Made by a program: the position numbers and the translations under genes
Part shown: piece after piece, positions 1 through 64,000 of the stretch
How positions within the stretch are numbered: position 1 is the first letter of the stretch
How the letters are laid out: every line of letters starts with the position of its first letter
Origin: Gamaleyavirus NAN33P5
Sequence record: OZ035750.1
Strand: one strand, 5' to 3'
Length of the DNA: 64,000 bases
Notes under the pieces: generated by a model
What the model was told of the DNA's origin: nothing
Database searches by the model: none
The model's input: the letters and a program-made list of their open reading frames with translations, nothing else

Positions 1-29
1 AATAGACATAACTTTGTAGAGAGATAAGT

Positions 30-719
30 ATGAGTGAGCTAACTAAGCAGCAGATCATTAATGCCTTGCCTGCTAACTTCAAAAACAGTGTGAGCCAGGA
101 ATTGGTAGACACAATTAACAACATAACCCAAGACCAACTGGTTGCTGAAGCATTCCGTGAAAACTTCATCTCTTACTCTGGTGTTATGAAGGAGGGTAAG
201 TTTAAGACACAGGACTACATGAATGCAGTTCAGTATGTGACTTACAAACATATGGGCTATTCCAATAAGGAAGCCTACTTCAAAACATTCCCTAACCGAC
301 AAGCAGAACTTATAGCACGAGGAACCAGTGAGAAAGATATTAGTGCTTACGTATCTGCTTACCACAGGGGTAAGTTAGTTAACCTCATCATGGAACAAAG
401 TTTGGTTCCAGTGTGGATTGTGAACCAAGACAATTATCAGAAGGCTATTAATGTTCAGGTTGAACTGATGACTACAGCAGCAAGTGAGAAAGTAAGATGT
501 GATGCAGCTAACTCTATCCTTACTCATTTAGCTAAACCGAAAGACCAGGTAACGAATATCAATCTGGACTTGAGGGAGAACTCTGGGTTGACTGACCTCA
601 AGGCAACGCTTGCTGCATTGGCTGAACAGCAAATTAATGCAATCAATAGTGGTGTACCTACTAAAGAGATTGCTGGTTCTAAACTAGTACGTGCAGATGA
701 GGACATTACAGATGTCTGA
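30..719 (+). CDS. hypothetical protein immediately upstream of terminase large subunit; possible terminase small subunit
   Basis: 229-aa ORF overlapping the terL start; position equivalent to the small gene next to terL in N4-like genomes; no diagnostic motif seen. Confidence 0.3.
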   Translation: MSELTKQQIINALPANFKNSVSQELVDTINNITQDQLVAEAFRENFISYSGVMKEGKFKTQDYMNAVQYVTYKHMGYSNKEAYFKTFPNRQAELIARGTSEKDISAYVSAYHRGKLVNLIMEQSLVPVWIVNQDNYQKAINVQVELMTTAASEKVRCDAANSILTHLAKPKDQVTNINLDLRENSGLTDLKATLAALAEQQINAINSGVPTKEIAGSKLVRADEDITDV

Positions 720-2301
720 GTTAATTAAACAGGAACTAGATGAATGGTTGGACCAGGTGGATTACTCCCACCTTAATTCCTCTAACTATGTTCCCAGTCA
801 GTTTGCTCTTACCTTCGCCAACTTTATTAAACTGGTTAATGGCAAAGAAGGTGAATCCAACAAAACACCTCCGGTTCACCTGAAGATGTTGGACAAGATG
901 ATTACCCCGAACCAGTATGTAGTTAATCTGTGTTTCCGTGGTGCAGGTAAGACTGCTGTGTTCATGGAATACTTTACTTTGTTCTTGGCAGTGTTTGGAC
1001 ACTTACCAAGTTTAGGTAAGGTAGAGGGAATGATTTACGTATCTGACTCAATGGATAACGGTGCTAAGTCTGCACGTAAGAACATTGAGTTCCGTTACAA
1101 GAATAGTGAGTTCCTTCAACAGTGGATACCTGAAGCTACTTTTACGGATAACCTGTTAGAGTTCCGTAATGCAGAAGGTCATCGACTGGGTGTTAAGTTG
1201 TTTGGTGCTAAGACAGGTCTTCGTGGTACGAAGATATATGGTAAACGTCCAACACTCTGTGTACTGGATGACTTGATTAGTGATGGTGATGCTAACTCCA
1301 AGACCAGCATGGAAGCTATTAAGGATACTGTCTATAAAGGTGTGAACCATGCTCTTGACCCAACACGTCGTAAAGTAATCTTCAATGGTACTCCATTTAA
1401 TAAGGAAGACATCATCATTGAGGCAGTTGAGTCCGGTGCATGGGATGTCAACGTATGGCCTGTATGTGAGAAGTTTCCTTGTAGTAGAGAAGAGTTTCAG
1501 GGTGCATGGGATGACCGTTTCTCCTATGACTATATCAAAGCACAATACGATATGGCAGTTAAGACTGGTAAGTTGGCTGGTTTCTACCAAGAACTTATGC
1601 TTCGTATTAGTTCTGAAGACGAACGACTTGTTCAGGATAGTGAGATTAAATGGTATAGCAGACAACAACTGTTAAGGATGAGGTCCTGCTACAACTATTA
1701 TATTACAACCGACTTTGCTACTTCGGAGAAACAGACCAGTGACTACAGTGTCATATCAGTTTGGGCTTATAGTTCTAATGGAGATTGGTTCTGGGTTGAT
1801 GGCGTGGCTAATCGTCAGCTTATGGACAAGAACTTCGACGACTTATTCCGTCTGGTTCAGGAATACCAACCACAAAACGTTGGTGTCGAAATTACAGGGC
1901 AACAGAATGGATTCATCTCACTCCTTCAGAAAGAAATGATTAACCGTAATGTCTTCTTTAACTTTGCTACCTCTGAAGGTGGTAAGCCAGGCATCCGTCC
2001 TGTAACCTCTAAGCTGTCACGCTTTAACCTGGTAGTTCCTTGGTTCAAAGCTGGTAAGATGTACTTCCCAGAAGAGTTGAGAGATACAACTATTATGGGT
2101 CTGTTCATGGGCCAGATTAAACTAGCTACCATTAATGGAATCAAAGGTAAGGATGACTGTATTGATACTATCTCCATGCTGGGTTATCTCAATCCTTGGA
2201 AACCACAAGCAGGTATGACCATGGTGGATAACAAGGGTGACCCGATGTGGGATGATGAAGAGGAAGAAAGTGTTAATCCACTGCGTTCATACATTGTGTG
2301 A
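691..2301 (+). CDS. terL: terminase large subunit
   Basis: 536 aa; P-loop-like 'FRGAGKT', Walker-B-like 'LCVLDDLISD', C-terminal RNaseH-like nuclease region ('YITTDFATSEKQTSDYSVISVWAY'); true start may be the internal Met near 712. Confidence 0.85.
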   Translation: MQMRTLQMSELIKQELDEWLDQVDYSHLNSSNYVPSQFALTFANFIKLVNGKEGESNKTPPVHLKMLDKMITPNQYVVNLCFRGAGKTAVFMEYFTLFLAVFGHLPSLGKVEGMIYVSDSMDNGAKSARKNIEFRYKNSEFLQQWIPEATFTDNLLEFRNAEGHRLGVKLFGAKTGLRGTKIYGKRPTLCVLDDLISDGDANSKTSMEAIKDTVYKGVNHALDPTRRKVIFNGTPFNKEDIIIEAVESGAWDVNVWPVCEKFPCSREEFQGAWDDRFSYDYIKAQYDMAVKTGKLAGFYQELMLRISSEDERLVQDSEIKWYSRQQLLRMRSCYNYYITTDFATSEKQTSDYSVISVWAYSSNGDWFWVDGVANRQLMDKNFDDLFRLVQEYQPQNVGVEITGQQNGFISLLQKEMINRNVFFNFATSEGGKPGIRPVTSKLSRFNLVVPWFKAGKMYFPEELRDTTIMGLFMGQIKLATINGIKGKDDCIDTISMLGYLNPWKPQAGMTMVDNKGDPMWDDEEEESVNPLRSYIV

Positions 2302-2307
2302 GGAAAC

Positions 2308-3015
2308 ATGATTAAGTTAACAGAGTTATATAAGAGTCTGGCTATGTCTGTCTTGAATAACACCAGTGTGATAACTGATGACAAGAAAGACATTGAGCCA
2401 GATAAAAAAGAGTACATCCTTGAGTTTATTAATGAGGGACTGACCCGTCTACATGGTAGGTTCCCATTAAAGACAAACAATGTATTTGTTGAAATGCGTG
2501 AGGGTAGAACTGAATACCCTTTACTAGCTCGTTATTCTTTTATGGGATTCGATCCTGCCCTAGCACAGTACCCATTCATTATGGATTCTGCTAGTAACCC
2601 ATTTAAAGAAGACGTCATTAAAATCCTGATGGTGTATGATTCAGAAGGGCAAAGGCGTGGGCTGAATGATAATCACAATCCACATGGATTGTTTACCCCA
2701 CGCCCAGATACATTACAGTGTATTCGTCCTCGTCATTGCGAAGTACTTACGGTAACCTATCAAGCGAAACACCCAACTATTACTGTGGACGGTGAGAACC
2801 AGGAGATTGATTTACCTGATACCCTACTGCCTGCTTTAAAGTACTGGGTAGCTTATAGTTACTACACTGGACTCAATACTGCCGAGAGTACTAGCAAAGC
2901 AGCAGAGTACCTGCAAATGTACGAATCAATCTGTGGGGAAGTTAAGGACTACGACCTCGGAAGCAGTAGTGAGTCAAGCACAAATACATTATTTGAAAGA
3001 AGAGGATGGATATGA
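2308..3015 (+). CDS. virion structural protein (function unknown)
   Basis: 235-aa ORF between terL and tailspike genes, tightly packed in the late operon. Confidence 0.4.
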   Translation: MIKLTELYKSLAMSVLNNTSVITDDKKDIEPDKKEYILEFINEGLTRLHGRFPLKTNNVFVEMREGRTEYPLLARYSFMGFDPALAQYPFIMDSASNPFKEDVIKILMVYDSEGQRRGLNDNHNPHGLFTPRPDTLQCIRPRHCEVLTVTYQAKHPTITVDGENQEIDLPDTLLPALKYWVAYSYYTGLNTAESTSKAAEYLQMYESICGEVKDYDLGSSSESSTNTLFERRGWI

Positions 3016-5708
3016 ATTCTCATAACCCATTTAACACAGGCGGTAATGGTTGCCCTAATGACTTTCGGTCTGATGATCAGTTGGTTGACCGAATTATTGG
3101 AGATGCCTACCACGTAGTAAAGGAAGTTTACCTTGCACTTGGTAACCTTACCTACATTTATAACTACCTACAAAAGTATGGCCTGATTATTACTGTAGAT
3201 AGTGAGGAAGCAATCAAGGACATTCCACTCTCTATTGGGAAGTTTGCTCGTATTTATAATAAATCAGAGACGGCAGGTTACTACTTCACTGACTACCTTT
3301 ATGTAGATGATGATACTAGTGGTATTAAGCCTAACGAACCAGGTGCTACAGGTTCCTGGGTTAGTGCTAAAGCCACTGGTTCCAATGCCTCGTTTGTTCG
3401 TATTTGGAAATACGTTGGGGAGTATAATGGACAAACTATAATACAGTTACCTACTGATATTCCCATTATCGACGTTCAGACTATCTACGTCTCTGGTGTA
3501 CGCCAGAATAGTGGAGATGGTTTTGAGTACAACGAGGGTAGTAAAACCATCACCCTAGCTGATGAGCTTGAGATTGGTACACCGGTAACGGTTATACTCG
3601 GTATAACAGACCCTGACCTTGGTTTGGATATCTTCTCTATTCTGGCTAAAAGTGACGCAGCTTCCACTATAGGTGCTGTTAGTGAAACCAATGAACCATC
3701 TACCGTGGCTGACGAGTTAGTAGCAGCTCGTAATAAACTCAAAGCATTCGAGGATGCTTTAGCTAAGCCAGATGGCTACAAACTGGTCGGTAGTGTAGCG
3801 TCCTTTTCTTCTATGCGTTTGATGACTGGATTGGTCCCAGGGCAACGAGTAAAACTAGCTTCTTATTACTCAGGTGGTAACACAGGAGGAGGTGAGTTTA
3901 TTGTCAAGACTGGTTCAGCTGTGGATGATGCTGGTCATATTTGTGTACCTGCTTCTCAATCTGGTATTTACCTGGAACGTCGTACTAGTACTGTTAAGTT
4001 TAGCGACTATGGTATCACTACGGAGAGTAATAGCTCCGGCCCACGAGTTGACCAGTCTGACAAGGTACAGGCTGCTATTAACAGAGCTAAGAGCCTGAAG
4101 TATGTGTTGGATACTGAAATAGCTTCAGAAAACCACTACATTTATACTGGTATCTATGTAGAGAAAGGTATTGATATTACCGGGCTAAAAACTATTCGAG
4201 GTTGCTTCTCTTTACTGTTTGACTCTACTAAAATCGCTGGCTTATCAGCCCCTGGTTATTCTGACGTACAATGGGCTTTGGTTAACTTAAACGCTAAGTT
4301 TGACACTGCTGGTATCATCTTTGGTACTACTGTAGGTAACCAATCGTTCGATAGTATTGTGGTACGTGATGTATCTAACCGTGGTGCATCCTGCGGTGGG
4401 CAACTTCATGTTACATCCGGGACCATGGTATCTGGTGCATTATGTGCTACTGATGTTAATGGACCCGGCGTGTGGGTACTTGGTTCCTATGATTCTGTGA
4501 TTTCGGATATCCGTACAGTGAATTGCGGTAACGCTTTGTTGTGGGCTATCGATATTGCAGGTTACAGGGGTTCTCGCGTAGATAATACCAACTGCATGGT
4601 TATTAGTAGGATTGAGAGTCATGATTCACTAGACCGTGCTTTGCGTTGCAATGCAGACCTTTCAGACATTGGTGAGATTCACGTCGAGGCTACTGTAGTT
4701 GCTTCAAATGCTGTATCCAGTTCTGCAACTATTGCGGATAATGGCTGGGGATACGCAAACGTACTGCTTGCAGGATTAGGTACTACCTACGGTTCTGTAC
4801 GAGATTTACCTGTATCTGGTTCTATACCAGCCGTTTTTGAGCTAGTTGCAGATGATACCAGTATTGGTGAACTCAGCTTGCCTCGGTCTAGTCTGTCTAT
4901 TCACTACGCTTTTACTACACCAAGGGGGACTTTAAGTGCTGGTACTATAAACCTCTCCGGTGATGTTATTGTAAAGGATGGGGCTAATACCAATATAGAT
5001 GCACTGACTGTTACTGGGGCATCCTCTAAAATTACCAGCTCTTCTACTAACTTTAATGTTGGTATTTTAAGGGCTACTGGAGCTAATGCCTCATTTAATG
5101 GTATTGGTGGGCGTTACGGTAGACTTGATTGTGCTGTAGTTTTCCTGACCGGTAGTGATGTAACAAGAGGTTCTATCACCAATCTTACGTTGGGTGACCG
5201 CAATACATTAACTCAGGTTGCTGCTCAGACGCTTTTGGTTAATGGTACTCGAAACTATTTGTCTGATGGTTTTAGGGTTTCTGGTGTTAGTACTTTGAAT
5301 GGTATTAATAACGCTGCTACCAATGCGGTATTTGTTGGTGTTGTGACTCTTACAGACCCCTGGAAGTTTGATAAGGTATATATCAATGCTAACCTGGTTT
5401 ATACGGGCAATACCACATCAACCCTCTATGATGTTTCTTTCCAGGATGTGTTTATAGCAGGTGACTTAGTACTATCAGGAGCTTGCCGTATTCACGGTCA
5501 TAACCTTCGTGTTATCAACTTACGTATAGGCACTATGTCTGAAGGATTCATTGTATTGAATAACTGTGTAGTAGCAGGTGGAGTTGAGGGTAACTATGTA
5601 GATAGTTTTAATGTTCCTGCTATTGGGAGTATTACTCAGAACTTTACTACAGGTGTTCCTTACGTGTATACACCCACAGGATGGAAGCTACTTACAGCAG
5701 CAGCCTAA
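3006..5708 (+). CDS. tailspike/tail fibre protein with predicted right-handed beta-helix (possible depolymerase)
   Basis: 900 aa; Gly/Asn/Thr/Ser-rich periodic segments typical of pectate-lyase-like beta-helix; location in tail module. Confidence 0.55.
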   Translation: MDMNSHNPFNTGGNGCPNDFRSDDQLVDRIIGDAYHVVKEVYLALGNLTYIYNYLQKYGLIITVDSEEAIKDIPLSIGKFARIYNKSETAGYYFTDYLYVDDDTSGIKPNEPGATGSWVSAKATGSNASFVRIWKYVGEYNGQTIIQLPTDIPIIDVQTIYVSGVRQNSGDGFEYNEGSKTITLADELEIGTPVTVILGITDPDLGLDIFSILAKSDAASTIGAVSETNEPSTVADELVAARNKLKAFEDALAKPDGYKLVGSVASFSSMRLMTGLVPGQRVKLASYYSGGNTGGGEFIVKTGSAVDDAGHICVPASQSGIYLERRTSTVKFSDYGITTESNSSGPRVDQSDKVQAAINRAKSLKYVLDTEIASENHYIYTGIYVEKGIDITGLKTIRGCFSLLFDSTKIAGLSAPGYSDVQWALVNLNAKFDTAGIIFGTTVGNQSFDSIVVRDVSNRGASCGGQLHVTSGTMVSGALCATDVNGPGVWVLGSYDSVISDIRTVNCGNALLWAIDIAGYRGSRVDNTNCMVISRIESHDSLDRALRCNADLSDIGEIHVEATVVASNAVSSSATIADNGWGYANVLLAGLGTTYGSVRDLPVSGSIPAVFELVADDTSIGELSLPRSSLSIHYAFTTPRGTLSAGTINLSGDVIVKDGANTNIDALTVTGASSKITSSSTNFNVGILRATGANASFNGIGGRYGRLDCAVVFLTGSDVTRGSITNLTLGDRNTLTQVAAQTLLVNGTRNYLSDGFRVSGVSTLNGINNAATNAVFVGVVTLTDPWKFDKVYINANLVYTGNTTSTLYDVSFQDVFIAGDLVLSGACRIHGHNLRVINLRIGTMSEGFIVLNNCVVAGGVEGNYVDSFNVPAIGSITQNFTTGVPYVYTPTGWKLLTAAA

Positions 5709-5777
5709 CCTGGTAGCAAACACTGAACGACTAGCCCACTTAGGTGGGCTTTAAAACTACAACATGAGGACTAACCC

Positions 5778-7781
5778 ATGAATAAAATGTTCACACAGCC
5801 CACTGGACCAGTGGCTAAACAGACTAATAAACAAGCAATTGCTAGAATATTTTCCGTCAGGCAGGCAGATATAGGTTATATCAATGAGCATATACTAGTG
5901 GATGACTATACTCTGCTGTATGACCGTATCACAGAGGCTACGTGGTACAGAGGCACGGCAACGGGTACTCCACTCAGCTGGTCTGTAACTGGTTCCAAGC
6001 TTACTCTTACTACCACTACTGGTACTTATGAGCTAACTAAAGCTGCTGTTGTTACGGAAGCTTCTCTTAAGTCTCCTTCTGCTATGGAGTCTATTTATAC
6101 TCCTACGGGTGGTACACTGGCTTCTTTATTATTACGTACAGTTTCACCGGCAGAGTTTGGTTTAGTTAATGACCCAACCGGGGTTAATGCAGTTAAGAAT
6201 ACCAAAGCTGTTCAGGATGCGGTGCGTGAACTTAACCGTCTTGGTGGGGGCCGTCTTTTGTTCCCAACTGGGCAGTATACCTTTTGCTATGGCATTTGGT
6301 TATTCAGTAATATCCTTGTAGACCTTAATGGTAGTGTGTGTACATTTAAGGATGCTACCTTCCCATTACGTAGTCGTGCGTGTTTTGTCATGGGTTCTTC
6401 CTACGAGTCCAACCGAGAAAAAGCACTAGAGTTCTATGAAGATGGTTCTTTTGCTAACAATCCTAACCCTACTAATACAGCTTACGTTAACGTACCATTG
6501 GGTACTTTCTTACGTGACAATCCTAATAAGGTTGAGATTGAGAACTGCCATATCTATAACGGGCACTTAAAGGCTACATTCACATCTCCAACAGCTAATG
6601 GTGCATATGCAGTTAATATGGTCAATGCTCAGTATTGCTCAGCACACGACCTAACCTTTGATGGGTTTACAGAAGCTATTAACATGGGTTCGGATACAAA
6701 CAATGAAACCCCATCTTGTCATGGGTGCTCTGCTTATGACTTGGTTGTTTTATCCCCAGACCAGAATAAAACCTATTACTCCATTGGTTTTATTTCTAAC
6801 TCTACTAATTGTGCTATCTCCAGAGCACGGCAGATTGCACCATGTAAAGATGGTACAGAGAATGGTTCTGGCGTCGCTACTAACGTAGTAGAGGATTGCA
6901 TAATTGAGGATATCTTTATCCCATCCTTGGGTATTACTCAGTCTTCCGAGGGGGTACTACTTAATAATGCTAAAGGAAGTCTTGTCCGTAATATTTGTGT
7001 ACGTAATTGTAAGGTAGTTGTTGCTGTATTTTATGTAGGAACCAACTACATCAGTGCTGACAAATGGAACCATGTAACGGGGATTACTGGTAAGGGCACT
7101 ACTGCATTGATTGCAATTCGTGGTAAGTACACTACATTCTCTGACTTTGCTGCTGACTCTACTACCCCATATGAGATTTATTTTGGTACTTCCAACGGTT
7201 CCAATAACCGCATCGAACAAGAACCTAAGACCATCTATTTTACTGAGACGTCCACTATTAAGGCGTTCTGGTATTGCAACAATAACTACATTAAGGGGTG
7301 GGAGGTTAAGAGATTATACCTTAGACCTGCTCAAATATTACTGAATGATAAGGCGTCTGTATTCAGCTTCAATGCTAATAAGTCAGTAGCAATGAACGAT
7401 GATACGACCATTATGTTCTTGTATGACCTCCCACCAGGTATTAAAGCATTAAAGGCTGTTAAGTTGTTTGCCTACTACAACACTAACTCTGTGGCTAAAG
7501 GTAGTAGCATTACTATTGCTGTAAGGCGTATGGTAGCTATTGATGGTAACGCTAACGCTGAGCCATATGTAGAACCAGGTATTGCAGCTACTTCCAATGC
7601 TACCACTGATATGAAGGATATCTCTATGAGTGCTATACACTCAGATACAGTTAGTCCCGGTATGATTCGTATGGATGATACTACCAATGGACTGGCTAAT
7701 AATCTGGATGTACTCGTTACATTCTCCAATACAGCAAAAAACTCTTTGATGAAAGAGTGGGAAATAACTTACGTAGGATAA
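5778..7781 (+). CDS. second tailspike/tail fibre protein (beta-helix-like)
   Basis: 667 aa; N/T/S/G-rich repetitive segments; follows the first spike gene. Confidence 0.5.
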   Translation: MNKMFTQPTGPVAKQTNKQAIARIFSVRQADIGYINEHILVDDYTLLYDRITEATWYRGTATGTPLSWSVTGSKLTLTTTTGTYELTKAAVVTEASLKSPSAMESIYTPTGGTLASLLLRTVSPAEFGLVNDPTGVNAVKNTKAVQDAVRELNRLGGGRLLFPTGQYTFCYGIWLFSNILVDLNGSVCTFKDATFPLRSRACFVMGSSYESNREKALEFYEDGSFANNPNPTNTAYVNVPLGTFLRDNPNKVEIENCHIYNGHLKATFTSPTANGAYAVNMVNAQYCSAHDLTFDGFTEAINMGSDTNNETPSCHGCSAYDLVVLSPDQNKTYYSIGFISNSTNCAISRARQIAPCKDGTENGSGVATNVVEDCIIEDIFIPSLGITQSSEGVLLNNAKGSLVRNICVRNCKVVVAVFYVGTNYISADKWNHVTGITGKGTTALIAIRGKYTTFSDFAADSTTPYEIYFGTSNGSNNRIEQEPKTIYFTETSTIKAFWYCNNNYIKGWEVKRLYLRPAQILLNDKASVFSFNANKSVAMNDDTTIMFLYDLPPGIKALKAVKLFAYYNTNSVAKGSSITIAVRRMVAIDGNANAEPYVEPGIAATSNATTDMKDISMSAIHSDTVSPGMIRMDDTTNGLANNLDVLVTFSNTAKNSLMKEWEITYVG

Positions 7782-7784
7782 GCT

Positions 7785-8027
7785 ATGGATAACTCAGCAA
7801 GCCGTGATGTGATTCAGGTCTACCGTGCATTGTATGATTACCTGGTTAACCAGGAAAACCTAAATGCAGAGCAATCTCTTGTTAAAAGCAGACTTGAACA
7901 GGACCAGGGGATAATCTGTGATAGTTCCCTGGATAGTAAAGTATTTGCTATTCAGACCAGTGTGGCAAATGCCACTACAGACAAAGAACGGGATAGCTAC
8001 CTAGAAGCATTAGTTAGTATCCTGTAA
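7785..8027 (+). CDS. hypothetical protein
   Basis: 80-aa ORF, start 4 nt after spike gene stop, followed by terminator. Confidence 0.3.
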   Translation: MDNSASRDVIQVYRALYDYLVNQENLNAEQSLVKSRLEQDQGIICDSSLDSKVFAIQTSVANATTDKERDSYLEALVSIL

Positions 8028-8031
8028 ACAA

Positions 8032-8058
8032 AGCCCCCATAAAGGGGGCTTTTTCTTT
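8032..8058 (+). terminator. rho-independent terminator
   Basis: stem gccccc / gggggc, loop ataaa, followed by tttttcttt. Confidence 0.75.
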
Positions 8059-8123
8059 CTTCCTTACTCATACTTAAATCAGTATTATCATTCAGTCAGA
8101 CTCTTCTGATACGTCCCGAATGG

Positions 8124-8486
8124 GTGTTATTAAAAAACATTAAGGACTTTCTCATGAGCGATGAATCGACTTCGGTTCTTCTTGCCCGATTGGAGGAAAG
8201 ACTGGAAACACTATTTAAGAACCAAGAAAAAGAAGAACGCTCCAAAGATAGACTGGAGCAAACTCTATCTGGTTTGAGGGAGTCTGTTCAGCAAATGGAA
8301 GGCAGACTAAAGAACGTAGAGGATAGCCTTGCCAAGTCTGAACCCACCATAGAAGAGTTCATCACTATTAAACACAAAGTTGCTGGTGCTGGAATTTTTG
8401 GTAAGTGGGTATGGGCTGGAGCAGGTGCAATTATTGGCATATTGGCTGCTGCAAGACGGGAGATATTCGCATGGTTTGTAGGCTAA
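8124..8486 (+). CDS. coiled-coil protein with C-terminal transmembrane segment (possible lysis-associated/antiholin-like)
   Basis: 120 aa; charged helical N-terminal part, C-terminal 'AGAGIFGKWVWAGAGAIIGILAAA' hydrophobic segment; first gene of the lysis cluster. Confidence 0.35.
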   Translation: MLLKNIKDFLMSDESTSVLLARLEERLETLFKNQEKEERSKDRLEQTLSGLRESVQQMEGRLKNVEDSLAKSEPTIEEFITIKHKVAGAGIFGKWVWAGAGAIIGILAAARREIFAWFVG

Positions 8487-8731
8487 AAAGAAAGATAGGA
8501 CTAGTACCGAATTGGAAGAAGGCCTGGAAGTGGGCATCTGTTCAGATTAGTGCGTTTGGGTTAATTTTGTTTTCTGCTGTAGATATTATCCAACCAATGC
8601 TGACGGGATTGCCTCGTCACATCCTTGAAGATATTCCACATGGTTCCAGCATTACAATCGCACTGTTTGCCCTAAACATTGTAGGCAGACTAATACGATT
8701 CCATCCAAAGGATGATTCTCATGAAAGCTAA
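8471..8731 (+). CDS. putative holin (two transmembrane segments)
   Basis: Internal Met of ORF 8405..8731 ('MVCRL...'); two hydrophobic helices ('ISAFGLILFSAVDII', 'ITIALFALNIVGRLI'), charged C-terminus; stop overlaps endolysin start. Confidence 0.45.
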   Translation: MVCRLKRKIGLVPNWKKAWKWASVQISAFGLILFSAVDIIQPMLTGLPRHILEDIPHGSSITIALFALNIVGRLIRFHPKDDSHES

Positions 8732-9356
8732 ACAGAAACTTGCTGCAAAAGGTGGTGCAGTGGGAGGAGTTGTCGCTGCTATTCTGGGGGCAGTGTTCTA
8801 TATGGAAGGAGGGTATGTAAACAATCCTCGTGACCCAGGTGGGGAAACTAATCATGGTATTACTCAATCAGTAGCTAAGTCTCATAAAGAAGTTCTGGCT
8901 ACTGAGTATGGTTGGGATGGTTCCATGAAGGGTTTATCTAAAGAGATGGCTGCTGAGATATACATTGATGACTATGTACTTAAGCCTAACTTCGTAGCCT
9001 TCGCTGATATATCTCCTGCTGTAACACATAAACTGGTTGATGCTGGTGTTAATACCGGTGTAACCAGACCAGCTAAGTGGTTGCAGCAATCTCTTAATGA
9101 AATGTCCCGTGATGGCAAAGACTACCCTAAAGTACAAGTTGATGGTAAAGTCGGTGCAGGTACTATTAATGCATATAAAGCATTACAGAAAAAACGAGGC
9201 AAAGTTGCAGCATGTCAGGTAATGATTAAGTTACTTGATGCTAAACAACTGAACCACTACACCTCATTGAACATGCCAGACTTTACGTATGGTTGGGTAG
9301 CTAACCGAATCGGTAATGTGCCACTGGAGGCATGTAATGAAGATGCTAATCTCTAA
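8712..9356 (+). CDS. endolysin, GH108-type muramidase with peptidoglycan-binding domain and SAR-like N-terminal segment
   Basis: 'EGGYVNNPRDPGGETNHGIT' GH108 signature after a Gly/Ala-rich weakly hydrophobic N-terminus ('GGAVGGVVAAILGAVFYM'); N4 gp61-like position. Confidence 0.8.
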   Translation: MILMKAKQKLAAKGGAVGGVVAAILGAVFYMEGGYVNNPRDPGGETNHGITQSVAKSHKEVLATEYGWDGSMKGLSKEMAAEIYIDDYVLKPNFVAFADISPAVTHKLVDAGVNTGVTRPAKWLQQSLNEMSRDGKDYPKVQVDGKVGAGTINAYKALQKKRGKVAACQVMIKLLDAKQLNHYTSLNMPDFTYGWVANRIGNVPLEACNEDANL

Positions 9357-9837
9357 AGGTTGGCCTTATCTTCTGGTGGTGGTCCTTGGGGCCACCATTT
9401 ACTTTTGGGGTAATTCCAATGGACAGTCTACTGTTCAAAAGAAGTGGGATGCCCAAAAGGTTGAAGACCTGAAGGCAACGCAAAAACTACAGGACAAATA
9501 CAATGCTCTCCAAAGAAACCATAGTTATGAAGTCGGGCTACTCACTTCCCGGTTGCAGACGGCTGAGAGTAATTACGCAAGCGAGCTTGCTCGCGTTAGC
9601 AGTGATTACGACAGCCGGATGCAACAGTCTGAAAGACGAGCATCGGTATATAAACGTCAAGCCGAAGCCGGAACCCTTGAGTGCAGAAGTCTTGCAAGCC
9701 ATGCAGCCAGACTCGACAACAGTCTTGAAGAAGGCAGACGTTTGGTTGAAGAACTCCGGGCAACTGTTAGACTCCGTGACAACCAACTAATTGAGTTGGG
9801 TAAGCAAATTCAGGCTGACCGTAAACTTTTTGAATAG
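9316..9837 (+). CDS. i-spanin (Rz-like)
   Basis: 173 aa; N-terminal TM ('[17 protein letters not shown]') then coiled-coil-like charged periplasmic domain; immediately after endolysin. Confidence 0.6.
9527..9790 (+). CDS. o-spanin (Rz1-like lipoprotein) embedded in +1 frame of Rz
   Basis: Signal peptide with lipobox 'ITTAGC', short Pro-rich mature peptide; entirely nested in the Rz gene. Confidence 0.55.
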   Translation: MKSGYSLPGCRRLRVITQASLLALAVITTAGCNSLKDEHRYINVKPKPEPLSAEVLQAMQPDSTTVLKKADVWLKNSGQLLDSVTTN

Positions 9838-9845
9838 GATTAACT

Positions 9846-12116
9846 ATGGAACACCAAGACACTTTTAAGCCTTTACCAGACCCGGCTCAATCAGAGAAAC
9901 TAACGGACTGGAAGAAGGAACCAAGTATCCAATTACTGAAGGGTGATTTGGAATCAGCTAAACCTGCTCACGAAGCAATCATGGCACAGATTCGTGAGTG
10001 GAATGACCTGATGGAAGTCAAGGGTAAAGCTAAACCTCCAAAGGTTAAAGGACGTTCTCAAGTCCAACCTAGACTGGTTCGCCGTCAGGCAGAGTGGCGA
10101 TATGCTCCATTGTCTGAGCCGTTCCTCTCATCTAATAAACTCTTTAAAGTAACCCCGGTTACTTTTGAAGATGAGTTAGCTGCAAGACAGAATGAGTTAG
10201 TTCTTAACTACCAATTTCGTACCCAGCTTAATAAAGTGAAGCTGGTAGATGATTACGTACACAGTGTCGTAGATGACGGTACTGGTATTGCTCGTATTGG
10301 CTGGGAACGTAAGACCGTTAAAATTAAAACAGAAACACCGGTCTTCCAGTTGTATCCAATTGAGAACCAGGAACAGGCAGATGTTCTTCAACAGGCTTTA
10401 CAGCTTCAGGCAGAGAATCCTCGTGAGTATGATGAAACAATGCCGGAAGATATTAAGGAAGCTGTTAACTACTTCAATGAAACTGGAGAAGCTACTTATG
10501 CAATCCAGACTGGGATTACTGAAGTAGAAGTAGAGAAGGCACTGGTTAACAGACCTACCGTTGAAATGCTTAACCCCAATAACGTGGTTATTGACCCTAG
10601 TTGTAATGGTGATTTGGATAAGGCTCTGTATGCAGTTATCTCATTTGAGACATGCAAAGCAGACCTCATGAAGAACAAGGACCGTTATCACAATTTAGAT
10701 AAGATTGACTGGGAAAGTTCTAGCCCTATGACTGACCCAGACCATGAAAGTAAAACTCCAAGCGACTTCCAGTTTAAGGATGCACTTCGTAAGAAAGTTG
10801 TTGCCTATGAGTACTGGGGATTCTACGACATCAATGATGATGGCTCTCTGGAACCAATTGTTGCTACCTGGATTGGTTCTACCCTTATTCGTATGGAGAA
10901 GAACCCATTCCCGGATGGTAAGTTACCTTTAGTAGTTGTTCCTTACATGCCCCGTAAACGCGAACTCTTTGGTGAAGCTGATGCTGAACTATTAGGTGAT
11001 AACCAAGCAATCCTTGGTGCAACTATGCGTGGGATGATTGACCTGTTAGGTCGAAGTGCAAATGGTCAACGTGGTTACCCTAAAGGGATGCTGGATACAC
11101 TGAACCGTCGTCGATATGACGATGGACAAGATTATGAATACAACCCAATGCAGGGTAATCCTAGTCAGGCCATTATGGAACATAAGTTCCCTGAGTTACC
11201 TCAGTCGGCAATAGTAATGACCCAGATGCAAAACCAGGAAGCAGAATCCCTAACTGGTGTTAAAGCATTCTCTGGTGGTGTAACTGGTTCAGCTTACGGA
11301 GATGTGGCTGCTGGTATTCGTGGTGCACTTGACGCAGCATCTAAACGTGAGATGGCAATCCTTCGTCGATTAGCTAAGGGTATGGCAGATATTGGTACTA
11401 AGATTTGTGCAATGAATGCCGTGTTCTTATCGGAGAAAGAAGTAGTACGTATTACTAACGAGCAGTATGTAGAGATTAACCGTGAAGACCTTAAAGGTAA
11501 CTTCGATATTGAGGTTGATATTAATACTGCTGAAATTGATAACCAGAAGTCTCAGGACTTGAGCTTCATGGTTCAAACACTGGGTAATACGGTTGACCAG
11601 ACTATTACGTTATCTCTTGTAGCTAAGATTGCAGAACTTAAACGTATGCCTGACCTGGCTCATGAGTTACGTACTTGGCAACCACAGCCAGACCCTATGG
11701 AAGAACAGCTTAAGCAATTGGCAATTCAGAAAGCACAGCTTGAGAATGAAGAGCTGCAAAGTAAGATTGCACTCAATATGGCTAAGGCTAAAGAGGCAGC
11801 TTCTGCTGGTGACCTTAAAGACCTGGATTATCTGGAACAGGAATCTGGTACTAAACATGCTCGTGATATGGAAAAACAAAAAGCACAATCTCAAGGAAAC
11901 CAGAACCTTCAAATAACTAAGGCATTGACAACACCTATTAAAGAAGGTGAAACTACCCCCAACATATCTGCTGCTGTTGGATATAATACATTGACTGACG
12001 GGAACTCTATACCAGAACGTGATTTAGCTGCTCAGCAAGACCCGGCTTATTCACTCAGTTCCCAATACTATGACCCTAGCCAAGACCCAGCATCGGCTCT
12101 TGGCATGAACCTGTAA
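9846..12116 (+). CDS. portal protein
   Basis: 756 aa; size and position (between lysis genes and scaffold/capsid) match N4 gp59-like portal; acidic C-terminus. Confidence 0.65.
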
Positions 12117-12129
12117 GGCAGACCTTCAC

Positions 12130-12474
12130 ATGAGTAAAGAATCAACAATCGCTGGACTGGAACATCGACTGGAAGCTGCTAAAGGTGCAGTTGCACATGC
12201 AGAAGATGTACGTAAACTTCTGGAGAATCCACTGTTCCGTAAAGTAATTCTTCGCCAGTTCTGTGTGGAAGATTGCGCACGTTACGTGCAAGAGTCTGGT
12301 GACCCACTGCTTGAAGCTAATAACCGTGCAGATGCATTGAACATGGCTCAAGCTGCTGGTCACTTACGTCGTTGGCTCGACCTCGCTATTCGTATGGGTG
12401 AAAACGAAGCTGACGTTATTCTACAGGTAGAAGAAGAACTCGACGCAGTTCGTGCTGAACCTGAAGACGAATAA
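12130..12474 (+). CDS. hypothetical head-module protein
   Basis: 114-aa ORF between portal and scaffold-like gene. Confidence 0.35.
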   Translation: MSKESTIAGLEHRLEAAKGAVAHAEDVRKLLENPLFRKVILRQFCVEDCARYVQESGDPLLEANNRADALNMAQAAGHLRRWLDLAIRMGENEADVILQVEEELDAVRAEPEDE

Positions 12475-12493
12475 TTAACCGGAGATATTTCCT

Positions 12494-13714
12494 ATGACTA
12501 CGGAAGCTGCAACCACAGCTTCCGACATTCTCGCAATGTCGGATGATGAGATTCTGAATATGGAAGCCCCAGCAGTTATCGCTGAGGAAGAAACTTCCAC
12601 TCAGAACAACCCTGAAACCAACGGCGTACAGACTCCTGAAGAAGAAGTTTACACCCCTGCTGTTGAAGACCTACCAACCGAAGAAACCTCCCCCGAAGCC
12701 GAACCAGATGAAGAAGATTCAGCAAATACTTTAACTTCTGATAAAGTTGATGATAAAGTTGTTGACACAGAAGTTGATAGTAACGGTGAGCCGATTACTA
12801 AAGCTGAACCTTCTACTACTGAACCAGGCCAGGAACAGAAAGAAGAAGGCAAACAGTCTGAAGGTCTGCCTGCTGACTTCAACTATAAGGAAGGTTACGA
12901 GAAGTTGATGGCTCCTTTTAAAGCTAACGGCAAAATGATTACTCCCCGTTCACCGGAGGAGGCCATTAGCCTGATGCAGATGGGTGCTAACTATACTCGT
13001 AAGATGCAAGAACTACAGCCTTACCGTAAGGTAATGTTGATGTTACAGAACAACGGTTTGATGGATGAGGATAAACTTTCTTTCCTGATTGATCTGGATA
13101 AAAAGAATCCTGAAGCCATTAAGAAGTTGCTCAAAGACTCTGGTACAGACCCTCTGGACTTTAACCCAGATGAGGAAATTAACTACCAGGGTGGCAATCA
13201 CCGTGTTACCGACACCGAAGCAGATTTTGCAACCGAAATTGACGACTTAAAGTCTACTCAAGAAGGACAAGCTACATTAGGTGTTATTAGTTCGACATGG
13301 GATGCTGTCAGTAAAGATGCTCTTTACCAGAATCGTGGGCTACTCCAGACTATTCACGAACAACGTGAGAATGGTATTTATGACACCATTGCAAACGAAG
13401 TGAATCGTCTTCAGATGTTAGGCCAGATTCCGGTTGGTACTCCGTTCATTCAGGCTTATAACCACGTCGGTAACCTCCTTTCACAGCAAGGGGCATTTAA
13501 CCGAGTGGCTAAGCCTGAACCGGTACAAGCAGTTAAACCAGTGGTTCAGCCGGTAGTGCGTGTAGCACAACCTAAGCAGACCCTGGCTAACAGTGAGCAA
13601 GCTAAAGCAGCTTCCCTTAGTCGGGCTGCTACACGTAAAGCAACACCTATTGTAAACCCACTCGCTATGAGTGATGAAGATTTCGCTAAACTCCCAGTAC
13701 CGGGTAGTCTTTAA
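12494..13714 (+). CDS. putative scaffolding protein
   Basis: 406 aa, highly acidic Glu/Pro/Thr-rich N-terminal region, immediately upstream of major capsid gene. Confidence 0.4.
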   Translation: MTTEAATTASDILAMSDDEILNMEAPAVIAEEETSTQNNPETNGVQTPEEEVYTPAVEDLPTEETSPEAEPDEEDSANTLTSDKVDDKVVDTEVDSNGEPITKAEPSTTEPGQEQKEEGKQSEGLPADFNYKEGYEKLMAPFKANGKMITPRSPEEAISLMQMGANYTRKMQELQPYRKVMLMLQNNGLMDEDKLSFLIDLDKKNPEAIKKLLKDSGTDPLDFNPDEEINYQGGNHRVTDTEADFATEIDDLKSTQEGQATLGVISSTWDAVSKDALYQNRGLLQTIHEQRENGIYDTIANEVNRLQMLGQIPVGTPFIQAYNHVGNLLSQQGAFNRVAKPEPVQAVKPVVQPVVRVAQPKQTLANSEQAKAASLSRAATRKATPIVNPLAMSDEDFAKLPVPGSL

Positions 13715-13730
13715 ACAGGAATAAGATGAT

Positions 13731-14933
13731 ATGTTAAACTATAACGCTCCAGTTGACGGTCAGAAATCTAGCATTGATGGTGCTGGTTCCGACCAGATGA
13801 ATACCTTTTACTGGCTGAAGAAAGCTATTATTCAGTCCCGCAAAGATCAGTACTTCATGCCACTGGCTAACACCATCAACATGCCGAAGAACTACGGTAA
13901 GACTGTTAAGGTGTATGAGTACGTTCCACTGCTTGATGATAAGAACATCAACGACCAGGGTATTGATGCCAACGGTGCTACCATCGTTAATGGTAACCTG
14001 TATGGTTCGTCCAAAGACGTTGGTAACATCACCTCTAAACTGCCTCTGCTGACAGAGAACGGTGGTCGTGTTAACCGTGTAGGCTTTACCCGTATTTCTC
14101 GCGAAGGTTCCATTCATAAGTTCGGTTTCTTCTACGAATTTACCCAAGAGTCTCTGGACTTTGATTCTGATGACCAGCTGAAAGAACACCTGTCCCGTGA
14201 ACTGATGAACGGTGCTGTACAGTTGACTGAAGCTGTTCTCCAGAAAGACCTGTTGGCTGCTGCTGGTACTGTACTGTATGCAGGTGCTGCTACCTCTGAT
14301 GCTACCATCACTGGTGAAGGTTCTACCCCGTCCGTAGTTTCTTATAAGAACCTGATGCGTCTTGACCAGATTCTTACTGAGAACCGTACTCCGACTCAGA
14401 CTACTATCATCACTGGTTCTAAACTTACTGATACCAAAGTACTTGGTGGTACTCGTGTAATGTACGTTGGTTCTGAACTGGTTCCTGAACTGAAAGCGAT
14501 GAAAGACCTGTTCGGTAACAAAGCATTCATTGAGGTTCAGCACTATGCTGATGCTGGTACTCTGATGAATGGTGAAGTTGGTTGTATCGACAAGTTCCGT
14601 ATTATCCAGGTTCCAGAGATGCTGCATTGGGCAGGTGCTGGTGCTCAAGTCTATTCTAACCCGGGTTACCGTTCTTCTATGGTTAGTGGTCAAGAACACT
14701 ACGACGTATTCCCGATGCTGGTAGTTGGTGATGACTCCTTCTCTACCATTGGCTTCCAGACTGATGGTAAGTCTGTTAAGTTCTCCATCATGACTAAGAT
14801 GCCTGGTCGAGAAACTGCTGACCGTAATGACCCGTATGGCGAGACTGGTTTCAGTTCCATCAAGTGGTACTACGGTATTCTGGTTAAACGCCCAGAACGT
14901 CTGGCTCTGATTAAGACTGTTGCTCCTCTGTAA
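13731..14933 (+). CDS. major capsid protein
   Basis: 400 aa; position after scaffold; strong hairpin directly downstream; size equals N4 gp56-like MCP. Confidence 0.75.
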
Positions 14934-14949
14934 TAGTCCTAAATAAAGT

Positions 14950-14975
14950 AAGGGGGACTTATGTCCCCCTCTTAA
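14950..14975 (+). terminator. hairpin/terminator after capsid gene
   Basis: gggggac-ttat-gtccccc stem-loop followed by weak T-tract. Confidence 0.5.
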
Positions 14976-15000
14976 CAAAACAAAATGAACCACAGGAAAT

Positions 15001-15642
15001 ATGAACATGAGCATTAACGATAAACCGACCACTGACGTAGAACTGGACGTACAGGGCAACGAAGATACCGTTAACGATATTGCAATGCCTAGCGAACTTG
15101 ATGTTCTTAAGCAACGTGCAACGTTGATGAATATTAAGTTCTCTAACAACATCTCCGTTGAGAAGCTCCGTGAGAAGATTGAAGCTGCACAAGCAAAAGA
15201 CGAACCAGAAGTAAAAGAATCTACTGTTAACCCTTTGGGTGAAAAACAAGAGGCAGGTGTTAAGAAAATGACTCTGGGTCAGAAGATTCGTGCAGAACAG
15301 ACTCGACTGATTCGTGTACGTATCCAGAACCTTGACCCTAAGAAGAAAGATCTGCCGGGTGAAATTATCACCGTAGCTAACGAATATATGGGTACTGTAC
15401 GTAAGTTTGTTCCATTCGGTGAAGTAACCGACAACGGTTATCATATTCCGTATTGTATTTATGAGTTCCTTAAAGAACGTAAGTTTGTCAATATTACGAC
15501 TCGCAAAGGTAAGAATGGCTTACCGGATATCCGTGCAACAGAAGCACGTGAGTTCTCCATTGAAGTATTGCCACCACTGACTGAAGCAGAATTGGCTCAA
15601 CTGGCTCAAGCACAGATTGCTGCTGGTAGCCTGAACGATTAA
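15001..15642 (+). CDS. virion protein (unknown function)
   Basis: 213-aa ORF in structural operon. Confidence 0.4.
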   Translation: MNMSINDKPTTDVELDVQGNEDTVNDIAMPSELDVLKQRATLMNIKFSNNISVEKLREKIEAAQAKDEPEVKESTVNPLGEKQEAGVKKMTLGQKIRAEQTRLIRVRIQNLDPKKKDLPGEIITVANEYMGTVRKFVPFGEVTDNGYHIPYCIYEFLKERKFVNITTRKGKNGLPDIRATEAREFSIEVLPPLTEAELAQLAQAQIAAGSLND

Positions 15643-15661
15643 CGTATAAGCTACAGTTCAA

Positions 15662-15700
15662 CACGGCTCACTGGGGTAACTCCGTGGGCCGTTTCTTTTT
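15662..15700 (+). terminator. putative intrinsic terminator
   Basis: acggctcac / gtgggccgt imperfect stem followed by ttcttttt. Confidence 0.45.
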
Positions 15701-15712
15701 GAACCAAGAGGA

Positions 15713-16555
15713 ATGATTATGTCTTGTTCTGCTGAGGTAGAAGCTAACCGACTCCTAGATGAGTTAACTAAGGGTGATGACTTTACCCTTCCTAATGTTG
15801 ATATGTCTGGTCCTGAATGGGATATCCCTGGTGGAGATAGCTCCCCAATCTTTGGTGCTATTACTAAAATAACAAACGAATCGCTTACTACCCGTGAAGT
15901 AGGTGGTAGTGGTACGTTTGATGCATTAATGGAATCTGCACACAATCACCTTAAAGCTGAGTATAAAGCTAACCGTATTACTGGTGGTGAATATACCAAG
16001 GCGTACATTGCTACGATGGAAGCCTGCATGAATAATGCTGTTCAGTTCTTACTTGGTCGTGACCAAGCATACTGGGCTGCTGCTATGGCACAGATTCAGG
16101 CAGTTACTGCACGTGTTGGTTTGGCAACGGCTAAAGCACAGTTTGTACTTGCTAAGGCACAAGCACTGTCTACTAAATCTGAGTATGCCTTAACTAAGCT
16201 GAAACTCTCTAATGAGGGCCAGAATTACTGTGCTGCAAAGTTCAATGTGGATGAGATTCTTCCTGCACAGGAACGCTTATTACAAGAACAATACGAAGTA
16301 CAGCGTGCACAAACCATGGAAACCCGTTCTGACTCTTTACCAATCAAAGGTAGTATTGGTAAGCAGAAGGAGCTGTATGACCAACAGATTACTTCTTATC
16401 AACGTGATGCAGAAGTTAAAGCATCCAAACTATTTACCGATGCGTGGATTACACAGAAGACTATTGATGAGGGCTTGAATCCTCCTAATGGTTTCACTAA
16501 CGCAAGTATTGATACCATTCTGTCCAAGCTGAAGTCTAACAACGGGCTGAACTAA
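15713..16555 (+). CDS. virion protein (unknown function)
   Basis: 280-aa ORF; stop overlaps next gene start. Confidence 0.4.
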
Positions 16556-16556
16556 T

Positions 16557-19211
16557 ATGGGCTTATTCAGTGGGAAGACCAAAGTATACGTAGCATCCTC
16601 TGTCTATAACATGGCAGGGGATATACATAAGCGTCCAAACTATATGAAGACTGTGGTTATTGGTAATATTGTTTTTAATACAGGATTCACTATGGCAGAC
16701 ACTATCTCCGATAGTTATCTGAACGGACCTGGTATTCGTATGCGACTGTTCTCCAGCTGGAGTAAGAACCACTATGATTCAGAAGTTGGTATGGCAGGTT
16801 CTTCATTGGGTGTACTGGCTAAGATTGACCCTACTGTTATAGAGGGTCAAATTACCCCACCTGCTGGAGAATCAGTCTATGTTCAGGCAGCAGAGATTGG
16901 CTTTGCTGACTTTGAGCAATGGTGTGACCAGTATCTTTATGAGAATGCCCCAAGTCGTATCATGGAACGATTCGACGTAGACATTGATGAAGATACTAAT
17001 GAAATTACTATGACTTCCCTGGATGGAGGTTCTACCATTACATTCACACCTACTAATTTTGAACCAGGTGCTTTGTATCTCTATGCTGATTACACATTCT
17101 ATAAGTCCCCGACTACTAATCCACCTGTAGTAGGACCGACTACTGTCTATGATGGTGAGGATGACTTACCATCTACTTTGTTGTGGACTACCATCTCAAG
17201 CGATACGACAGCTAATACAGCCAATCTTACCAAGACTATACAGACTCATTCTGTTTACTCTGATGGTAGGCCAGATGAAGACAGTACTGTTACTGAACCA
17301 AGTGTAGATAACTGGAACTCTTACGTTAAGGTTTACCGTAGAGGATTTACTGAGAAGCCTGATGATGTAACTGTAGTTGTATCTGACAGGGTAATGACTC
17401 ATACAAAGTTTGGTGAGATTCAATCCAATACTACTGTAACTACCAATGTAGTTGATTTAGGCGGTGGTGTTACTCGCACTGACACAATCACCACAATTAC
17501 AGAGACACTGGTTCGTAAATACTCATCTCAGATTACTCGTACTGATACTGAGATGGCTGCTGTTAGTACACCTAAGCTGCTTATCTATAAGCATAATTCT
17601 GGCAACGCTGTACTTGACTCCCTATTTGAGACTGAAGCTACTGATAACCGATTCTATCCATTCATTCCAATCAGGAATGATAAACAATGGGTAGAGTATG
17701 ACCCAATTTACCCCCACTGTAAGAAGGCACTCTATAAAGCTACTGGTGGTAAGCTTAATAAAGTAATGACGGAGCTTAAGAAGAATAAGGACATAGGTGA
17801 TATTCAGTACATTTATGGCACATTCGGTGTATCCCTTAATACTCCAGAGGATACTGCTAAGGAATATATCTACCGTTTCTTTCAGATGGCTACTGAAGCA
17901 TTCCCACCAGACCCAACTTACCCTACGCTGGAATCGGTAATTGCAGGTTATCAGGCAGCAAATGATGCAGTCGATGCATACGTAAAATGGTGGAACAGGC
18001 AGGAAGGTCTTATTGTTGGAACACCACCCCCCTTGCCGGAATATCCTGTCATACCTAAGCGAGAGTTTAGGGTGCATAGTAGTAAGCATTATAAGTATGA
18101 CATGACCATCCGTTGGAATTATGTATCTGAAACTACACATTCTGGTAAAGCATGGGCAGGTGCTAAACAAGGACAACTTCGAGCCAGGTATGCAGGGGAT
18201 ATAACTCTTACACGCAAGAACATACGTACAGCTAGTAACTCTGGTTCAACCAAAAGATTGGAAGTTATCCCTACGTTTTACTCTATGCAGGAATATGAGT
18301 TGCTTTGGCAAGATGGTAGTAACACCTATCGTAAACTTAGGGTACTTGGTCTACATCACAGCAACAGGGTGTATAAAAACAAGTCAGTAAACATTGATGT
18401 TGCTGAAGCAATGGGTGATGCAGAAGAGAGTGGATTCATTATCCCACTGCACACTAACATCTACCGTTCAATGTCACTGACTCGTAGTACTCAGCTGTCT
18501 ACTGCTTGTTCCTACTTAGTAATGAACTCATATAAGAAGGTTAAGAAGAAGTGGTATCAAACTTCTGCCTTTAAGATTGTGGTTGTTGTAGTTGCTGTCG
18601 TTGTATCTGTATTCACTATGGGTGCTGGTGGTGTAGGTATACTTGGGGCTTATGGTGCAGTTGGTGCATCACTCGGTTTTGTTGGATTAGCTGCTGCAAT
18701 AGTAGGTGCTGTAGCAAACGCCATTGCTGCAATGATTATGATATCTATTGTCACTAAAGTATCTACTTCACTGTTTGGTGATAAGCTAGGTTTTATCATC
18801 GCTGCTGTTGCTTCAATGGTAGCTATGAATGTTGGTACTGCTCTATCTACTGGTACATCCTTATCTACCTTAGCCAGCGAAATGATGAATGCCCAAAACA
18901 TCATGCAGCTCACCAGTTCAGTAGGTAACGGTATTAGCCAGTATATTAATGCATCTACGGCTGCTACTATTCAGAAAGCAGAGAGTGTAATGCAGAAGTA
19001 CAATACCGATATGATGGCAATCAATAAGCAGTATGAAGAAATGTTTGGTACTGCTGGACAGGGTGTAATTGACCCTATGCAATTCGTGTCAATGGAGTCG
19101 ATGGATTCTTTCCTCTCACGTACTCTTATGACTGGTTCAGATATAGCTGATATGTCTCTAAACATGATTGGCAGCTACACTGATATGACTCTTAATACTG
19201 ACCTTGTTTAA
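16557..19211 (+). CDS. large virion/ejection protein with C-terminal Gly/Ala-rich membrane-like region
   Basis: 884 aa; about 120-aa hydrophobic G/A/V-rich stretch ('VVVVVAVVVSVFTMGAGGVGILGAYGAVGASLGFVGLAAAIVGAV...') near C-terminus. Confidence 0.45.
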   Translation: MGLFSGKTKVYVASSVYNMAGDIHKRPNYMKTVVIGNIVFNTGFTMADTISDSYLNGPGIRMRLFSSWSKNHYDSEVGMAGSSLGVLAKIDPTVIEGQITPPAGESVYVQAAEIGFADFEQWCDQYLYENAPSRIMERFDVDIDEDTNEITMTSLDGGSTITFTPTNFEPGALYLYADYTFYKSPTTNPPVVGPTTVYDGEDDLPSTLLWTTISSDTTANTANLTKTIQTHSVYSDGRPDEDSTVTEPSVDNWNSYVKVYRRGFTEKPDDVTVVVSDRVMTHTKFGEIQSNTTVTTNVVDLGGGVTRTDTITTITETLVRKYSSQITRTDTEMAAVSTPKLLIYKHNSGNAVLDSLFETEATDNRFYPFIPIRNDKQWVEYDPIYPHCKKALYKATGGKLNKVMTELKKNKDIGDIQYIYGTFGVSLNTPEDTAKEYIYRFFQMATEAFPPDPTYPTLESVIAGYQAANDAVDAYVKWWNRQEGLIVGTPPPLPEYPVIPKREFRVHSSKHYKYDMTIRWNYVSETTHSGKAWAGAKQGQLRARYAGDITLTRKNIRTASNSGSTKRLEVIPTFYSMQEYELLWQDGSNTYRKLRVLGLHHSNRVYKNKSVNIDVAEAMGDAEESGFIIPLHTNIYRSMSLTRSTQLSTACSYLVMNSYKKVKKKWYQTSAFKIVVVVVAVVVSVFTMGAGGVGILGAYGAVGASLGFVGLAAAIVGAVANAIAAMIMISIVTKVSTSLFGDKLGFIIAAVASMVAMNVGTALSTGTSLSTLASEMMNAQNIMQLTSSVGNGISQYINASTAATIQKAESVMQKYNTDMMAINKQYEEMFGTAGQGVIDPMQFVSMESMDSFLSRTLMTGSDIADMSLNMIGSYTDMTLNTDLV

Positions 19212-19668
19212 CAGGAGAATCCTTATGGATTTGTCATTCTTAACAGGCAACCAAGCCCCTCAGCCAGGAGCTATGTCTTGGATGCCTAATAACAATCAGA
19301 ACTTTAATACCCCAGCTATGAACTATATCCCCGGTGCAACTATTGGTATGAATGCAGGTATAGGAGTAGCCTCCCCTACTTCTTTCTTGTCTGGTTCAGC
19401 TAATCAGTTGGGTATGAACGTACCTACCTTCCAGCTAGGGCTTGGTGCACTTGGTTCCTTAGCTGGTATCTATAGTGGTTTTCAGGCCAACAAGTTAGCC
19501 AAAGACCAGTTGAACTTCACTAAGAGTGTTACTAACACTAACCTGAATAACCAGATTAAGTCTTATAACACTGCACTGGAAGACCGTGCTCGCAGTCGTG
19601 CTACAGCAGAGAATCGTGACCAGTCTTCGGCTGATGCTTACATTGCAGCTAATAAACTAACTCGTTAA
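19204..19668 (+). CDS. virion protein (unknown function)
   Basis: 154-aa ORF overlapping the previous stop. Confidence 0.4.
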   Translation: MFNRRILMDLSFLTGNQAPQPGAMSWMPNNNQNFNTPAMNYIPGATIGMNAGIGVASPTSFLSGSANQLGMNVPTFQLGLGALGSLAGIYSGFQANKLAKDQLNFTKSVTNTNLNNQIKSYNTALEDRARSRATAENRDQSSADAYIAANKLTR

Positions 19669-19680
19669 TAGGAAACCATC

Positions 19681-21645
19681 ATGGCTCAGATAACGTGGAG
19701 AAATGTTGATGCACCTAACTTCTCTGGAGTTGGTGACAGCATTCGCACATTTGGCAGCATGATTGGTAACGCCACCTCCGGCTTAAGTGATGCACTGGGT
19801 AATTTCCAGAACGCTGCCAAGCAGGAGGCTGGCAATGCCGTCATGATGAATGCTATGCAGTATCAGGACCCGAATGAATACCGTAATGCTTTGGCATCCG
19901 GTGCTCTGTTTCAGGGGGTTGACCCTTCACTGGTAAACCAGCGTACTCTTCAGAATCTGGATGAGCGAGCAGGTACATTACTGACTCAACAAGGACAGCA
20001 GGGAACCAATGACTACATTGCATATCGCTTTGGACGTTTACAGGATACTAACACTGCATTAGATAATGCTTCCCCTGCTATTCGTTTACTGTCTGAGGCT
20101 TATCAGTCGGGTGACCAGAATCGTATTAATGCTGCATTAAGTCAGACCCGTGATGCATTGTCTGCACTCCCTGCTGACCAACAACTGGAGATGATGGGTA
20201 GTCTTCAAGGTCAGGGCAGTCAGGCTATTAATCAGGCACAGAACCGTTTTGATTTGGGTGTGGCTCAACGTAATGATGCTGATAGTCAGGCAGCTATGGG
20301 TGTAATGTCACAGATTACCCGTGGTGCTGAGAACCCAAATGATGCCCGTCTGTTGGCAGAAGCATATAGTAAGAACCTGTCCCCAGTTGCACAGGCACGT
20401 TTGCAGGGATTACTGGCTAATGCTTACCCAGGTGTTTACGGTAATGGTGTAGGTGCTGCATCTGCTCCGGGTACTGCTGGTACACGGCAGGGTTCGCCTT
20501 ATGATGTTACTTACCAGTTTGCTGGTACATCTACTCCTATTACTCAAATGAGTATTGGTGATGTAATTAAACACCAGGATGGTATGAAATCGAACCAGGG
20601 TGCTTCACCTGTTGGTGCATTCCAGATTAACCAAGCTACTCTGAAAGACTTCGCTCCCAAAGTTCTTGGTTCAGATTGGCAAAGCCAGCCTCTTTCTCCT
20701 GAGAACCAGGATAAGATTGGTAAGGCTATCTTTGAGTCTCGTAAGAATGGTAACCTTAAAGATACCTGGGCTGCTCTGCCTAACTCTACCCCAGGTGCTT
20801 ATAAGGATATGACATGGGAAGAGGTTAAACCTGTTATTGCCCAAGCTGAAGTAGGGGCTGACCCACTTGCTATGGTTCAGAATAATCAGGGCAATCAGGC
20901 AGTATCTACTCTGGCTCAGGGTATGATTGGTACACGTTCTATGCAGGATAACACCGGTAGTCTTAATACTGACTTCCTCGGTACTGTCACTGATAATACC
21001 CCAGTGGGTGATATTGCTAACCGTCTGTTGGAGGGTGATTTTAAAGGTGCTGACCGTAACTGGGTACTGAACCGGCTGAACGATATTTCTCAGCGTGGAA
21101 ATATGTCACCAGCTATGGCTGCTGCTGTTATGCAACGTGCACAGACTGGAGTACCTGAGGGTTATATTGGTCGTGCTATTGATGCAGTTAACCCATTCAT
21201 TACCAATGAAGCCGGTAATGGTATGCGTCTTAATGACCGTCAGGTAGAACAGTTAATTGAAGGTGTAAAACGGGGGGAGCCACTGGAAGGTAGTGTTCGT
21301 AACCTAGGTCGTGCTCAGGCTATGCAGAACATTCAGGCAGCACAGACTGCATATGATGCTGCCGTAGCTGCACTGGCAAATACCCAGAATAAGATTAACA
21401 CCGGACAAAGTGGTCTTACTGCACTGTTACCTGCACGTCAGGAGGCTGTTACTAAAGCTGCTGCAATGCTCCAAGCTGCACAGGCACAAGTACAGGCTGA
21501 CCCAGCTAACCTGGCTCCAAGGGGTTTCCAGTCACAGGCTAGTGTAGATAGAGCACGAGCTAAGGAAGATGAAGAACGTGCTGCACGGTACTTACGTCAG
21601 GCACAAGGACTGCCTGAGTATATGCAACCAAGGCAAAATCGGTAA
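19681..21645 (+). CDS. virion protein, possible muralytic (transglycosylase-like) ejection protein
   Basis: 654 aa; segment 'GASPVGAFQINQATL' weakly resembles SLT 'GLMQ' region; followed by strong terminator. Confidence 0.4.
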   Translation: MAQITWRNVDAPNFSGVGDSIRTFGSMIGNATSGLSDALGNFQNAAKQEAGNAVMMNAMQYQDPNEYRNALASGALFQGVDPSLVNQRTLQNLDERAGTLLTQQGQQGTNDYIAYRFGRLQDTNTALDNASPAIRLLSEAYQSGDQNRINAALSQTRDALSALPADQQLEMMGSLQGQGSQAINQAQNRFDLGVAQRNDADSQAAMGVMSQITRGAENPNDARLLAEAYSKNLSPVAQARLQGLLANAYPGVYGNGVGAASAPGTAGTRQGSPYDVTYQFAGTSTPITQMSIGDVIKHQDGMKSNQGASPVGAFQINQATLKDFAPKVLGSDWQSQPLSPENQDKIGKAIFESRKNGNLKDTWAALPNSTPGAYKDMTWEEVKPVIAQAEVGADPLAMVQNNQGNQAVSTLAQGMIGTRSMQDNTGSLNTDFLGTVTDNTPVGDIANRLLEGDFKGADRNWVLNRLNDISQRGNMSPAMAAAVMQRAQTGVPEGYIGRAIDAVNPFITNEAGNGMRLNDRQVEQLIEGVKRGEPLEGSVRNLGRAQAMQNIQAAQTAYDAAVAALANTQNKINTGQSGLTALLPARQEAVTKAAAMLQAAQAQVQADPANLAPRGFQSQASVDRARAKEDEERAARYLRQAQGLPEYMQPRQNR

Positions 21646-21653
21646 TACTAATA

Positions 21654-21678
21654 AAAGCCCTACGGGGCTTTTTTCTTT
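21654..21678 (+). terminator. rho-independent terminator
   Basis: aagccc-tacg-gggctt stem-loop followed by ttttcttt. Confidence 0.8.
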
Positions 21679-21721
21679 AACTGGCTTACTGTAGAGTAAG
21701 TTACCTATATACGATATAAGT

Positions 21722-24700
21722 TTGAACAGGAAACATGCTATGTCAACATTTGACCGTCTGGCAGGTTTCGCAGACAGCATCACTAATGCTAAGCAAGTCG
21801 ATGTCTCTACTGCAACCTCTCAGAAGCAAGCTGCACAAGGGCAAAGCCCTTTCCAATTAACCCCAGAGAATGCTTACAATCTCCAGACTGGACGAGTAGG
21901 TAATCTTGGAATCGGTGCATTCGAACCAGGTTCACTTCAGGCAGATTTCACTCAAGCCTCTCCATTAGAAATTATTAATAAATACGGTAATGAGCAAGGT
22001 CTACAAATTCTTAATAGCCGAGCTAATGCTGCGGATGTTGTACGTCAGGACTTATCTAAACAACGTACTAACGCAGAAGCATTTGGCGATACTCTTTCTG
22101 GTGTTGGTCTTGGTGTTGCTAATACCCTTGGGGGCATTGCTGCTCTTGGCACAGGTCTGGTCAATGATAATGCCGGGGCATCCATTTCTTCCGGGATGGA
22201 TTGGCTGAATGAAGGTGTACACAATTTACAATCTGATGCACTGAATGCTACCCGTAAAGTTGTTCAGAATCAGAACCAGATTTCTGCTCAAAAGAACCAG
22301 AAACTCTATGAGCAAGACATCAAAAATGGGGAGAGCGATTTGGTTGCCTCCCTGTCTCGTATTGGACGTGATGCTTTCGATTCTGTTGCTAATACACTTG
22401 ATAATGGCATGGCTGCTTCAGATGGACTGAGTGAAGGTGTTGGTTCCCTCTTTACTGGTGGTCCACTTATCCGTGGTGTATCTGCACTCGGTAAAGTAAT
22501 GGTAGGTGGTGATAAAGCTGTTAAGGGTATTACCTTAGCTGCTGGGTTAGGTTCACGTCCTGCACAGGTTGCATTGTCTGCTGGTCGTGTTGCTGCACCT
22601 GCTATTGCAATTGGTGGCATGGAAGCTGGTGGTGCATACCAACAGACTGCTTCTGAAATCATGAAGATGTCCCAGCAAGAATTGGCAAGTAAGTCTCCTG
22701 TTTACCAACAACATATTGCTGATGGCTTATCTCCTGATGAAGCACGTCGTCAGACTGCATCTGAAACAGGTATCATTGCTGCTGGCTTAACTGCTCCAGT
22801 TGCTGCTGCTACCGGTCCACTGGTATCCAAGTTTGAACTTAATCCACTTAAGGTAGGCTCACTTGCAGGTGCTGGTTCTAATATGCTGCGTGAAACAGTT
22901 GAAGAAGGTATTCAGTCAGGCTTTGGTCAGTATGCCCAGAACCGTGCAATCAAGGAAAATGTTGATGCATTCCGTGACACTCTCAAAGGGGTCGGTGAGC
23001 AAGCAGGTCTTGGTGCACTTTATGGCTTCGGTAGTGCTGGGGTTGCTCAAGCTCCTGGTGCAACTGTTAAAGCAGTTGGTGCTTCTGCTGGTCCTGCTCT
23101 TCGTACTACTCTGGCTGGTGCTTCTCTGGTTGGTAAAACATTAGCAAAAGCTGCGTCCCCTCTTACTAACATCCTGGTTCAACGTGGTGAAGAAGTTGCT
23201 AAGCGTAATGAACAAGCATCTCCTGTAGCTGATGCTACGGTTAACGCTGCTGCACAGGAAGCTGCTGCTCAAGCAGAGCAGGCACAAGCAACTGTACAGG
23301 AAGCAGTAGATGCAATGGATATCACTCCAGAGGAGAAAGCTGCTGCTACCCAGTATGCTGCTGATTTAACTCAGGCAATGAAGTTTGACCCAGTAGAATT
23401 GGAGCAAGCTAACCCTGCAATCCGTGAAGCTGTTTCTGGTTCCACTAACCGTGTAGAAGCTATTCAGAAGATGGCTGACCTGGTTAATACTGCCGAAGAC
23501 CCTAACGTTCAAATGGAAGCTGCAATCCAGATGTATGACAATATCATGTCTATGGATAGCTTCATTAACCGTGACCCAGGTGCTCTGGCTAATCTGGAAC
23601 AGGGTTCCCCTGCTGCTGCAATCGTAGACCAGTTCTCTGGCCTGATGGCTAACGTGCAGAATACCCCTAAAGTACTCCGTGCATTCCGTGCTATCCATTC
23701 TATGATTCAGGAACAGGCTGAAGCAGGTAAACTGAAAGCCACTGAAGAAGCTAGCCAAGCCCAAGCAAACAACATTGCTATGGCTGCTGATGTATCTCCA
23801 GAAGTACTGGATGCAGATTCAGTAAACATGGTTCTGAAACATGCAAGTGAAGGTAAGATTACACTTGGGAATCGTCAACGTGCTGCCCTGCAATCTGCTG
23901 CTGCCTTGTTACAGGGTGCACGTGAGTTCGACGCTAAAGCAGAAGAACTGGGCTTACGTCCTCAAGACATTGTTAGTAAACAGATTAAAACCGATGAGTC
24001 TCGTTCTAACGAAGGACAGTACTCTGCGTTGCAACATGCGAAACGCATTCGTTCTGCGTATAACTCTGGTAACTTCGATTTGGCCTCCGCTTATCTGAGC
24101 GACTTTATGAAGTTCGCCCAGCACATGCAGAATAAGGTCGGAGCATTGAATGAGCATCTGATTTCTGGGAATGCGGATAAGAATAAGTCTGTTCATTATC
24201 AGGCTCTCTCGCCTTCCCGTGAATGGGTACGTAGTCGTACTGGCCTTGGTGTTAACCCTTACGATACCAAGTCTGTTAAGTTTGCCCAGCAAGTAGCACT
24301 GGAAGCTAAGACCGTAGCTGATATTGCTAATGCACTTGCTACGGCTTACCCGGAGCTTAGTGTTTCTCATGTGAAAGTTACCTCGTTAGATTCACGTCTG
24401 AACAAACCTGCTGCCCAGGTAGTTAAAGAGTTCCGTCAAGGTGGTCTTGATGCCACTCAGTCTCAACAGACTAATGAACCAGTGAATCAGGTTGATGAAT
24501 CTCCTGCACCAGTGCAAGAGGTCACTACTACTGTACAGCCTAAAGCTAAACCAGTGGTAGAAAATAAGACTGCTCCTATTAAGGAGACTAGTCCAAAAGC
24601 AGAAGAAGTCTCTACTACTAAGACTGAAACAGTAGATGTTACCCTCACTAATGAGGGTAACATCCAGGAAGTAGCTGTAACCAAAACAGAAATGGAAACA

Positions 24701-27700
24701 GTGTTCCCTGTCTATAACAATGAAAAGACACCGAACCAGTTCCTGAAATCGTTTTCCCTGCCGGAAGAACCTAAGTCCCGTACCATTGGTTCTGAATCTC
24801 CTTTGGCTGATATTAAGCAAGCACTGTCTTCTGCTGCTCGCTTTGAAGCATTCACTCAAAAAGAAAATAACGCTCTCACTAGTGATGTGATGAAACGTTA
24901 TCAGGACTTGATGGACTTTGGGGAAACTCTGAAGACTACTCTGTCTGAACGTCTGGCTAAGTTCCTTGCTAACAAAAATGTTGGTAAACGTTTTGCAGAA
25001 GGTACTGAGGCTAATCGTTGGGTAGGTGGCAAACTGCTGAATATCGTTGAACGAGATGGTGATACCTTTAAGTTCAACGACCAGTTGTTAGAGACTGCTG
25101 TACTTGCTGGTCTGCAATGGCGACTGACTGCTACACAGAATGCTGCCATTAAAGATATGAAAGATGTAGCTGCTATTACTGGCGTAGAAGCATCTCTGTT
25201 ACCAGAAGGTATTCTGGCTGAGTTTGAGAATGCCCAGACTCTGGTAGAAGCTACTAACTCACTGGCTCAGAAGATTGAATCCTACTGGGGTTTGAATCGC
25301 AATCCTAATGCACCACTGGGTTATACGAAAGGTATCCCAATGGCAATGGCTACAGAGATTCTGTCTTCCCTCATTGAGATGGGTGAAGTTAAAGAGTCTA
25401 TGCTGGATGTGTCTGAGATTGACCCGAACTCCAATAAGACTGTTGGTCTGTATACTATTGAGAAGCTGGATGACAATGATGCCATTAATAAATTCCCTAC
25501 TGCTATTGAGGAAGCTGTCCTATTAGAACCAGAAGAGAAAATGTACTTTGGTGATGACATTCCTTCCGTGGCCCAGACTCAGTTACGTAATCCTGCTGTT
25601 AAAAATACCCCTGAGCAGAAAGCTGCTCTGAAAGCTGAACAGGCTACTGAGTTCCGTGTACATATGCCGATGGTTAACTTCTATGAAGCATTAGGCCGTG
25701 ACAACATTCTGGAACTGATGGGTGCTGGTACTCTTAATCCTGACTTACTGAATGAGAACACTGCTAAATCTCTGGAAGGTAAAAACCTGTCCGTGTCTAT
25801 GGCATATGATTCTCTGTTCGGTGTAATTAATCAGATACGGGAACAAGAGAATGGATTGGATACGCCTATCCATTACGGTTACAACATGACCCGTGTAGGT
25901 CGTATGCAGATGCTTGGTAAGAACAACCCACAATCCAGTAAGCTGGTTCGTGAAGCAATTCTGCCGACCTTCTCTACTATCGACTTAAGTAATGAAAACA
26001 GCCAAGCGTACTCTGACTTCCAGCTAGGACTGGCTCAGGCATTGGGCATCAAGGTACATAACATGTCCCGTGAGGCTATGTCTGAAAAGCTGACCAAGGC
26101 TCTGGAAGGCAATCTGAAGCCAGCTGTTGATATGATGGTTGAGTTCGATAAGTCTGGTCACTTACCTGCCGATGCAGTAGATATTCTGAAGACCTCTCTG
26201 GGTGGTGACAAATCCTTTGTAGCTCTCATGGCTCTGATGGAATATGCCCGTTACCTGAACAGTGATGACCGTGCCAACTTTAATACCCCACTGTACGTTG
26301 AAGCTGATGGTGTAACCAACGGCCCAATCAATGCAATGGTATTAATGACTGGTGGTAAATTCACTCCAGACTGGATTAAGAATACTGCCAAAGGTGGTTT
26401 GTTCTTCGGCAAAGCTGGTAAGACTATGAACGAACATCGTTCACAGGATGATAGTGTTGACCTGTATGAAGCATCTACTAATGGTTTGCAACAAGCACTA
26501 AATGAGTTACGTACTACTTACCGTAACAACGTTCCTGTTATGAGCCAGATGAATCATCTCCAGAAGTTAATGGACCTGTTCATTAAAGACTTTAACCTGA
26601 ATGAAGACGGTACTCTGGACCTGAAACGTGGTATCGCTAAAAACCCACTGACCATTACCATCTATGGTTCTGGTGCTCGTGGTATTGCTGGCAAGATGGT
26701 TAGTGCAATTACTGACACCATCTACGAACGCCTCAGTGACGTTTTGCAAGCACGTGCTGCTGACCCTAGCATTTCCCCAGCTATGGCAATGTTTGGTAAG
26801 GAGGCTGCGTCTGAGGCTGATGCTCAGGCTATGCTGGATACTTTCCTTACTTCTATGGAAGCACTGACTGGTAATGTTCCAGTTATGCGTAAGGGTGAGT
26901 TATCTATTCAACAAGTAGAGGGTGCACTGACTGGTAAGTTAAACCCTCAGAAATTTACAGTATCCGGTAATGCCCTGAAGAATTTACAGGAGAACATGCT
27001 CCACCTGTTCGTTGAACCAATGCGTACTGGTATCCGTAATACTGTTGGTGAAGGTCTGATGCACTCTACTGAGAACTTGCAGAAGGCTACCCAGATTCAG
27101 TCTCTGGTATTGCAGGATATGTTCCAGCAAGCAGTACAGGCTAAACTAGCAGAAAAAGAAAAAGACTCAACCTGGAAGAAGGGTGATTTCTTAACGCAGA
27201 AAGAACTGAATGAAATCCAGGAATCATTATCCCCGCTGGCTCCAATGATTGAGACTGGCTCACAGACTTTCTACATTGCTGGTAGTGAGAATACTGATGT
27301 TGCTAACCAAGTACTGGCTACCAACTTAGATGACCGTATGCGTGTGCCAATGAGTATCTATGCTCCTTCGCAGGCAGGTGTTGCAGGTATTCCGTTTATG
27401 ACCATTGGTACTGGTGATGGCATGATGATGCAGACCCTTTCTACTATGAAAGGTGCTCCGAAGAATACCCTGAAAATCTTTGATGGTATGAACATTGGTA
27501 TCAATGACATCACTGATGCGAGTCGTAAAGCGAATGAGGCTGTATACACATCCTGGCAGGGGAACCCTATCAAGAATGTTTATGACTCCTACGCTAAGTT
27601 CATGAAGAATGTAGATTTCAGCAAACTGTCTGATGAAACCAAACAGGCTATCGCTAAATCTGCTCTGGAATATGACCAGCGTGAAGGTGCTACCGATGAC

Positions 27701-30700
27701 CTGTTACGTGCGGGTGCTGAACAGATTGAACGTAACCTGCGTAACATTGCCCTGGGTGTAGATATTCGCCACAAAGTAATGGACCAGGTGCAGACCACTG
27801 TTGATCAGATGGCTGCTGTGGGTGCTCCTTATGTGAACAACGGTAAAATCTCTCTTGAAGGTCTTACTGTAGACCAGCAAGTAGCCAAACTGAACGAACT
27901 GTTTGATGCTGAATTAAACAAGCGTCGTGATGCAGTACGTGCTGCTAAAGCAGAACCAGTGAAAGAAGTACCGGCAATGGAACAGGTTGGTCGTGTTCTT
28001 AAGTCTGGTGTACGTCTGCTGTCCAATACTGCTATTGCTAAGCTGGCTAAAGAGATGTCTCCTGAACAGCAAGCAGTATTGAAAGAAGTACAGAAATCCC
28101 TTGCTGCCAAAGACTATAAGGTTGTTTACGGTACTCCTGCTCAACTGGATGCTTACGCTATTGAGAAGAACATTACTCGCCCAGCACCAGAAGATATTGA
28201 AGCTGCCGAAGCTGGTAATGCATACGGCTGGACTAACTTTGATGATAAGACCATCTACTTGGTTACCCCTTCCTTAGAGACTCTGGTTCATGAATTAGTA
28301 CATGCTTCTACTTTTGAATCTGTACTGGCTCATTATGAGGGTACTCCTAACGAAGCAGTCCAGAATATTGAAGACCTGATGAATCAGTTCCGTACTTTGG
28401 ATGTTAAGAACGAATCCACGGTAGTACGTGAAGCATATGCTGATGCTCTCAATACCATTAATGGTCACTTGTCTAATGGCTTTATTGAACCAGCAATGGC
28501 TAAAGCTGCTGCACTGAATGAGTACATGGCATGGGGCTTAACTAACCGTGAGCTGATTAGTAAGCAGAAGAAGACCACTGCACTGAAAGCTATGGTTCAG
28601 TCTGTATATGAAGCAATCAAACGTCTGGTATTCGGTCGTAAGAAAGCTCCTGCTAATGCAGATGATATGTTCTCAGGCTTATTGTTTAACTCATCTGTAG
28701 TTATGCGTGGACAGGCTCCTACGGCTGTTGTATCCAAGGACACTACCTTGTTCCATAACAAAGCGTATGGTGACAATACCCGTCTGGAAGAGTTAGGACA
28801 GACCTTTGATAAGCTGATTACTAACTACATTGGTTCAGAACCAGTACAGCAAGTAATTCGTAAAGGTAAGTTTTCTGATGCAGTAGTGAATGCAACTAAA
28901 GTAACCCGCGATGTTCAGGCTCATGGCTTCACTATGAATATGCAGGAACAGCGTCTGTTCACTAATATCGTTGCTGCTTTGGCTACTGAAGCTGCTATTA
29001 GTCCTGCTGCTCTTTCTCGTGCACAGGAATATTATGCACACGTTACCAAGAACCTGACTGTTGAAGCATTCATGGCTGACCCAGATAGTACTGACCCTGC
29101 TGACCGTTACTATGCTCAGCAGAAGTTTGATACCATCATGGGTGCTAACAATATTGAGTTTGATGCACAGGGACGTTCTTCCTTACTGCCTACCTTTGTT
29201 GGTCTGGCAATGGTAAGCGAAGAAGTACGTAATGTACTGGCTAACATTCCTGTTATGAAAGCAGATAAGAAATCTGGTAATACCGTTGATGCAATGCTGA
29301 CTAACATTGGTACTGCTGCAATGTCCAGCCTGAATGCTCGTGTAGCAGGTGATACCAAAGCTACCAACGTGCAGGACGGTATGGATGCACTGGCTCAGAC
29401 AATCATGCAGACTAGCCTTAATGCACAGTCATTCTATGATTCCGTTGCTACTCCTAGTGGTAATGCTATTGACCGTGCTAACCAGTATCTGGTGGATTCT
29501 ATCGATGCACTGTCTACTCGTGCTTTAGAAAGTGCTCGTGAAGTTGCAGCCAATACCAAGAACCCGTTGGTCAAAGGTGCTGCTCATGCTGCACAACTGG
29601 TAGCTGCCATTGCTACAGAGAAGAACGGTGCAATCGTGGCAGAAGGTGTTATGGCTGCAATGAACCAGGGTAAAGTATGGCCACCCTTCCATGACTTAGT
29701 TAATGACTTAACCGGTCGTACTAAGAGCAATGCTTCTGTATACGATTTGATTAAAGCAGTTCGTGCACAGGTACAAGCAGACCGACAGCAATTCCGTGAA
29801 CGCCTGCCTACCACTATTGCATCTAAGTTCAGCCGTAAGCTGACTAATGATGAGTGGAAAGCAATGCACACTGGTATGGGTAAAACTGATTTAGCTGTCC
29901 TGCGTGACACCATGTCTCTGGCTGAAATCCGTGACCTGCTGTCTGACCAGAAGATTGTTGACCGTGAAGTGAATAAGCTGGAAGCAGATTTGCAGAAGCA
30001 AGCTGGTCGTAACTGGCCTCTTATTAGTCGTAAATCTAAGCAACTGGCTCAGTACATGATTAACGGTACAGTCGGTAATAACCTGCTGCGTAATGCTACT
30101 GCAATCTCCCGTATGCTGGGTGAACGACAGGCTGCTCGTTCTACTGTAGATGTAGCTCAGCTGGATAAACTGATTACCCTGTATGCACTGGAAGCAATGA
30201 ATAAGACTGATCGTGAGATGTTATCTTCACTGGCTCAGACAGAAGTTGATGGAATGGACTTTGCTACTTCTTATCTGGTTGGTCAGCGTAAAGATGAAAT
30301 GGCTAAAGCCAAGTCTGACCCACGTGCAACTCTGAACCAGTACAAAGGGCATATCCCTAGTGAGACTAAACAGGGTGTTAATCTGATTGTTGCTGAAGAT
30401 AGCCAGTTTGCTGATTTAATTGAGAAGTCTTATGTACGTCTTGGTACTTATCAAGGTAGCTCTGCCAACCGTGGTCCAGCACGTAGCTATTACTTTGCTC
30501 CAGTACAGGCACAGGCTCCCTTCTCACAGGGTATCCTACAGAACGTTCGTGATACTGCTGGTGGTGTAGACCTCGGCACAGGATTTACGATGGGTTCAAT
30601 GGTAGCTGGTCGTATTACTGACAAGCCTTCCGTAGACCGTATTACTAAAGCACTGGCTCGTGGTGAACGTGGCAATGAACCATTGCTGCCTGTATATGAC

Positions 30701-32092
30701 GATAAAGGTAATGTAGTTGCTTATGAGCAATCCATTGACCCTAACATGCTGAAGCATATTGAAGGTGAGAACCACCTTGCCCGTGCAATTGGTGTATGGC
30801 GTGGTCGCCAAGTGGAAGAGGCTAAGGCTCAGCGTTTTAACGATATGCTGATTGAGAACCTGCACAGCATGTATGAGAACGACATTAAGATGTCTGCCTC
30901 TAATAAGTCCCAGTACGTTAACCTTCTTGGTTCTAAACTGGACCCAGTAACTGCTGATGCTCTCAAGCTGATGAACAGTGAAACTCGACGGAAAGCAGAA
31001 AGCCTGTTTGGTGATGGCGAACTGTGGGTGCGTCGTGACATGCTGAATGATGCACTTGGTTATCGTGCAGCTTCTGTTGGTGATGCCTGGTCTGGTAATT
31101 CTCGTTGGTCCCCGGAAACCCTGGATACCTTCAAGAAAGCTATGCTGGGTGTATTTGGCAACCGTGCTTATAAGTACACAATAGGTGGTGAGAACCTGGT
31201 TCAGAACTTAGTTAAAGAAGCCAAGACTCTGATTGTAGTTAAGTCAGTAGTCGTACCTGCTGTTAACTTCTTGGCTAACCTTTACCAGATGGTTGCTCGT
31301 GGTGTACCGGTTAAGAACATTGCTAAAAGCATTCCACAGAAAACTGCTGAGATTAACCAGTACCTGAAATCTCGTTTGCGTCAGGTAGATGCAGAAGCAG
31401 AATTACGTGCAGCTACTAACCCGAACCAGATTCGTAAACTTAAGGCTGAGATTCAGTCTATCACTGATAGCCATAAGCGTATGAGTATCTGGCCTCTGTT
31501 AGAAGCTGGTGAGTTCTCTTCAATTGCAGATGCTGGTATCGGTCGTGATGACATTCTGATCACTGAAGGCAAACTTCACGAATACATGGAAAAGCTGGCT
31601 GATAAGTTACCTAAGTCAGTACGTACTGCTGGTCGTTATGCACTTATCACTAAGGATACTGCTTTGTTCCAGGGTATTCAGAAGACGGTTGAGTACTCTG
31701 ACTTTATTGCTAAAGCAATCATCTATGATGAATTGACCCAGCGTAAAGGTAAGACTCGTGAAGAAGCACTAGGACGTGTGACGGAAGAGTTCGTGAACTA
31801 TGACCGTTTACCGGGTCGCTTCCGTGGGTATATGGAAAGTGTTGGTTTAATATGGTTCTACAACTTTAAGATTCGTTCTGCAAAAGTTGCAGTGTCCATG
31901 ATTCGTAACAACCCAGTACATGCAGCAATGGCGATGTTGGCTCCAACTCCTACCATGTTTGGTAATGTTGGCTTACCTATTCAGGACAACATCTTTAGCA
32001 TTGCTGCTAAGGGTGGACTGGATTACTCATGGGGCTTCGGTCAAGGGCTTCGTGCTCACAACCTGAACCCTTGGATGAACTTAGTAAACTAA
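21722..32092 (+). CDS. virion-encapsidated RNA polymerase (giant vRNAP, N4 gp50-like)
   Basis: Single 3456-aa ORF, hallmark size and position for N4-like phages; central region has single-subunit RNAP-like acidic motifs ('YVEADGVTNGP', 'KIFDGMNIG'). Confidence 0.85.
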   Translation: MNRKHAMSTFDRLAGFADSITNAKQVDVSTATSQKQAAQGQSPFQLTPENAYNLQTGRVGNLGIGAFEPGSLQADFTQASPLEIINKYGNEQGLQILNSRANAADVVRQDLSKQRTNAEAFGDTLSGVGLGVANTLGGIAALGTGLVNDNAGASISSGMDWLNEGVHNLQSDALNATRKVVQNQNQISAQKNQKLYEQDIKNGESDLVASLSRIGRDAFDSVANTLDNGMAASDGLSEGVGSLFTGGPLIRGVSALGKVMVGGDKAVKGITLAAGLGSRPAQVALSAGRVAAPAIAIGGMEAGGAYQQTASEIMKMSQQELASKSPVYQQHIADGLSPDEARRQTASETGIIAAGLTAPVAAATGPLVSKFELNPLKVGSLAGAGSNMLRETVEEGIQSGFGQYAQNRAIKENVDAFRDTLKGVGEQAGLGALYGFGSAGVAQAPGATVKAVGASAGPALRTTLAGASLVGKTLAKAASPLTNILVQRGEEVAKRNEQASPVADATVNAAAQEAAAQAEQAQATVQEAVDAMDITPEEKAAATQYAADLTQAMKFDPVELEQANPAIREAVSGSTNRVEAIQKMADLVNTAEDPNVQMEAAIQMYDNIMSMDSFINRDPGALANLEQGSPAAAIVDQFSGLMANVQNTPKVLRAFRAIHSMIQEQAEAGKLKATEEASQAQANNIAMAADVSPEVLDADSVNMVLKHASEGKITLGNRQRAALQSAAALLQGAREFDAKAEELGLRPQDIVSKQIKTDESRSNEGQYSALQHAKRIRSAYNSGNFDLASAYLSDFMKFAQHMQNKVGALNEHLISGNADKNKSVHYQALSPSREWVRSRTGLGVNPYDTKSVKFAQQVALEAKTVADIANALATAYPELSVSHVKVTSLDSRLNKPAAQVVKEFRQGGLDATQSQQTNEPVNQVDESPAPVQEVTTTVQPKAKPVVENKTAPIKETSPKAEEVSTTKTETVDVTLTNEGNIQEVAVTKTEMETVFPVYNNEKTPNQFLKSFSLPEEPKSRTIGSESPLADIKQALSSAARFEAFTQKENNALTSDVMKRYQDLMDFGETLKTTLSERLAKFLANKNVGKRFAEGTEANRWVGGKLLNIVERDGDTFKFNDQLLETAVLAGLQWRLTATQNAAIKDMKDVAAITGVEASLLPEGILAEFENAQTLVEATNSLAQKIESYWGLNRNPNAPLGYTKGIPMAMATEILSSLIEMGEVKESMLDVSEIDPNSNKTVGLYTIEKLDDNDAINKFPTAIEEAVLLEPEEKMYFGDDIPSVAQTQLRNPAVKNTPEQKAALKAEQATEFRVHMPMVNFYEALGRDNILELMGAGTLNPDLLNENTAKSLEGKNLSVSMAYDSLFGVINQIREQENGLDTPIHYGYNMTRVGRMQMLGKNNPQSSKLVREAILPTFSTIDLSNENSQAYSDFQLGLAQALGIKVHNMSREAMSEKLTKALEGNLKPAVDMMVEFDKSGHLPADAVDILKTSLGGDKSFVALMALMEYARYLNSDDRANFNTPLYVEADGVTNGPINAMVLMTGGKFTPDWIKNTAKGGLFFGKAGKTMNEHRSQDDSVDLYEASTNGLQQALNELRTTYRNNVPVMSQMNHLQKLMDLFIKDFNLNEDGTLDLKRGIAKNPLTITIYGSGARGIAGKMVSAITDTIYERLSDVLQARAADPSISPAMAMFGKEAASEADAQAMLDTFLTSMEALTGNVPVMRKGELSIQQVEGALTGKLNPQKFTVSGNALKNLQENMLHLFVEPMRTGIRNTVGEGLMHSTENLQKATQIQSLVLQDMFQQAVQAKLAEKEKDSTWKKGDFLTQKELNEIQESLSPLAPMIETGSQTFYIAGSENTDVANQVLATNLDDRMRVPMSIYAPSQAGVAGIPFMTIGTGDGMMMQTLSTMKGAPKNTLKIFDGMNIGINDITDASRKANEAVYTSWQGNPIKNVYDSYAKFMKNVDFSKLSDETKQAIAKSALEYDQREGATDDLLRAGAEQIERNLRNIALGVDIRHKVMDQVQTTVDQMAAVGAPYVNNGKISLEGLTVDQQVAKLNELFDAELNKRRDAVRAAKAEPVKEVPAMEQVGRVLKSGVRLLSNTAIAKLAKEMSPEQQAVLKEVQKSLAAKDYKVVYGTPAQLDAYAIEKNITRPAPEDIEAAEAGNAYGWTNFDDKTIYLVTPSLETLVHELVHASTFESVLAHYEGTPNEAVQNIEDLMNQFRTLDVKNESTVVREAYADALNTINGHLSNGFIEPAMAKAAALNEYMAWGLTNRELISKQKKTTALKAMVQSVYEAIKRLVFGRKKAPANADDMFSGLLFNSSVVMRGQAPTAVVSKDTTLFHNKAYGDNTRLEELGQTFDKLITNYIGSEPVQQVIRKGKFSDAVVNATKVTRDVQAHGFTMNMQEQRLFTNIVAALATEAAISPAALSRAQEYYAHVTKNLTVEAFMADPDSTDPADRYYAQQKFDTIMGANNIEFDAQGRSSLLPTFVGLAMVSEEVRNVLANIPVMKADKKSGNTVDAMLTNIGTAAMSSLNARVAGDTKATNVQDGMDALAQTIMQTSLNAQSFYDSVATPSGNAIDRANQYLVDSIDALSTRALESAREVAANTKNPLVKGAAHAAQLVAAIATEKNGAIVAEGVMAAMNQGKVWPPFHDLVNDLTGRTKSNASVYDLIKAVRAQVQADRQQFRERLPTTIASKFSRKLTNDEWKAMHTGMGKTDLAVLRDTMSLAEIRDLLSDQKIVDREVNKLEADLQKQAGRNWPLISRKSKQLAQYMINGTVGNNLLRNATAISRMLGERQAARSTVDVAQLDKLITLYALEAMNKTDREMLSSLAQTEVDGMDFATSYLVGQRKDEMAKAKSDPRATLNQYKGHIPSETKQGVNLIVAEDSQFADLIEKSYVRLGTYQGSSANRGPARSYYFAPVQAQAPFSQGILQNVRDTAGGVDLGTGFTMGSMVAGRITDKPSVDRITKALARGERGNEPLLPVYDDKGNVVAYEQSIDPNMLKHIEGENHLARAIGVWRGRQVEEAKAQRFNDMLIENLHSMYENDIKMSASNKSQYVNLLGSKLDPVTADALKLMNSETRRKAESLFGDGELWVRRDMLNDALGYRAASVGDAWSGNSRWSPETLDTFKKAMLGVFGNRAYKYTIGGENLVQNLVKEAKTLIVVKSVVVPAVNFLANLYQMVARGVPVKNIAKSIPQKTAEINQYLKSRLRQVDAEAELRAATNPNQIRKLKAEIQSITDSHKRMSIWPLLEAGEFSSIADAGIGRDDILITEGKLHEYMEKLADKLPKSVRTAGRYALITKDTALFQGIQKTVEYSDFIAKAIIYDELTQRKGKTREEALGRVTEEFVNYDRLPGRFRGYMESVGLIWFYNFKIRSAKVAVSMIRNNPVHAAMAMLAPTPTMFGNVGLPIQDNIFSIAAKGGLDYSWGFGQGLRAHNLNPWMNLVN

Positions 32093-32128
32093 AATAAAAA
32101 AGCCCCTCATAGAGGGGCTTTGCTTTTA
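32093..32128. terminator. bidirectional terminator between convergent late (+) and minus-strand genes
   Basis: agcccctc-atag-aggggct hairpin flanked by A-rich (upstream) and T-rich (downstream) tracts. Confidence 0.75.
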
Positions 32129-32132
32129 GAAG

Positions 32133-32363
32133 TTAGGGTGTTTTCCACATTTTAGGCTTACGCCCTTCGCTTGGAAATTTACCAGTCTCTTTAATCTTCC
32201 GTAATGTTTCTTCTCCCGGGAACCACAGGAAAGAGAAGTAGAGTTTCTTAGCTACGTAACGAGTTACTCCCAGCTTCTCTGCGATTTCATCGAATGAGTA
32301 TGTACGGACGGTATTGTTGAGAATGGCCTCACGAACAACAGAGGTAATAGATACTTGCGTCAT
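32133..32363 (-). CDS. small hypothetical protein, possible HTH
   Basis: 76 aa; 'SFDEIAEKLGVTRYVAKKL' helix-turn-helix-like segment. Confidence 0.3.
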   Translation of the reverse strand: MTQVSITSVVREAILNNTVRTYSFDEIAEKLGVTRYVAKKLYFSFLWFPGEETLRKIKETGKFPSEGRKPKMWKTP

Positions 32364-32372
32364 AATAGTTTC

Positions 32373-41585: not shown

Positions 41586-41986
41586 GTGTATGTTTTACAA
41601 TGGTTTTTGTACTCATACTCAATCTTCTTCCACTTACGCATGAAGGAAGGTCTTTCATTACTGTAAACCCAATCGGTACAGGATTCTTCCAACTTAACTA
41701 CTTCACCGCTATCCCCATAATCAAGGTAAGCTTTAGCAAGTAGACGATTAGCGTAATGAACTAGCTTCTCACAATCATACACTGTAGTGTTTCCAGGTTT
41801 ACCATTACCCATACGGGCAGCAGCATTTCGCCATAGGGCTTTAAAGGCACAACCTTCATCGAAGGTCATGCCCAGTGCTTGGATAATATCCTCACACTCT
41901 GCTTGATATGGCTCTTGCTCTTTCCGTTGGGGATTCTTAATTGAAACTACATAGTAGTTATTAAGACCACCGGAGAGCTTAGTCAT
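41510..41986 (-). CDS. hypothetical protein (DUF3310-like?)
   Basis: 158 aa; 'FKALWRNAAARMGNGKPGN' region loosely resembles DUF3310. Confidence 0.3.
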   Translation of the reverse strand: MTKLSGGLNNYYVVSIKNPQRKEQEPYQAECEDIIQALGMTFDEGCAFKALWRNAAARMGNGKPGNTTVYDCEKLVHYANRLLAKAYLDYGDSGEVVKLEESCTDWVYSNERPSFMRKWKKIEYEYKNHCKTYTCFPRELHFQSIRWADIYRYRITYL

Positions 41987-42291
41987 TATTCCCCCTTGGG
42001 AATCATATTTGCCTGGAACTCTGGTTCAGACATCAGACCCAGGTTATTGATGGACAGATAAACAATGTCTTTCAGGTCAACCGAGGTATCAAAACGCTGG
42101 TCCAGACTAATCTTCAGAGAGTGATTGACACGGGCCAAATCTTTATAAGTCACATGAGGTTCGTCAGTGAGCAGCATTGTATTCATGGTAAGCAGGGAAC
42201 CATCATCAGCTTTAGGAAGCTGGAAGATTACCTGTGCTGCCACCATCCAATGATATTTTTTGACGACGGTTTCTTTAGTACTTTTAGTCAT
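41986..42291 (-). CDS. hypothetical protein
   Basis: 101-aa ORF, start overlaps DNA polymerase stop. Confidence 0.3.
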   Translation of the reverse strand: MTKSTKETVVKKYHWMVAAQVIFQLPKADDGSLLTMNTMLLTDEPHVTYKDLARVNHSLKISLDQRFDTSVDLKDIVYLSINNLGLMSEPEFQANMIPKGE

Positions 42292-44867
42292 GCGAATGCC
42301 TTTTGAATTATTTGATGAACTTCTTCTGGGGTAGCGTGATTTGGAATCTCAATCTCGTTAGCCCACGTTGGGTAGAACAAGGATAGTTCCCCACCCAAAC
42401 CAACTTCTGGATGAGCAATATCAGGATGGTCTTGCCAGTTAACGGCTTCAACCAAGTGCTTGTTCGTGTACTGCAAAGTATCCATGTTGTCACGAATCAT
42501 GAAGTACTGGGCATCGTGAATGTGAATACTAGGACGTATATCTAACCTGAACTCACTGGCTCTGACTTTACGCATAAATTCTGAACCAGCACGGTTATTC
42601 AGAAGACACCAGCTTTGCCCCAAGGCATTACCAGCAGTTCTACCTTCAGCTTCTGCTTCATATGGAGTCTTACATGTCCCACGTAATACCTGAGCCAGTA
42701 AAGGAGTACGCACTCTCAAACCAAATGCAGCAGTTACATAACCAGTCTTGGCAGCTTCATCTAGCTTAGCTTGAACCCACATATCGCTAACTACATAGAG
42801 GTCGTGATAACGTTTCTCCGTTGTTTTAGCTTTCTCTTCCGAGAAGCCACAGTTTTTCATCAAGCCCATATATGTGCCACCATAGGTAAGCAAGAATGTT
42901 GGGGCTTTAGAATCACTACGCAAGTGCTTGTACTTCGTCTGAATAGAATTAATTGACTCAACTGTGTCTACTATGTCTGGCATCTGCTCACCGAAGTAAG
43001 CATACGCACGTAGACTATGCCCATCATAACCATCGGTATATACCTTAAGTTTCTGGGGGTCTTTAGTAGTCAATGCAGATATTCTGTCTTCCAGCGAGGC
43101 GAAGTCCAAACCGCAAAATATCCAGCCAGGTGGGGCTTCGAAGCATTTCTTAATCTTCTTGGCATATTTAGAACCGGATGGAATTGTTTGTAGATTTGGC
43201 TCTGAAGCCGATAGCCTACCGGAGACTGTGCCTCCCAGATTGAGGTTGCCGAATAGGTAGTGCCAGCCATCCGGCCCCGGTTGGGCATTCCTGAAAGCTG
43301 GTATAAAACTAGTGATAATCTTATCCACGAGCTTATAGTCGATAAGTGCATTGAGCAGTTCCTTAACATCTTCACTCTGCGTATGTGTACGCAGTGCTTT
43401 AATAGTGTCACCGTCAGTAGCAGGTTGCTTGCTCTTAGTAAGACCAAGAACCGGTAAGCCAATATAATCAAATAACAGTTTCTGTAATTGTGGACCGGAG
43501 TTAGGATTAAACTCGATGTCACAATCAGCCAGTGTTACCTGCTTTTTCTTAAGCTTAGCATTCTTATCGTCTACCCATTCCTGACGAAGCATCAGGGTGA
43601 AATTCTTCATGAGCTTAGACTCATGAATAGTTTTCAGAGCCTGGTTCCTGTCAGTTTCCATCTCTTCAGCTACTTGGTTAACGGTTTCCATATTCATGGG
43701 CATACCGGTTAACTGCATCTGAATAATGTCTTCACAGGCTGGTTTAAAGATGTTGTTATAAACATCCAGTTGGTCATCAGCAATGAGAGTATCCCAGTGC
43801 TTCTCGTAGGTGTACCACGTACACAAACCATCAATGAGGTTGTAGCGTAACAGTTGCTCATTAGGAATAAGACGAATGTCTTTAATATCATCCTGAGCAT
43901 AGTTACCAGCATACTCCTGAGCCTGGTCTTTCAGACTAAGGTGATTTCCAGCACAACTGTTAGTAGCCAGGTAGGTAATTAACTTAGTACAGTCCCAATT
44001 GCGTAGCATGATGTCCATGCCATGCAGCAAGCCTTCCGTATCAATCAGGTTATCCATGAATAGCTGATAGATAAGTATGTACACGTCATAGCTAATGTTG
44101 TGATACATCTGCCGTTGAGTGTACTTAATGAAGAACTCACGTAATAGGTTACGAACAACATCGTTCCTGTTAATACGCCCATAGGGTGCTTCAGTAGCCC
44201 CCTTAATTGGCTCGTAGTCCACATTAAAGGCTATGCCTTGTGTCTTACTCCAACAGAACGTAATCGTTCCTATACCTGCGTTATAGTGCTTTAAACCGAA
44301 TGATTCGATGTCTATAGCCAGAGGCTTATTCATCTCAAGCAACTGGTCTAACCAGGCTTTAATCTTTTCTGGTGTATCTGGGTAGGCTTCAAACTCAATT
44401 ATTCCCTGTCCTGGTTCAGCATACTGCCCACGAATGTGGTTAAGTAATGCATCCATACCCTGAGCAATTTTGGCTTTCACTACAGGTGGGTCGTAAAAGA
44501 CCTGTCTGTAGCTAGGTGTATAGATAACCTTCTGTTTACCCCATACTGAATCACAAACATAGCCGAGGTTAGCCTCTGCTTTAGCTTCTTTAGTCAGTAT
44601 TTTGAAGTAGTCAGAATCTGTACAGATAATGTACTGAGTCTCTGCATCATCCAGTACTTGTTGCAGTTCCTGCTGTATGAACTCTTTAATCTCCCTTACA
44701 GGAGTTTTCTTCTTGCCGGGGGCGGAATGAAGTTCAAGGAATATGAAATCTTCCATGCTTAGGTCATAAGGCAGCAGGTAGGTTTTAATCATCTCCTCCC
44801 TTCGGATTTGATGACCGAGGATAGCAATAGGATACTTACCAGTATCCTGAGAGGTGATGTAACGCAT
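42288..44867 (-). CDS. DNA polymerase, family A, with 3'-5' exonuclease domain
   Basis: 859 aa; Exo I 'LAIDIESFG', pol motif A 'GLDFASLEDR', motif B 'RSDSKAPTFLLTYG', motif C 'IHIHDAQ'. Confidence 0.9.
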   Translation of the reverse strand: MRYITSQDTGKYPIAILGHQIRREEMIKTYLLPYDLSMEDFIFLELHSAPGKKKTPVREIKEFIQQELQQVLDDAETQYIICTDSDYFKILTKEAKAEANLGYVCDSVWGKQKVIYTPSYRQVFYDPPVVKAKIAQGMDALLNHIRGQYAEPGQGIIEFEAYPDTPEKIKAWLDQLLEMNKPLAIDIESFGLKHYNAGIGTITFCWSKTQGIAFNVDYEPIKGATEAPYGRINRNDVVRNLLREFFIKYTQRQMYHNISYDVYILIYQLFMDNLIDTEGLLHGMDIMLRNWDCTKLITYLATNSCAGNHLSLKDQAQEYAGNYAQDDIKDIRLIPNEQLLRYNLIDGLCTWYTYEKHWDTLIADDQLDVYNNIFKPACEDIIQMQLTGMPMNMETVNQVAEEMETDRNQALKTIHESKLMKNFTLMLRQEWVDDKNAKLKKKQVTLADCDIEFNPNSGPQLQKLLFDYIGLPVLGLTKSKQPATDGDTIKALRTHTQSEDVKELLNALIDYKLVDKIITSFIPAFRNAQPGPDGWHYLFGNLNLGGTVSGRLSASEPNLQTIPSGSKYAKKIKKCFEAPPGWIFCGLDFASLEDRISALTTKDPQKLKVYTDGYDGHSLRAYAYFGEQMPDIVDTVESINSIQTKYKHLRSDSKAPTFLLTYGGTYMGLMKNCGFSEEKAKTTEKRYHDLYVVSDMWVQAKLDEAAKTGYVTAAFGLRVRTPLLAQVLRGTCKTPYEAEAEGRTAGNALGQSWCLLNNRAGSEFMRKVRASEFRLDIRPSIHIHDAQYFMIRDNMDTLQYTNKHLVEAVNWQDHPDIAHPEVGLGGELSLFYPTWANEIEIPNHATPEEVHQIIQKAFA

Positions 44868-44876
44868 AGCTTTACC

Positions 44877-45407
44877 TTAGAAGATCAGATGTGAAGCTGC
44901 ATAGTACTCAATAGAAGGTAGAATCTTCTCATACTGTTTGATTGCCATAACATCACCAGCAAGAGTCCAAGCTGCTTCACGAGTACGTGGTAGCCCTTTG
45001 TACTGACCAGTCTGGTCTTGAGCTACCAGACATTCAGGTAGAGCATCACGTACATCCTGATAGGACATACAACCGCGAACCAGTCGATATACTGTCTGGT
45101 TCACAAGGTGTACTTCCATAATCAGACGACTGGAGGCTTTCAGATACTTGTCCATTGCAGGCCAAAGTTCTGGATTAAGTGTTAACCGTTCACCGTAGGT
45201 TGGAGGTCTGGTAGCATTAGAACGCTGATAGAACTCTCCTTGGTGAAGGAATCCAGCTGATACATCTACACCATTGATACGGTCATTCTTATCAATGATG
45301 CCGTTTAACACACCATCAAGACGAACCAGTTCTGCTAAGAACAGGTGCTTGACTATCTCGCTGCTATTGGCAACCTGACCAATAGTTGCTGAACCAATCT
45401 GAGGCAT
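44877..45407 (-). CDS. hypothetical protein
   Basis: 176-aa ORF between helicase and polymerase. Confidence 0.35.
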   Translation of the reverse strand: MPQIGSATIGQVANSSEIVKHLFLAELVRLDGVLNGIIDKNDRINGVDVSAGFLHQGEFYQRSNATRPPTYGERLTLNPELWPAMDKYLKASSRLIMEVHLVNQTVYRLVRGCMSYQDVRDALPECLVAQDQTGQYKGLPRTREAAWTLAGDVMAIKQYEKILPSIEYYAASHLIF

Positions 45408-45417
45408 ATGTCCTCCC

Positions 45418-46728
45418 TTAGAAAGTTAGACCACCATACTTACTGGCAAGATTGCCATAGAACACTACACGCTTACGGGCACGAGACACAGCAACATAAA
45501 GCAGGCGGGCAACCATATCAGGTTGGCGACAGCTTGAGAGGTCATTTGCATCAATGAAGATTGTGTCGTAAGTAGAGCCTTGTGATTTATGAACAGTACA
45601 TGCATGTGTAGCACGTAGGTCTGGAATAGTTTCTTTAAGACGGAAGTAAGGTTCCCAGTTCTTCTCTTTACCTAACCACTTAACCAAACGGTTGAAGTAG
45701 TCTGAGTCTGTAGGGACTGGGACTTCACTAACAATACCACCATAACCAAGGTCTAGAGTACTATCACGGACTTCCAGTTCCAGGTCACCTGTAACCTGAA
45801 TCATGCGAGTACTACTATCCTGGTCGATAAGTTTTACTTCTTGCTCAATAGACAGACGGTCTTCCTTCCCTAAGCGAACGGCTGAGTTAGAGACTAGCTG
45901 TTCACCAATGGAGTATTCACCTACATATCCGTTAGCTTCACGAATGTAGTTATTGTAATTAATAACCTGGTCATTGGTGTAAGCGACAATACGGCTATTG
46001 GTAGGCTGAGTGAAGTGACTGAGAACCAGTTTCTCCATCTCTTCACCCTGTACCCAGTCAATAATTCCTGGAATACATTTAATAGGCAGGAAGCCTGTCT
46101 TACCTTCCACCGTATCACGCAATTGCTGGTGCAATGCTTTGAGTTCTGGTGTATCGGTACGCATTTGTTCAGTCAGATAGTGTGTTGGGATATTACCTGC
46201 ATACACTGGAGACTTACTCTCTTTAACAGGCAGAAGCTGAGAAGCATCACCTACGAATACCAGTTTACACTGGTGAGTACCTTCACGAGCATACTTAAGT
46301 AACTGACGGTCAATCATGGATGCTTCATCTACGAAGATAATCTTGTTCTTCTTAATGGTGAATGACTTAGAGGGTACGACATTAGCCTCACCAGTCTTAA
46401 AGTCATTCTTAACAATCAGCCCCTGAAAGGAATGATAGGTAGACGTTGGACGCCCGGTAGCTTGAGCCAGAACTTCAGCAGCTTTGTTCGTGGTCGCTGT
46501 CATGACAACTTCGTTATACAGGGGCTTGGTTCCCATCAGAGAACAGGTTTCCATATATGCAGGCATAGTGTCATCAATAAGGTGCGACATCAGGAATGTC
46601 TTACCAGTTCCTCCAGGTCCACTGATTCCGAACTCTGTGGCATTAGGGTCGAGCAGGAAGTCGAAGAACTCCTTCGCAACCGCTTCTTGCCCCTGGTTCA
46701 ATGGGGCTTTGGTAGGTTTGGAAAACAT
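45418..46728 (-). CDS. SF1 DNA helicase (Dda/RecD-like)
   Basis: 436 aa; Walker A 'GPGGTGKT', Walker B 'IIFVDEASM', motif 'TVHKSQGSTYD'. Confidence 0.8.
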   Translation of the reverse strand: MFSKPTKAPLNQGQEAVAKEFFDFLLDPNATEFGISGPGGTGKTFLMSHLIDDTMPAYMETCSLMGTKPLYNEVVMTATTNKAAEVLAQATGRPTSTYHSFQGLIVKNDFKTGEANVVPSKSFTIKKNKIIFVDEASMIDRQLLKYAREGTHQCKLVFVGDASQLLPVKESKSPVYAGNIPTHYLTEQMRTDTPELKALHQQLRDTVEGKTGFLPIKCIPGIIDWVQGEEMEKLVLSHFTQPTNSRIVAYTNDQVINYNNYIREANGYVGEYSIGEQLVSNSAVRLGKEDRLSIEQEVKLIDQDSSTRMIQVTGDLELEVRDSTLDLGYGGIVSEVPVPTDSDYFNRLVKWLGKEKNWEPYFRLKETIPDLRATHACTVHKSQGSTYDTIFIDANDLSSCRQPDMVARLLYVAVSRARKRVVFYGNLASKYGGLTF

Positions 46729-46739
46729 TTAAATCTCCA

Positions 46740-46765
46740 GTAAAAAACCCTCCGTAGAGGGTTAG
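46740..46765 (-). terminator. intrinsic terminator (minus sense)
   Basis: accctc-cgta-gagggt hairpin with plus-strand A-run = U-tract on minus transcript. Confidence 0.65.
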
Positions 46766-47214
46766 ATGTATGGTTTTAAGTTGGGCTTGGTGTAATGCGG
46801 TCCTTTCATTACTTTCTGATTCTCGTTGAAGATAGGATTACCATCTTCGTCGAACTTGGAATAGTTTGAGCGATTGACTTCAGCCAATGCTCCAGGGACA
46901 TTCATCCCAAGGAAAGTACCGACGCCAGTTGCTGTAACGATCTGGTCTGCCAGAGCATCCAGAAGTTCCTGACGGTCTTCTTCTTGAATGAAGAAACTGT
47001 CTTCTTCCTGCTTCAATAAGTTAGAAATGAAGCGTAAATGTTTACGAGCATCATCTAACTTATTTTTGTAACCAGGGTATTTAGTCTGGAGTACATCCAG
47101 CATTTCCACTACTTCTTCCAGATGGCAACCCATCTGGGTACTGATGTTCTTACTCGTCGGATTCGGTACTGCGATTTCAAACCATTCTTTGGTTTTAGTG
47201 ATAATATCTGACAT
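46762..47214 (-). CDS. putative MazG-like nucleotide pyrophosphohydrolase
   Basis: 150 aa, predicted all-alpha with acidic 'HLEEVVEMLD' segment; assignment by resemblance only. Confidence 0.3.
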   Translation of the reverse strand: MSDIITKTKEWFEIAVPNPTSKNISTQMGCHLEEVVEMLDVLQTKYPGYKNKLDDARKHLRFISNLLKQEEDSFFIQEEDRQELLDALADQIVTATGVGTFLGMNVPGALAEVNRSNYSKFDEDGNPIFNENQKVMKGPHYTKPNLKPYI

Positions 47215-47216
47215 TG

Positions 47217-47687
47217 TTATTTCCCATGATTTGGGTGAAAGTTATAGAGTATTTCAGCGTCTTTCCTGGCTTTTGCAGCCTCATTTAAGTCATCAAATGT
47301 GCCCAAATGCTTTCGTTTACCCTTGATGGTTATACTAGCTAACCAGTTAGAGTCACGTTTATTCCAGCATACGCCTGTTACCCCAGAAGTATTCTTAGGG
47401 GATTTTGCTCTATTCCTATGATTATCTAAGACTGTAACTAATCTTAGATTCTCAATTCTGTTATCCAACTTGTCATGCCATATATGGTCAACCTGCATAC
47501 CTTCCGGTATGGGTCCGTTGTGCATCTCCCAGATTACTCTGTGAACTAAGAAGTTCTCCTGTAGATACTGGAATTTCAGGTAACCACTCCCATTTGGCGA
47601 GCCAACTAAATCTCCTATTTTAGTTCTGTTTCTATGTTTTACAGCCCAGTAGAGCTTTCCTCTACTGGGCTGAATATTTCTTTCCAA
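47217..47687 (-). CDS. free-standing HNH homing endonuclease with AP2-like DNA-binding domain
   Basis: 156 aa; 'HRVIWEMHNG...VDHIWHDKLDNRIENLRLV' HNH motif plus 'SGVTGVCWNKRDSNWLASITIKGKRKHLGTFDDLNEAAKARKDAE' AP2-like domain. Confidence 0.8.
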   Translation of the reverse strand: MERNIQPSRGKLYWAVKHRNRTKIGDLVGSPNGSGYLKFQYLQENFLVHRVIWEMHNGPIPEGMQVDHIWHDKLDNRIENLRLVTVLDNHRNRAKSPKNTSGVTGVCWNKRDSNWLASITIKGKRKHLGTFDDLNEAAKARKDAEILYNFHPNHGK

Positions 47688-47712
47688 TTATGCATTGATA
47701 CCTCTATGGAGA

Positions 47713-48099
47713 TTATTCTTTACCCTCATGTGCACGAAGGTATCGGATATGGGCAGGCAAATCGGTTGCCTGTCTGTTTTTATAGGCATCCAGTAATAGA
47801 TCACGAACAAACTGTCGGATTTCATACTTCGGCCCTAATTGCTCCGCAATCCAATCTACAATTGGAGTAGGCATTGGTGTAAGAACATTCTCCATAAAAG
47901 TTCTGCGAGTGTCCGCTGGTTCTATATTCAATGACCGCAGACGTAGTGTAACCGTAGTGGGGTGAACCCCCAACGTCTTAGCGATAGTTGCGAGGGACAG
48001 ACCAACAGCATTCATACGAATGATGTCTTCATCAGTTGCTTTGCGATTACTTCTGAATACTTTACTCATAGTACATTTCCTCTTCAAATTTACCCTCAC
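47713..48099 (-). CDS. HTH DNA-binding protein
   Basis: 128 aa; 'LSLATIAKTLGVHPTTVTLRL' helix-turn-helix. Confidence 0.4.
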   Translation of the reverse strand: MRVNLKRKCTMSKVFRSNRKATDEDIIRMNAVGLSLATIAKTLGVHPTTVTLRLRSLNIEPADTRRTFMENVLTPMPTPIVDWIAEQLGPKYEIRQFVRDLLLDAYKNRQATDLPAHIRYLRAHEGKE

Positions 48100-48295
48100 T
48101 TTATTATAAGTGAGGGCATTTGAACAGGCTAGGACTGGTTCTTATACCATTCCCCGAACTCTTTCATTGCATCTTCTAAGGACAAGCCTTCGAAGAATTG
48201 ACCAAAGTGCCCGTTGTACATTACACAAATCCTTGTAACGGTTTGCTTTTGGGGTGTGATTACTTCCCGTATATCCACCTTATCAATGCTAACCA

Positions 48296-50347
48296 TTACT
48301 TGGCAGCCTTGACTAGCTTGGTTGCTAACTTAGCTTCTTCTTCAGTCAGACCCATTGCAGTGAATGACTTCTTAGCATGACGCTTATAGTCTTGCAAAGC
48401 ATGGCCTTTCTGATAGTCAGAGTAGGACGTATCGTTCAGGATGCTACGCAGGTTATCAACGTGTTTACCAGATGGTGCTACCTTAGTAGCAGTAGCCGAA
48501 CGGTTAACCTTAGTTTGCTTCACCGGTTTAGGTTTACCGATTGGTTTAGCTGTGTAGGTTGTACGTACATCAGCAATCTTAGATACCACATCGGAACCAA
48601 CACCCAAAGCAGCCCATGGCTTACGAGCCTTACCCCGCATTTCCACAAGTAAATCAGCAGCAGCTAATTTATCTTCTGGAGTAGTAGCGTTAAGGAACTC
48701 TTTGATCAGTTCCTGAATTTGTTCTTTCACAGTAGGAGCCTTATTAACAATAGGTTTAAGGTCAGTAGCCTTCACTGGTTCAGCAGCTAAAGCTTCATTC
48801 AGTGACTCTTCCATATTCAGTGCTTCTTTACTGGCAACTGTACGGAATTGTTCTACAGAACCAGATGAGAGATTAGTGTATTTGAGGTTAGTGCCATAAT
48901 GTCCACCAACCATGACAAGTGTGGTAGGTGAACTATGGTTCCCAACGATGGCATCATTAAGCAACTTCTTACCTACTTCTGTCTTAGACAGGTAGATACC
49001 ACTGTTAACGTTGCAACGTTCCTCTTCCGGTAGTTCAGCAATAATGTGATACGCAGCTACACGCATCTTATTAGTGTTGTACTCAGGAACAGCAAATACA
49101 TCTTCTGGTGCTACTTTACCAAGGATAGTTACGTTACCACCGAAGTGACGGATGTAGCTCATGGATGCTACGTGCAGACCATTAGAGCAGTCTTGTCGAC
49201 GGTCAGGGTCTACCAGGTCTTCTCGTACCTGTACTTTACAGCCTACCCACTGACGGATGTTGCCTGAGTGACAGTCAACGAATACACGTTTACCATTTTC
49301 TTCACCCCTGAACTTAAGGCGTTTCAGGAACAGGATTGAGCCATCATCAGCGATAGGTAGTTCAGCAGTTTCCATGAATTTCATCAGGTCTTCTACTGAG
49401 TGCAGACGGTCTTTAATAACCGGAGCCAGACGCTCAAGGAACTTAGTAAAGCCCTTGTAGTCTTTCAGCTTGGCAGACTGACGCAGATGACGGTGCAGGT
49501 TCTCAACCCCAGGGATAACCCCATTGTTGGTAACAGCAACAACCACTTCATCTTCCTTCACATCAGTGTGGAAGTTAGCATCATCGGTGCTGATAGCACC
49601 TAATGCAGCCAGCTTCTCTGAAGCAGCAGCTAGCTTATCCTGGTTCGTAGTTTTAGCTACTTCCACATAAGGTAGTGGTGTTTCCTCACGGTTGGTAAAT
49701 ACAATGTGTACACCTTTGATGTTCTGAGCTTGTTTAGCAAACTCACCCATTTCATCATCAGATACTGCACGAATTGCAATAGGCCATTCTTGTGCAAGAG
49801 TACGAGCGGTGTGGGCATACCCCCAGCATAGTACGTCGTTAATAAAACGAACCAGTGCAGGATGGTTATGGTCCTTGTCCCAACCAATAACCCACATCAG
49901 ATTGTCACGTTTGTCGTAACAACCATCTGCTACCGTTACTTCTGGTTCATTAGCCTGGACAGCCAGGAAGGTATCCATAGCTTTAGATACTAATGTCTTA
50001 GTAGGATTACCCAGCTTAATATCTGAGACGATACGGGCTGGTTGAACACCTGTACCATCCTTAAAGAACTCTTTGAGTTTAGCTTTAGCTACCTTGAAGA
50101 AACGAACGAATCCGTTGGTGTTCTTCTCTGCTTCCAGATATTCAGTACGTAATTCTACTTCTGGTGCAATGTTTACTTCTATTTGATCATGAGTAGTACC
50201 CAGACCTTTAGTCTGTGCTTCAGACACAATGCGAGCAACCCGTGGGTCGCTCTGAGGATATACAACCGTGGAGCCATCAGGCTTCCACAGCGTGAGGTTT
50301 CGACTGTCAACTGCCAGTGCGATGATAGAAATCAATTCGATTTTCAT
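48296..50347 (-). CDS. rIIB-like protein
   Basis: 683 aa, directly downstream of rIIA-like gene (T4-like rIIA-rIIB order); no motif-level confirmation. Confidence 0.45.
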   Translation of the reverse strand: MKIELISIIALAVDSRNLTLWKPDGSTVVYPQSDPRVARIVSEAQTKGLGTTHDQIEVNIAPEVELRTEYLEAEKNTNGFVRFFKVAKAKLKEFFKDGTGVQPARIVSDIKLGNPTKTLVSKAMDTFLAVQANEPEVTVADGCYDKRDNLMWVIGWDKDHNHPALVRFINDVLCWGYAHTARTLAQEWPIAIRAVSDDEMGEFAKQAQNIKGVHIVFTNREETPLPYVEVAKTTNQDKLAAASEKLAALGAISTDDANFHTDVKEDEVVVAVTNNGVIPGVENLHRHLRQSAKLKDYKGFTKFLERLAPVIKDRLHSVEDLMKFMETAELPIADDGSILFLKRLKFRGEENGKRVFVDCHSGNIRQWVGCKVQVREDLVDPDRRQDCSNGLHVASMSYIRHFGGNVTILGKVAPEDVFAVPEYNTNKMRVAAYHIIAELPEEERCNVNSGIYLSKTEVGKKLLNDAIVGNHSSPTTLVMVGGHYGTNLKYTNLSSGSVEQFRTVASKEALNMEESLNEALAAEPVKATDLKPIVNKAPTVKEQIQELIKEFLNATTPEDKLAAADLLVEMRGKARKPWAALGVGSDVVSKIADVRTTYTAKPIGKPKPVKQTKVNRSATATKVAPSGKHVDNLRSILNDTSYSDYQKGHALQDYKRHAKKSFTAMGLTEEEAKLATKLVKAAK

Positions 50348-50351
50348 CAGA

Positions 50352-52913
50352 TTATTTACCTTTCAGTTTGTTTAGACGATTACGGTAGAGGGACTTAAAC
50401 CCAGGAATATCCTCTGGATTCTTCTTGAGATGTTTAACTAAACTACCTAAGTCCAGTCTCTGTAGAATGTCGCCAGCACTCCAGTTATAACTGAATAGTC
50501 CTTTGTACTCGTTAAGTACTTCGAAATGCTTATGCATACGAGGATTAACCATCCTTACATATGGCACTAAGACATCTACTGACTTAATGAGGCCCATCTC
50601 AACAAGTTTCTCTTTGTTGCGTGAATGACTTCTTAGGAAGTCACATGCCCATTCATATTCTGGTTTAAAAGTCAGACTCTGTAATGGTTTGAATGTTAGA
50701 CCCAGGATGTCGAGGATTTCCCAATATTCTCTGTCATCCAGTCCTACGTATTCCAGAACACCGATACGTTGCTCTGTGGCGTACTTCTTGAATCCCTTGC
50801 TGGTAATAACAGACATCAATTCATTAAGACGAATATCATCAATGTGAATAGCACCACGACGTTTGGCTTTGTTAACTTCGATTTGATTACGACAGACAAC
50901 AGTCTCTGCTTTCATCTCATCAGACAGTTCATACCATTTCCACATGGTTCCAATCTGGGCAGTTTCTGGTCTACCAGAAACAACCTGACTGGCTGGTACG
51001 TAGTACTTAGGTAATTCTACTTCAACAAAACCAGACTTCTCATGGAAGCTCGGGTCAGCAAACTCCCCCTGAATATATGGCCTGGATTCCCAATCACCAC
51101 TCGTATTTCGTTCACGAATAGTACCTAGTACAGCATTCAATGAAACCAGTGCATTAGTTTTACCGCCTGCTTTGGTTTTATTGGCAGCTATTGTCTTAGC
51201 ACGCTTCTCAGCAGCTATCTTAGCCTGTTCCCTGCGGAAGTTAGTTGGCTTGTCCCACTCATTATACTGAGTAAGGTCAATTACCCGATAACCCATAGCA
51301 GTGAACTTAGCTACAGCTTCTTCTGCTTCACCCTTCTTAGGTCCAACGACGTGAACAAAAGCTGTACGCTCCAGATCACCTCGGTTGTACTCAGGGAAGT
51401 ATGAGAAAGAGTCTGCACAGTCAGATAAACGTCTTGTAACTACAACGTTCTTGGTAGTGAATATACCGATACTCAAATGGCTGTTATATCTCATCTTAAA
51501 GTAGTCAGTAAGTTTACCCTTCACCAAGTCAACACTGTTACCCTGGTTCATTATGTAACCAGACCACTTAGCGCCAGTAGCTTTTAATGCAACAAGCTGA
51601 GGTAAGTGCAGATGACGGTATACTAAATCCTGGAATAAGGATGTACCGTCTGTACGAGTATGCTTAAGAGCACGCATAGCCTTACTATACAGTTTCTTAA
51701 GACCTGCATATTCAGGGCGAGCCAATAATGCCTTGTTGGATAGATTACGCCAGTGCTTAATATGATGCTTACGTTGCTTAGCCCACAAGCTAGAGGACAT
51801 ATAACGTTGAACAATTTCGTCTGTAACAACACCCAAGAAAGATGGATAGTCCCAGTAACGAGTAGAAGATTGGGAGGCATATTCTTCAATCTGCTTAATA
51901 GCTTCAGGAATCTTAGCCTTAATCTCTTTCTCCATTCGATCTACTAAATCTACACATAGAGCAGTAATACCATCGTCAGTTAACTTCTGGTTAGACAGTG
52001 TTTCACGACTAGGGGCAATAGCTAAGGTATCTGGTGCAGCCTGAACTACTAAAGTGTCAGCACCAATGATATTCATGAAGTTGAGAATAAGACCTACAGC
52101 CTCTTCACTAGCTGGACTGGATACTATTGGGTACATTACGTTACCGTAACGAACAAAGATGTTACTGCTACCCATATAGCCTTGATACCAGCTATTGGAC
52201 ATATCATATGAACCAGGTTCAAATGACATACCCAGCGTATTCAATAGAGTGTAGTCACCTTGCTGAATACTATTGCCTGCTTCTGTTTTAATGAGTTTAG
52301 GGATACTAAGCTCAGCTTTAATCTCACCGTTAAATACGATTGATGTGATGTAATGCACGAAGGTATTTACATCATGTTTACCCAACTGGAATTTAACTTC
52401 CAGACCGGATTCCTCAGTAGGAATATTGGTAACAATAGGAACAATACCCGGTTTACCATCATTCTCAATCGCAGCCTTAGCTACGTTATATACCGACATC
52501 TTTCCCTGGTTCCATGAAGTAACCTGGAAGCTGTCTGTATAAGCGAATGGGGATTTACATCCCAGACCAAAGCCACCAGTAACACTACTGTTGGACTTCT
52601 TGGTAGATGCACCATAGACACCATAAATGGAACCAATGAGTTCATCCGGGATTCCGTTACCAAAGTCACGGAAGGTAATAAAGTTGTCTGTATCAATGGT
52701 GATACGGATAGGAGTATCAGTCTTACCTGCTTCAATATGAGCATCCCAACTGTTACAGATAGTCTCACGGACTACTGCCAGAGTAGGGTTGTTATATAAG
52801 GAAGTACTTAATACGTGAAAGAATGCCGGGTCATCAGAGATGCCAAAGGCAATTGTTTCTTTGCCACCCAGTGTCGCTGAAGTGGCTGATTGATTGGTAT
52901 CTGCAACTAACAT
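50352..52913 (-). CDS. rIIA-like protein with N-terminal GHKL-type ATPase fold
   Basis: 853 aa; N-terminal 'ETICNSWDAH...FRDFGNGIP...GGFGLGCKS' resembles HATPase_c motifs as found in rIIA. Confidence 0.6.
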   Translation of the reverse strand: MLVADTNQSATSATLGGKETIAFGISDDPAFFHVLSTSLYNNPTLAVVRETICNSWDAHIEAGKTDTPIRITIDTDNFITFRDFGNGIPDELIGSIYGVYGASTKKSNSSVTGGFGLGCKSPFAYTDSFQVTSWNQGKMSVYNVAKAAIENDGKPGIVPIVTNIPTEESGLEVKFQLGKHDVNTFVHYITSIVFNGEIKAELSIPKLIKTEAGNSIQQGDYTLLNTLGMSFEPGSYDMSNSWYQGYMGSSNIFVRYGNVMYPIVSSPASEEAVGLILNFMNIIGADTLVVQAAPDTLAIAPSRETLSNQKLTDDGITALCVDLVDRMEKEIKAKIPEAIKQIEEYASQSSTRYWDYPSFLGVVTDEIVQRYMSSSLWAKQRKHHIKHWRNLSNKALLARPEYAGLKKLYSKAMRALKHTRTDGTSLFQDLVYRHLHLPQLVALKATGAKWSGYIMNQGNSVDLVKGKLTDYFKMRYNSHLSIGIFTTKNVVVTRRLSDCADSFSYFPEYNRGDLERTAFVHVVGPKKGEAEEAVAKFTAMGYRVIDLTQYNEWDKPTNFRREQAKIAAEKRAKTIAANKTKAGGKTNALVSLNAVLGTIRERNTSGDWESRPYIQGEFADPSFHEKSGFVEVELPKYYVPASQVVSGRPETAQIGTMWKWYELSDEMKAETVVCRNQIEVNKAKRRGAIHIDDIRLNELMSVITSKGFKKYATEQRIGVLEYVGLDDREYWEILDILGLTFKPLQSLTFKPEYEWACDFLRSHSRNKEKLVEMGLIKSVDVLVPYVRMVNPRMHKHFEVLNEYKGLFSYNWSAGDILQRLDLGSLVKHLKKNPEDIPGFKSLYRNRLNKLKGK

Positions 52914-53046
52914 TTATTTACTCTCCAGTTTAAATGTTGCTTATAGGAAAAGACTGAATACAACTATGGAAATACCTACGGCTGTACCGTATGTACCTAA
53001 TAATTCATTAAGTATGTAGGGTAGAGCCATGAAATAGTTGAATACT

Positions 53047-53361
53047 TCAACCATTACGTTTACCTGCCATTGCTTGAAGGATAAATACTACAGCATCAGA
53101 AATCTGATCATCAGTTGGCTCAACTAATTGTCCATCCTCATCATACATTTCTTTCAGAAGTGCATTCAGTTCAGACATACCAGCCAGTACCATTTGCTCA
53201 TTTGGTTCCAGCCATAATTTACGTTCTTCTGCTAGTGCAGCAATACACATACACAGAGAAGCGATGTTAGCTGGACAAGCAGCAATATCACCGGTAACTG
53301 CAATATCGCTAAGTGGAACAGCCTTGCCAGTTTTACTATGAATAACTTCAGGATTAATCAT
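53047..53361 (-). CDS. hypothetical protein
   Basis: ORF 53047..53409 trimmed to internal Met ('MINPEV...') to avoid overlap. Confidence 0.3.
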   Translation of the reverse strand: MINPEVIHSKTGKAVPLSDIAVTGDIAACPANIASLCMCIAALAEERKLWLEPNEQMVLAGMSELNALLKEMYDEDGQLVEPTDDQISDAVVFILQAMAGKRNG

Positions 53362-53566
53362 GGATTTGCTCCAGGTTGTGGGCAGGAATAGGGAAACATG
53401 GATAGTCACCGGTAGGATCCAGTGTTACTGATACATGCAGTGTATTTGTCATTTGGGTTAACATCAGGGCAGCATTGAAATCATCTTGGATACAGGCATA
53501 TACAATGTCACCTTTCTCACCCTCACACATTAGTGGAGTGTCTTTGATACAGTATTTAGCAGGCAT
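53354..53566 (-). CDS. hypothetical protein
   Basis: 70-aa ORF. Confidence 0.3.
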   Translation of the reverse strand: MPAKYCIKDTPLMCEGEKGDIVYACIQDDFNAALMLTQMTNTLHVSVTLDPTGDYPCFPIPAHNLEQIHD

Positions 53567-53588
53567 ATGCCCTCCTAAAAGAGTTAAT

Positions 53589-53622
53589 TGAAACCAAAAA
53601 AAGACCTCCCGAAGGAGGTCTT
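53589..53622 (-). terminator. intrinsic terminator (minus sense)
   Basis: gacctcc-cgaa-ggaggtc hairpin with plus-strand aaaaaaa (U-tract on minus transcript). Confidence 0.75.
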
Positions 53623-53626
53623 AGGT

Positions 53627-53863
53627 TTACTTACGATTTTCTTCTACGAATTGTCGTAGACGTTCCTTAGCATCATCATGTTCCTTGATAGCTACATAGT
53701 CACGTGCATAGTAATACACACACCACAAGCCAAGAACACATGCAGAGAAACGGGCTACTACAAAGAACATCTCTTCCAGGCTCTGTGCACCATGCAGTGC
53801 AAATACAAATTCCAGAACCAGGATGATACTTATAATCATTGCTTGTATAGCTAGACGTTTCAT
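53627..53863 (-). CDS. small membrane protein
   Basis: 78 aa, two hydrophobic helices. Confidence 0.35.
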   Translation of the reverse strand: MKRLAIQAMIISIILVLEFVFALHGAQSLEEMFFVVARFSACVLGLWCVYYYARDYVAIKEHDDAKERLRQFVEENRK

Positions 53864-54804
53864 TCTGTAATTGTTTCCCCAGGGATTAGTTTACGTAATT
53901 GGATAAAATCTAACAGGTTGCCTGAATACAGATTACCTACACGGTCCATAGATGTAACACCTTGTTCCCAGGTTAATGGGTTCTGGTTGTTAATGAACTT
54001 ATCACCAAACAGCATAGGAGTTGCTTGATGTTCAGTAGGTGAAGCATGGATAGGTTGGTCTTCAACCAACTTAGCGAACAACCCTAAGTCCTCTTCAATA
54101 GTAGAAGGACGGCCTTCGAAATTGTTGTAAGAAGCACGAGCACAGCGAGCAGCACTTACTTTAAGAAGTAAACCATACACTTCTGCACCACTTGGTTCAT
54201 CACGAGTAATTCGTTGATGTTTGCAGAAATCGTAAGCAGCAAAACGATCATTAGCAGTGATATATGGCATATGCCAATGCCCTTGCATGAGTTTTGATGG
54301 AACACTTTCATTATGAGCCTTACGCATTGCTTGGGCCAGTTCACGAATCTCTGGCTGTGCATCTTTATGGTCACGCAAGCCATAGAAGTTAGCCCAGCTA
54401 GTTGAAGTTACCACTACACGAATATGTGTGAAGGGTTCCAGAATACGGTTAACAATCTGTTTATGTACTTGTCCACGACGCAGTTGTTCAGCATATACAG
54501 CAGCAGCAGATGCAGCGTTATCCCAGATAAACTTAGCATCCTCAATCTCCATAGGAGTGAGTTCTTCATCTGCTTGCATACCTTTCTGGTTCTTGCCCCA
54601 GTGACTTGGCATCACTGGTTCATTACGAACCTGTTCGATGAACTTAGAGGTAGGGATAGCACGACTACTTGAAGCATTGCGGTTGAATACACGGTGGGTC
54701 ATAAACTCACTGTGAATGAATCGGGGATAAACCAATTCAAAGGTAGTAATACGAGTACCCGTTGCATGATGAACGGAATCTGCAATGACAGTTGCCTTAA
54801 TCAT
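53860..54804 (-). CDS. thyX: flavin-dependent thymidylate synthase
   Basis: 314 aa; 'THRVFNRNASSSRA' matches ThyX RHR...S...R signature region. Confidence 0.7.
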   Translation of the reverse strand: MIKATVIADSVHHATGTRITTFELVYPRFIHSEFMTHRVFNRNASSSRAIPTSKFIEQVRNEPVMPSHWGKNQKGMQADEELTPMEIEDAKFIWDNAASAAAVYAEQLRRGQVHKQIVNRILEPFTHIRVVVTSTSWANFYGLRDHKDAQPEIRELAQAMRKAHNESVPSKLMQGHWHMPYITANDRFAAYDFCKHQRITRDEPSGAEVYGLLLKVSAARCARASYNNFEGRPSTIEEDLGLFAKLVEDQPIHASPTEHQATPMLFGDKFINNQNPLTWEQGVTSMDRVGNLYSGNLLDFIQLRKLIPGETITE

Positions 54805-55247
54805 TAGAATGACCTTAGATAGTTGGTGATACCACTACGGCTTTCTGTAATCTTCTTGGCCTGAACATATACCAGCTTAAACTCACTACGTGGTAGTTCC
54901 TGTAATACTGCTATACCTTCAGTAAGAGCCACAGAACATGCTACAGCGGTTTCTTTTTTAAAGGAGTACAAGTCTTCATATATGAGGGACTCATACTCTT
55001 TGCGGAGCATACAGAGAGCATCTCTTGCCTTATCACTTACTTCTTGTGAACCAGCAGACATAGCTAAGCTGTATATGATAAAGACTTGTTCGAAAACAAA
55101 GTCCAGTAATCTATCAGGGTTGCTAGTCCCCATGAATAATTTTGTTGCGTAGGAACGGGCTTTACGGTTGAGTTCGTACTCATCCTCTATGCCTTTATTA
55201 TAAAGAACAGGACTTCGTTCCCTTTTTCTTAGGAATGGGATACGCAT
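54804..55247 (-). CDS. hypothetical protein
   Basis: 147-aa ORF. Confidence 0.3.
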   Translation of the reverse strand: MRIPFLRKRERSPVLYNKGIEDEYELNRKARSYATKLFMGTSNPDRLLDFVFEQVFIIYSLAMSAGSQEVSDKARDALCMLRKEYESLIYEDLYSFKKETAVACSVALTEGIAVLQELPRSEFKLVYVQAKKITESRSGITNYLRSF

Positions 55248-55633
55248 TAGTATTTACTACTTCTTCTATACCAAGGGTAATGGTGGGTAGTGCTCTTGCC
55301 TTTGAACACATCCTTGGTATATGGATTTTTTTGTATTTGAGCCAGGTAAAGATACATGTCGTTATAACACGGACTAAGCCAGAACTTATCTATGATTCGG
55401 TATACCTTAGATTTCAGATGAGGTTCAGGAGGGATGTATGGGAAAACATTAAATGATCTACTAGTCCATCCTTTCTGAATAAGAACTTGCATTGCTGCAT
55501 AAACATCAGAGTTAATCCCATTATTTTCCACCAGGTCATGCATAGTTTTACCTAAAGTAAGCATTGCAGTTTGTTCCAGTTTACTTAAGTCCAGTCCATA
55601 TAAGATAGACTTACCATTTTGTCTGTTTGACAT
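55247..55633 (-). CDS. hypothetical protein
   Basis: 128-aa ORF. Confidence 0.3.
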   Translation of the reverse strand: MSNRQNGKSILYGLDLSKLEQTAMLTLGKTMHDLVENNGINSDVYAAMQVLIQKGWTSRSFNVFPYIPPEPHLKSKVYRIIDKFWLSPCYNDMYLYLAQIQKNPYTKDVFKGKSTTHHYPWYRRSSKY

Positions 55634-55650
55634 AAGAGTACCTGTAATTA

Positions 55651-55676
55651 AAAAAGCCCACGGGTTAGGTGGGCTT
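55651..55676 (-). terminator. intrinsic terminator (minus sense)
   Basis: gcccac-gggttag-gtgggc hairpin preceded on plus strand by aaaaa. Confidence 0.6.
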
Positions 55677-55750
55677 GGATTAGGAGATGGATAAGCAATG
55701 AGCTGGAAGTAACTTCCACAAGCACCACCATATAATGATGCTTAGGTTAG

Positions 55751-56029
55751 TTACTCTGCTTTACTGTCACCATTGGTTTGAACAACAGTTACATTTGTAA
55801 CTTGGTTCTGACCTTTGTTAGACAATGACCAGATCAGTGCTACTACCCAGAAGATTAAAGACCAGCCTAATACGATATTGAGTACACCAATACCCCACTT
55901 AGAGGCATGGCCTCGTGCAAAAGCAATGATAGTAGGGATAAGGTATACAGCTAATATGAATAAGAAAACAAGGATTGCTGCTAAAGATTCCATGATGGTT
56001 CCTATGTGAGGTTTAGTTAGTTTCTTCAC
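55751..56029 (-). CDS. small membrane protein
   Basis: 92 aa with two predicted TM helices. Confidence 0.35.
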   Translation of the reverse strand: MKKLTKPHIGTIMESLAAILVFLFILAVYLIPTIIAFARGHASKWGIGVLNIVLGWSLIFWVVALIWSLSNKGQNQVTNVTVVQTNGDSKAE

Positions 56030-56066
56030 AAATAGCCCAACTATGCCGGGCTATTTAGGCAGCTAC

Positions 56067-56273
56067 TTACTCAGCATCTTTGCTTGCAGGAGCAAGAGCT
56101 TTCTTCAGGTAATTACGTACTGAACGATAGGTTTCTTTGGTAATTACTACATCACCACCTACGGTAGTAATAGCAGAGTTACCTGCGGTAAGTTCTTGTA
56201 CTGCAATCACTTGGTTCGCATTAATGGTCAGGCGAATACCAATACTTTCTTGAGTTACTTGAAATACTGACAT
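56067..56273 (-). CDS. hypothetical protein
   Basis: 68-aa ORF. Confidence 0.3.
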   Translation of the reverse strand: MSVFQVTQESIGIRLTINANQVIAVQELTAGNSAITTVGGDVVITKETYRSVRNYLKKALAPASKDAE

Positions 56274-56303
56274 ATTGTTTCCTTGATTAAGCCGGATAGC
56301 CTT

Positions 56304-56810
56304 TTATTTTGAAGGTCTAGCAGCTACTGGTTTGTTTTCCTGGTTATTGTACTTGCCAGTATATGTGGCAGGTTCTTGAACCAGATGAAATAATACTTGA
56401 GCTATCCCAGCACCAGCCGGGATATGCAGCTTCTTACGACCATGATAGACCAGTTCGAGGGTAAGATACCCTTTCCATCCTGGTTCTATTACAGTATTAA
56501 ATACAGATAATGCACGTCTTGCCCATGTGGATTTATCGTGAACGATAGCTACACAGGATGGAGACATGTTGAACTTCTCAATTGCTGAAGCCAATGCGAA
56601 TTTACCGAAATGGCGTGATACTTGTTTTCCATCAACGATTTTCACCATTGGAATCAACCCAAATAAGCGATAGAAGGTGATGTCTTGTTTGATACGAATA
56701 TCATATCCAGCTTCGCCCAACCCATAGCTTACACCATGCTCGGATACCTTACGGTCTGGGACATCCAGCAATTGAGATGAACGGTATAGAGAATTACCAT
56801 TAACAACCAT
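56304..56810 (-). CDS. dCTP deaminase / dUTPase-superfamily enzyme
   Basis: 168 aa; 'GYDIR' and 'GWKGYLTLELVYHG...IAQVLF' resemble dCTP deaminase motifs. Confidence 0.7.
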   Translation of the reverse strand: MVVNGNSLYRSSQLLDVPDRKVSEHGVSYGLGEAGYDIRIKQDITFYRLFGLIPMVKIVDGKQVSRHFGKFALASAIEKFNMSPSCVAIVHDKSTWARRALSVFNTVIEPGWKGYLTLELVYHGRKKLHIPAGAGIAQVLFHLVQEPATYTGKYNNQENKPVAARPSK

Positions 56811-57985
56811 TATTTCATTCCTTTAGGGATATGAACTACCTCCCCAAAAGGTACGGTAGCATTAGGATTATTCAGAACACACCAGATGATAGGGATATCA
56901 AATGGTAATTCTTCCATAGGACGAACATACATATCGGAGAATATGATTGCAGCGGTTGGCTTATTCTTAATAATCCATTCACGCACTGGTTCAAGGTTTG
57001 TACCACCACGACCAGTAATCTTAATCTCTTCAAAAGTATCTTCTTCAGTGATGTCCATCTCTTCTTGGATAATATCGTCGAAGGTAATTAAGGACATCTT
57101 CTTAGGATTGAACTGGCTCTTAACGTAGGCAACCTCTGAGTTAAAACGCAGAGAGTCAGCACTACTAATAGAACCAGATACATCCTCAAAGTAAGCTAAG
57201 TGTCGTAAGCGTCCTTCATCATCTTCCAGAGAAGGTAGATAGATGTCAGTGAAACGACGGTTAGGTCTGGCCCATGTATAGTGTGAGTCATCAATGTCGG
57301 TAAAGAAGTTCAGTAGGACTTCCTGCCAAGGAACCACTGGTTTAAGGAATTGGGTAATAACCTCTTCCATACGACCAGCACCCTTACCAGGCATCATTCC
57401 ACCAGCCATCTTCTGGCTTTGCATTGCACGTACTACGTTGTTGACAACAGCACCCTGGGACTGCCCCGAAGAGGGAGCTTTCATGTCGCCAGCAAGACCT
57501 GCTCCAGCACCCCCTGACGGCTTCTGCCTTTTCTGAGGGTTCTTCATCAGGTCATCGTAGATGTCTTCTTCAACCCATCCTTTATATTGAGGGTCTTTGC
57601 AAATGCCTTTATCGATACCAGTGAACTTGTAACCATCTTCCTCTAACTGAAGATTAATGAAGTGATCACATGCCTGGTTCCAGACTTCCGGGTCACGGCT
57701 TCCACAACGGATGCCATGGAGATATGCCACATGCCAGAGTTCGTGCATTAGTACTGTTTCTCTTGCATCGGGACACATCCAGACAAAGAAGTCTGGGTTG
57801 AAATGGAGTTCTATCCCATCAGTACATGCAGTGGGGCAGTCTTCACGTTTCCATGAGAACTTAAGACTACACAGCAATGAACCAAAAAATGCAGCAGAGC
57901 GTCCAAGGAATGCATTAGCCTGAATACGGTCATACTCACGCATGAGTTGTTCATCACTAAGTGTGTGCTGAGGTATCTGGTTCAT
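56810..57985 (-). CDS. VWA-like/putative metallopeptidase (DUF2201-like) protein, partner of MoxR-type ATPase
   Basis: 391 aa; HExxH 'HELWHVAYLHG' in N-terminal half; immediately downstream of split AAA+ ATPase gene. Confidence 0.55.
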   Translation of the reverse strand: MNQIPQHTLSDEQLMREYDRIQANAFLGRSAAFFGSLLCSLKFSWKREDCPTACTDGIELHFNPDFFVWMCPDARETVLMHELWHVAYLHGIRCGSRDPEVWNQACDHFINLQLEEDGYKFTGIDKGICKDPQYKGWVEEDIYDDLMKNPQKRQKPSGGAGAGLAGDMKAPSSGQSQGAVVNNVVRAMQSQKMAGGMMPGKGAGRMEEVITQFLKPVVPWQEVLLNFFTDIDDSHYTWARPNRRFTDIYLPSLEDDEGRLRHLAYFEDVSGSISSADSLRFNSEVAYVKSQFNPKKMSLITFDDIIQEEMDITEEDTFEEIKITGRGGTNLEPVREWIIKNKPTAAIIFSDMYVRPMEELPFDIPIIWCVLNNPNATVPFGEVVHIPKGMK

Positions 57986-57992
57986 GTTGTGA

Positions 57993-58398
57993 TTATCCGT
58001 GAATGTAACGAGAGATGTTGGCAGCAGCCTTACGCCATTCAGGGGTAGCCTGAATTTCTGGTAATGCTTTACCTACTGTACGGAAGTACAGAATCTTATG
58101 GGTGAACGTTTTAAAGCGTTCAATATACTGAAGTACATCAGCGAAGTTATCTTCAGTAGTCTTGTTAGCCAAATGGTTAACGGTAGCCCAACACAGGTTA
58201 TTATCTTCCGGTAGTACACAGCCCAAAGGGTCTTTAACTACCTTCTCAATCGTAATCATACGATTGTATACCTGAGTGAACTGAACAAATTCTGTAGCTT
58301 TACCGGCAGTAACGTGGCCTGCATAGTAGATAGAATCTTCATCAGGCAGAGCACCTTCCGGTCGGTTCTTAAGGTCTTTGTTAACAAAGTCCCAAGTC
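57993..58398 (-). CDS. MoxR-like AAA+ ATPase, exon 3 (C-terminal part)
   Basis: Frame continues from inferred 3' splice site (about 58399); ORF-track fragment 57993..58421 starts at a TTG inside the intron. Confidence 0.5.
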
Positions 58399-59261
58399 GT
58401 GATATTCGACGTAGTTCGCAAGACTACGCCCGTTCTCTTATGAACTGCTGCATGTCACCATGCAGACTAGACTATATCAACACCCTTAGCATTACCTGTA
58501 GGGTGGCTACCATTTCGAGCATCATTAGCTTATGCTCTACTCCCTCCCGGGATAGTCGTTGGACATTTATGGAAGTCAGAAATTACGTTTACGTCTAGTA
58601 TCCCCAATTGAGTCCAGATAGGCATCTACGGCTTTAGCAGCAGCTACCTCATCTTTAAACTGTTTGTAGAATACTACCTTGTAATTATCTTTAACCTTGG
58701 CTTCGTAATAAGTGTAAATTTTATCTTTATACTTACTACGACGTATGTGCACATTATGGTACACAGACTTACCTGGTTTAGGGGCTAGCCCAGTTTTATG
58801 AGCATGGAGATTATTGTCTTGTGTGGTGCATGGTTCCAGGTTGTCTTCATGGTTATTCTCCTTATTACCATCTAAGTGGTTAACAGGATCACCATACTTA
58901 AAGCCTGGTTTAAATGCTGCACAAACGAGTTGATGAATAGTTTTCTTATGGGTCTTCCCATCTTTGTACATAGAGGCATACAGATAGCCTAATCGGTTCT
59001 TGTTAAGTGCCCTGATAAGGGGCTTAACTTCTCTGTACTTATTTACAGATTGGCGTGACTCATGCTTACGGTATTTACCTGTATTAGATACTTGGTATAA
59101 ACCTTCAAATTCAACAACATCTTTCCAAATCTCACTCATGCTGACTCCCAATTTAGTAACGGATTGACTTTTACATATTACCTTTAGGCAACAGAAAGTA
59201 AAGTGTTTCCCGTTTTAGGCAGCTTTAGACAGGGAATTACTCCCCTGAATCGCAGTGTGTT
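58399..59261 (-). mobile_element. group-I-like intron B carrying HNH homing endonuclease ORF (boundaries approximate, 5' end uncertain)
   Basis: Interrupts ATPase ORF; contains HNH ORF 58576..59151 and a conserved about 150-nt core shared with intron A. Confidence 0.5.
58576..59151 (-). CDS. intron-encoded HNH homing endonuclease (NUMOD4-like N-terminus)
   Basis: 191 aa; 'EIWKDVVEFEGLYQVSNTGK' and 'HQLVCAAF...VNHLDGNKENNHEDNLE' HNH motif; TTG start in track. Confidence 0.75.
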   Translation of the reverse strand: MGVSMSEIWKDVVEFEGLYQVSNTGKYRKHESRQSVNKYREVKPLIRALNKNRLGYLYASMYKDGKTHKKTIHQLVCAAFKPGFKYGDPVNHLDGNKENNHEDNLEPCTTQDNNLHAHKTGLAPKPGKSVYHNVHIRRSKYKDKIYTYYEAKVKDNYKVVFYKQFKDEVAAAKAVDAYLDSIGDTRRKRNF

Positions 59262-59596
59262 TACGAGGACAACAGAATGTCTTGTTCTTATGGGCAGGGT
59301 CGAAGTCGTGCAGATAGCCAGGGTTAGCATGTAAGAATGCAACCAGACGCTCATCCCATTCTTGTGGAATCATTACGTCTTCAACAAAGATGTCGAAGTT
59401 AAGTTCCATTTCGAAGTGGACAACACGAGACTGCATTGCAGTACCCAGTGGGTTAACGATGGCTCGGTCAGTAGCTTTGTTACCGGCACAGATAATCATC
59501 ACATTAGGGTGAAGTTTTTTCTGTCCAGTCATACGGTCTAGAATCAGTTTGTATGCAGCAGCTACTACTTCTTTCTTAGCTGAGTTGAATTCGTCG
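59262..59596 (-). CDS. MoxR-like AAA+ ATPase, exon 2 (Walker B / sensor region)
   Basis: Begins 'DEFNSAKK...MIICAGNKATDRAIVNPLGTAMQSRVVHFEM'; joins exon 1 to give 'GWLLFLDEFNSA' Walker B; 3' boundary approximate. Confidence 0.5.
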
Positions 59597-60478
59597 CATT
59601 ATCTTCACATTAGTTCGCAACTACTAATGCCGTCAGTACACTCAGTGAATACTGACTGCTGCATGTCACCATGCAGAGGAGACTATATCAAAGCCCTATT
59701 GCTAGGGCTGTTACCGTTTCGAGTGCCATTGGCTTGCACCCTACTCTACTCACTTCCACATTTCTGTGTGTTTTCGATAGTCGTTTGGCGTTTAAATGAA
59801 ATTGGTACTGTACCCAATCTGTGTAAGATTGTTGTTAGTTACGTAGGAGTCATAGGCTTTGGCAGCCTCTTCCTCTGTTTTGTAACGTCCCAAACCAATA
59901 GATTTCTTGTTAACCCTTATATGGGCACACCATCTTTGTCTTTGCTCACTCCAGGATACACCTACGTATTTGGAGGAGCCTCCACGATTTTTGTTACTAG
60001 CGTTGGCATGTCTGTTTGACAATAATCCAGTATCCCAAGCATGTTTAATATTTTGGGACTGGGTACACCATTCCAGGTTACTCTCGTGGTTATTAAGAGG
60101 GTTTCCATCTATATGATTAATAACTGGATAGTTATTGGGGTTTGGTACAAAGGCTATGCCTACCAGACGATGAACTTGATATTTGTACACTTTACTATTC
60201 ATGTACAGGTTCACGCAGTAGTACCCTTTGTTATTAAGATACGGTTTTATATGTGTCCTATTTTTGTATTTATACTTTCCTTCTTTTCGGCGTACTACAC
60301 CAAAGTTGGAAACTTCATACGGTAAGTCGGGCACATCTTTCCAAATTTCATTATTTAGCACAGGATTGTCTCCAATTGATTAAAACTCAAGTATACACCT
60401 GAGCCAACCATATTAGAAGAGGTTCCCTGTTTAGGTAACTTTCGACATGAGATTGCTCTCATGAAGCCCCGTCAGTTA
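59597..60478 (-). mobile_element. group-I-like intron A carrying HNH homing endonuclease ORF
   Basis: Inserted exactly within the Walker B codons; exon 1 ends in U, inferred intron ends in G; contains HNH ORF 59792..60361 and the conserved core 59611..59788. Confidence 0.55.
59792..60361 (-). CDS. intron-encoded HNH homing endonuclease with AP2-like domain
   Basis: 189 aa; 'EIWKDVPDLPYEVSNFGVVRR', 'HRLVGIAF...INHIDGNPLNNHESNLEW' HNH motif and 'YVGVSW...RWCAHIRVNKKSIGLGRYKTEEEAAKAYD' AP2-like domain. Confidence 0.8.
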   Translation of the reverse strand: MLNNEIWKDVPDLPYEVSNFGVVRRKEGKYKYKNRTHIKPYLNNKGYYCVNLYMNSKVYKYQVHRLVGIAFVPNPNNYPVINHIDGNPLNNHESNLEWCTQSQNIKHAWDTGLLSNRHANASNKNRGGSSKYVGVSWSEQRQRWCAHIRVNKKSIGLGRYKTEEEAAKAYDSYVTNNNLTQIGYSTNFI

Positions 60479-60792
60479 AGGAACAAGAGCCAGCCATTAT
60501 AACCTTCTGGTACTTCGTCACCCTCGATAGGGAATAAGTCAGCGAAAGGGATAAACTCTGCACGATCACCATTACGGAATGGTAGACCAGACAAGTCTTC
60601 CGGGGCAGAAGTAGACAGACGATGGTCAATCAGCTTCATGCCAAATTCTTCTGCAACAGAACGAATAATTGCAGACTTACCCATGCCAGGTGATGAAGTC
60701 AGGAACGGTACGTTACCTGCTTGCAAGGCACGGATAATAAAGTTACGGGCTTGGCGTGTATTACATACAGTCAAGGAGTCAATGCTCGCCAT
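60479..60792 (-). CDS. MoxR-like AAA+ ATPase, exon 1 (Walker A)
   Basis: 'FLTSSPGMGKSAIIRSVAEEFGMKLIDHRL' P-loop; ORF terminates two codons after 'GWLLFL' where the intron begins. Confidence 0.55.
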
Positions 60793-60826
60793 TTACTTAC
60801 TCTCCTAAAGTTAATGGAATTACTAA

Positions 60827-61153
60827 TTAAGATTTAACGCAGGGATACGCTGTATCAATCGCTAACAGAACCATGTCTGACGATATTTTTACTGCATTTA
60901 CCTTTCGGTCATACAGAATAATAGATGCCACTCTGTCAAAAATGGGTCCTAACTTCATATCGTCAGGTACACAATTCTTTCCTGCTTCCACTCCCATAGT
61001 AACCATGCCCATGAAGTAACCCTGGTTCACAAAGTTTGCATTATTGGCTTTGTAATCAGCAGCAGCTTCCAACAAGGTTGCACGACTAGATGCCTGAGCA
61101 CCGAATGAAAGAACTGATAGAGCTACAAGAACAACAGCAATTAAAGTTTTCAT
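60827..61153 (-). CDS. secreted/periplasmic small protein
   Basis: 108 aa; signal peptide 'MKTLIAVVLVALSVLSFGAQA'. Confidence 0.4.
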   Translation of the reverse strand: MKTLIAVVLVALSVLSFGAQASSRATLLEAAADYKANNANFVNQGYFMGMVTMGVEAGKNCVPDDMKLGPIFDRVASIILYDRKVNAVKISSDMVLLAIDTAYPCVKS

Positions 61154-61339
61154 TTAGTTACCTTTTAACTCGTTGAGTTGAAGTACTCCGGTAGGGGTTA
61201 ATGACCACCCAAGACCAGTATTGAACTGTACTAAGCCCAGCTTCTTAAGAGACTGTGCGGTTTTGTTATTACGGTTGCTGGTGGCAGAACCACCTTGAAC
61301 CATGCGAAGGAAGATTGCTTGGGACTGGGTAAGTTTCAT
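61154..61339 (-). CDS. hypothetical small protein
   Basis: 61-aa ORF in tightly packed minus-strand operon. Confidence 0.3.
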   Translation of the reverse strand: MKLTQSQAIFLRMVQGGSATSNRNNKTAQSLKKLGLVQFNTGLGWSLTPTGVLQLNELKGN

Positions 61340-61545
61340 AGGTAATATGCTTCCAGGTTTATTGGCGTTACGAATGTACTTGCTGATAGACAGAATGATT
61401 TACCAGTCTCTACAGCAACAGCAGCAGGTTTACCATCTGGTAAGTGAATCTTTAAACACACAGACTGGTTATATATAAAACCGTTAGCAGGTTGCACATC
61501 ACCGAAAGTTACTTCAGTGTTTTCAGAACGATTTGTTACTCTCAT
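61336..61545 (-). CDS. hypothetical small protein
   Basis: 69-aa ORF, 4-nt overlaps with neighbours. Confidence 0.3.
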   Translation of the reverse strand: MRVTNRSENTEVTFGDVQPANGFIYNQSVCLKIHLPDGKPAAVAVETGKSFCLSASTFVTPINLEAYYL

Positions 61546-61730
61546 TTCTTCTCCGGTACGAACTGCATTACGCAGCTTTGATTACGAGGGATATTCAATT
61601 CACATTCATGCTTGAGGGTTTGCGTTACAGAATTTGGAGTAGAACCAAAGTAGGTATTAGAAATATCTACAATTCCTGCACCAATGATCCCACCTAGTAT
61701 GAATGAGAAAAATGCAATCTCTTTGTACAT
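61542..61730 (-). CDS. small membrane protein
   Basis: 62 aa; N-terminal hydrophobic helix. Confidence 0.3.
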   Translation of the reverse strand: MYKEIAFFSFILGGIIGAGIVDISNTYFGSTPNSVTQTLKHECELNIPRNQSCVMQFVPEKK

Positions 61731-61755
61731 TTCCTGGCTCCGGTTTGTTTAAGTC

Positions 61756-61785
61756 AAAAAAAGACCTCCCTTTAATATGGAGGTC
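61756..61785 (-). terminator. intrinsic terminator (minus sense)
   Basis: gacctcc...ggaggtc hairpin with plus-strand aaaaaaa; same gacctcc core as terminator at 53589..53622. Confidence 0.6.
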
Positions 61786-61836
61786 AAACATGAGGGTTTC
61801 ATATCAGGGTTTATAACTCCAAGAAAGCAATAATGC

Positions 61837-62181
61837 TTACTTGGTTATAGAATCCAGATACTCTTCTGGGTCTTCGAAGTATCCGTCTTCTGTTTCAATA
61901 TACCAATCTACCCAACGGTCATCCAATTCCATATCAATAAGGTCTTGGTCAGTGAGGGACTCATCCCACACCTCAATACCGTTAGCATTAGCGTAATCGC
62001 CTTTGACATTGTTTTCGTACTGGAATAGGTCATAGTCTGCTAATGCATTCTTAATTTTAACAGCTTCCTGAAGACTATCAGTCTCTACATGGAATGCTTT
62101 CATTGGCACTTGAGGAATGTGCCATACACGCAATTTCTGTGTCATTTTTACTCTCCTATGGATACAAAAAAGCCCTCTCAA
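61837..62181 (-). CDS. hypothetical acidic protein
   Basis: 114-aa ORF, Asp/Glu-rich C-terminal half. Confidence 0.35.
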   Translation of the reverse strand: MRGLFCIHRRVKMTQKLRVWHIPQVPMKAFHVETDSLQEAVKIKNALADYDLFQYENNVKGDYANANGIEVWDESLTDQDLIDMELDDRWVDWYIETEDGYFEDPEEYLDSITK

Positions 62182-62190
62182 GGAGGGCTA
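62165..62190 (-). terminator. intrinsic terminator (minus sense)
   Basis: agccctc-tcaa-ggagggct hairpin preceded by aaaaaa on plus strand. Confidence 0.65.
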
Positions 62191-62211
62191 TAATCACAAA
62201 AAGAAATACTA

Positions 62212-63045
62212 TTACTCTGCAACAGTAACTGCGATGGTTACATCGACAGTACCGTTGGTAACTACTACAGAAGTAGCATCACCAGCAGCCACTGGTTTAA
62301 CCGTCAGTACGTTACCAGAAATGGTAGCTGTAGCACGGGCAGAATTTGGAGCAGTTTTAATAGACAAAGTACCAGCAGATGAACCAACAGGCATAGAAGC
62401 AATGGTTACTTTCTTACCAGCGGTAGTATCAGCAGCAACAGACAGAGCCAGTGAAGCAGGAGTAGCTACCAGTGAGCTTGCTTCATAGTAACCTACAGCC
62501 AGCAACGAGGTATCTTCTACCGTGGTTCCATTGGCATCAGTAACAATCACTTTATAAGTACCAGCAGAAGCTGCTGTTACATTATTAAGGGTTAATGTTG
62601 CAGTAGCAGCAGACGGATTACTACTGGAAGCAATATCAGCAAATACTGCACCAGCAGTATCTGCTTTGAATTGCCACTTATAAGTAAATGGTGCTTTACC
62701 ACCTGCTACATCAATATGCCAGTTAACCTTCTTGCCTTCGATGGCAGAGACTACACGAGGCAGTTTGGTAGCAACAGTCAGACGTGGAGTAGCTTTCATG
62801 TCGATGGTAACTGACTGCATATCCACAATGTTGTTAGGCCAGAAGCCCGCTTTAGTAGGGTCTTTAGCAGAGCGTTTGTACAACAGGTCACGAACACCGT
62901 GAAAGATAACTAAGCTATCAGGGTAAGTGGCATCCGGATGTACAAAAGTACCTACTTCCACAGAACCACCTGGAACACTACCACCTGAATCCAGTACGGT
63001 AGCAACGTTGGTAGTTTTATTAAACGCAATCTTTAAGGTTGGCAT
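62212..63045 (-). CDS. Ig-like domain protein (possible capsid decoration protein, N4 gp17-like position)
   Basis: 277 aa; Thr/Ala/Val-rich beta-strand segments resembling bacterial Ig-like domains; sits just downstream of RNAP II gene. Confidence 0.4.
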   Translation of the reverse strand: MPTLKIAFNKTTNVATVLDSGGSVPGGSVEVGTFVHPDATYPDSLVIFHGVRDLLYKRSAKDPTKAGFWPNNIVDMQSVTIDMKATPRLTVATKLPRVVSAIEGKKVNWHIDVAGGKAPFTYKWQFKADTAGAVFADIASSSNPSAATATLTLNNVTAASAGTYKVIVTDANGTTVEDTSLLAVGYYEASSLVATPASLALSVAADTTAGKKVTIASMPVGSSAGTLSIKTAPNSARATATISGNVLTVKPVAAGDATSVVVTNGTVDVTIAVTVAE

Positions 63046-63119
63046 GCATGTATCCTCTTGAGTAAATATGCCTAATCATTATGAAGGCTGATAAAAAAGA
63101 AAGCCACCCTCAAGGGTGG

Positions 63120-63338
63120 CTAGTTGTTGACTTGGTAAATCCAGTAAGCTATCCAACCGGCTAATACAAAACATCCGGCAGAGTACGCTCCATAGTAGCA
63201 GTAAGCAAATTTGGATTTGTGAGCATTAACTATTGTGAATATCACAATAGCAGATAAAACTATCAGTACAGTTTTAGTAATAACATCATAGATGTCTGGC
63301 ATGTTGACTACCTCCAAGCAAAAAATAAAAGGCCTCAC
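63120..63338 (-). CDS. small membrane protein
   Basis: 72 aa with two hydrophobic helices. Confidence 0.35.
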   Translation of the reverse strand: MRPFIFCLEVVNMPDIYDVITKTVLIVLSAIVIFTIVNAHKSKFAYCYYGAYSAGCFVLAGWIAYWIYQVNN

Positions 63339-63356
63339 TCCCGAAGGAATGAGGCC
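63320..63356 (-). terminator. intrinsic terminator (minus sense)
   Basis: ggcctca...tgaggcc hairpin with ttcg-type loop region, preceded on plus strand by aaaaaataaaa. Confidence 0.65.
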
Positions 63357-63489
63357 GATTTATTAACACACTTTCACAGTCCAGCCTTTGTAAGCATCTA
63401 TAAAGGCAATCCAGTCATCTTCTGACCATAGTCTAGAACAAACTCCTGGGGCTTTGAATCTATATAAACTTTGTCTATAAGCTTCTTTT

Positions 63490-64000
63490 TTAGCTAAGGG
63501 CATAATCGGTCTCCAGAATGTCTTGCCAGAGGCTGTCATCCAGCTTACCAGCAGAGAACTCTTGTCCCAGTACCTGAGAAAGGATGAAGCCCAGCAGGTC
63601 ACTCTTAGCAATGTCAGACAGAATCTGATTGTACTGACGACGCAGGTCATTACCATAGTTAGGATGACAACGGAAGCAGTCATGTACAGTCAGTACAGGG
63701 AACGGTTTCTTAGGCATAGTATCAATCATATCGGCTACTACCTGACGGTCTACCAATGCAATAGTATTCGGGTCAAGGAAGTCTAGGATAGACAGCGACA
63801 GGAATCCTGATTTCTCATAATGATTCCAGATTTCCATAGTCTTCTCTTGGTTCCCTTCAATAACAGGGTATTCACTTGGCCCGATATTGCACAGTTCGCG
63901 TACATAGGCAACCAGTTTAGGGTCGTAGTTACAACGACGCAACATCTCACGTACCACCATCCCATCAATAGAGTGGGTGATGTTAGCAGAGAGCATACGA
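63490..64000 (-). CDS. T7-like single-subunit RNA polymerase catalytic subunit (N4 RNAP II gp16-like), C-terminal part; gene continues beyond window
   Basis: 'LTVHDCFRCHPNYGNDLRRQYNQILSDIA' resembles T7 RNAP motif C ('HDSFG') and C-terminal region; ORF runs to the window edge. Confidence 0.55.
   Translation of the reverse strand, partial: RMLSANITHSIDGMVVREMLRRCNYDPKLVAYVRELCNIGPSEYPVIEGNQEKTMEIWNHYEKSGFLSLSILDFLDPNTIALVDRQVVADMIDTMPKKPFPVLTVHDCFRCHPNYGNDLRRQYNQILSDIAKSDLLGFILSQVLGQEFSAGKLDDSLWQDILETDYALS

Follow-up and report, generated by a model that had tools for sequence, protein, structure and literature searches.

In this work, positions 57,993 to 60,792 of a 64,000-nt stretch of Gamaleyavirus NAN33P5 DNA (OZ035750.1; the whole stretch analysed is called the window) are best read, with a probability of about 0.9, as one N4 gp24-type AAA+ ATPase gene of a G7C-like Gamaleyavirus (Schitoviridae) that appears to be cut by two mobile, td-like group I introns of subgroup IA2. 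An earlier sequence-only reading had proposed that an ATPase gene is interrupted by two group I-like introns which are homologous and each encode an HNH protein, and this is upheld by the in-frame excision of both segments, the U...G boundaries, the IA2 core, covariation and matches to RF00028. All features lie on the minus strand, essentially where that reading had placed them. An intein or a group II intron was ruled out by in-frame stops right after both 5' junctions and by the group I core. What is new here is modest: two introns in one gp24 gene, and an intron 2 of a divergent lineage.

Exons and the conceptually spliced ATPase

The ORF listing gave three fragments, at 60792->60472 (ending ...GWLLFLN*), 59532->59215 and 58421->57993. 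Exon boundaries were set by blastn against the intron-less phages SP5M and G7C, combined with the rule that the 5' exon ends in U and the intron in G, and by conceptual splicing. Exon 1 (60479..60792) encodes amino acids 1-104 and the first two nucleotides of the Leu105 codon, carries the Walker A motif SSPGMGKS and ends in ...UUGUUCCU. Exon 2 (59263..59596, 334 nt) runs from the last nucleotide of the Leu105 codon to Arg216, contains DEFNSA... and the sensor region, and ends in ...CCUCGU. Exon 3 (57993..58397, 405 nt including the stop codon) starts with ACUUGGGAC and encodes Thr217 to Gly350. The exon limits proposed earlier were thus essentially right, with the end of exon 2 and the start of exon 3 each off by 1 nt.

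The spliced exons form a 1053-nt ORF of 350 amino acids without a frameshift, and the product is identical at 346 of 350 positions to the uninterrupted gp24 ATPase of SP5M and G7C, in which gp24 is a single 1053-nt CDS. The proposal that the three ORF fragments together make one ATPase of about 350 amino acids therefore holds, as does the rebuilding of the Walker B box from fragments 1 and 2; the junctions read ...GWLLFL|DEFNSAKK... and ...FCCPR|TWDF.... In about 100 Gamaleyavirus records, gp24 aligns to the three exons as three contiguous, collinear pieces. Because the exons are collinear with one gene in so many related genomes, the split pattern is not due to chance, and comparison with the intron-less relatives places both insertions inside a continuous ORF and not between genes.

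The blastn breakpoints coincide with the proposed junctions, except that the literal breakpoint of intron 1 (exon ending CUU, intron ending C) lies 1 nt away. It was rejected in favour of the boundary 1 nt upstream because the latter gives U...G and a UAAC start as in all relatives, and because the CUC codon that it requires at Leu105, against CUU in the intron-less phages, is synonymous. Intron 1 is inserted in the Walker B box (LFL|DEF), and intron 2 sits between the codons for Arg216 and Thr217, inside the invariant CPRTW motif. Synonymous differences from the intron-less phages cluster at junction 1 (nt 307, 315, 318 and 321 of the spliced CDS), a pattern as would be expected from co-conversion or from loss of an endonuclease site.

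The gene had also been called a MoxR-like AAA+ ATPase. The AAA+ core is supported by Pfam PF00004 (AAA; 28.7 bits against a cut-off of 21.2) and by the Walker motifs, with GMGKS and LLFLDE invariant across gp24 homologues. The MoxR type is a more tentative assignment, as the AAA_5 profile reaches 17.7 bits where its cut-off is 22, and the best PDB sequence match is a midasin AAA module (E 6e-5). A search for NCBIfam families gave no match to gp24, and some depositors name its homologues 'MoxR-like ATPase'. Downstream and outside the introns lies the partner gene, a gp25 homologue of 391 amino acids (56810..57985) with Pfam matches to the putative metallopeptidase families DUF2201_N (2.5e-54) and DUF2201 (1.7e-34) and a VWA-like domain. 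This neighbour is a context for MoxR/VWA-type pairing.

Ribozyme cores and endonuclease genes of the two introns

Intron 1 occupies 59597..60478 (882 nt) and intron 2 occupies 58398..59262 (865 nt). Both are assigned to td-like IA2 group I introns from blastn boundaries, Rfam, helices, covariation and folding, and for intron 1 also from identity to the intron of Escherichia phage U1G. Intron 1 starts with UAACUGAC and ends in GAUAAUG, with omega-G at 59597; intron 2 starts with AAACACAC and ends in AUAUCACG, with omega-G at 58398. The first four nucleotides of intron 2 are AAAC, and its relatives start UAAC or UAAU. The boundary rule put forward for exon 1 holds at both introns, and also in the related gp24 introns of U1G, pYD6-A, Pylas, pSb-1 and pVco-5; conceptual splicing of the last four likewise gives full-length proteins. 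The non-coding core expected in both segments was found, since within the window the exact sequence GATATAGTCT and the core motif ACGACTATC...TCGAAA are confined to the two introns (as a gapped pattern in the form searched, the latter matched intron 2 alone), and the two cores are 64-68% identical. Both introns also align to the T4 td intron, with J3/4, J4/6, P7, J8/7 and P9 nearly identical.

A group I core can be folded for each intron, as the sequence-only reading implied: the full set of helices, P1 through P9.2, fits in group I order together with the P3/P7 pseudoknot, and 79/79 and 73/73 pairs are canonical. The 5' ribozyme half of intron 1 (60339..60478), supported by the helix table and the minimum free energy (MFE) fold, comprises the internal guide sequence (IGS) GGGG of P1, P2 (CAUGAGA-GCAA-UCUCAUG), the P3 5' strand GUUACC, P4 (ACAGGG/UCCUGU), an extended P5/P5a, J4/6 GCUAAAU and the P6 5' strand UUGG. 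Its 3' half (59597..59798), which rests on the motif search, td alignment, helix table, covariation and MFE fold, contains P6', P7 (GACUAU / AUAGUC, with GAUAUAGUCU at 59689-59680), P7.1, P7.2, P3' GGUAAC, P8 (AGCCCUA-GCAA-UAGGGCU), P9 (UGCAUG-GUGA-CAUGCA), P9.1, P9.2 and omega-G. The 5' half of intron 2 (59137..59262; helix table and MFE fold) has the IGS GCGA, P2 (CAGGGGA-GUAA-UUCCCUG), P3 GCUGCC, P4 (AACGGG/UCCGUU), P5/P5a, J4/6 ACUAAAU and P6 UUGG. Its 3' half (58398..58573; motif search, Rfam, helix table, covariation and MFE fold) has P6', P7 (ACGACUAUC at 58559-58551 and GAUAUAGUCU at 58478-58469), P7.1 (CCC-GGGA-GGG), P7.2, P3' GGUAGC, P8, a P9 identical to that of td, P9.1, P9.2 and omega-G. 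The peripheral helices typical of IA2, i.e., P7.1 and P7.2 between P7 and P3' together with P9.1 and P9.2, are present in both introns, as is a conserved AGUAG linker.

At the 5' splice sites, exon 1 (...UCCU) pairs with GGGG at intron nt 9-12 and exon 2 (...UCGU) with GCGA at intron nt 10-13, each placing a U.G pair at the splice site. Both P1 helices have 4 bp, and in the short P1 of intron 1 two of the four pairs are G.U. The 4-nt IGS tracks the exon, with GGGG/UCCU in intron 1, GCGA/UCGU in intron 2 and GGCA/UGCU in Pylas and pVco-5, and in these introns it is always followed by (C)UU and P2. GGGAAC was ruled out as a guide sequence of intron 1, being the conserved P4 strand common to td and intron 2. 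P10 was not identified in either intron.

Covariation was counted in an alignment of six introns and limited to P2, P3, P4, P7, P8 and P9, because the MAFFT alignment is wrong for the variable helices and, in td and pYD6-A, for P1/P2. Of all cells, 96.4% are paired, and 18 of 38 pairs are changed on both sides, including 4/6 pairs in P3 and 3/6 in P4. When the alignment was slid, 29-44% of cells were paired with 0-2 double-sided pairs, and none of 500 shuffles reached the observed values. MFE folding independently recovers P2, P3, P4, P5, P8, P9, P9.1 and P9.2 (z = -4.07 and -2.40), and in intron 1 also P5a.

The suggested Rfam search gave a divided answer. RF00028 matches both introns end to end, intron 2 with 35.6 bits (E 1e-6; E 2e-5 when the whole window is searched) and intron 1 with 19 bits (E 0.1), and both lie below the gathering score of 50 bits, so that no intron in the window is reported at the gathering threshold. 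ORF insertions break the alignment to this model; the proven T4 td intron reaches 42.5 bits and five related gp24 introns 22-28.5 bits. Since the td control likewise falls below the cut-off, the sub-threshold scores were not counted as negative. The core-motif search and Rfam at E <= 0.1 revealed no further introns in the window.

Each intervening segment had been said to carry an HNH endonuclease ORF, and both ORFs, taken from the ORF listing, indeed match NUMOD4 and HNH_3 above the Pfam cut-offs as well as PHROG 59 (phrog_59, 'HNH endonuclease'; 5e-44 for HNH1 and 2.6e-34 for HNH2). HNH1 of intron 1 (59792..60361, 189 aa; NUMOD4 1e-9, HNH_3 3.8e-8 and, in addition, AP2 4.6e-10) has an inferred GUG start in the P4'/J4-6 region and a stop just ahead of P6'. 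HNH2 of intron 2 (58576..59139, 187 aa; NUMOD4 9.7e-9, HNH_3 9.2e-6) starts with AUG at 59139, 5 nt after the Shine-Dalgarno (SD) sequence GGGAG; with the in-frame UUG at 59151 as its start it would have 191 aa. Both are inserted at the P6 loop. HNH2 is 34% identical to HNH1, and the nearest relatives of both are intron ORFs in gp24 of other Schitoviridae. For HNH2 this is the ORF of the pYD6-A intron (48.7%); at the DNA level, the intron 2 ORF has no match in the phage collection. Intron 2 represents a divergent lineage: its HNH protein is at most 49% identical to any in the phage collection. Its insertion site is one codon away from that of pYD6-A.

Proposed splicing and homing, and other readings of the locus

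We hypothesize that gp24 is transcribed as a single pre-mRNA in which each intron would fold into the P1-P9.2 ribozyme. Exogenous guanosine would then attack the 5' splice site after the U of the U.G pair in P1, guided by GGGG in intron 1 and GCGA in intron 2. The intron-terminal G would dock in the P7 site and the exons would be ligated, restoring Walker B (LLFL|DEFNSA) and the invariant CPR|TW and so giving a normal 350-aa ATPase. Moreover, when relatives with an intron-less gp24 allele co-infect, the NUMOD4-HNH enzyme of each intron presumably cuts or nicks that allele, and recombinational repair would copy the intron with some flanking exon into it. Splicing, the activity and target site of the endonucleases, and homing are thus what we infer from the sequences. 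The gp24 introns are present in some and absent from other phages that are >90% (about 95%) identical, which, like the synonymous changes clustered at junction 1, is an indirect sign of endonuclease cleavage and homing.

The introns might instead be decayed, splicing-defective relics and gp24 a pseudogene, with at most a Walker A-only fragment of 106 aa being made. The P1 helices of only 4 bp and the RF00028 scores under the gathering score point in this direction, the latter less so as T4 td also scores under the cut-off. We consider such decay improbable. The catalytic-core junctions and P7 are all identical to td and no helix is broken, and the exons are 99% identical at the protein level to intact homologues, without frameshift or stop. 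Furthermore, comparison of intron 1 with its U1G counterpart shows 7 changes over 312 core positions as against 34 over 570 ORF positions, so the core substitution rate is the lower one. All of these core changes lie in loops (three at the second base of a GNRA loop) or make up a compensatory replacement of A-U by G-C in P7.1. Of the ORF substitutions, 24 are in unchanged and the other 10 in changed codons (7 amino acid replacements), and the overall pattern fits selection on both the RNA and the ORF.

It is even less probable that free-standing HNH cassettes really divide the gene into three fragments which are translated separately and assemble as subunits without splicing. Such an arrangement would agree with the automatic annotation of U1G, pSb-1 and pVco-5 as separate 'ATPase' CDSs and with the in-frame starts that ORF finders give for the downstream fragments. 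However, the first usable start of fragment 2 is Met127, which loses the Walker B residues DEFNSA..., that of fragment 3 is a UUG inside intron 2 (in P9.2) without an SD sequence, and the exon 1 frame meets a stop 2 codons beyond the junction. Each HNH ORF is also surrounded by about 300 nt of conserved, covarying ribozyme core, for which a free-standing endonuclease gene has no need. The slightest probability is given to an assembly or chimera artefact, in which intron sequences of other phages were mis-joined into this genome. The two introns occur together in no INPHARED record, and an exact 24-mer of intron 2 does not occur in IMG/VR, which would fit an artefact. On the other hand, a Logan contig of 74,407 bp (run ERR12949720) contains the identical 2.8-kb region and is the only place outside the window where intron 2 was met, and the HNH2 protein is on two contigs. 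In addition, the junctions fall to the exact base at known sites of group I type, and U1G, a phage sequenced independently, carries intron 1 at this position too. A single gp24 gene with two group I introns is therefore retained as the preferred reading.

Gp24 as an intron target and comparison with known systems

The sequence-only reading had considered twin introns in such an ATPase gene unusual, and the idea of an unusual host gene is not supported: gp24 is a recurrent target of predicted introns in Schitoviridae, and intron 1 is already annotated in U1G. The split in NAN33P5 is genuine but not out of the ordinary, a selfish element of a sort that has been annotated before in gp24 of related phages. 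The literature on split gp24 yielded a single mention, namely that an HNH gene splits gp24 in Vibrio N4-like phages (JA1/VchO139-I) (Fouts et al., 2013; PMC3670811); experimental splicing data were not found there. Among the best 80 loci of an IMG/VR survey, only pSb-1 had an intron, which is not a frequency estimate because the peptide patterns used lie at intron sites and the ranking favours uninterrupted genes.

The gp24 introns occupy at least five positions in four invariant motifs (EDL|SGLP, LFL|DEF, AAA|YK, CP|RTW and CPR|TW). A tentative and rather doubtful explanation is that gp24 is a hot spot, where a single td-like intron/HNH lineage changed its position within this 350-aa gene several times, beyond fixed-site homing. 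The 4-nt guide sequence would then have been re-tuned to the new exon at each position. Ectopic transposition, through reverse splicing or through retargeting of the endonuclease, could then have left its trace in the 3-nt offset between intron 2 and the pYD6-A intron, and also in the closeness of intron 1 to the intron of pSb-1, which sits elsewhere in the gene. If true, the gp24 introns would be a natural series in which site changes of group I introns can be studied.

Existing knowledge of group I introns is unchanged by the finding. For annotation, three 'ATPase' or hypothetical fragments and two 'HNH endonuclease' genes would become one joined CDS with two intron features, and the gp24 records of U1G, pSb-1 and pVco-5 are inconsistently annotated in this respect. 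The double-intron allele and the new intron/HNH lineage extend the known set. Collectively, the gp24 introns flag the motifs that are most conserved in an ATPase of the N4-like replication region, itself widely conserved but uncharacterised, and they point to homing-endonuclease traffic among therapeutic-candidate E. coli phages.

Among the closest known systems is the gp24 intron of U1G (NC_070872), whose CDS note reads 'HNH homing endonuclease # Phage intron'. It shares with intron 1 the site LFL|DEF, the length of 882 nt and 95.4% identity (41 substitutions), and its HNH ORF is 96% identical to HNH1 in amino acids, whereas U1G has no intron 2. Other Schitoviridae introns in the same host gene are found in pYD6-A (a join CDS 'similar to gp24'), Klebsiella phage Pylas ('ATPase split by intron'), Vibrio pVco-5 and Shigella pSb-1. 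Their 3' cores are 60-80% identical, with the same helices and the same NUMOD4-HNH ORF family (32-49% aa identity). Their insertion sites differ, being EDL|SGLP in pSb-1 (aa 67/68), AAA|YK in Pylas and pVco-5 (119/120) and CP|RTW in pYD6-A (215/216), 3 nt upstream of intron 2 (CPR|TW). None of these phages, nor JA1/VchO139-I, has two gp24 introns.

Other phage protein-coding genes also have more than one group I intron, some with HNH ORFs; examples are orf142 of Staphylococcus phage Twort, with three introns, and the polymerase gene of phage K, with two. They differ from the case described here in host gene, intron subgroup and phage family. The T4 td intron lies in the thymidylate synthase gene, belongs to subgroup IA2, is experimentally self-splicing and encodes I-TevI. 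It has in common with the window introns the core architecture, J3/4 UAAAC, P4-J4/6, ACGACUAUC in P7, AGUAG between P7.1 and P7.2, UCGAAA ahead of P3', GAUAUAGUCU, the identical P9 hairpin UGCAUGGUGACAUGCA, an ORF looped out at P6, an 8-nt L1 followed by the IGS, and the 3' end AUAAUG. In contrast, the window introns are in the gp24 ATPase gene and not in td, their ORFs are NUMOD4-HNH and not GIY-YIG (<10% aa identity to I-TevI), and they have an extended P5 and a shorter P1, with cores about 50-70% identical to that of td.

Gene structure and intron boundaries

In the ORF listing of the minus strand, three ATPase-like fragments were found at 60792–60472 (with the terminus ...GWLLFLN and a stop), 59532–59215 and 58421–57993, separated by two HNH-type ORFs (60361–59792 and 59151–58576). 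When 57900–60900 was searched by megablast against 50,697 phage records, 103 related genomes were retrieved, for the most part those of G7C-like Gamaleyavirus (Schitoviridae), and nearly all of these carry the three pieces of the query contiguously, with a span of ~1.25 kb. Escherichia phage U1G is the sole phage covering 71% of the query. The counterpart in the Gamaleyavirus phages SP5M and G7C is one 1053-nt CDS, annotated as ATPase or gp24 and 'similar to gp24 from phage N4'; the insertions thus fall inside one continuous reading frame of the intron-less homologues. In the blastn comparison with SP5M, G7C and U1G the alignments break at 60478/59595 and at 59262/58397, the latter junction being ambiguous by 1 nt, and the final limits were set by combining blastn with the group I rule (5' exon ending in U, intron ending in G). 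All on the minus strand, they are exon 1 at 60792–60479 (314 nt), intron 1 at 60478–59597 (882 nt), exon 2 at 59596–59263 (334 nt), intron 2 at 59262–58398 (865 nt) and exon 3 at 58397–57993 (405 nt). At these limits U is the last base of both 5' exons and G the last base of both introns. The exon junctions correspond to nt 314 and 648 of the gp24 CDS, and the predicted ligated sequences are ...UUGUUCCU/CGACGAAUUC... (exon 1/2) and ...UGUCCUCGU/ACUUGGGAC... (exon 2/3). The joined exons form a 1053-nt frame for 350 aa, identical at 346/350 positions to gp24 of SP5M and likewise to that of G7C, so the three-fragment ATPase with HNH-carrying insertions described in the sequence-only reading is present. 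The literal blastn breakpoint of intron 1, 1 nt off, would make the intron end in C; it was discarded because the relatives all start with UAAC or UAAU and end with G, and the chosen limit costs only a synonymous change (Leu105 codon CUC, versus CUU in intron-less phages). Neither intron shows an evident sigma-70-like promoter or intrinsic terminator on its coding strand, which would be weakly compatible with a single transcript.

The predicted group I ribozyme core

At gathering thresholds, Rfam reported only two tRNAs and no intron in the window. Two adjacent tRNA genes lie on the minus strand at 33799–33958 and 34326–34401; one is tRNA-Ile (aat), and the second tRNA gene has an odd anticodon loop (ARAGORN) and 42.5 bits (Rfam). 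A weak tRNA-Sec-like match there scored 34.9 bits, with a cut-off of 47. When 57800–61000 was searched with E-value reporting, RF00028 (Intron_gpI) matched both introns across the full model, with scores under the cut-off of 50 bits: 35.6 bits (E 1e-6) for intron 2 and 19.0 bits (E 0.1) for intron 1. The match of intron 2 kept E 2e-5 when the whole window was searched. The td intron of T4 thymidylate synthase (subgroup IA2) is a classic self-splicing phage intron. Taken as a control from a T4-type td locus, it reached 42.5 bits with the same tool, also below the cut-off, and the related gp24 introns scored 22–28.5 bits; the failure is therefore attributed to the 570–740-nt ORF insertions and not to a missing ribozyme. 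No further group I-like element was found in the window by core motifs and Rfam.

With the ORFs removed, td aligns with both introns at J3/4 (UAAAC), P4, the P4 partner strand with J4/6 (GCUAAAU), P7 (ACGACUAUC), the AGUAG linker joining P7.1 to P7.2, UCGAAA ahead of P3' and J8/7-P7' (GAUAUAGUCU), and the P9 hairpin UGCAUGGUGACAUGCA is identical in sequence. Helices P1 to P9.2, including the crossing P3/P7 pairs, can all be placed in group I order in both introns, with canonical pairs at 79/79 positions in intron 1 and 73/73 in intron 2. Covariation was counted in a MAFFT alignment of six introns (the two described here and those of U1G, pYD6-A, Pylas and T4 td), restricted to the helices in register, namely P2, P3, P4, P7, P8 and P9. 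Paired cells made up 96.4%, and 18 of 38 pairs had changed on both sides (4/6 in P3 and 3/6 in P4). Sliding the partners by 1–3 columns left 29–44% pairing and 0–2 such pairs, and none of 500 shuffles matched the observed pairing values. The minimum free energy folds of the ORF-deleted introns independently recovered P2, the long-range P3, P4, P5/P5a, P8, P9, P9.1 and P9.2 (z = –4.07 and –2.40 for introns 1 and 2, respectively). The weakest ribozyme element is P1, with 4 bp only. Its geometry is td-like (an L1 of 8–10 nt, the guide, (C)UU and then P2), and the guide varies with the exon: GGGG/UCCU in intron 1, GCGA/UCGU in intron 2 and GGCA/UGCU in the Pylas and pVco-5 introns, the splice-site position being a G.U pair in every one of these pairings. 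The P9.2 loops of introns 1 and 2 carry a common motif, UUGCGAAC (59613–59620 and 58413–58420, minus strand), with CUUGCAAAC in pSb-1; it may serve a tertiary contact or have a role in P10/P9.0. With the U/G limits, the td-like core and the covariation agreeing, the proposal that the gp24 AAA+ ATPase gene is interrupted by a pair of homologous group I introns, each with an HNH ORF, holds with a probability of about 0.9, splicing and homing being predicted.

Putative intron-encoded endonucleases and variation at the introns

The ORF of intron 1, HNH1 (189 aa), has NUMOD4, HNH_3 and AP2 domains; in the ORF of intron 2, HNH2 (AUG at 59139, 187 aa), the domains are NUMOD4 and HNH_3. Both match PHROG 59 'HNH endonuclease' and share 34% identity; the closest relative of HNH2 is the intron ORF of pYD6-A (48.7% identity). 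As read from the sequence, the ORFs are located at the P6 loop. The GUG start inferred for HNH1 and its GGAG Shine-Dalgarno lie within the P5'/P4' strands (60330–60365, minus strand), and the P6 5' strand (UUGG) falls in HNH1 codons 6–7 (EIW). This overlap suggests that ribozyme folding could mask endonuclease translation.

By comparing intron 1 with its U1G relative, 41 of 882 positions were found to differ; the ribozyme part (312 nt) accounts for 7 of them and the ORF (570 nt) for 34. Among the ribozyme changes, GNRA tetraloops (L2, L7.1, L8) have three, each at the second base of the loop, L1 and the P5 extension have one apiece, and the remaining two substitutions turn one P7.1 pair from A-U into G-C, a compensatory change. 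Changed codons account for 10 of the ORF substitutions (7 amino acid replacements) and unchanged codons for the other 24. Since the core changes are in loops or compensatory and the ORF changes fall mostly in unchanged codons, purifying selection appears to act on both the RNA structure and HNH1. The gp24 CDS has 29 differences from that of intron-less SP5M; four are synonymous and lie at most 8 nt from the junction of intron 1 (nt 307, 315, 318 and 321), mapping to 60465–60495 and 59575–59600, and 307 C to T and 315 T to C are common to intron-bearing U1G. Such a cluster would fit either co-conversion or a change by which the site escaped the endonuclease (immunity).

gp24 and its introns in N4-like phages

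The window is ~97% identical across 21 kb to Klebsiella phage vB_Kpl_K57alpha1.2, gp24 of which is intron-less. The gp24 product is an AAA+ ATPase (PF00004 above cut-off), with a midasin AAA module as top PDB sequence match, and the adjoining gene (56810–57985, a gp25 homologue) encodes a metallopeptidase/VWA-like protein with DUF2201_N and VWA-like DUF2201 domains (Pfam). With the AAA_5 match below its cut-off, the designation MoxR-like is plausible but tentative. The gp25 homologues of SP5M, Pylas and pVco-5 are labelled 'HNH endonuclease' in RefSeq, versus the Pfam DUF2201_N and VWA-like DUF2201 domains; the label is apparently a misannotation passed from record to record. Between its gp24 and gp25, G7C carries a free-standing HNH gene, gp24.1 (EndZ-like; 1663–2139 of the G7C sequence analysed), which the window is without (57985–57993); different HNH elements therefore occupy the gp24 neighbourhood in different Gamaleyaviruses.

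No record with both introns together, and no DNA-level match to the intron 2 ORF, was found in the collection of 50,697 phage records, and the intron 2 junction 24-mer was not found in IMG/VR. Among the best 80 gp24 loci in IMG/VR, a survey biased towards uninterrupted genes, pSb-1 alone had a td-like core. An identical locus is present in a 74,407-bp Logan contig of run ERR12949720.

Introns 1 and 2 are homologous, their cores sharing 64–68% identity, but neither is a recent copy of the other. For the 3' core of intron 1 the nearest counterpart is in Shigella phage pSb-1 (75%), and for that of intron 2 the nearest are in Klebsiella phage Pylas (80%) and pYD6-A (79%). In the sequence-only reading the ATPase would be an unusual host gene; this argument does not stand, since introns of the td-like family recur in gp24 of N4-like phages. 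Intron 1 is also present in U1G, in a form 95.4% identical whose CDS note reads 'Phage intron', pYD6-A has a gp24 intron annotated as a joined CDS 'similar to gp24', and in Pylas the annotation reads 'ATPase split by intron'. The td-like introns of pSb-1 (507–1370) and Vibrio phage pVco-5 (690–1595) lie in records with only separate 'ATPase', 'hypothetical' and 'HNH' CDSs and no intron or join feature. HNH genes splitting gp24, DNA polymerase and gp43 were described in Vibrio N4-like phages, with an intron location suggested (Fouts et al., 2013, PMC3670811). Conceptual splicing of gp24 of pYD6-A, Pylas, pSb-1 and pVco-5 gives full-length proteins. The insertion sites are EDL/SGLP (aa 67/68) in pSb-1, LFL/DEF (aa 105/106) in U1G and intron 1, AAA/YK (aa 119/120) in Pylas and pVco-5, CP/RTW (aa 215/216) in pYD6-A and CPR/TW (aa 216/217) in intron 2, and every one of them falls in an invariant block of the gp24 protein alignment. 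The intron 2 site (59262/59263) is 3 nt downstream of the pYD6-A site (Pro215/Arg216; 1880–1900 of the pYD6-A sequence analysed), with a correspondingly different guide, which suggests a site shift within one motif. Introns in gp24 were thus already known, and what is new here is an allele with two introns, the second of them divergent; it is useful for annotation and adds one more data point on the diversity of intron sites.

Follow-up and report, generated by a model that had tools for sequence, protein, structure and literature searches.

The phage is G7C-like (Gamaleyavirus), an N4-like coliphage, and the region considered here is its gp24 gene, an AAA ATPase gene on the minus strand of the 64-kb window (the whole stretch of DNA analysed). 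The gene has three exons separated by two introns of 882 nt (intron 1, I1) and 865 nt (intron 2, I2), each of which carries an HNH endonuclease ORF (Table 1). The exon junctions, deduced by blastn comparison with the intron-less G7C gp24 orthologue, are located exactly. Exon 1 ends in a U within a Walker-B-like motif, LLFL/DE, where the slash marks the junction. When the three exons are joined at their U/...G/ boundaries, they form a 1053-nt ORF encoding a 350-aa, 39-kDa protein that is identical to the intron-less G7C gp24 at 346 of 351 positions (98.6%) and matches PHROG 1297 from end to end (E 5e-134). The Pfam AAA domain spans junction 1 in this spliced product (28.7 bits, cutoff 21.2), and a Pfam scan of the separate exon ORFs matched no family. 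In the unspliced RNA, translation would stop 2 codons into intron 1 and 16 codons into intron 2. The predicted ligated junctions read ...GUUCCU/CGACGAAUUC... (...UUCCU/CGACGAA...) at junction 1 and ...GUCCUCGU/ACUUGGGAC... (...CCUCGU/ACUUGG...) at junction 2.

Table 1. Exons, introns and ribozyme elements of gp24, in order of transcription.
Feature	Position	Strand	Remarks
Exon 1	60479-60792	-	codons 1-104 and 2 nt of codon 105; blastn vs intron-less G7C gp24
I1	59597-60478	-	882 nt, td-like subgroup IA2 group I intron; exon end U 60479, last base G 59597
I1 5' ribozyme half	60336-60478	-	P1-P6 side of core
I1 IGS	60467-60470	-	GGGG; pairs with exon UCCU 60479-60482
I1 P2	60446-60463	-	GCAA loop
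I1 P3	60434-60439	-	
I1 P4	60426-60430	-	
I1 P5 region	60370-60421	-	
I1 P4'	60360-60364	-	
I1 P6	60358-60359	-	
I1 P6a 5' strand	60341-60352	-	
I1 ORF	59792-60361	-	189 aa, HNH homing endonuclease; NUMOD4, HNH_3, AP2 (Pfam); PHROG 59
I1 P6a 3' strand	59795-59805	-	just upstream of flagged copy 2, within ORF end
I1 3' ribozyme half	59597-59791	-	flagged copy 2
I1 P6'	59788-59789	-	
I1 P7	59777-59782	-	
I1 P7.1 region	59745-59776	-	
I1 GUA	59742-59744	-	
I1 P7.2	59721-59741	-	
I1 P3'	59710-59715	-	
I1 P8	59692-59709	-	
I1 P7'	59681-59686	-	
I1 P9	59659-59676	-	GUGA loop
I1 P9.1	59632-59656	-	
I1 P9.2	59608-59629	-	
I1 omegaG	59597	-	
Exon 2	59263-59596	-	last nt of codon 105 to codon 216, ...FCCPR; ends in U
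I2	58398-59262	-	865 nt, td-like group I intron of subgroup IA2; inserted between R216 and T217; exon end U 59263, last base G 58398
I2 5' ribozyme half	59140-59262	-	
I2 IGS	59250-59253	-	GCGA; pairs with exon UCGU 59263-59266
I2 P2	59230-59247	-	GUAA loop
I2 P3	59218-59223	-	
I2 P4	59210-59214	-	
I2 P5 region	59167-59205	-	
I2 P4'	59158-59162	-	
I2 P6	59156-59157	-	
I2 P6a 5' strand	59141-59149	-	GGGAGUCAG; Shine-Dalgarno sequence of the ORF
I2 ORF	58576-59139	-	187 aa from ATG 59139, HNH homing endonuclease; NUMOD4, HNH_3 (Pfam); PHROG 59
I2 P6a 3' strand	58571-58579	-	overlaps ORF stop codon
I2 3' ribozyme half	58398-58575	-	flagged copy 1
I2 P6'	58563-58564	-	
I2 P7	58552-58557	-	
I2 P7.1	58542-58551	-	GGGA loop
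I2 GUA	58538-58540	-	
I2 P7.2	58517-58537	-	
I2 P3'	58506-58511	-	
I2 P8	58481-58505	-	
I2 P7'	58470-58475	-	
I2 P9	58448-58465	-	GUGA loop
I2 P9.1	58432-58445	-	
I2 P9.2	58410-58428	-	
I2 omegaG	58398	-	
Exon 3	57993-58397	-	codon 217 to stop

Repeated segments downstream of the HNH ORFs

A preliminary description had drawn attention to two conserved copies of an element downstream of the HNH ORFs, and these are present far above chance. The window contains the 35-nt pattern GATATAGTCTNNTCTGCATGGTGACATGCAGCAGT at exactly two places, both on the minus strand (58444-58478 and 59655-59689), against 0 occurrences expected (100 shuffles), and the pattern includes a 22-nt block that is identical in both copies (58444-58465 and 59655-59676). 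A repeat search returned one 43-nt pair with 91% identity and one 19-nt pair with 84% identity. When the two 3' segments were aligned with MAFFT (mean column identity 75%), every shared block quoted in that description was found. A search of the window with model R1 returned no further copies at E <= 1, in agreement with the pattern search.

The extents given at the outset, 58413-58563 and 59611-59788, identify the right loci but are slightly short, as each element runs from the ORF stop codon to the last G of the intron (58398-58575 and 59597-59791). The hairpin ctgcatg-gtga-catgcag exists, with the correction that it is to be read on the minus strand, from which the elements are transcribed. 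Likeness at the 3' side of the introns is likewise real but is not confined there: the introns are also ~74% alike over the ~115-140 nt that precede each HNH ORF, and the HNH proteins themselves are 34% identical.

Group I fold and subgroup IA2 architecture

Both introns are members of the group I family, with a secondary structure supported by covariation. In both copies, the Rfam model RF00028 (Intron_gpI) aligns on the minus strand to P7-P3'-P8-P7'-P9, scoring 35.6 bits (E 1e-6) in one and 19 bits (E 0.09) in the other, below its gathering score of 50 bits. A scan of the whole window at Rfam gathering scores returned two tRNAs only; the introns appeared when an E-value threshold was applied to the 3-kb region, where the model misplaces its 5' half inside the ORFs. 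These low scores are due to the ~560-nt ORF, which the model cannot bridge and which displaces the 5' half. Among 17 loci submitted, ORF-less relatives that share the same 3' core score 55-115 bits with RF00028, above the gathering score.

In the 3' core of 121 non-redundant relatives, 87.6% of cells are paired, compared with 65.9% after shuffling and at most 47% when the partners are slid. Both sides have changed in 810 cells, with such changes in 21 pairs, and the covariation score is 0.532 versus 0.169 (0/500 shuffles). The whole-intron alignment comprised six ORF-deleted introns (I1, I2 and those of U1G, pYD6-A, Pylas and T4 td); here 91.2% of cells are paired, 33 of 62 pairs show changes on both sides, and pairing is 100% in P3, P4, P6, P7, P7.2 and P9 and 97% in P8. 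Within the core, covariation thus supports P3-P4-P6 and P7-P8(-P9) as well as the P3/P7 pseudoknot, and the shuffled and slid controls are far lower. The group I helices also emerge when each RNA is folded without its ORF: the unconstrained minimum free energy (MFE) fold of ORF-deleted I2 recovers P2, P3, P4, P5, P6a, P7.1, P7.2, P8, P9, P9.1 and P9.2, and that of I1 the same helices minus P7.1 and P7.2.

Each guide sequence matches its own exon, UCGU with GCGA in I2 and UCCU with GGGG in I1, as do those of the relatives (UCCU with GGGA in pYD6-A, UGCU with GGCA in Pylas, GGGU with GCCU in td). P1 is only 4 bp in each window intron, and both introns have U at -1 and end in G. By-eye inspection for P10 in intron 2 found no convincing pairing. 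In a duplex-energy test, the long-range P6a pairing is statistically clear in intron 1 (z = -5.5) and not significant in intron 2 (z = -1.5), where a 9-bp stem is nevertheless present in the MFE fold. For an L7.2-L9.2 contact, a search of the accessible literature found nothing.

Subgroup IA2 is defined by P7.1 and P7.2 helices, linked by G-U-A, between P7 and P3' (PMC3428280). Both introns have P7.1-GUA-P7.2 at this position, as CCC-GGGA-GGG, A-GUA and GAGCAU...AUGCUC in I2 and as a long P7.1, GUA and GGGUGC...GCACUC in I1, and the 121 relatives show little or no variation in the GAGUA block. Model R1, whose seed contains no T4 sequence, retrieves the td intron of T4 with 90.5 bits (E 6e-21). 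The td intron (M12742.1) shares the helix order P1-P9.2, the P7.1-GUA-P7.2 arrangement and an ORF looped out of P6a. Its P7/P7' strands and P9 hairpin, CUGCAUG-GUGA-CAUGCAG, are identical to those of the window introns, its P7'-P9 stretch equals the window copies except for two linker bases, and J3/4-P4, P4'-P6 and J6/7 are near-identical ('CUAAAC.GGGAACCUCU...GACAAUCC.GUGCUAAAU'). It differs in its host gene, td (thymidylate synthase) rather than the gp24 ATPase, in its longer P2 and shorter P7.2 loop, and in lacking the extra P5 hairpins of both window introns; ribozyme identity is ~61-62%.

The ORFs also set td apart, since its P6a endonuclease, I-TevI, is of the GIY-YIG type, in contrast to the I-HmuI-like HNH proteins found here. 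I-HmuI, the HNH nicking endonuclease of Bacillus phage SPO1, is encoded by an intron in a DNA polymerase gene. Its similarity to both window ORFs lies in the N-terminal NUMOD4/HNH region (PDB 1U3E; E 2e-12 for intron 1, E 2e-10 for intron 2); the differences are the phage and host gene and, in the intron 1 protein, an AP2-type C-terminal DNA-binding domain. Both ORFs are looped out of P6a, and that of intron 1 has a GTG start inside P4'/P6. In intron 2, an in-frame TTG lies further upstream, at 59151.

Relatives and alternative explanations

Introns in gp24 ATPase homologues are found in other N4-like phages (Schitoviridae), namely U1G (Escherichia), Pylas (Klebsiella), pYD6-A (Pseudoalteromonas) and Vibrio JA1/VchO139-I, with the same host gene, the same intron type and an HNH ORF in P6a. 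The Pylas record states 'ATPase split by intron', a joined ATPase CDS is annotated in pYD6-A, and gp24 split by an HNH gene has been described in Vibrio phages (PMC3670811). The gp24 introns of N4-like phages are a known kind of element, already annotated or published. The insertion sites differ, with I1 in codon 105, the Pylas intron after residue 119, the pYD6-A intron at P215/R216 and I2 at R216/T217, 3 nt from the pYD6-A site.

In U1G, only intron 1 is present, at the same site and with 97.6% ribozyme identity to ours. Of the 7 ribozyme differences between the two, 3 are the second base of GNRA loops and 2 form an A-U to G-C compensatory pair; no helix is broken. Most of 103 related phage records are without both introns, U1G has only the first and the window has both. 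Such patchy presence and absence at the same site among close relatives is the footprint of homing or loss. The two introns occur together in no record of a 50,697-record phage collection, and at the DNA level no record among these phage genomes covers more than 30% of intron 2.

The repeats are almost certainly the 3' core halves of two group I introns in gp24 that belong to subgroup IA2 (T4 td-type) and are related to each other but distinct, and alignment, Rfam and ORF-looped-out folding all favour the shared ribozyme core at the intron 3' side that had been suspected. We considered whether the similarity might instead reflect duplicated protein-coding sequence, either a C-terminal extension of the HNH proteins or the plus-strand ORFs at 58314-58598 and 59549-60019. 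These mechanically called ORFs do overlap both segments and have a common 'CCMSPCR.DYI' stretch. However, the pairwise alignment contains gaps of 21, 7, 7 and 5 nt, three of which would break any frame, both HNH ORFs end ahead of the conserved block, the substitutions cluster at compensatory positions of the stems, and the identical core type occurs in ORF-less introns above the Rfam threshold. The covariation counts refute the coding reading, to which we assign a negligible probability. The conservation is thus nucleotide-level and non-coding, as the preliminary description held, and on the two points that it had named as decisive, the similarity is not that of duplicated coding sequence and the helices are supported by covariation.

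Two further readings are very improbable. The copies lie 1.2 kb apart in one gene, with the same ORF position and the 22-nt identical block within the shared pattern, as might be expected of paralogues from a recent within-genome duplication, in which case the repeat would say little about constraint. The ribozymes, however, are only 68% identical, much as I2 is to the pYD6-A and Pylas introns (70% each), and this value, together with the 34% identity of the HNH proteins, led us to reject a recent duplication. The P7.1 architecture is also unlike (long in I1, short in I2), U1G has intron 1 on its own, and the closest relative of the intron 2 endonuclease is the pYD6-A intron ORF rather than its neighbour in intron 1. 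The other reading, about as remote, is that the introns are decayed, splicing-defective remnants, with gp24 either produced in separate pieces or non-functional and the blocks kept for another reason, such as recombination or HNH regulation. While the sub-threshold Rfam scores could be taken in its favour, both introns retain every core helix intact, together with the guide sequence, U(-1) and omegaG, the exon frame is preserved at the 98.6% identity given above, translation of unspliced RNA would halt soon after entering either intron, and the differences from U1G spare the helices.

Predicted splicing and mobility, and wider implications

As group I introns of the td type, the two elements are assembled from halves on either side of the ORF. 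The 5' half provides P1, formed by the 4-nt guide and the upstream exon end with a U.G wobble, as well as P2-P5 and one strand, the 5' one, of P6/P6a. From the flagged segment come P6', P7, P7.1, P7.2, P3', P8, P7', P9, P9.1, P9.2 and the terminal G. The halves join via P3, P6/P6a and the P7 pseudoknot, leaving the ~560-nt ORF looped out of P6a. The folded RNA would bind free guanosine in P7 and undergo two transesterifications, in which the introns would be removed and the exons ligated into an uninterrupted 350-codon gp24 mRNA. During co-infection, the HNH endonucleases are presumed to nick or cut gp24 alleles that have no intron, which would lead to copying of the introns into them (homing). 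Self-splicing, endonuclease activity and homing are what we infer from the sequence.

Knowledge of group I introns in general is unchanged by this finding, whose contribution is an allele with two introns and a fourth site of insertion in a gene already recognised as an intron host in N4-like phages. For annotation, it yields one spliced 350-aa gp24 and two intron-encoded HNH endonucleases in place of five separate 'hypothetical' genes. It also exposes a blind spot of routine scans: an ORF in P6a keeps the two ribozyme halves apart, and phage group I introns of this kind therefore escape Rfam searches cut off at the gathering score.

More tentatively, and with the odds against it, gp24 may be a hot-spot for introns in N4-like phages, with at least four td-like, HNH-carrying introns at four sites, the I2/pYD6-A pair representing re-targeting by one codon and P6a coupling HNH translation to folding. 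In the P6a stem, the 3' end of each HNH ORF is paired with the beginning of the same ORF, at the Shine-Dalgarno sequence in I2 and at the first codons in I1. Coupling of endonuclease translation to ribozyme folding is considered speculative because the intron 2 duplex test was not significant. The I2 and pYD6-A endonucleases are each other's closest relatives, and the pYD6-A intron ORF is the nearest phage homologue of the intron 2 ORF (48.7% identity). If the proposal is correct, the pair would be a natural example of an intron and its endonuclease re-targeted by one codon, with the guide changed from GGGA to GCGA.

The interrupted gp24 gene and its repeats

The region is that of a G7C-like, N4-like coliphage of the genus Gamaleyavirus, with its genes on the minus strand. 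For most of the 103 matching phage records, the match takes in only about 40% of the 3-kb query and falls into three blocks, the exons of gp24. We placed the exon borders by aligning the intron-less gp24 ATPase gene of phage G7C to the window and applying the U(-1)/terminal-G rule, which delimits two introns, I1 and I2. The spliced exons encode 350 aa (346/351 identical to G7C gp24), and the joined product is a full-length match to PHROG 1297 'ATPase' (E 5e-134). A Pfam AAA match to this product spans the first junction (28.7 bits, cutoff 21.2); the single exon ORFs matched no Pfam family. I1 is inserted between LLFL and DE of a Walker-B-like motif, and in unspliced RNA the exon frame ends 2 codons into I1 and 16 codons into I2. 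In G7C, a free-standing HNH endonuclease gene, gp24.1, lies between gp24 and the VWA/DUF2201 gene gp25 (1021-1497 of that locus, L001); in the window gp24 and gp25 abut at 57985-57993 with no HNH gene between them, and phage U1G has two HNH endonuclease genes annotated 3' of gp24.

Coordinates of gp24 segments and intron features in the window
Feature	Position	Strand	Basis or content
gp24 exon 1	60792-60479	-	G7C alignment and U(-1)/terminal-G rule
I1 (882 nt)	60478-59597	-	G7C alignment and U(-1)/terminal-G rule
gp24 exon 2	59596-59263	-	G7C alignment and U(-1)/terminal-G rule
I2 (865 nt)	59262-58398	-	G7C alignment and U(-1)/terminal-G rule
gp24 exon 3	58397-57993	-	G7C alignment and U(-1)/terminal-G rule
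P6a strands, I1	60341-60352 / 59795-59805		ORF codons 4-7 with ORF's last codons or stop
P6a strands, I2	59141-59149 / 58571-58579		Shine-Dalgarno sequence of ORF with ORF's last codons or stop
L7.2 / L9.2 loops, I1	59727-59735 / 59615-59622		
L7.2 / L9.2 loops, I2	58523-58531 / 58416-58422		
35-nt pattern	58444-58478; 59655-59689	-	
22-nt identical block	58444-58465; 59655-59676		Within 35-nt pattern

In each intron an HNH ORF lies between a 5' RNA segment and a 3' segment. Both ORFs carry NUMOD4 and HNH_3 domains, with an additional AP2 domain in that of I1 (Pfam), and both are related to I-HmuI (PDB 1U3E). The 3' segments are the two structured repeats of the preliminary description, and the repetition is real: a shared 35-nt pattern occurs exactly twice in 64 kb, with none expected from 100 shuffles, and a repeat search of the window gave a 43-nt pair at 91% identity. 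Their likeness (mean column identity 75%) is also, as proposed, at the nucleotide level and non-coding, the alignment gaps being 21, 7, 7 and 5 nt long, of which three break any reading frame. The likeness extends beyond the 3' side, to the ~115-140 nt 5' of each HNH ORF (~74% alike) and to the HNH proteins (34% identical). The repeated segments (58398-58575 and 59597-59791), which contain the identical 22-nt blocks, are direct repeats 1.2 kb apart on either side of exon 2. Recombination between them would remove exon 2 and join the introns; shuffling via such core blocks has been described for T4 introns.

Ribozyme structure

Both 3' segments have minus-strand matches to the Rfam model Intron_gpI (35.6 bits, E 1e-6; 19 bits, E 0.09), which aligns them to J6/7-P7, P3', P8, P7' (GAUAUAGUCU) and P9. 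Neither match reaches the gathering score, as the ORF leaves a gap that the model is unable to span. A scan of the window at Rfam gathering thresholds returned two tRNAs only, an adjacent minus-strand pair (33803-33876 and 33886-33958; 62.4 and 42.5 bits). Against RF00028 (threshold 50), members that have this 3' core but no ORF reach 55-115 bits, and in one of them (4283-4568 of contig L020) P9 is identical. The core motif CGACTAT-N60-90-GATATAGTC has matches in more than 120 IMG/VR contigs.

In an alignment of 121 non-redundant 3' cores, counted over P7, P7.1, P7.2, P8 and P9, 87.6% of cells are paired, compared with 65.9% in shuffles and at most 47% with partners slid; 810 cells changed on both sides, and the covariation score is 0.532 versus 0.169 (0/500 shuffles). 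To cover the complete ribozyme, a hand-derived P1-P9.2 structure in which P7 is a pseudoknot was counted in six ORF-deleted introns (I1, I2, U1G I1, T4 td and the gp24 introns of phages pYD6-A and Pylas). Here 91.2% of cells are paired and 33 of 62 pairs changed on both sides; pairing is 100% in P3, P4, P6, P7, P7.2 and P9 and 97% in P8, the lower values in P1, P9.1 and P9.2 being due to MAFFT gap placement in length-variable regions. P3, the long-range helix linking the 5' half with the 3' half, is formed by GCUGCC/GGUAGC in I2, GUUACC/GGUAAC in I1, GCUACU/AGUAGC in Pylas and UCUAUC/GAUAGA in td. The guide sequence complements each intron's own exon: UCGU/GCGA (I2), UCCU/GGGG (I1), UCCU/GGGA (pYD6-A), UGCU/GGCA (Pylas) and GGGU/GCCU (td). 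Only seven ribozyme positions differ between I1 of the window and of U1G; three are the second base of GNRA loops, two, in the extension of P7.1, make one compensatory A-U to G-C change, and all helices stay intact.

Unconstrained MFE folding with a GAAA cap in place of the ORF recovered P2, P3, P4, P5, P6a, P7.1, P7.2, P8, P9, P9.1 and P9.2 in I2, and the same helices except P7.1 and P7.2 in I1. Covariation, Rfam matches and these folds together support the earlier reading of the repeats as a shared ribozyme core. From the intact covarying structure and the exactly restored reading frame, we infer self-splicing and homing.

As in T4 td, the ORF of each intron is looped out of P6a. In I1 the two ends of the ORF pair strongly (-23.4 kcal/mol, z = -5.5 in a duplex test), and its GTG start codon lies inside P4'/P6. 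In I2 the Shine-Dalgarno region GGGAGUCAG forms a 9-bp stem with CUGACUUCC at the stop codon, a pairing that is not significant in the duplex test (z = -1.5). Since P6a is built from the ORF start and end, ribozyme folding and endonuclease translation may compete in both introns.

Across 82 related cores (loci L002-L125), covariation links the loops L7.2 (xAAG[N]...[A/U]UG) and L9.2 (U-[U/A]-[G/A]-C-G), which suggests that the hairpins P7.2 and P9.2 touch through a loop-loop tertiary interaction. The first pair is C:G in 49, U:A in 22, U:G in 6 and mismatched in 5; the second is A:U in 23, U:A in 19 and A:A in 7. The literature searched gave no description of this contact; it is probably the peripheral one that existing models of T4 IA2 introns include.

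Relationships of the two introns

The td intron shares with I1 and I2 the P7/P7' strands, the P9 hairpin and long blocks around P4/P6; its 79-nt 3' end is 100% identical in T4 records. A covariance model seeded with the 121 cores, T4 excluded, detects it in M12742.1 (90.5 bits, E 6e-21). Both I1 and I2 have the P7.1-G-U-A-P7.2 arrangement, which is the criterion stated for subgroup IA2 (PMC3428280).

Recent duplication is very unlikely to be the source of the two introns. The I1 and I2 ribozymes share 68% identity, which does not exceed the 70% of I2 with pYD6-A or Pylas; they differ in P7.1 architecture; U1G has I1 and lacks I2; and the nearest relative of the I2 endonuclease is the pYD6-A intron ORF (48.7%). 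By sequence comparison, I1 and I2 are two members of one family. The pYD6-A ribozyme and HNH protein are the closest phage relatives of I2.

Introns occupy at least four sites in this one ATPase gene: codon 105 (I1), after residue 119 (Pylas), between P215 and R216 (pYD6-A) and between R216 and T217 (I2). The pYD6-A intron (~1888 of locus L123) precedes the I2 site (59263/59262) by one codon, or 3 nt.

Occurrence and annotation

Interruption of gp24 has been recorded before. In GenBank the Pylas ATPase is described as 'split by intron' and an HNH endonuclease is annotated as intron-encoded, pYD6-A has a joined ATPase CDS, and the HNH gene of U1G bears the note 'Phage intron'. In Vibrio N4-like phages an HNH gene splits gp24 (Fouts et al., 2013, PMC3670811), and one N4-like Vibrio phage has an RF00028 intron in its td gene (Katharios et al., 2017, PMC5746245). 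Among 50,697 phage records, no DNA match covers more than 30% of I2 and none contains both introns. I1 and I2 belong to a kind that is very well known, of which they are new members and together form a new two-intron allele; the chief value of the finding lies in correct annotation.

An identical I2 endonuclease, in the same two-intron layout, is present in an unannotated public assembly (Logan ERR12949720_4, 74,407 bp), probably the same phage or a near-identical one. Elsewhere, contig L023 (IMGVR_UViG_3300035070_001968, 5077 bp) has four RF00028-level introns within 2 kb, and L016 and L020 have two RF00028-level matches plus one more td-like core within ~1.5-2.5 kb; clustering is therefore common in the td-like intron family.
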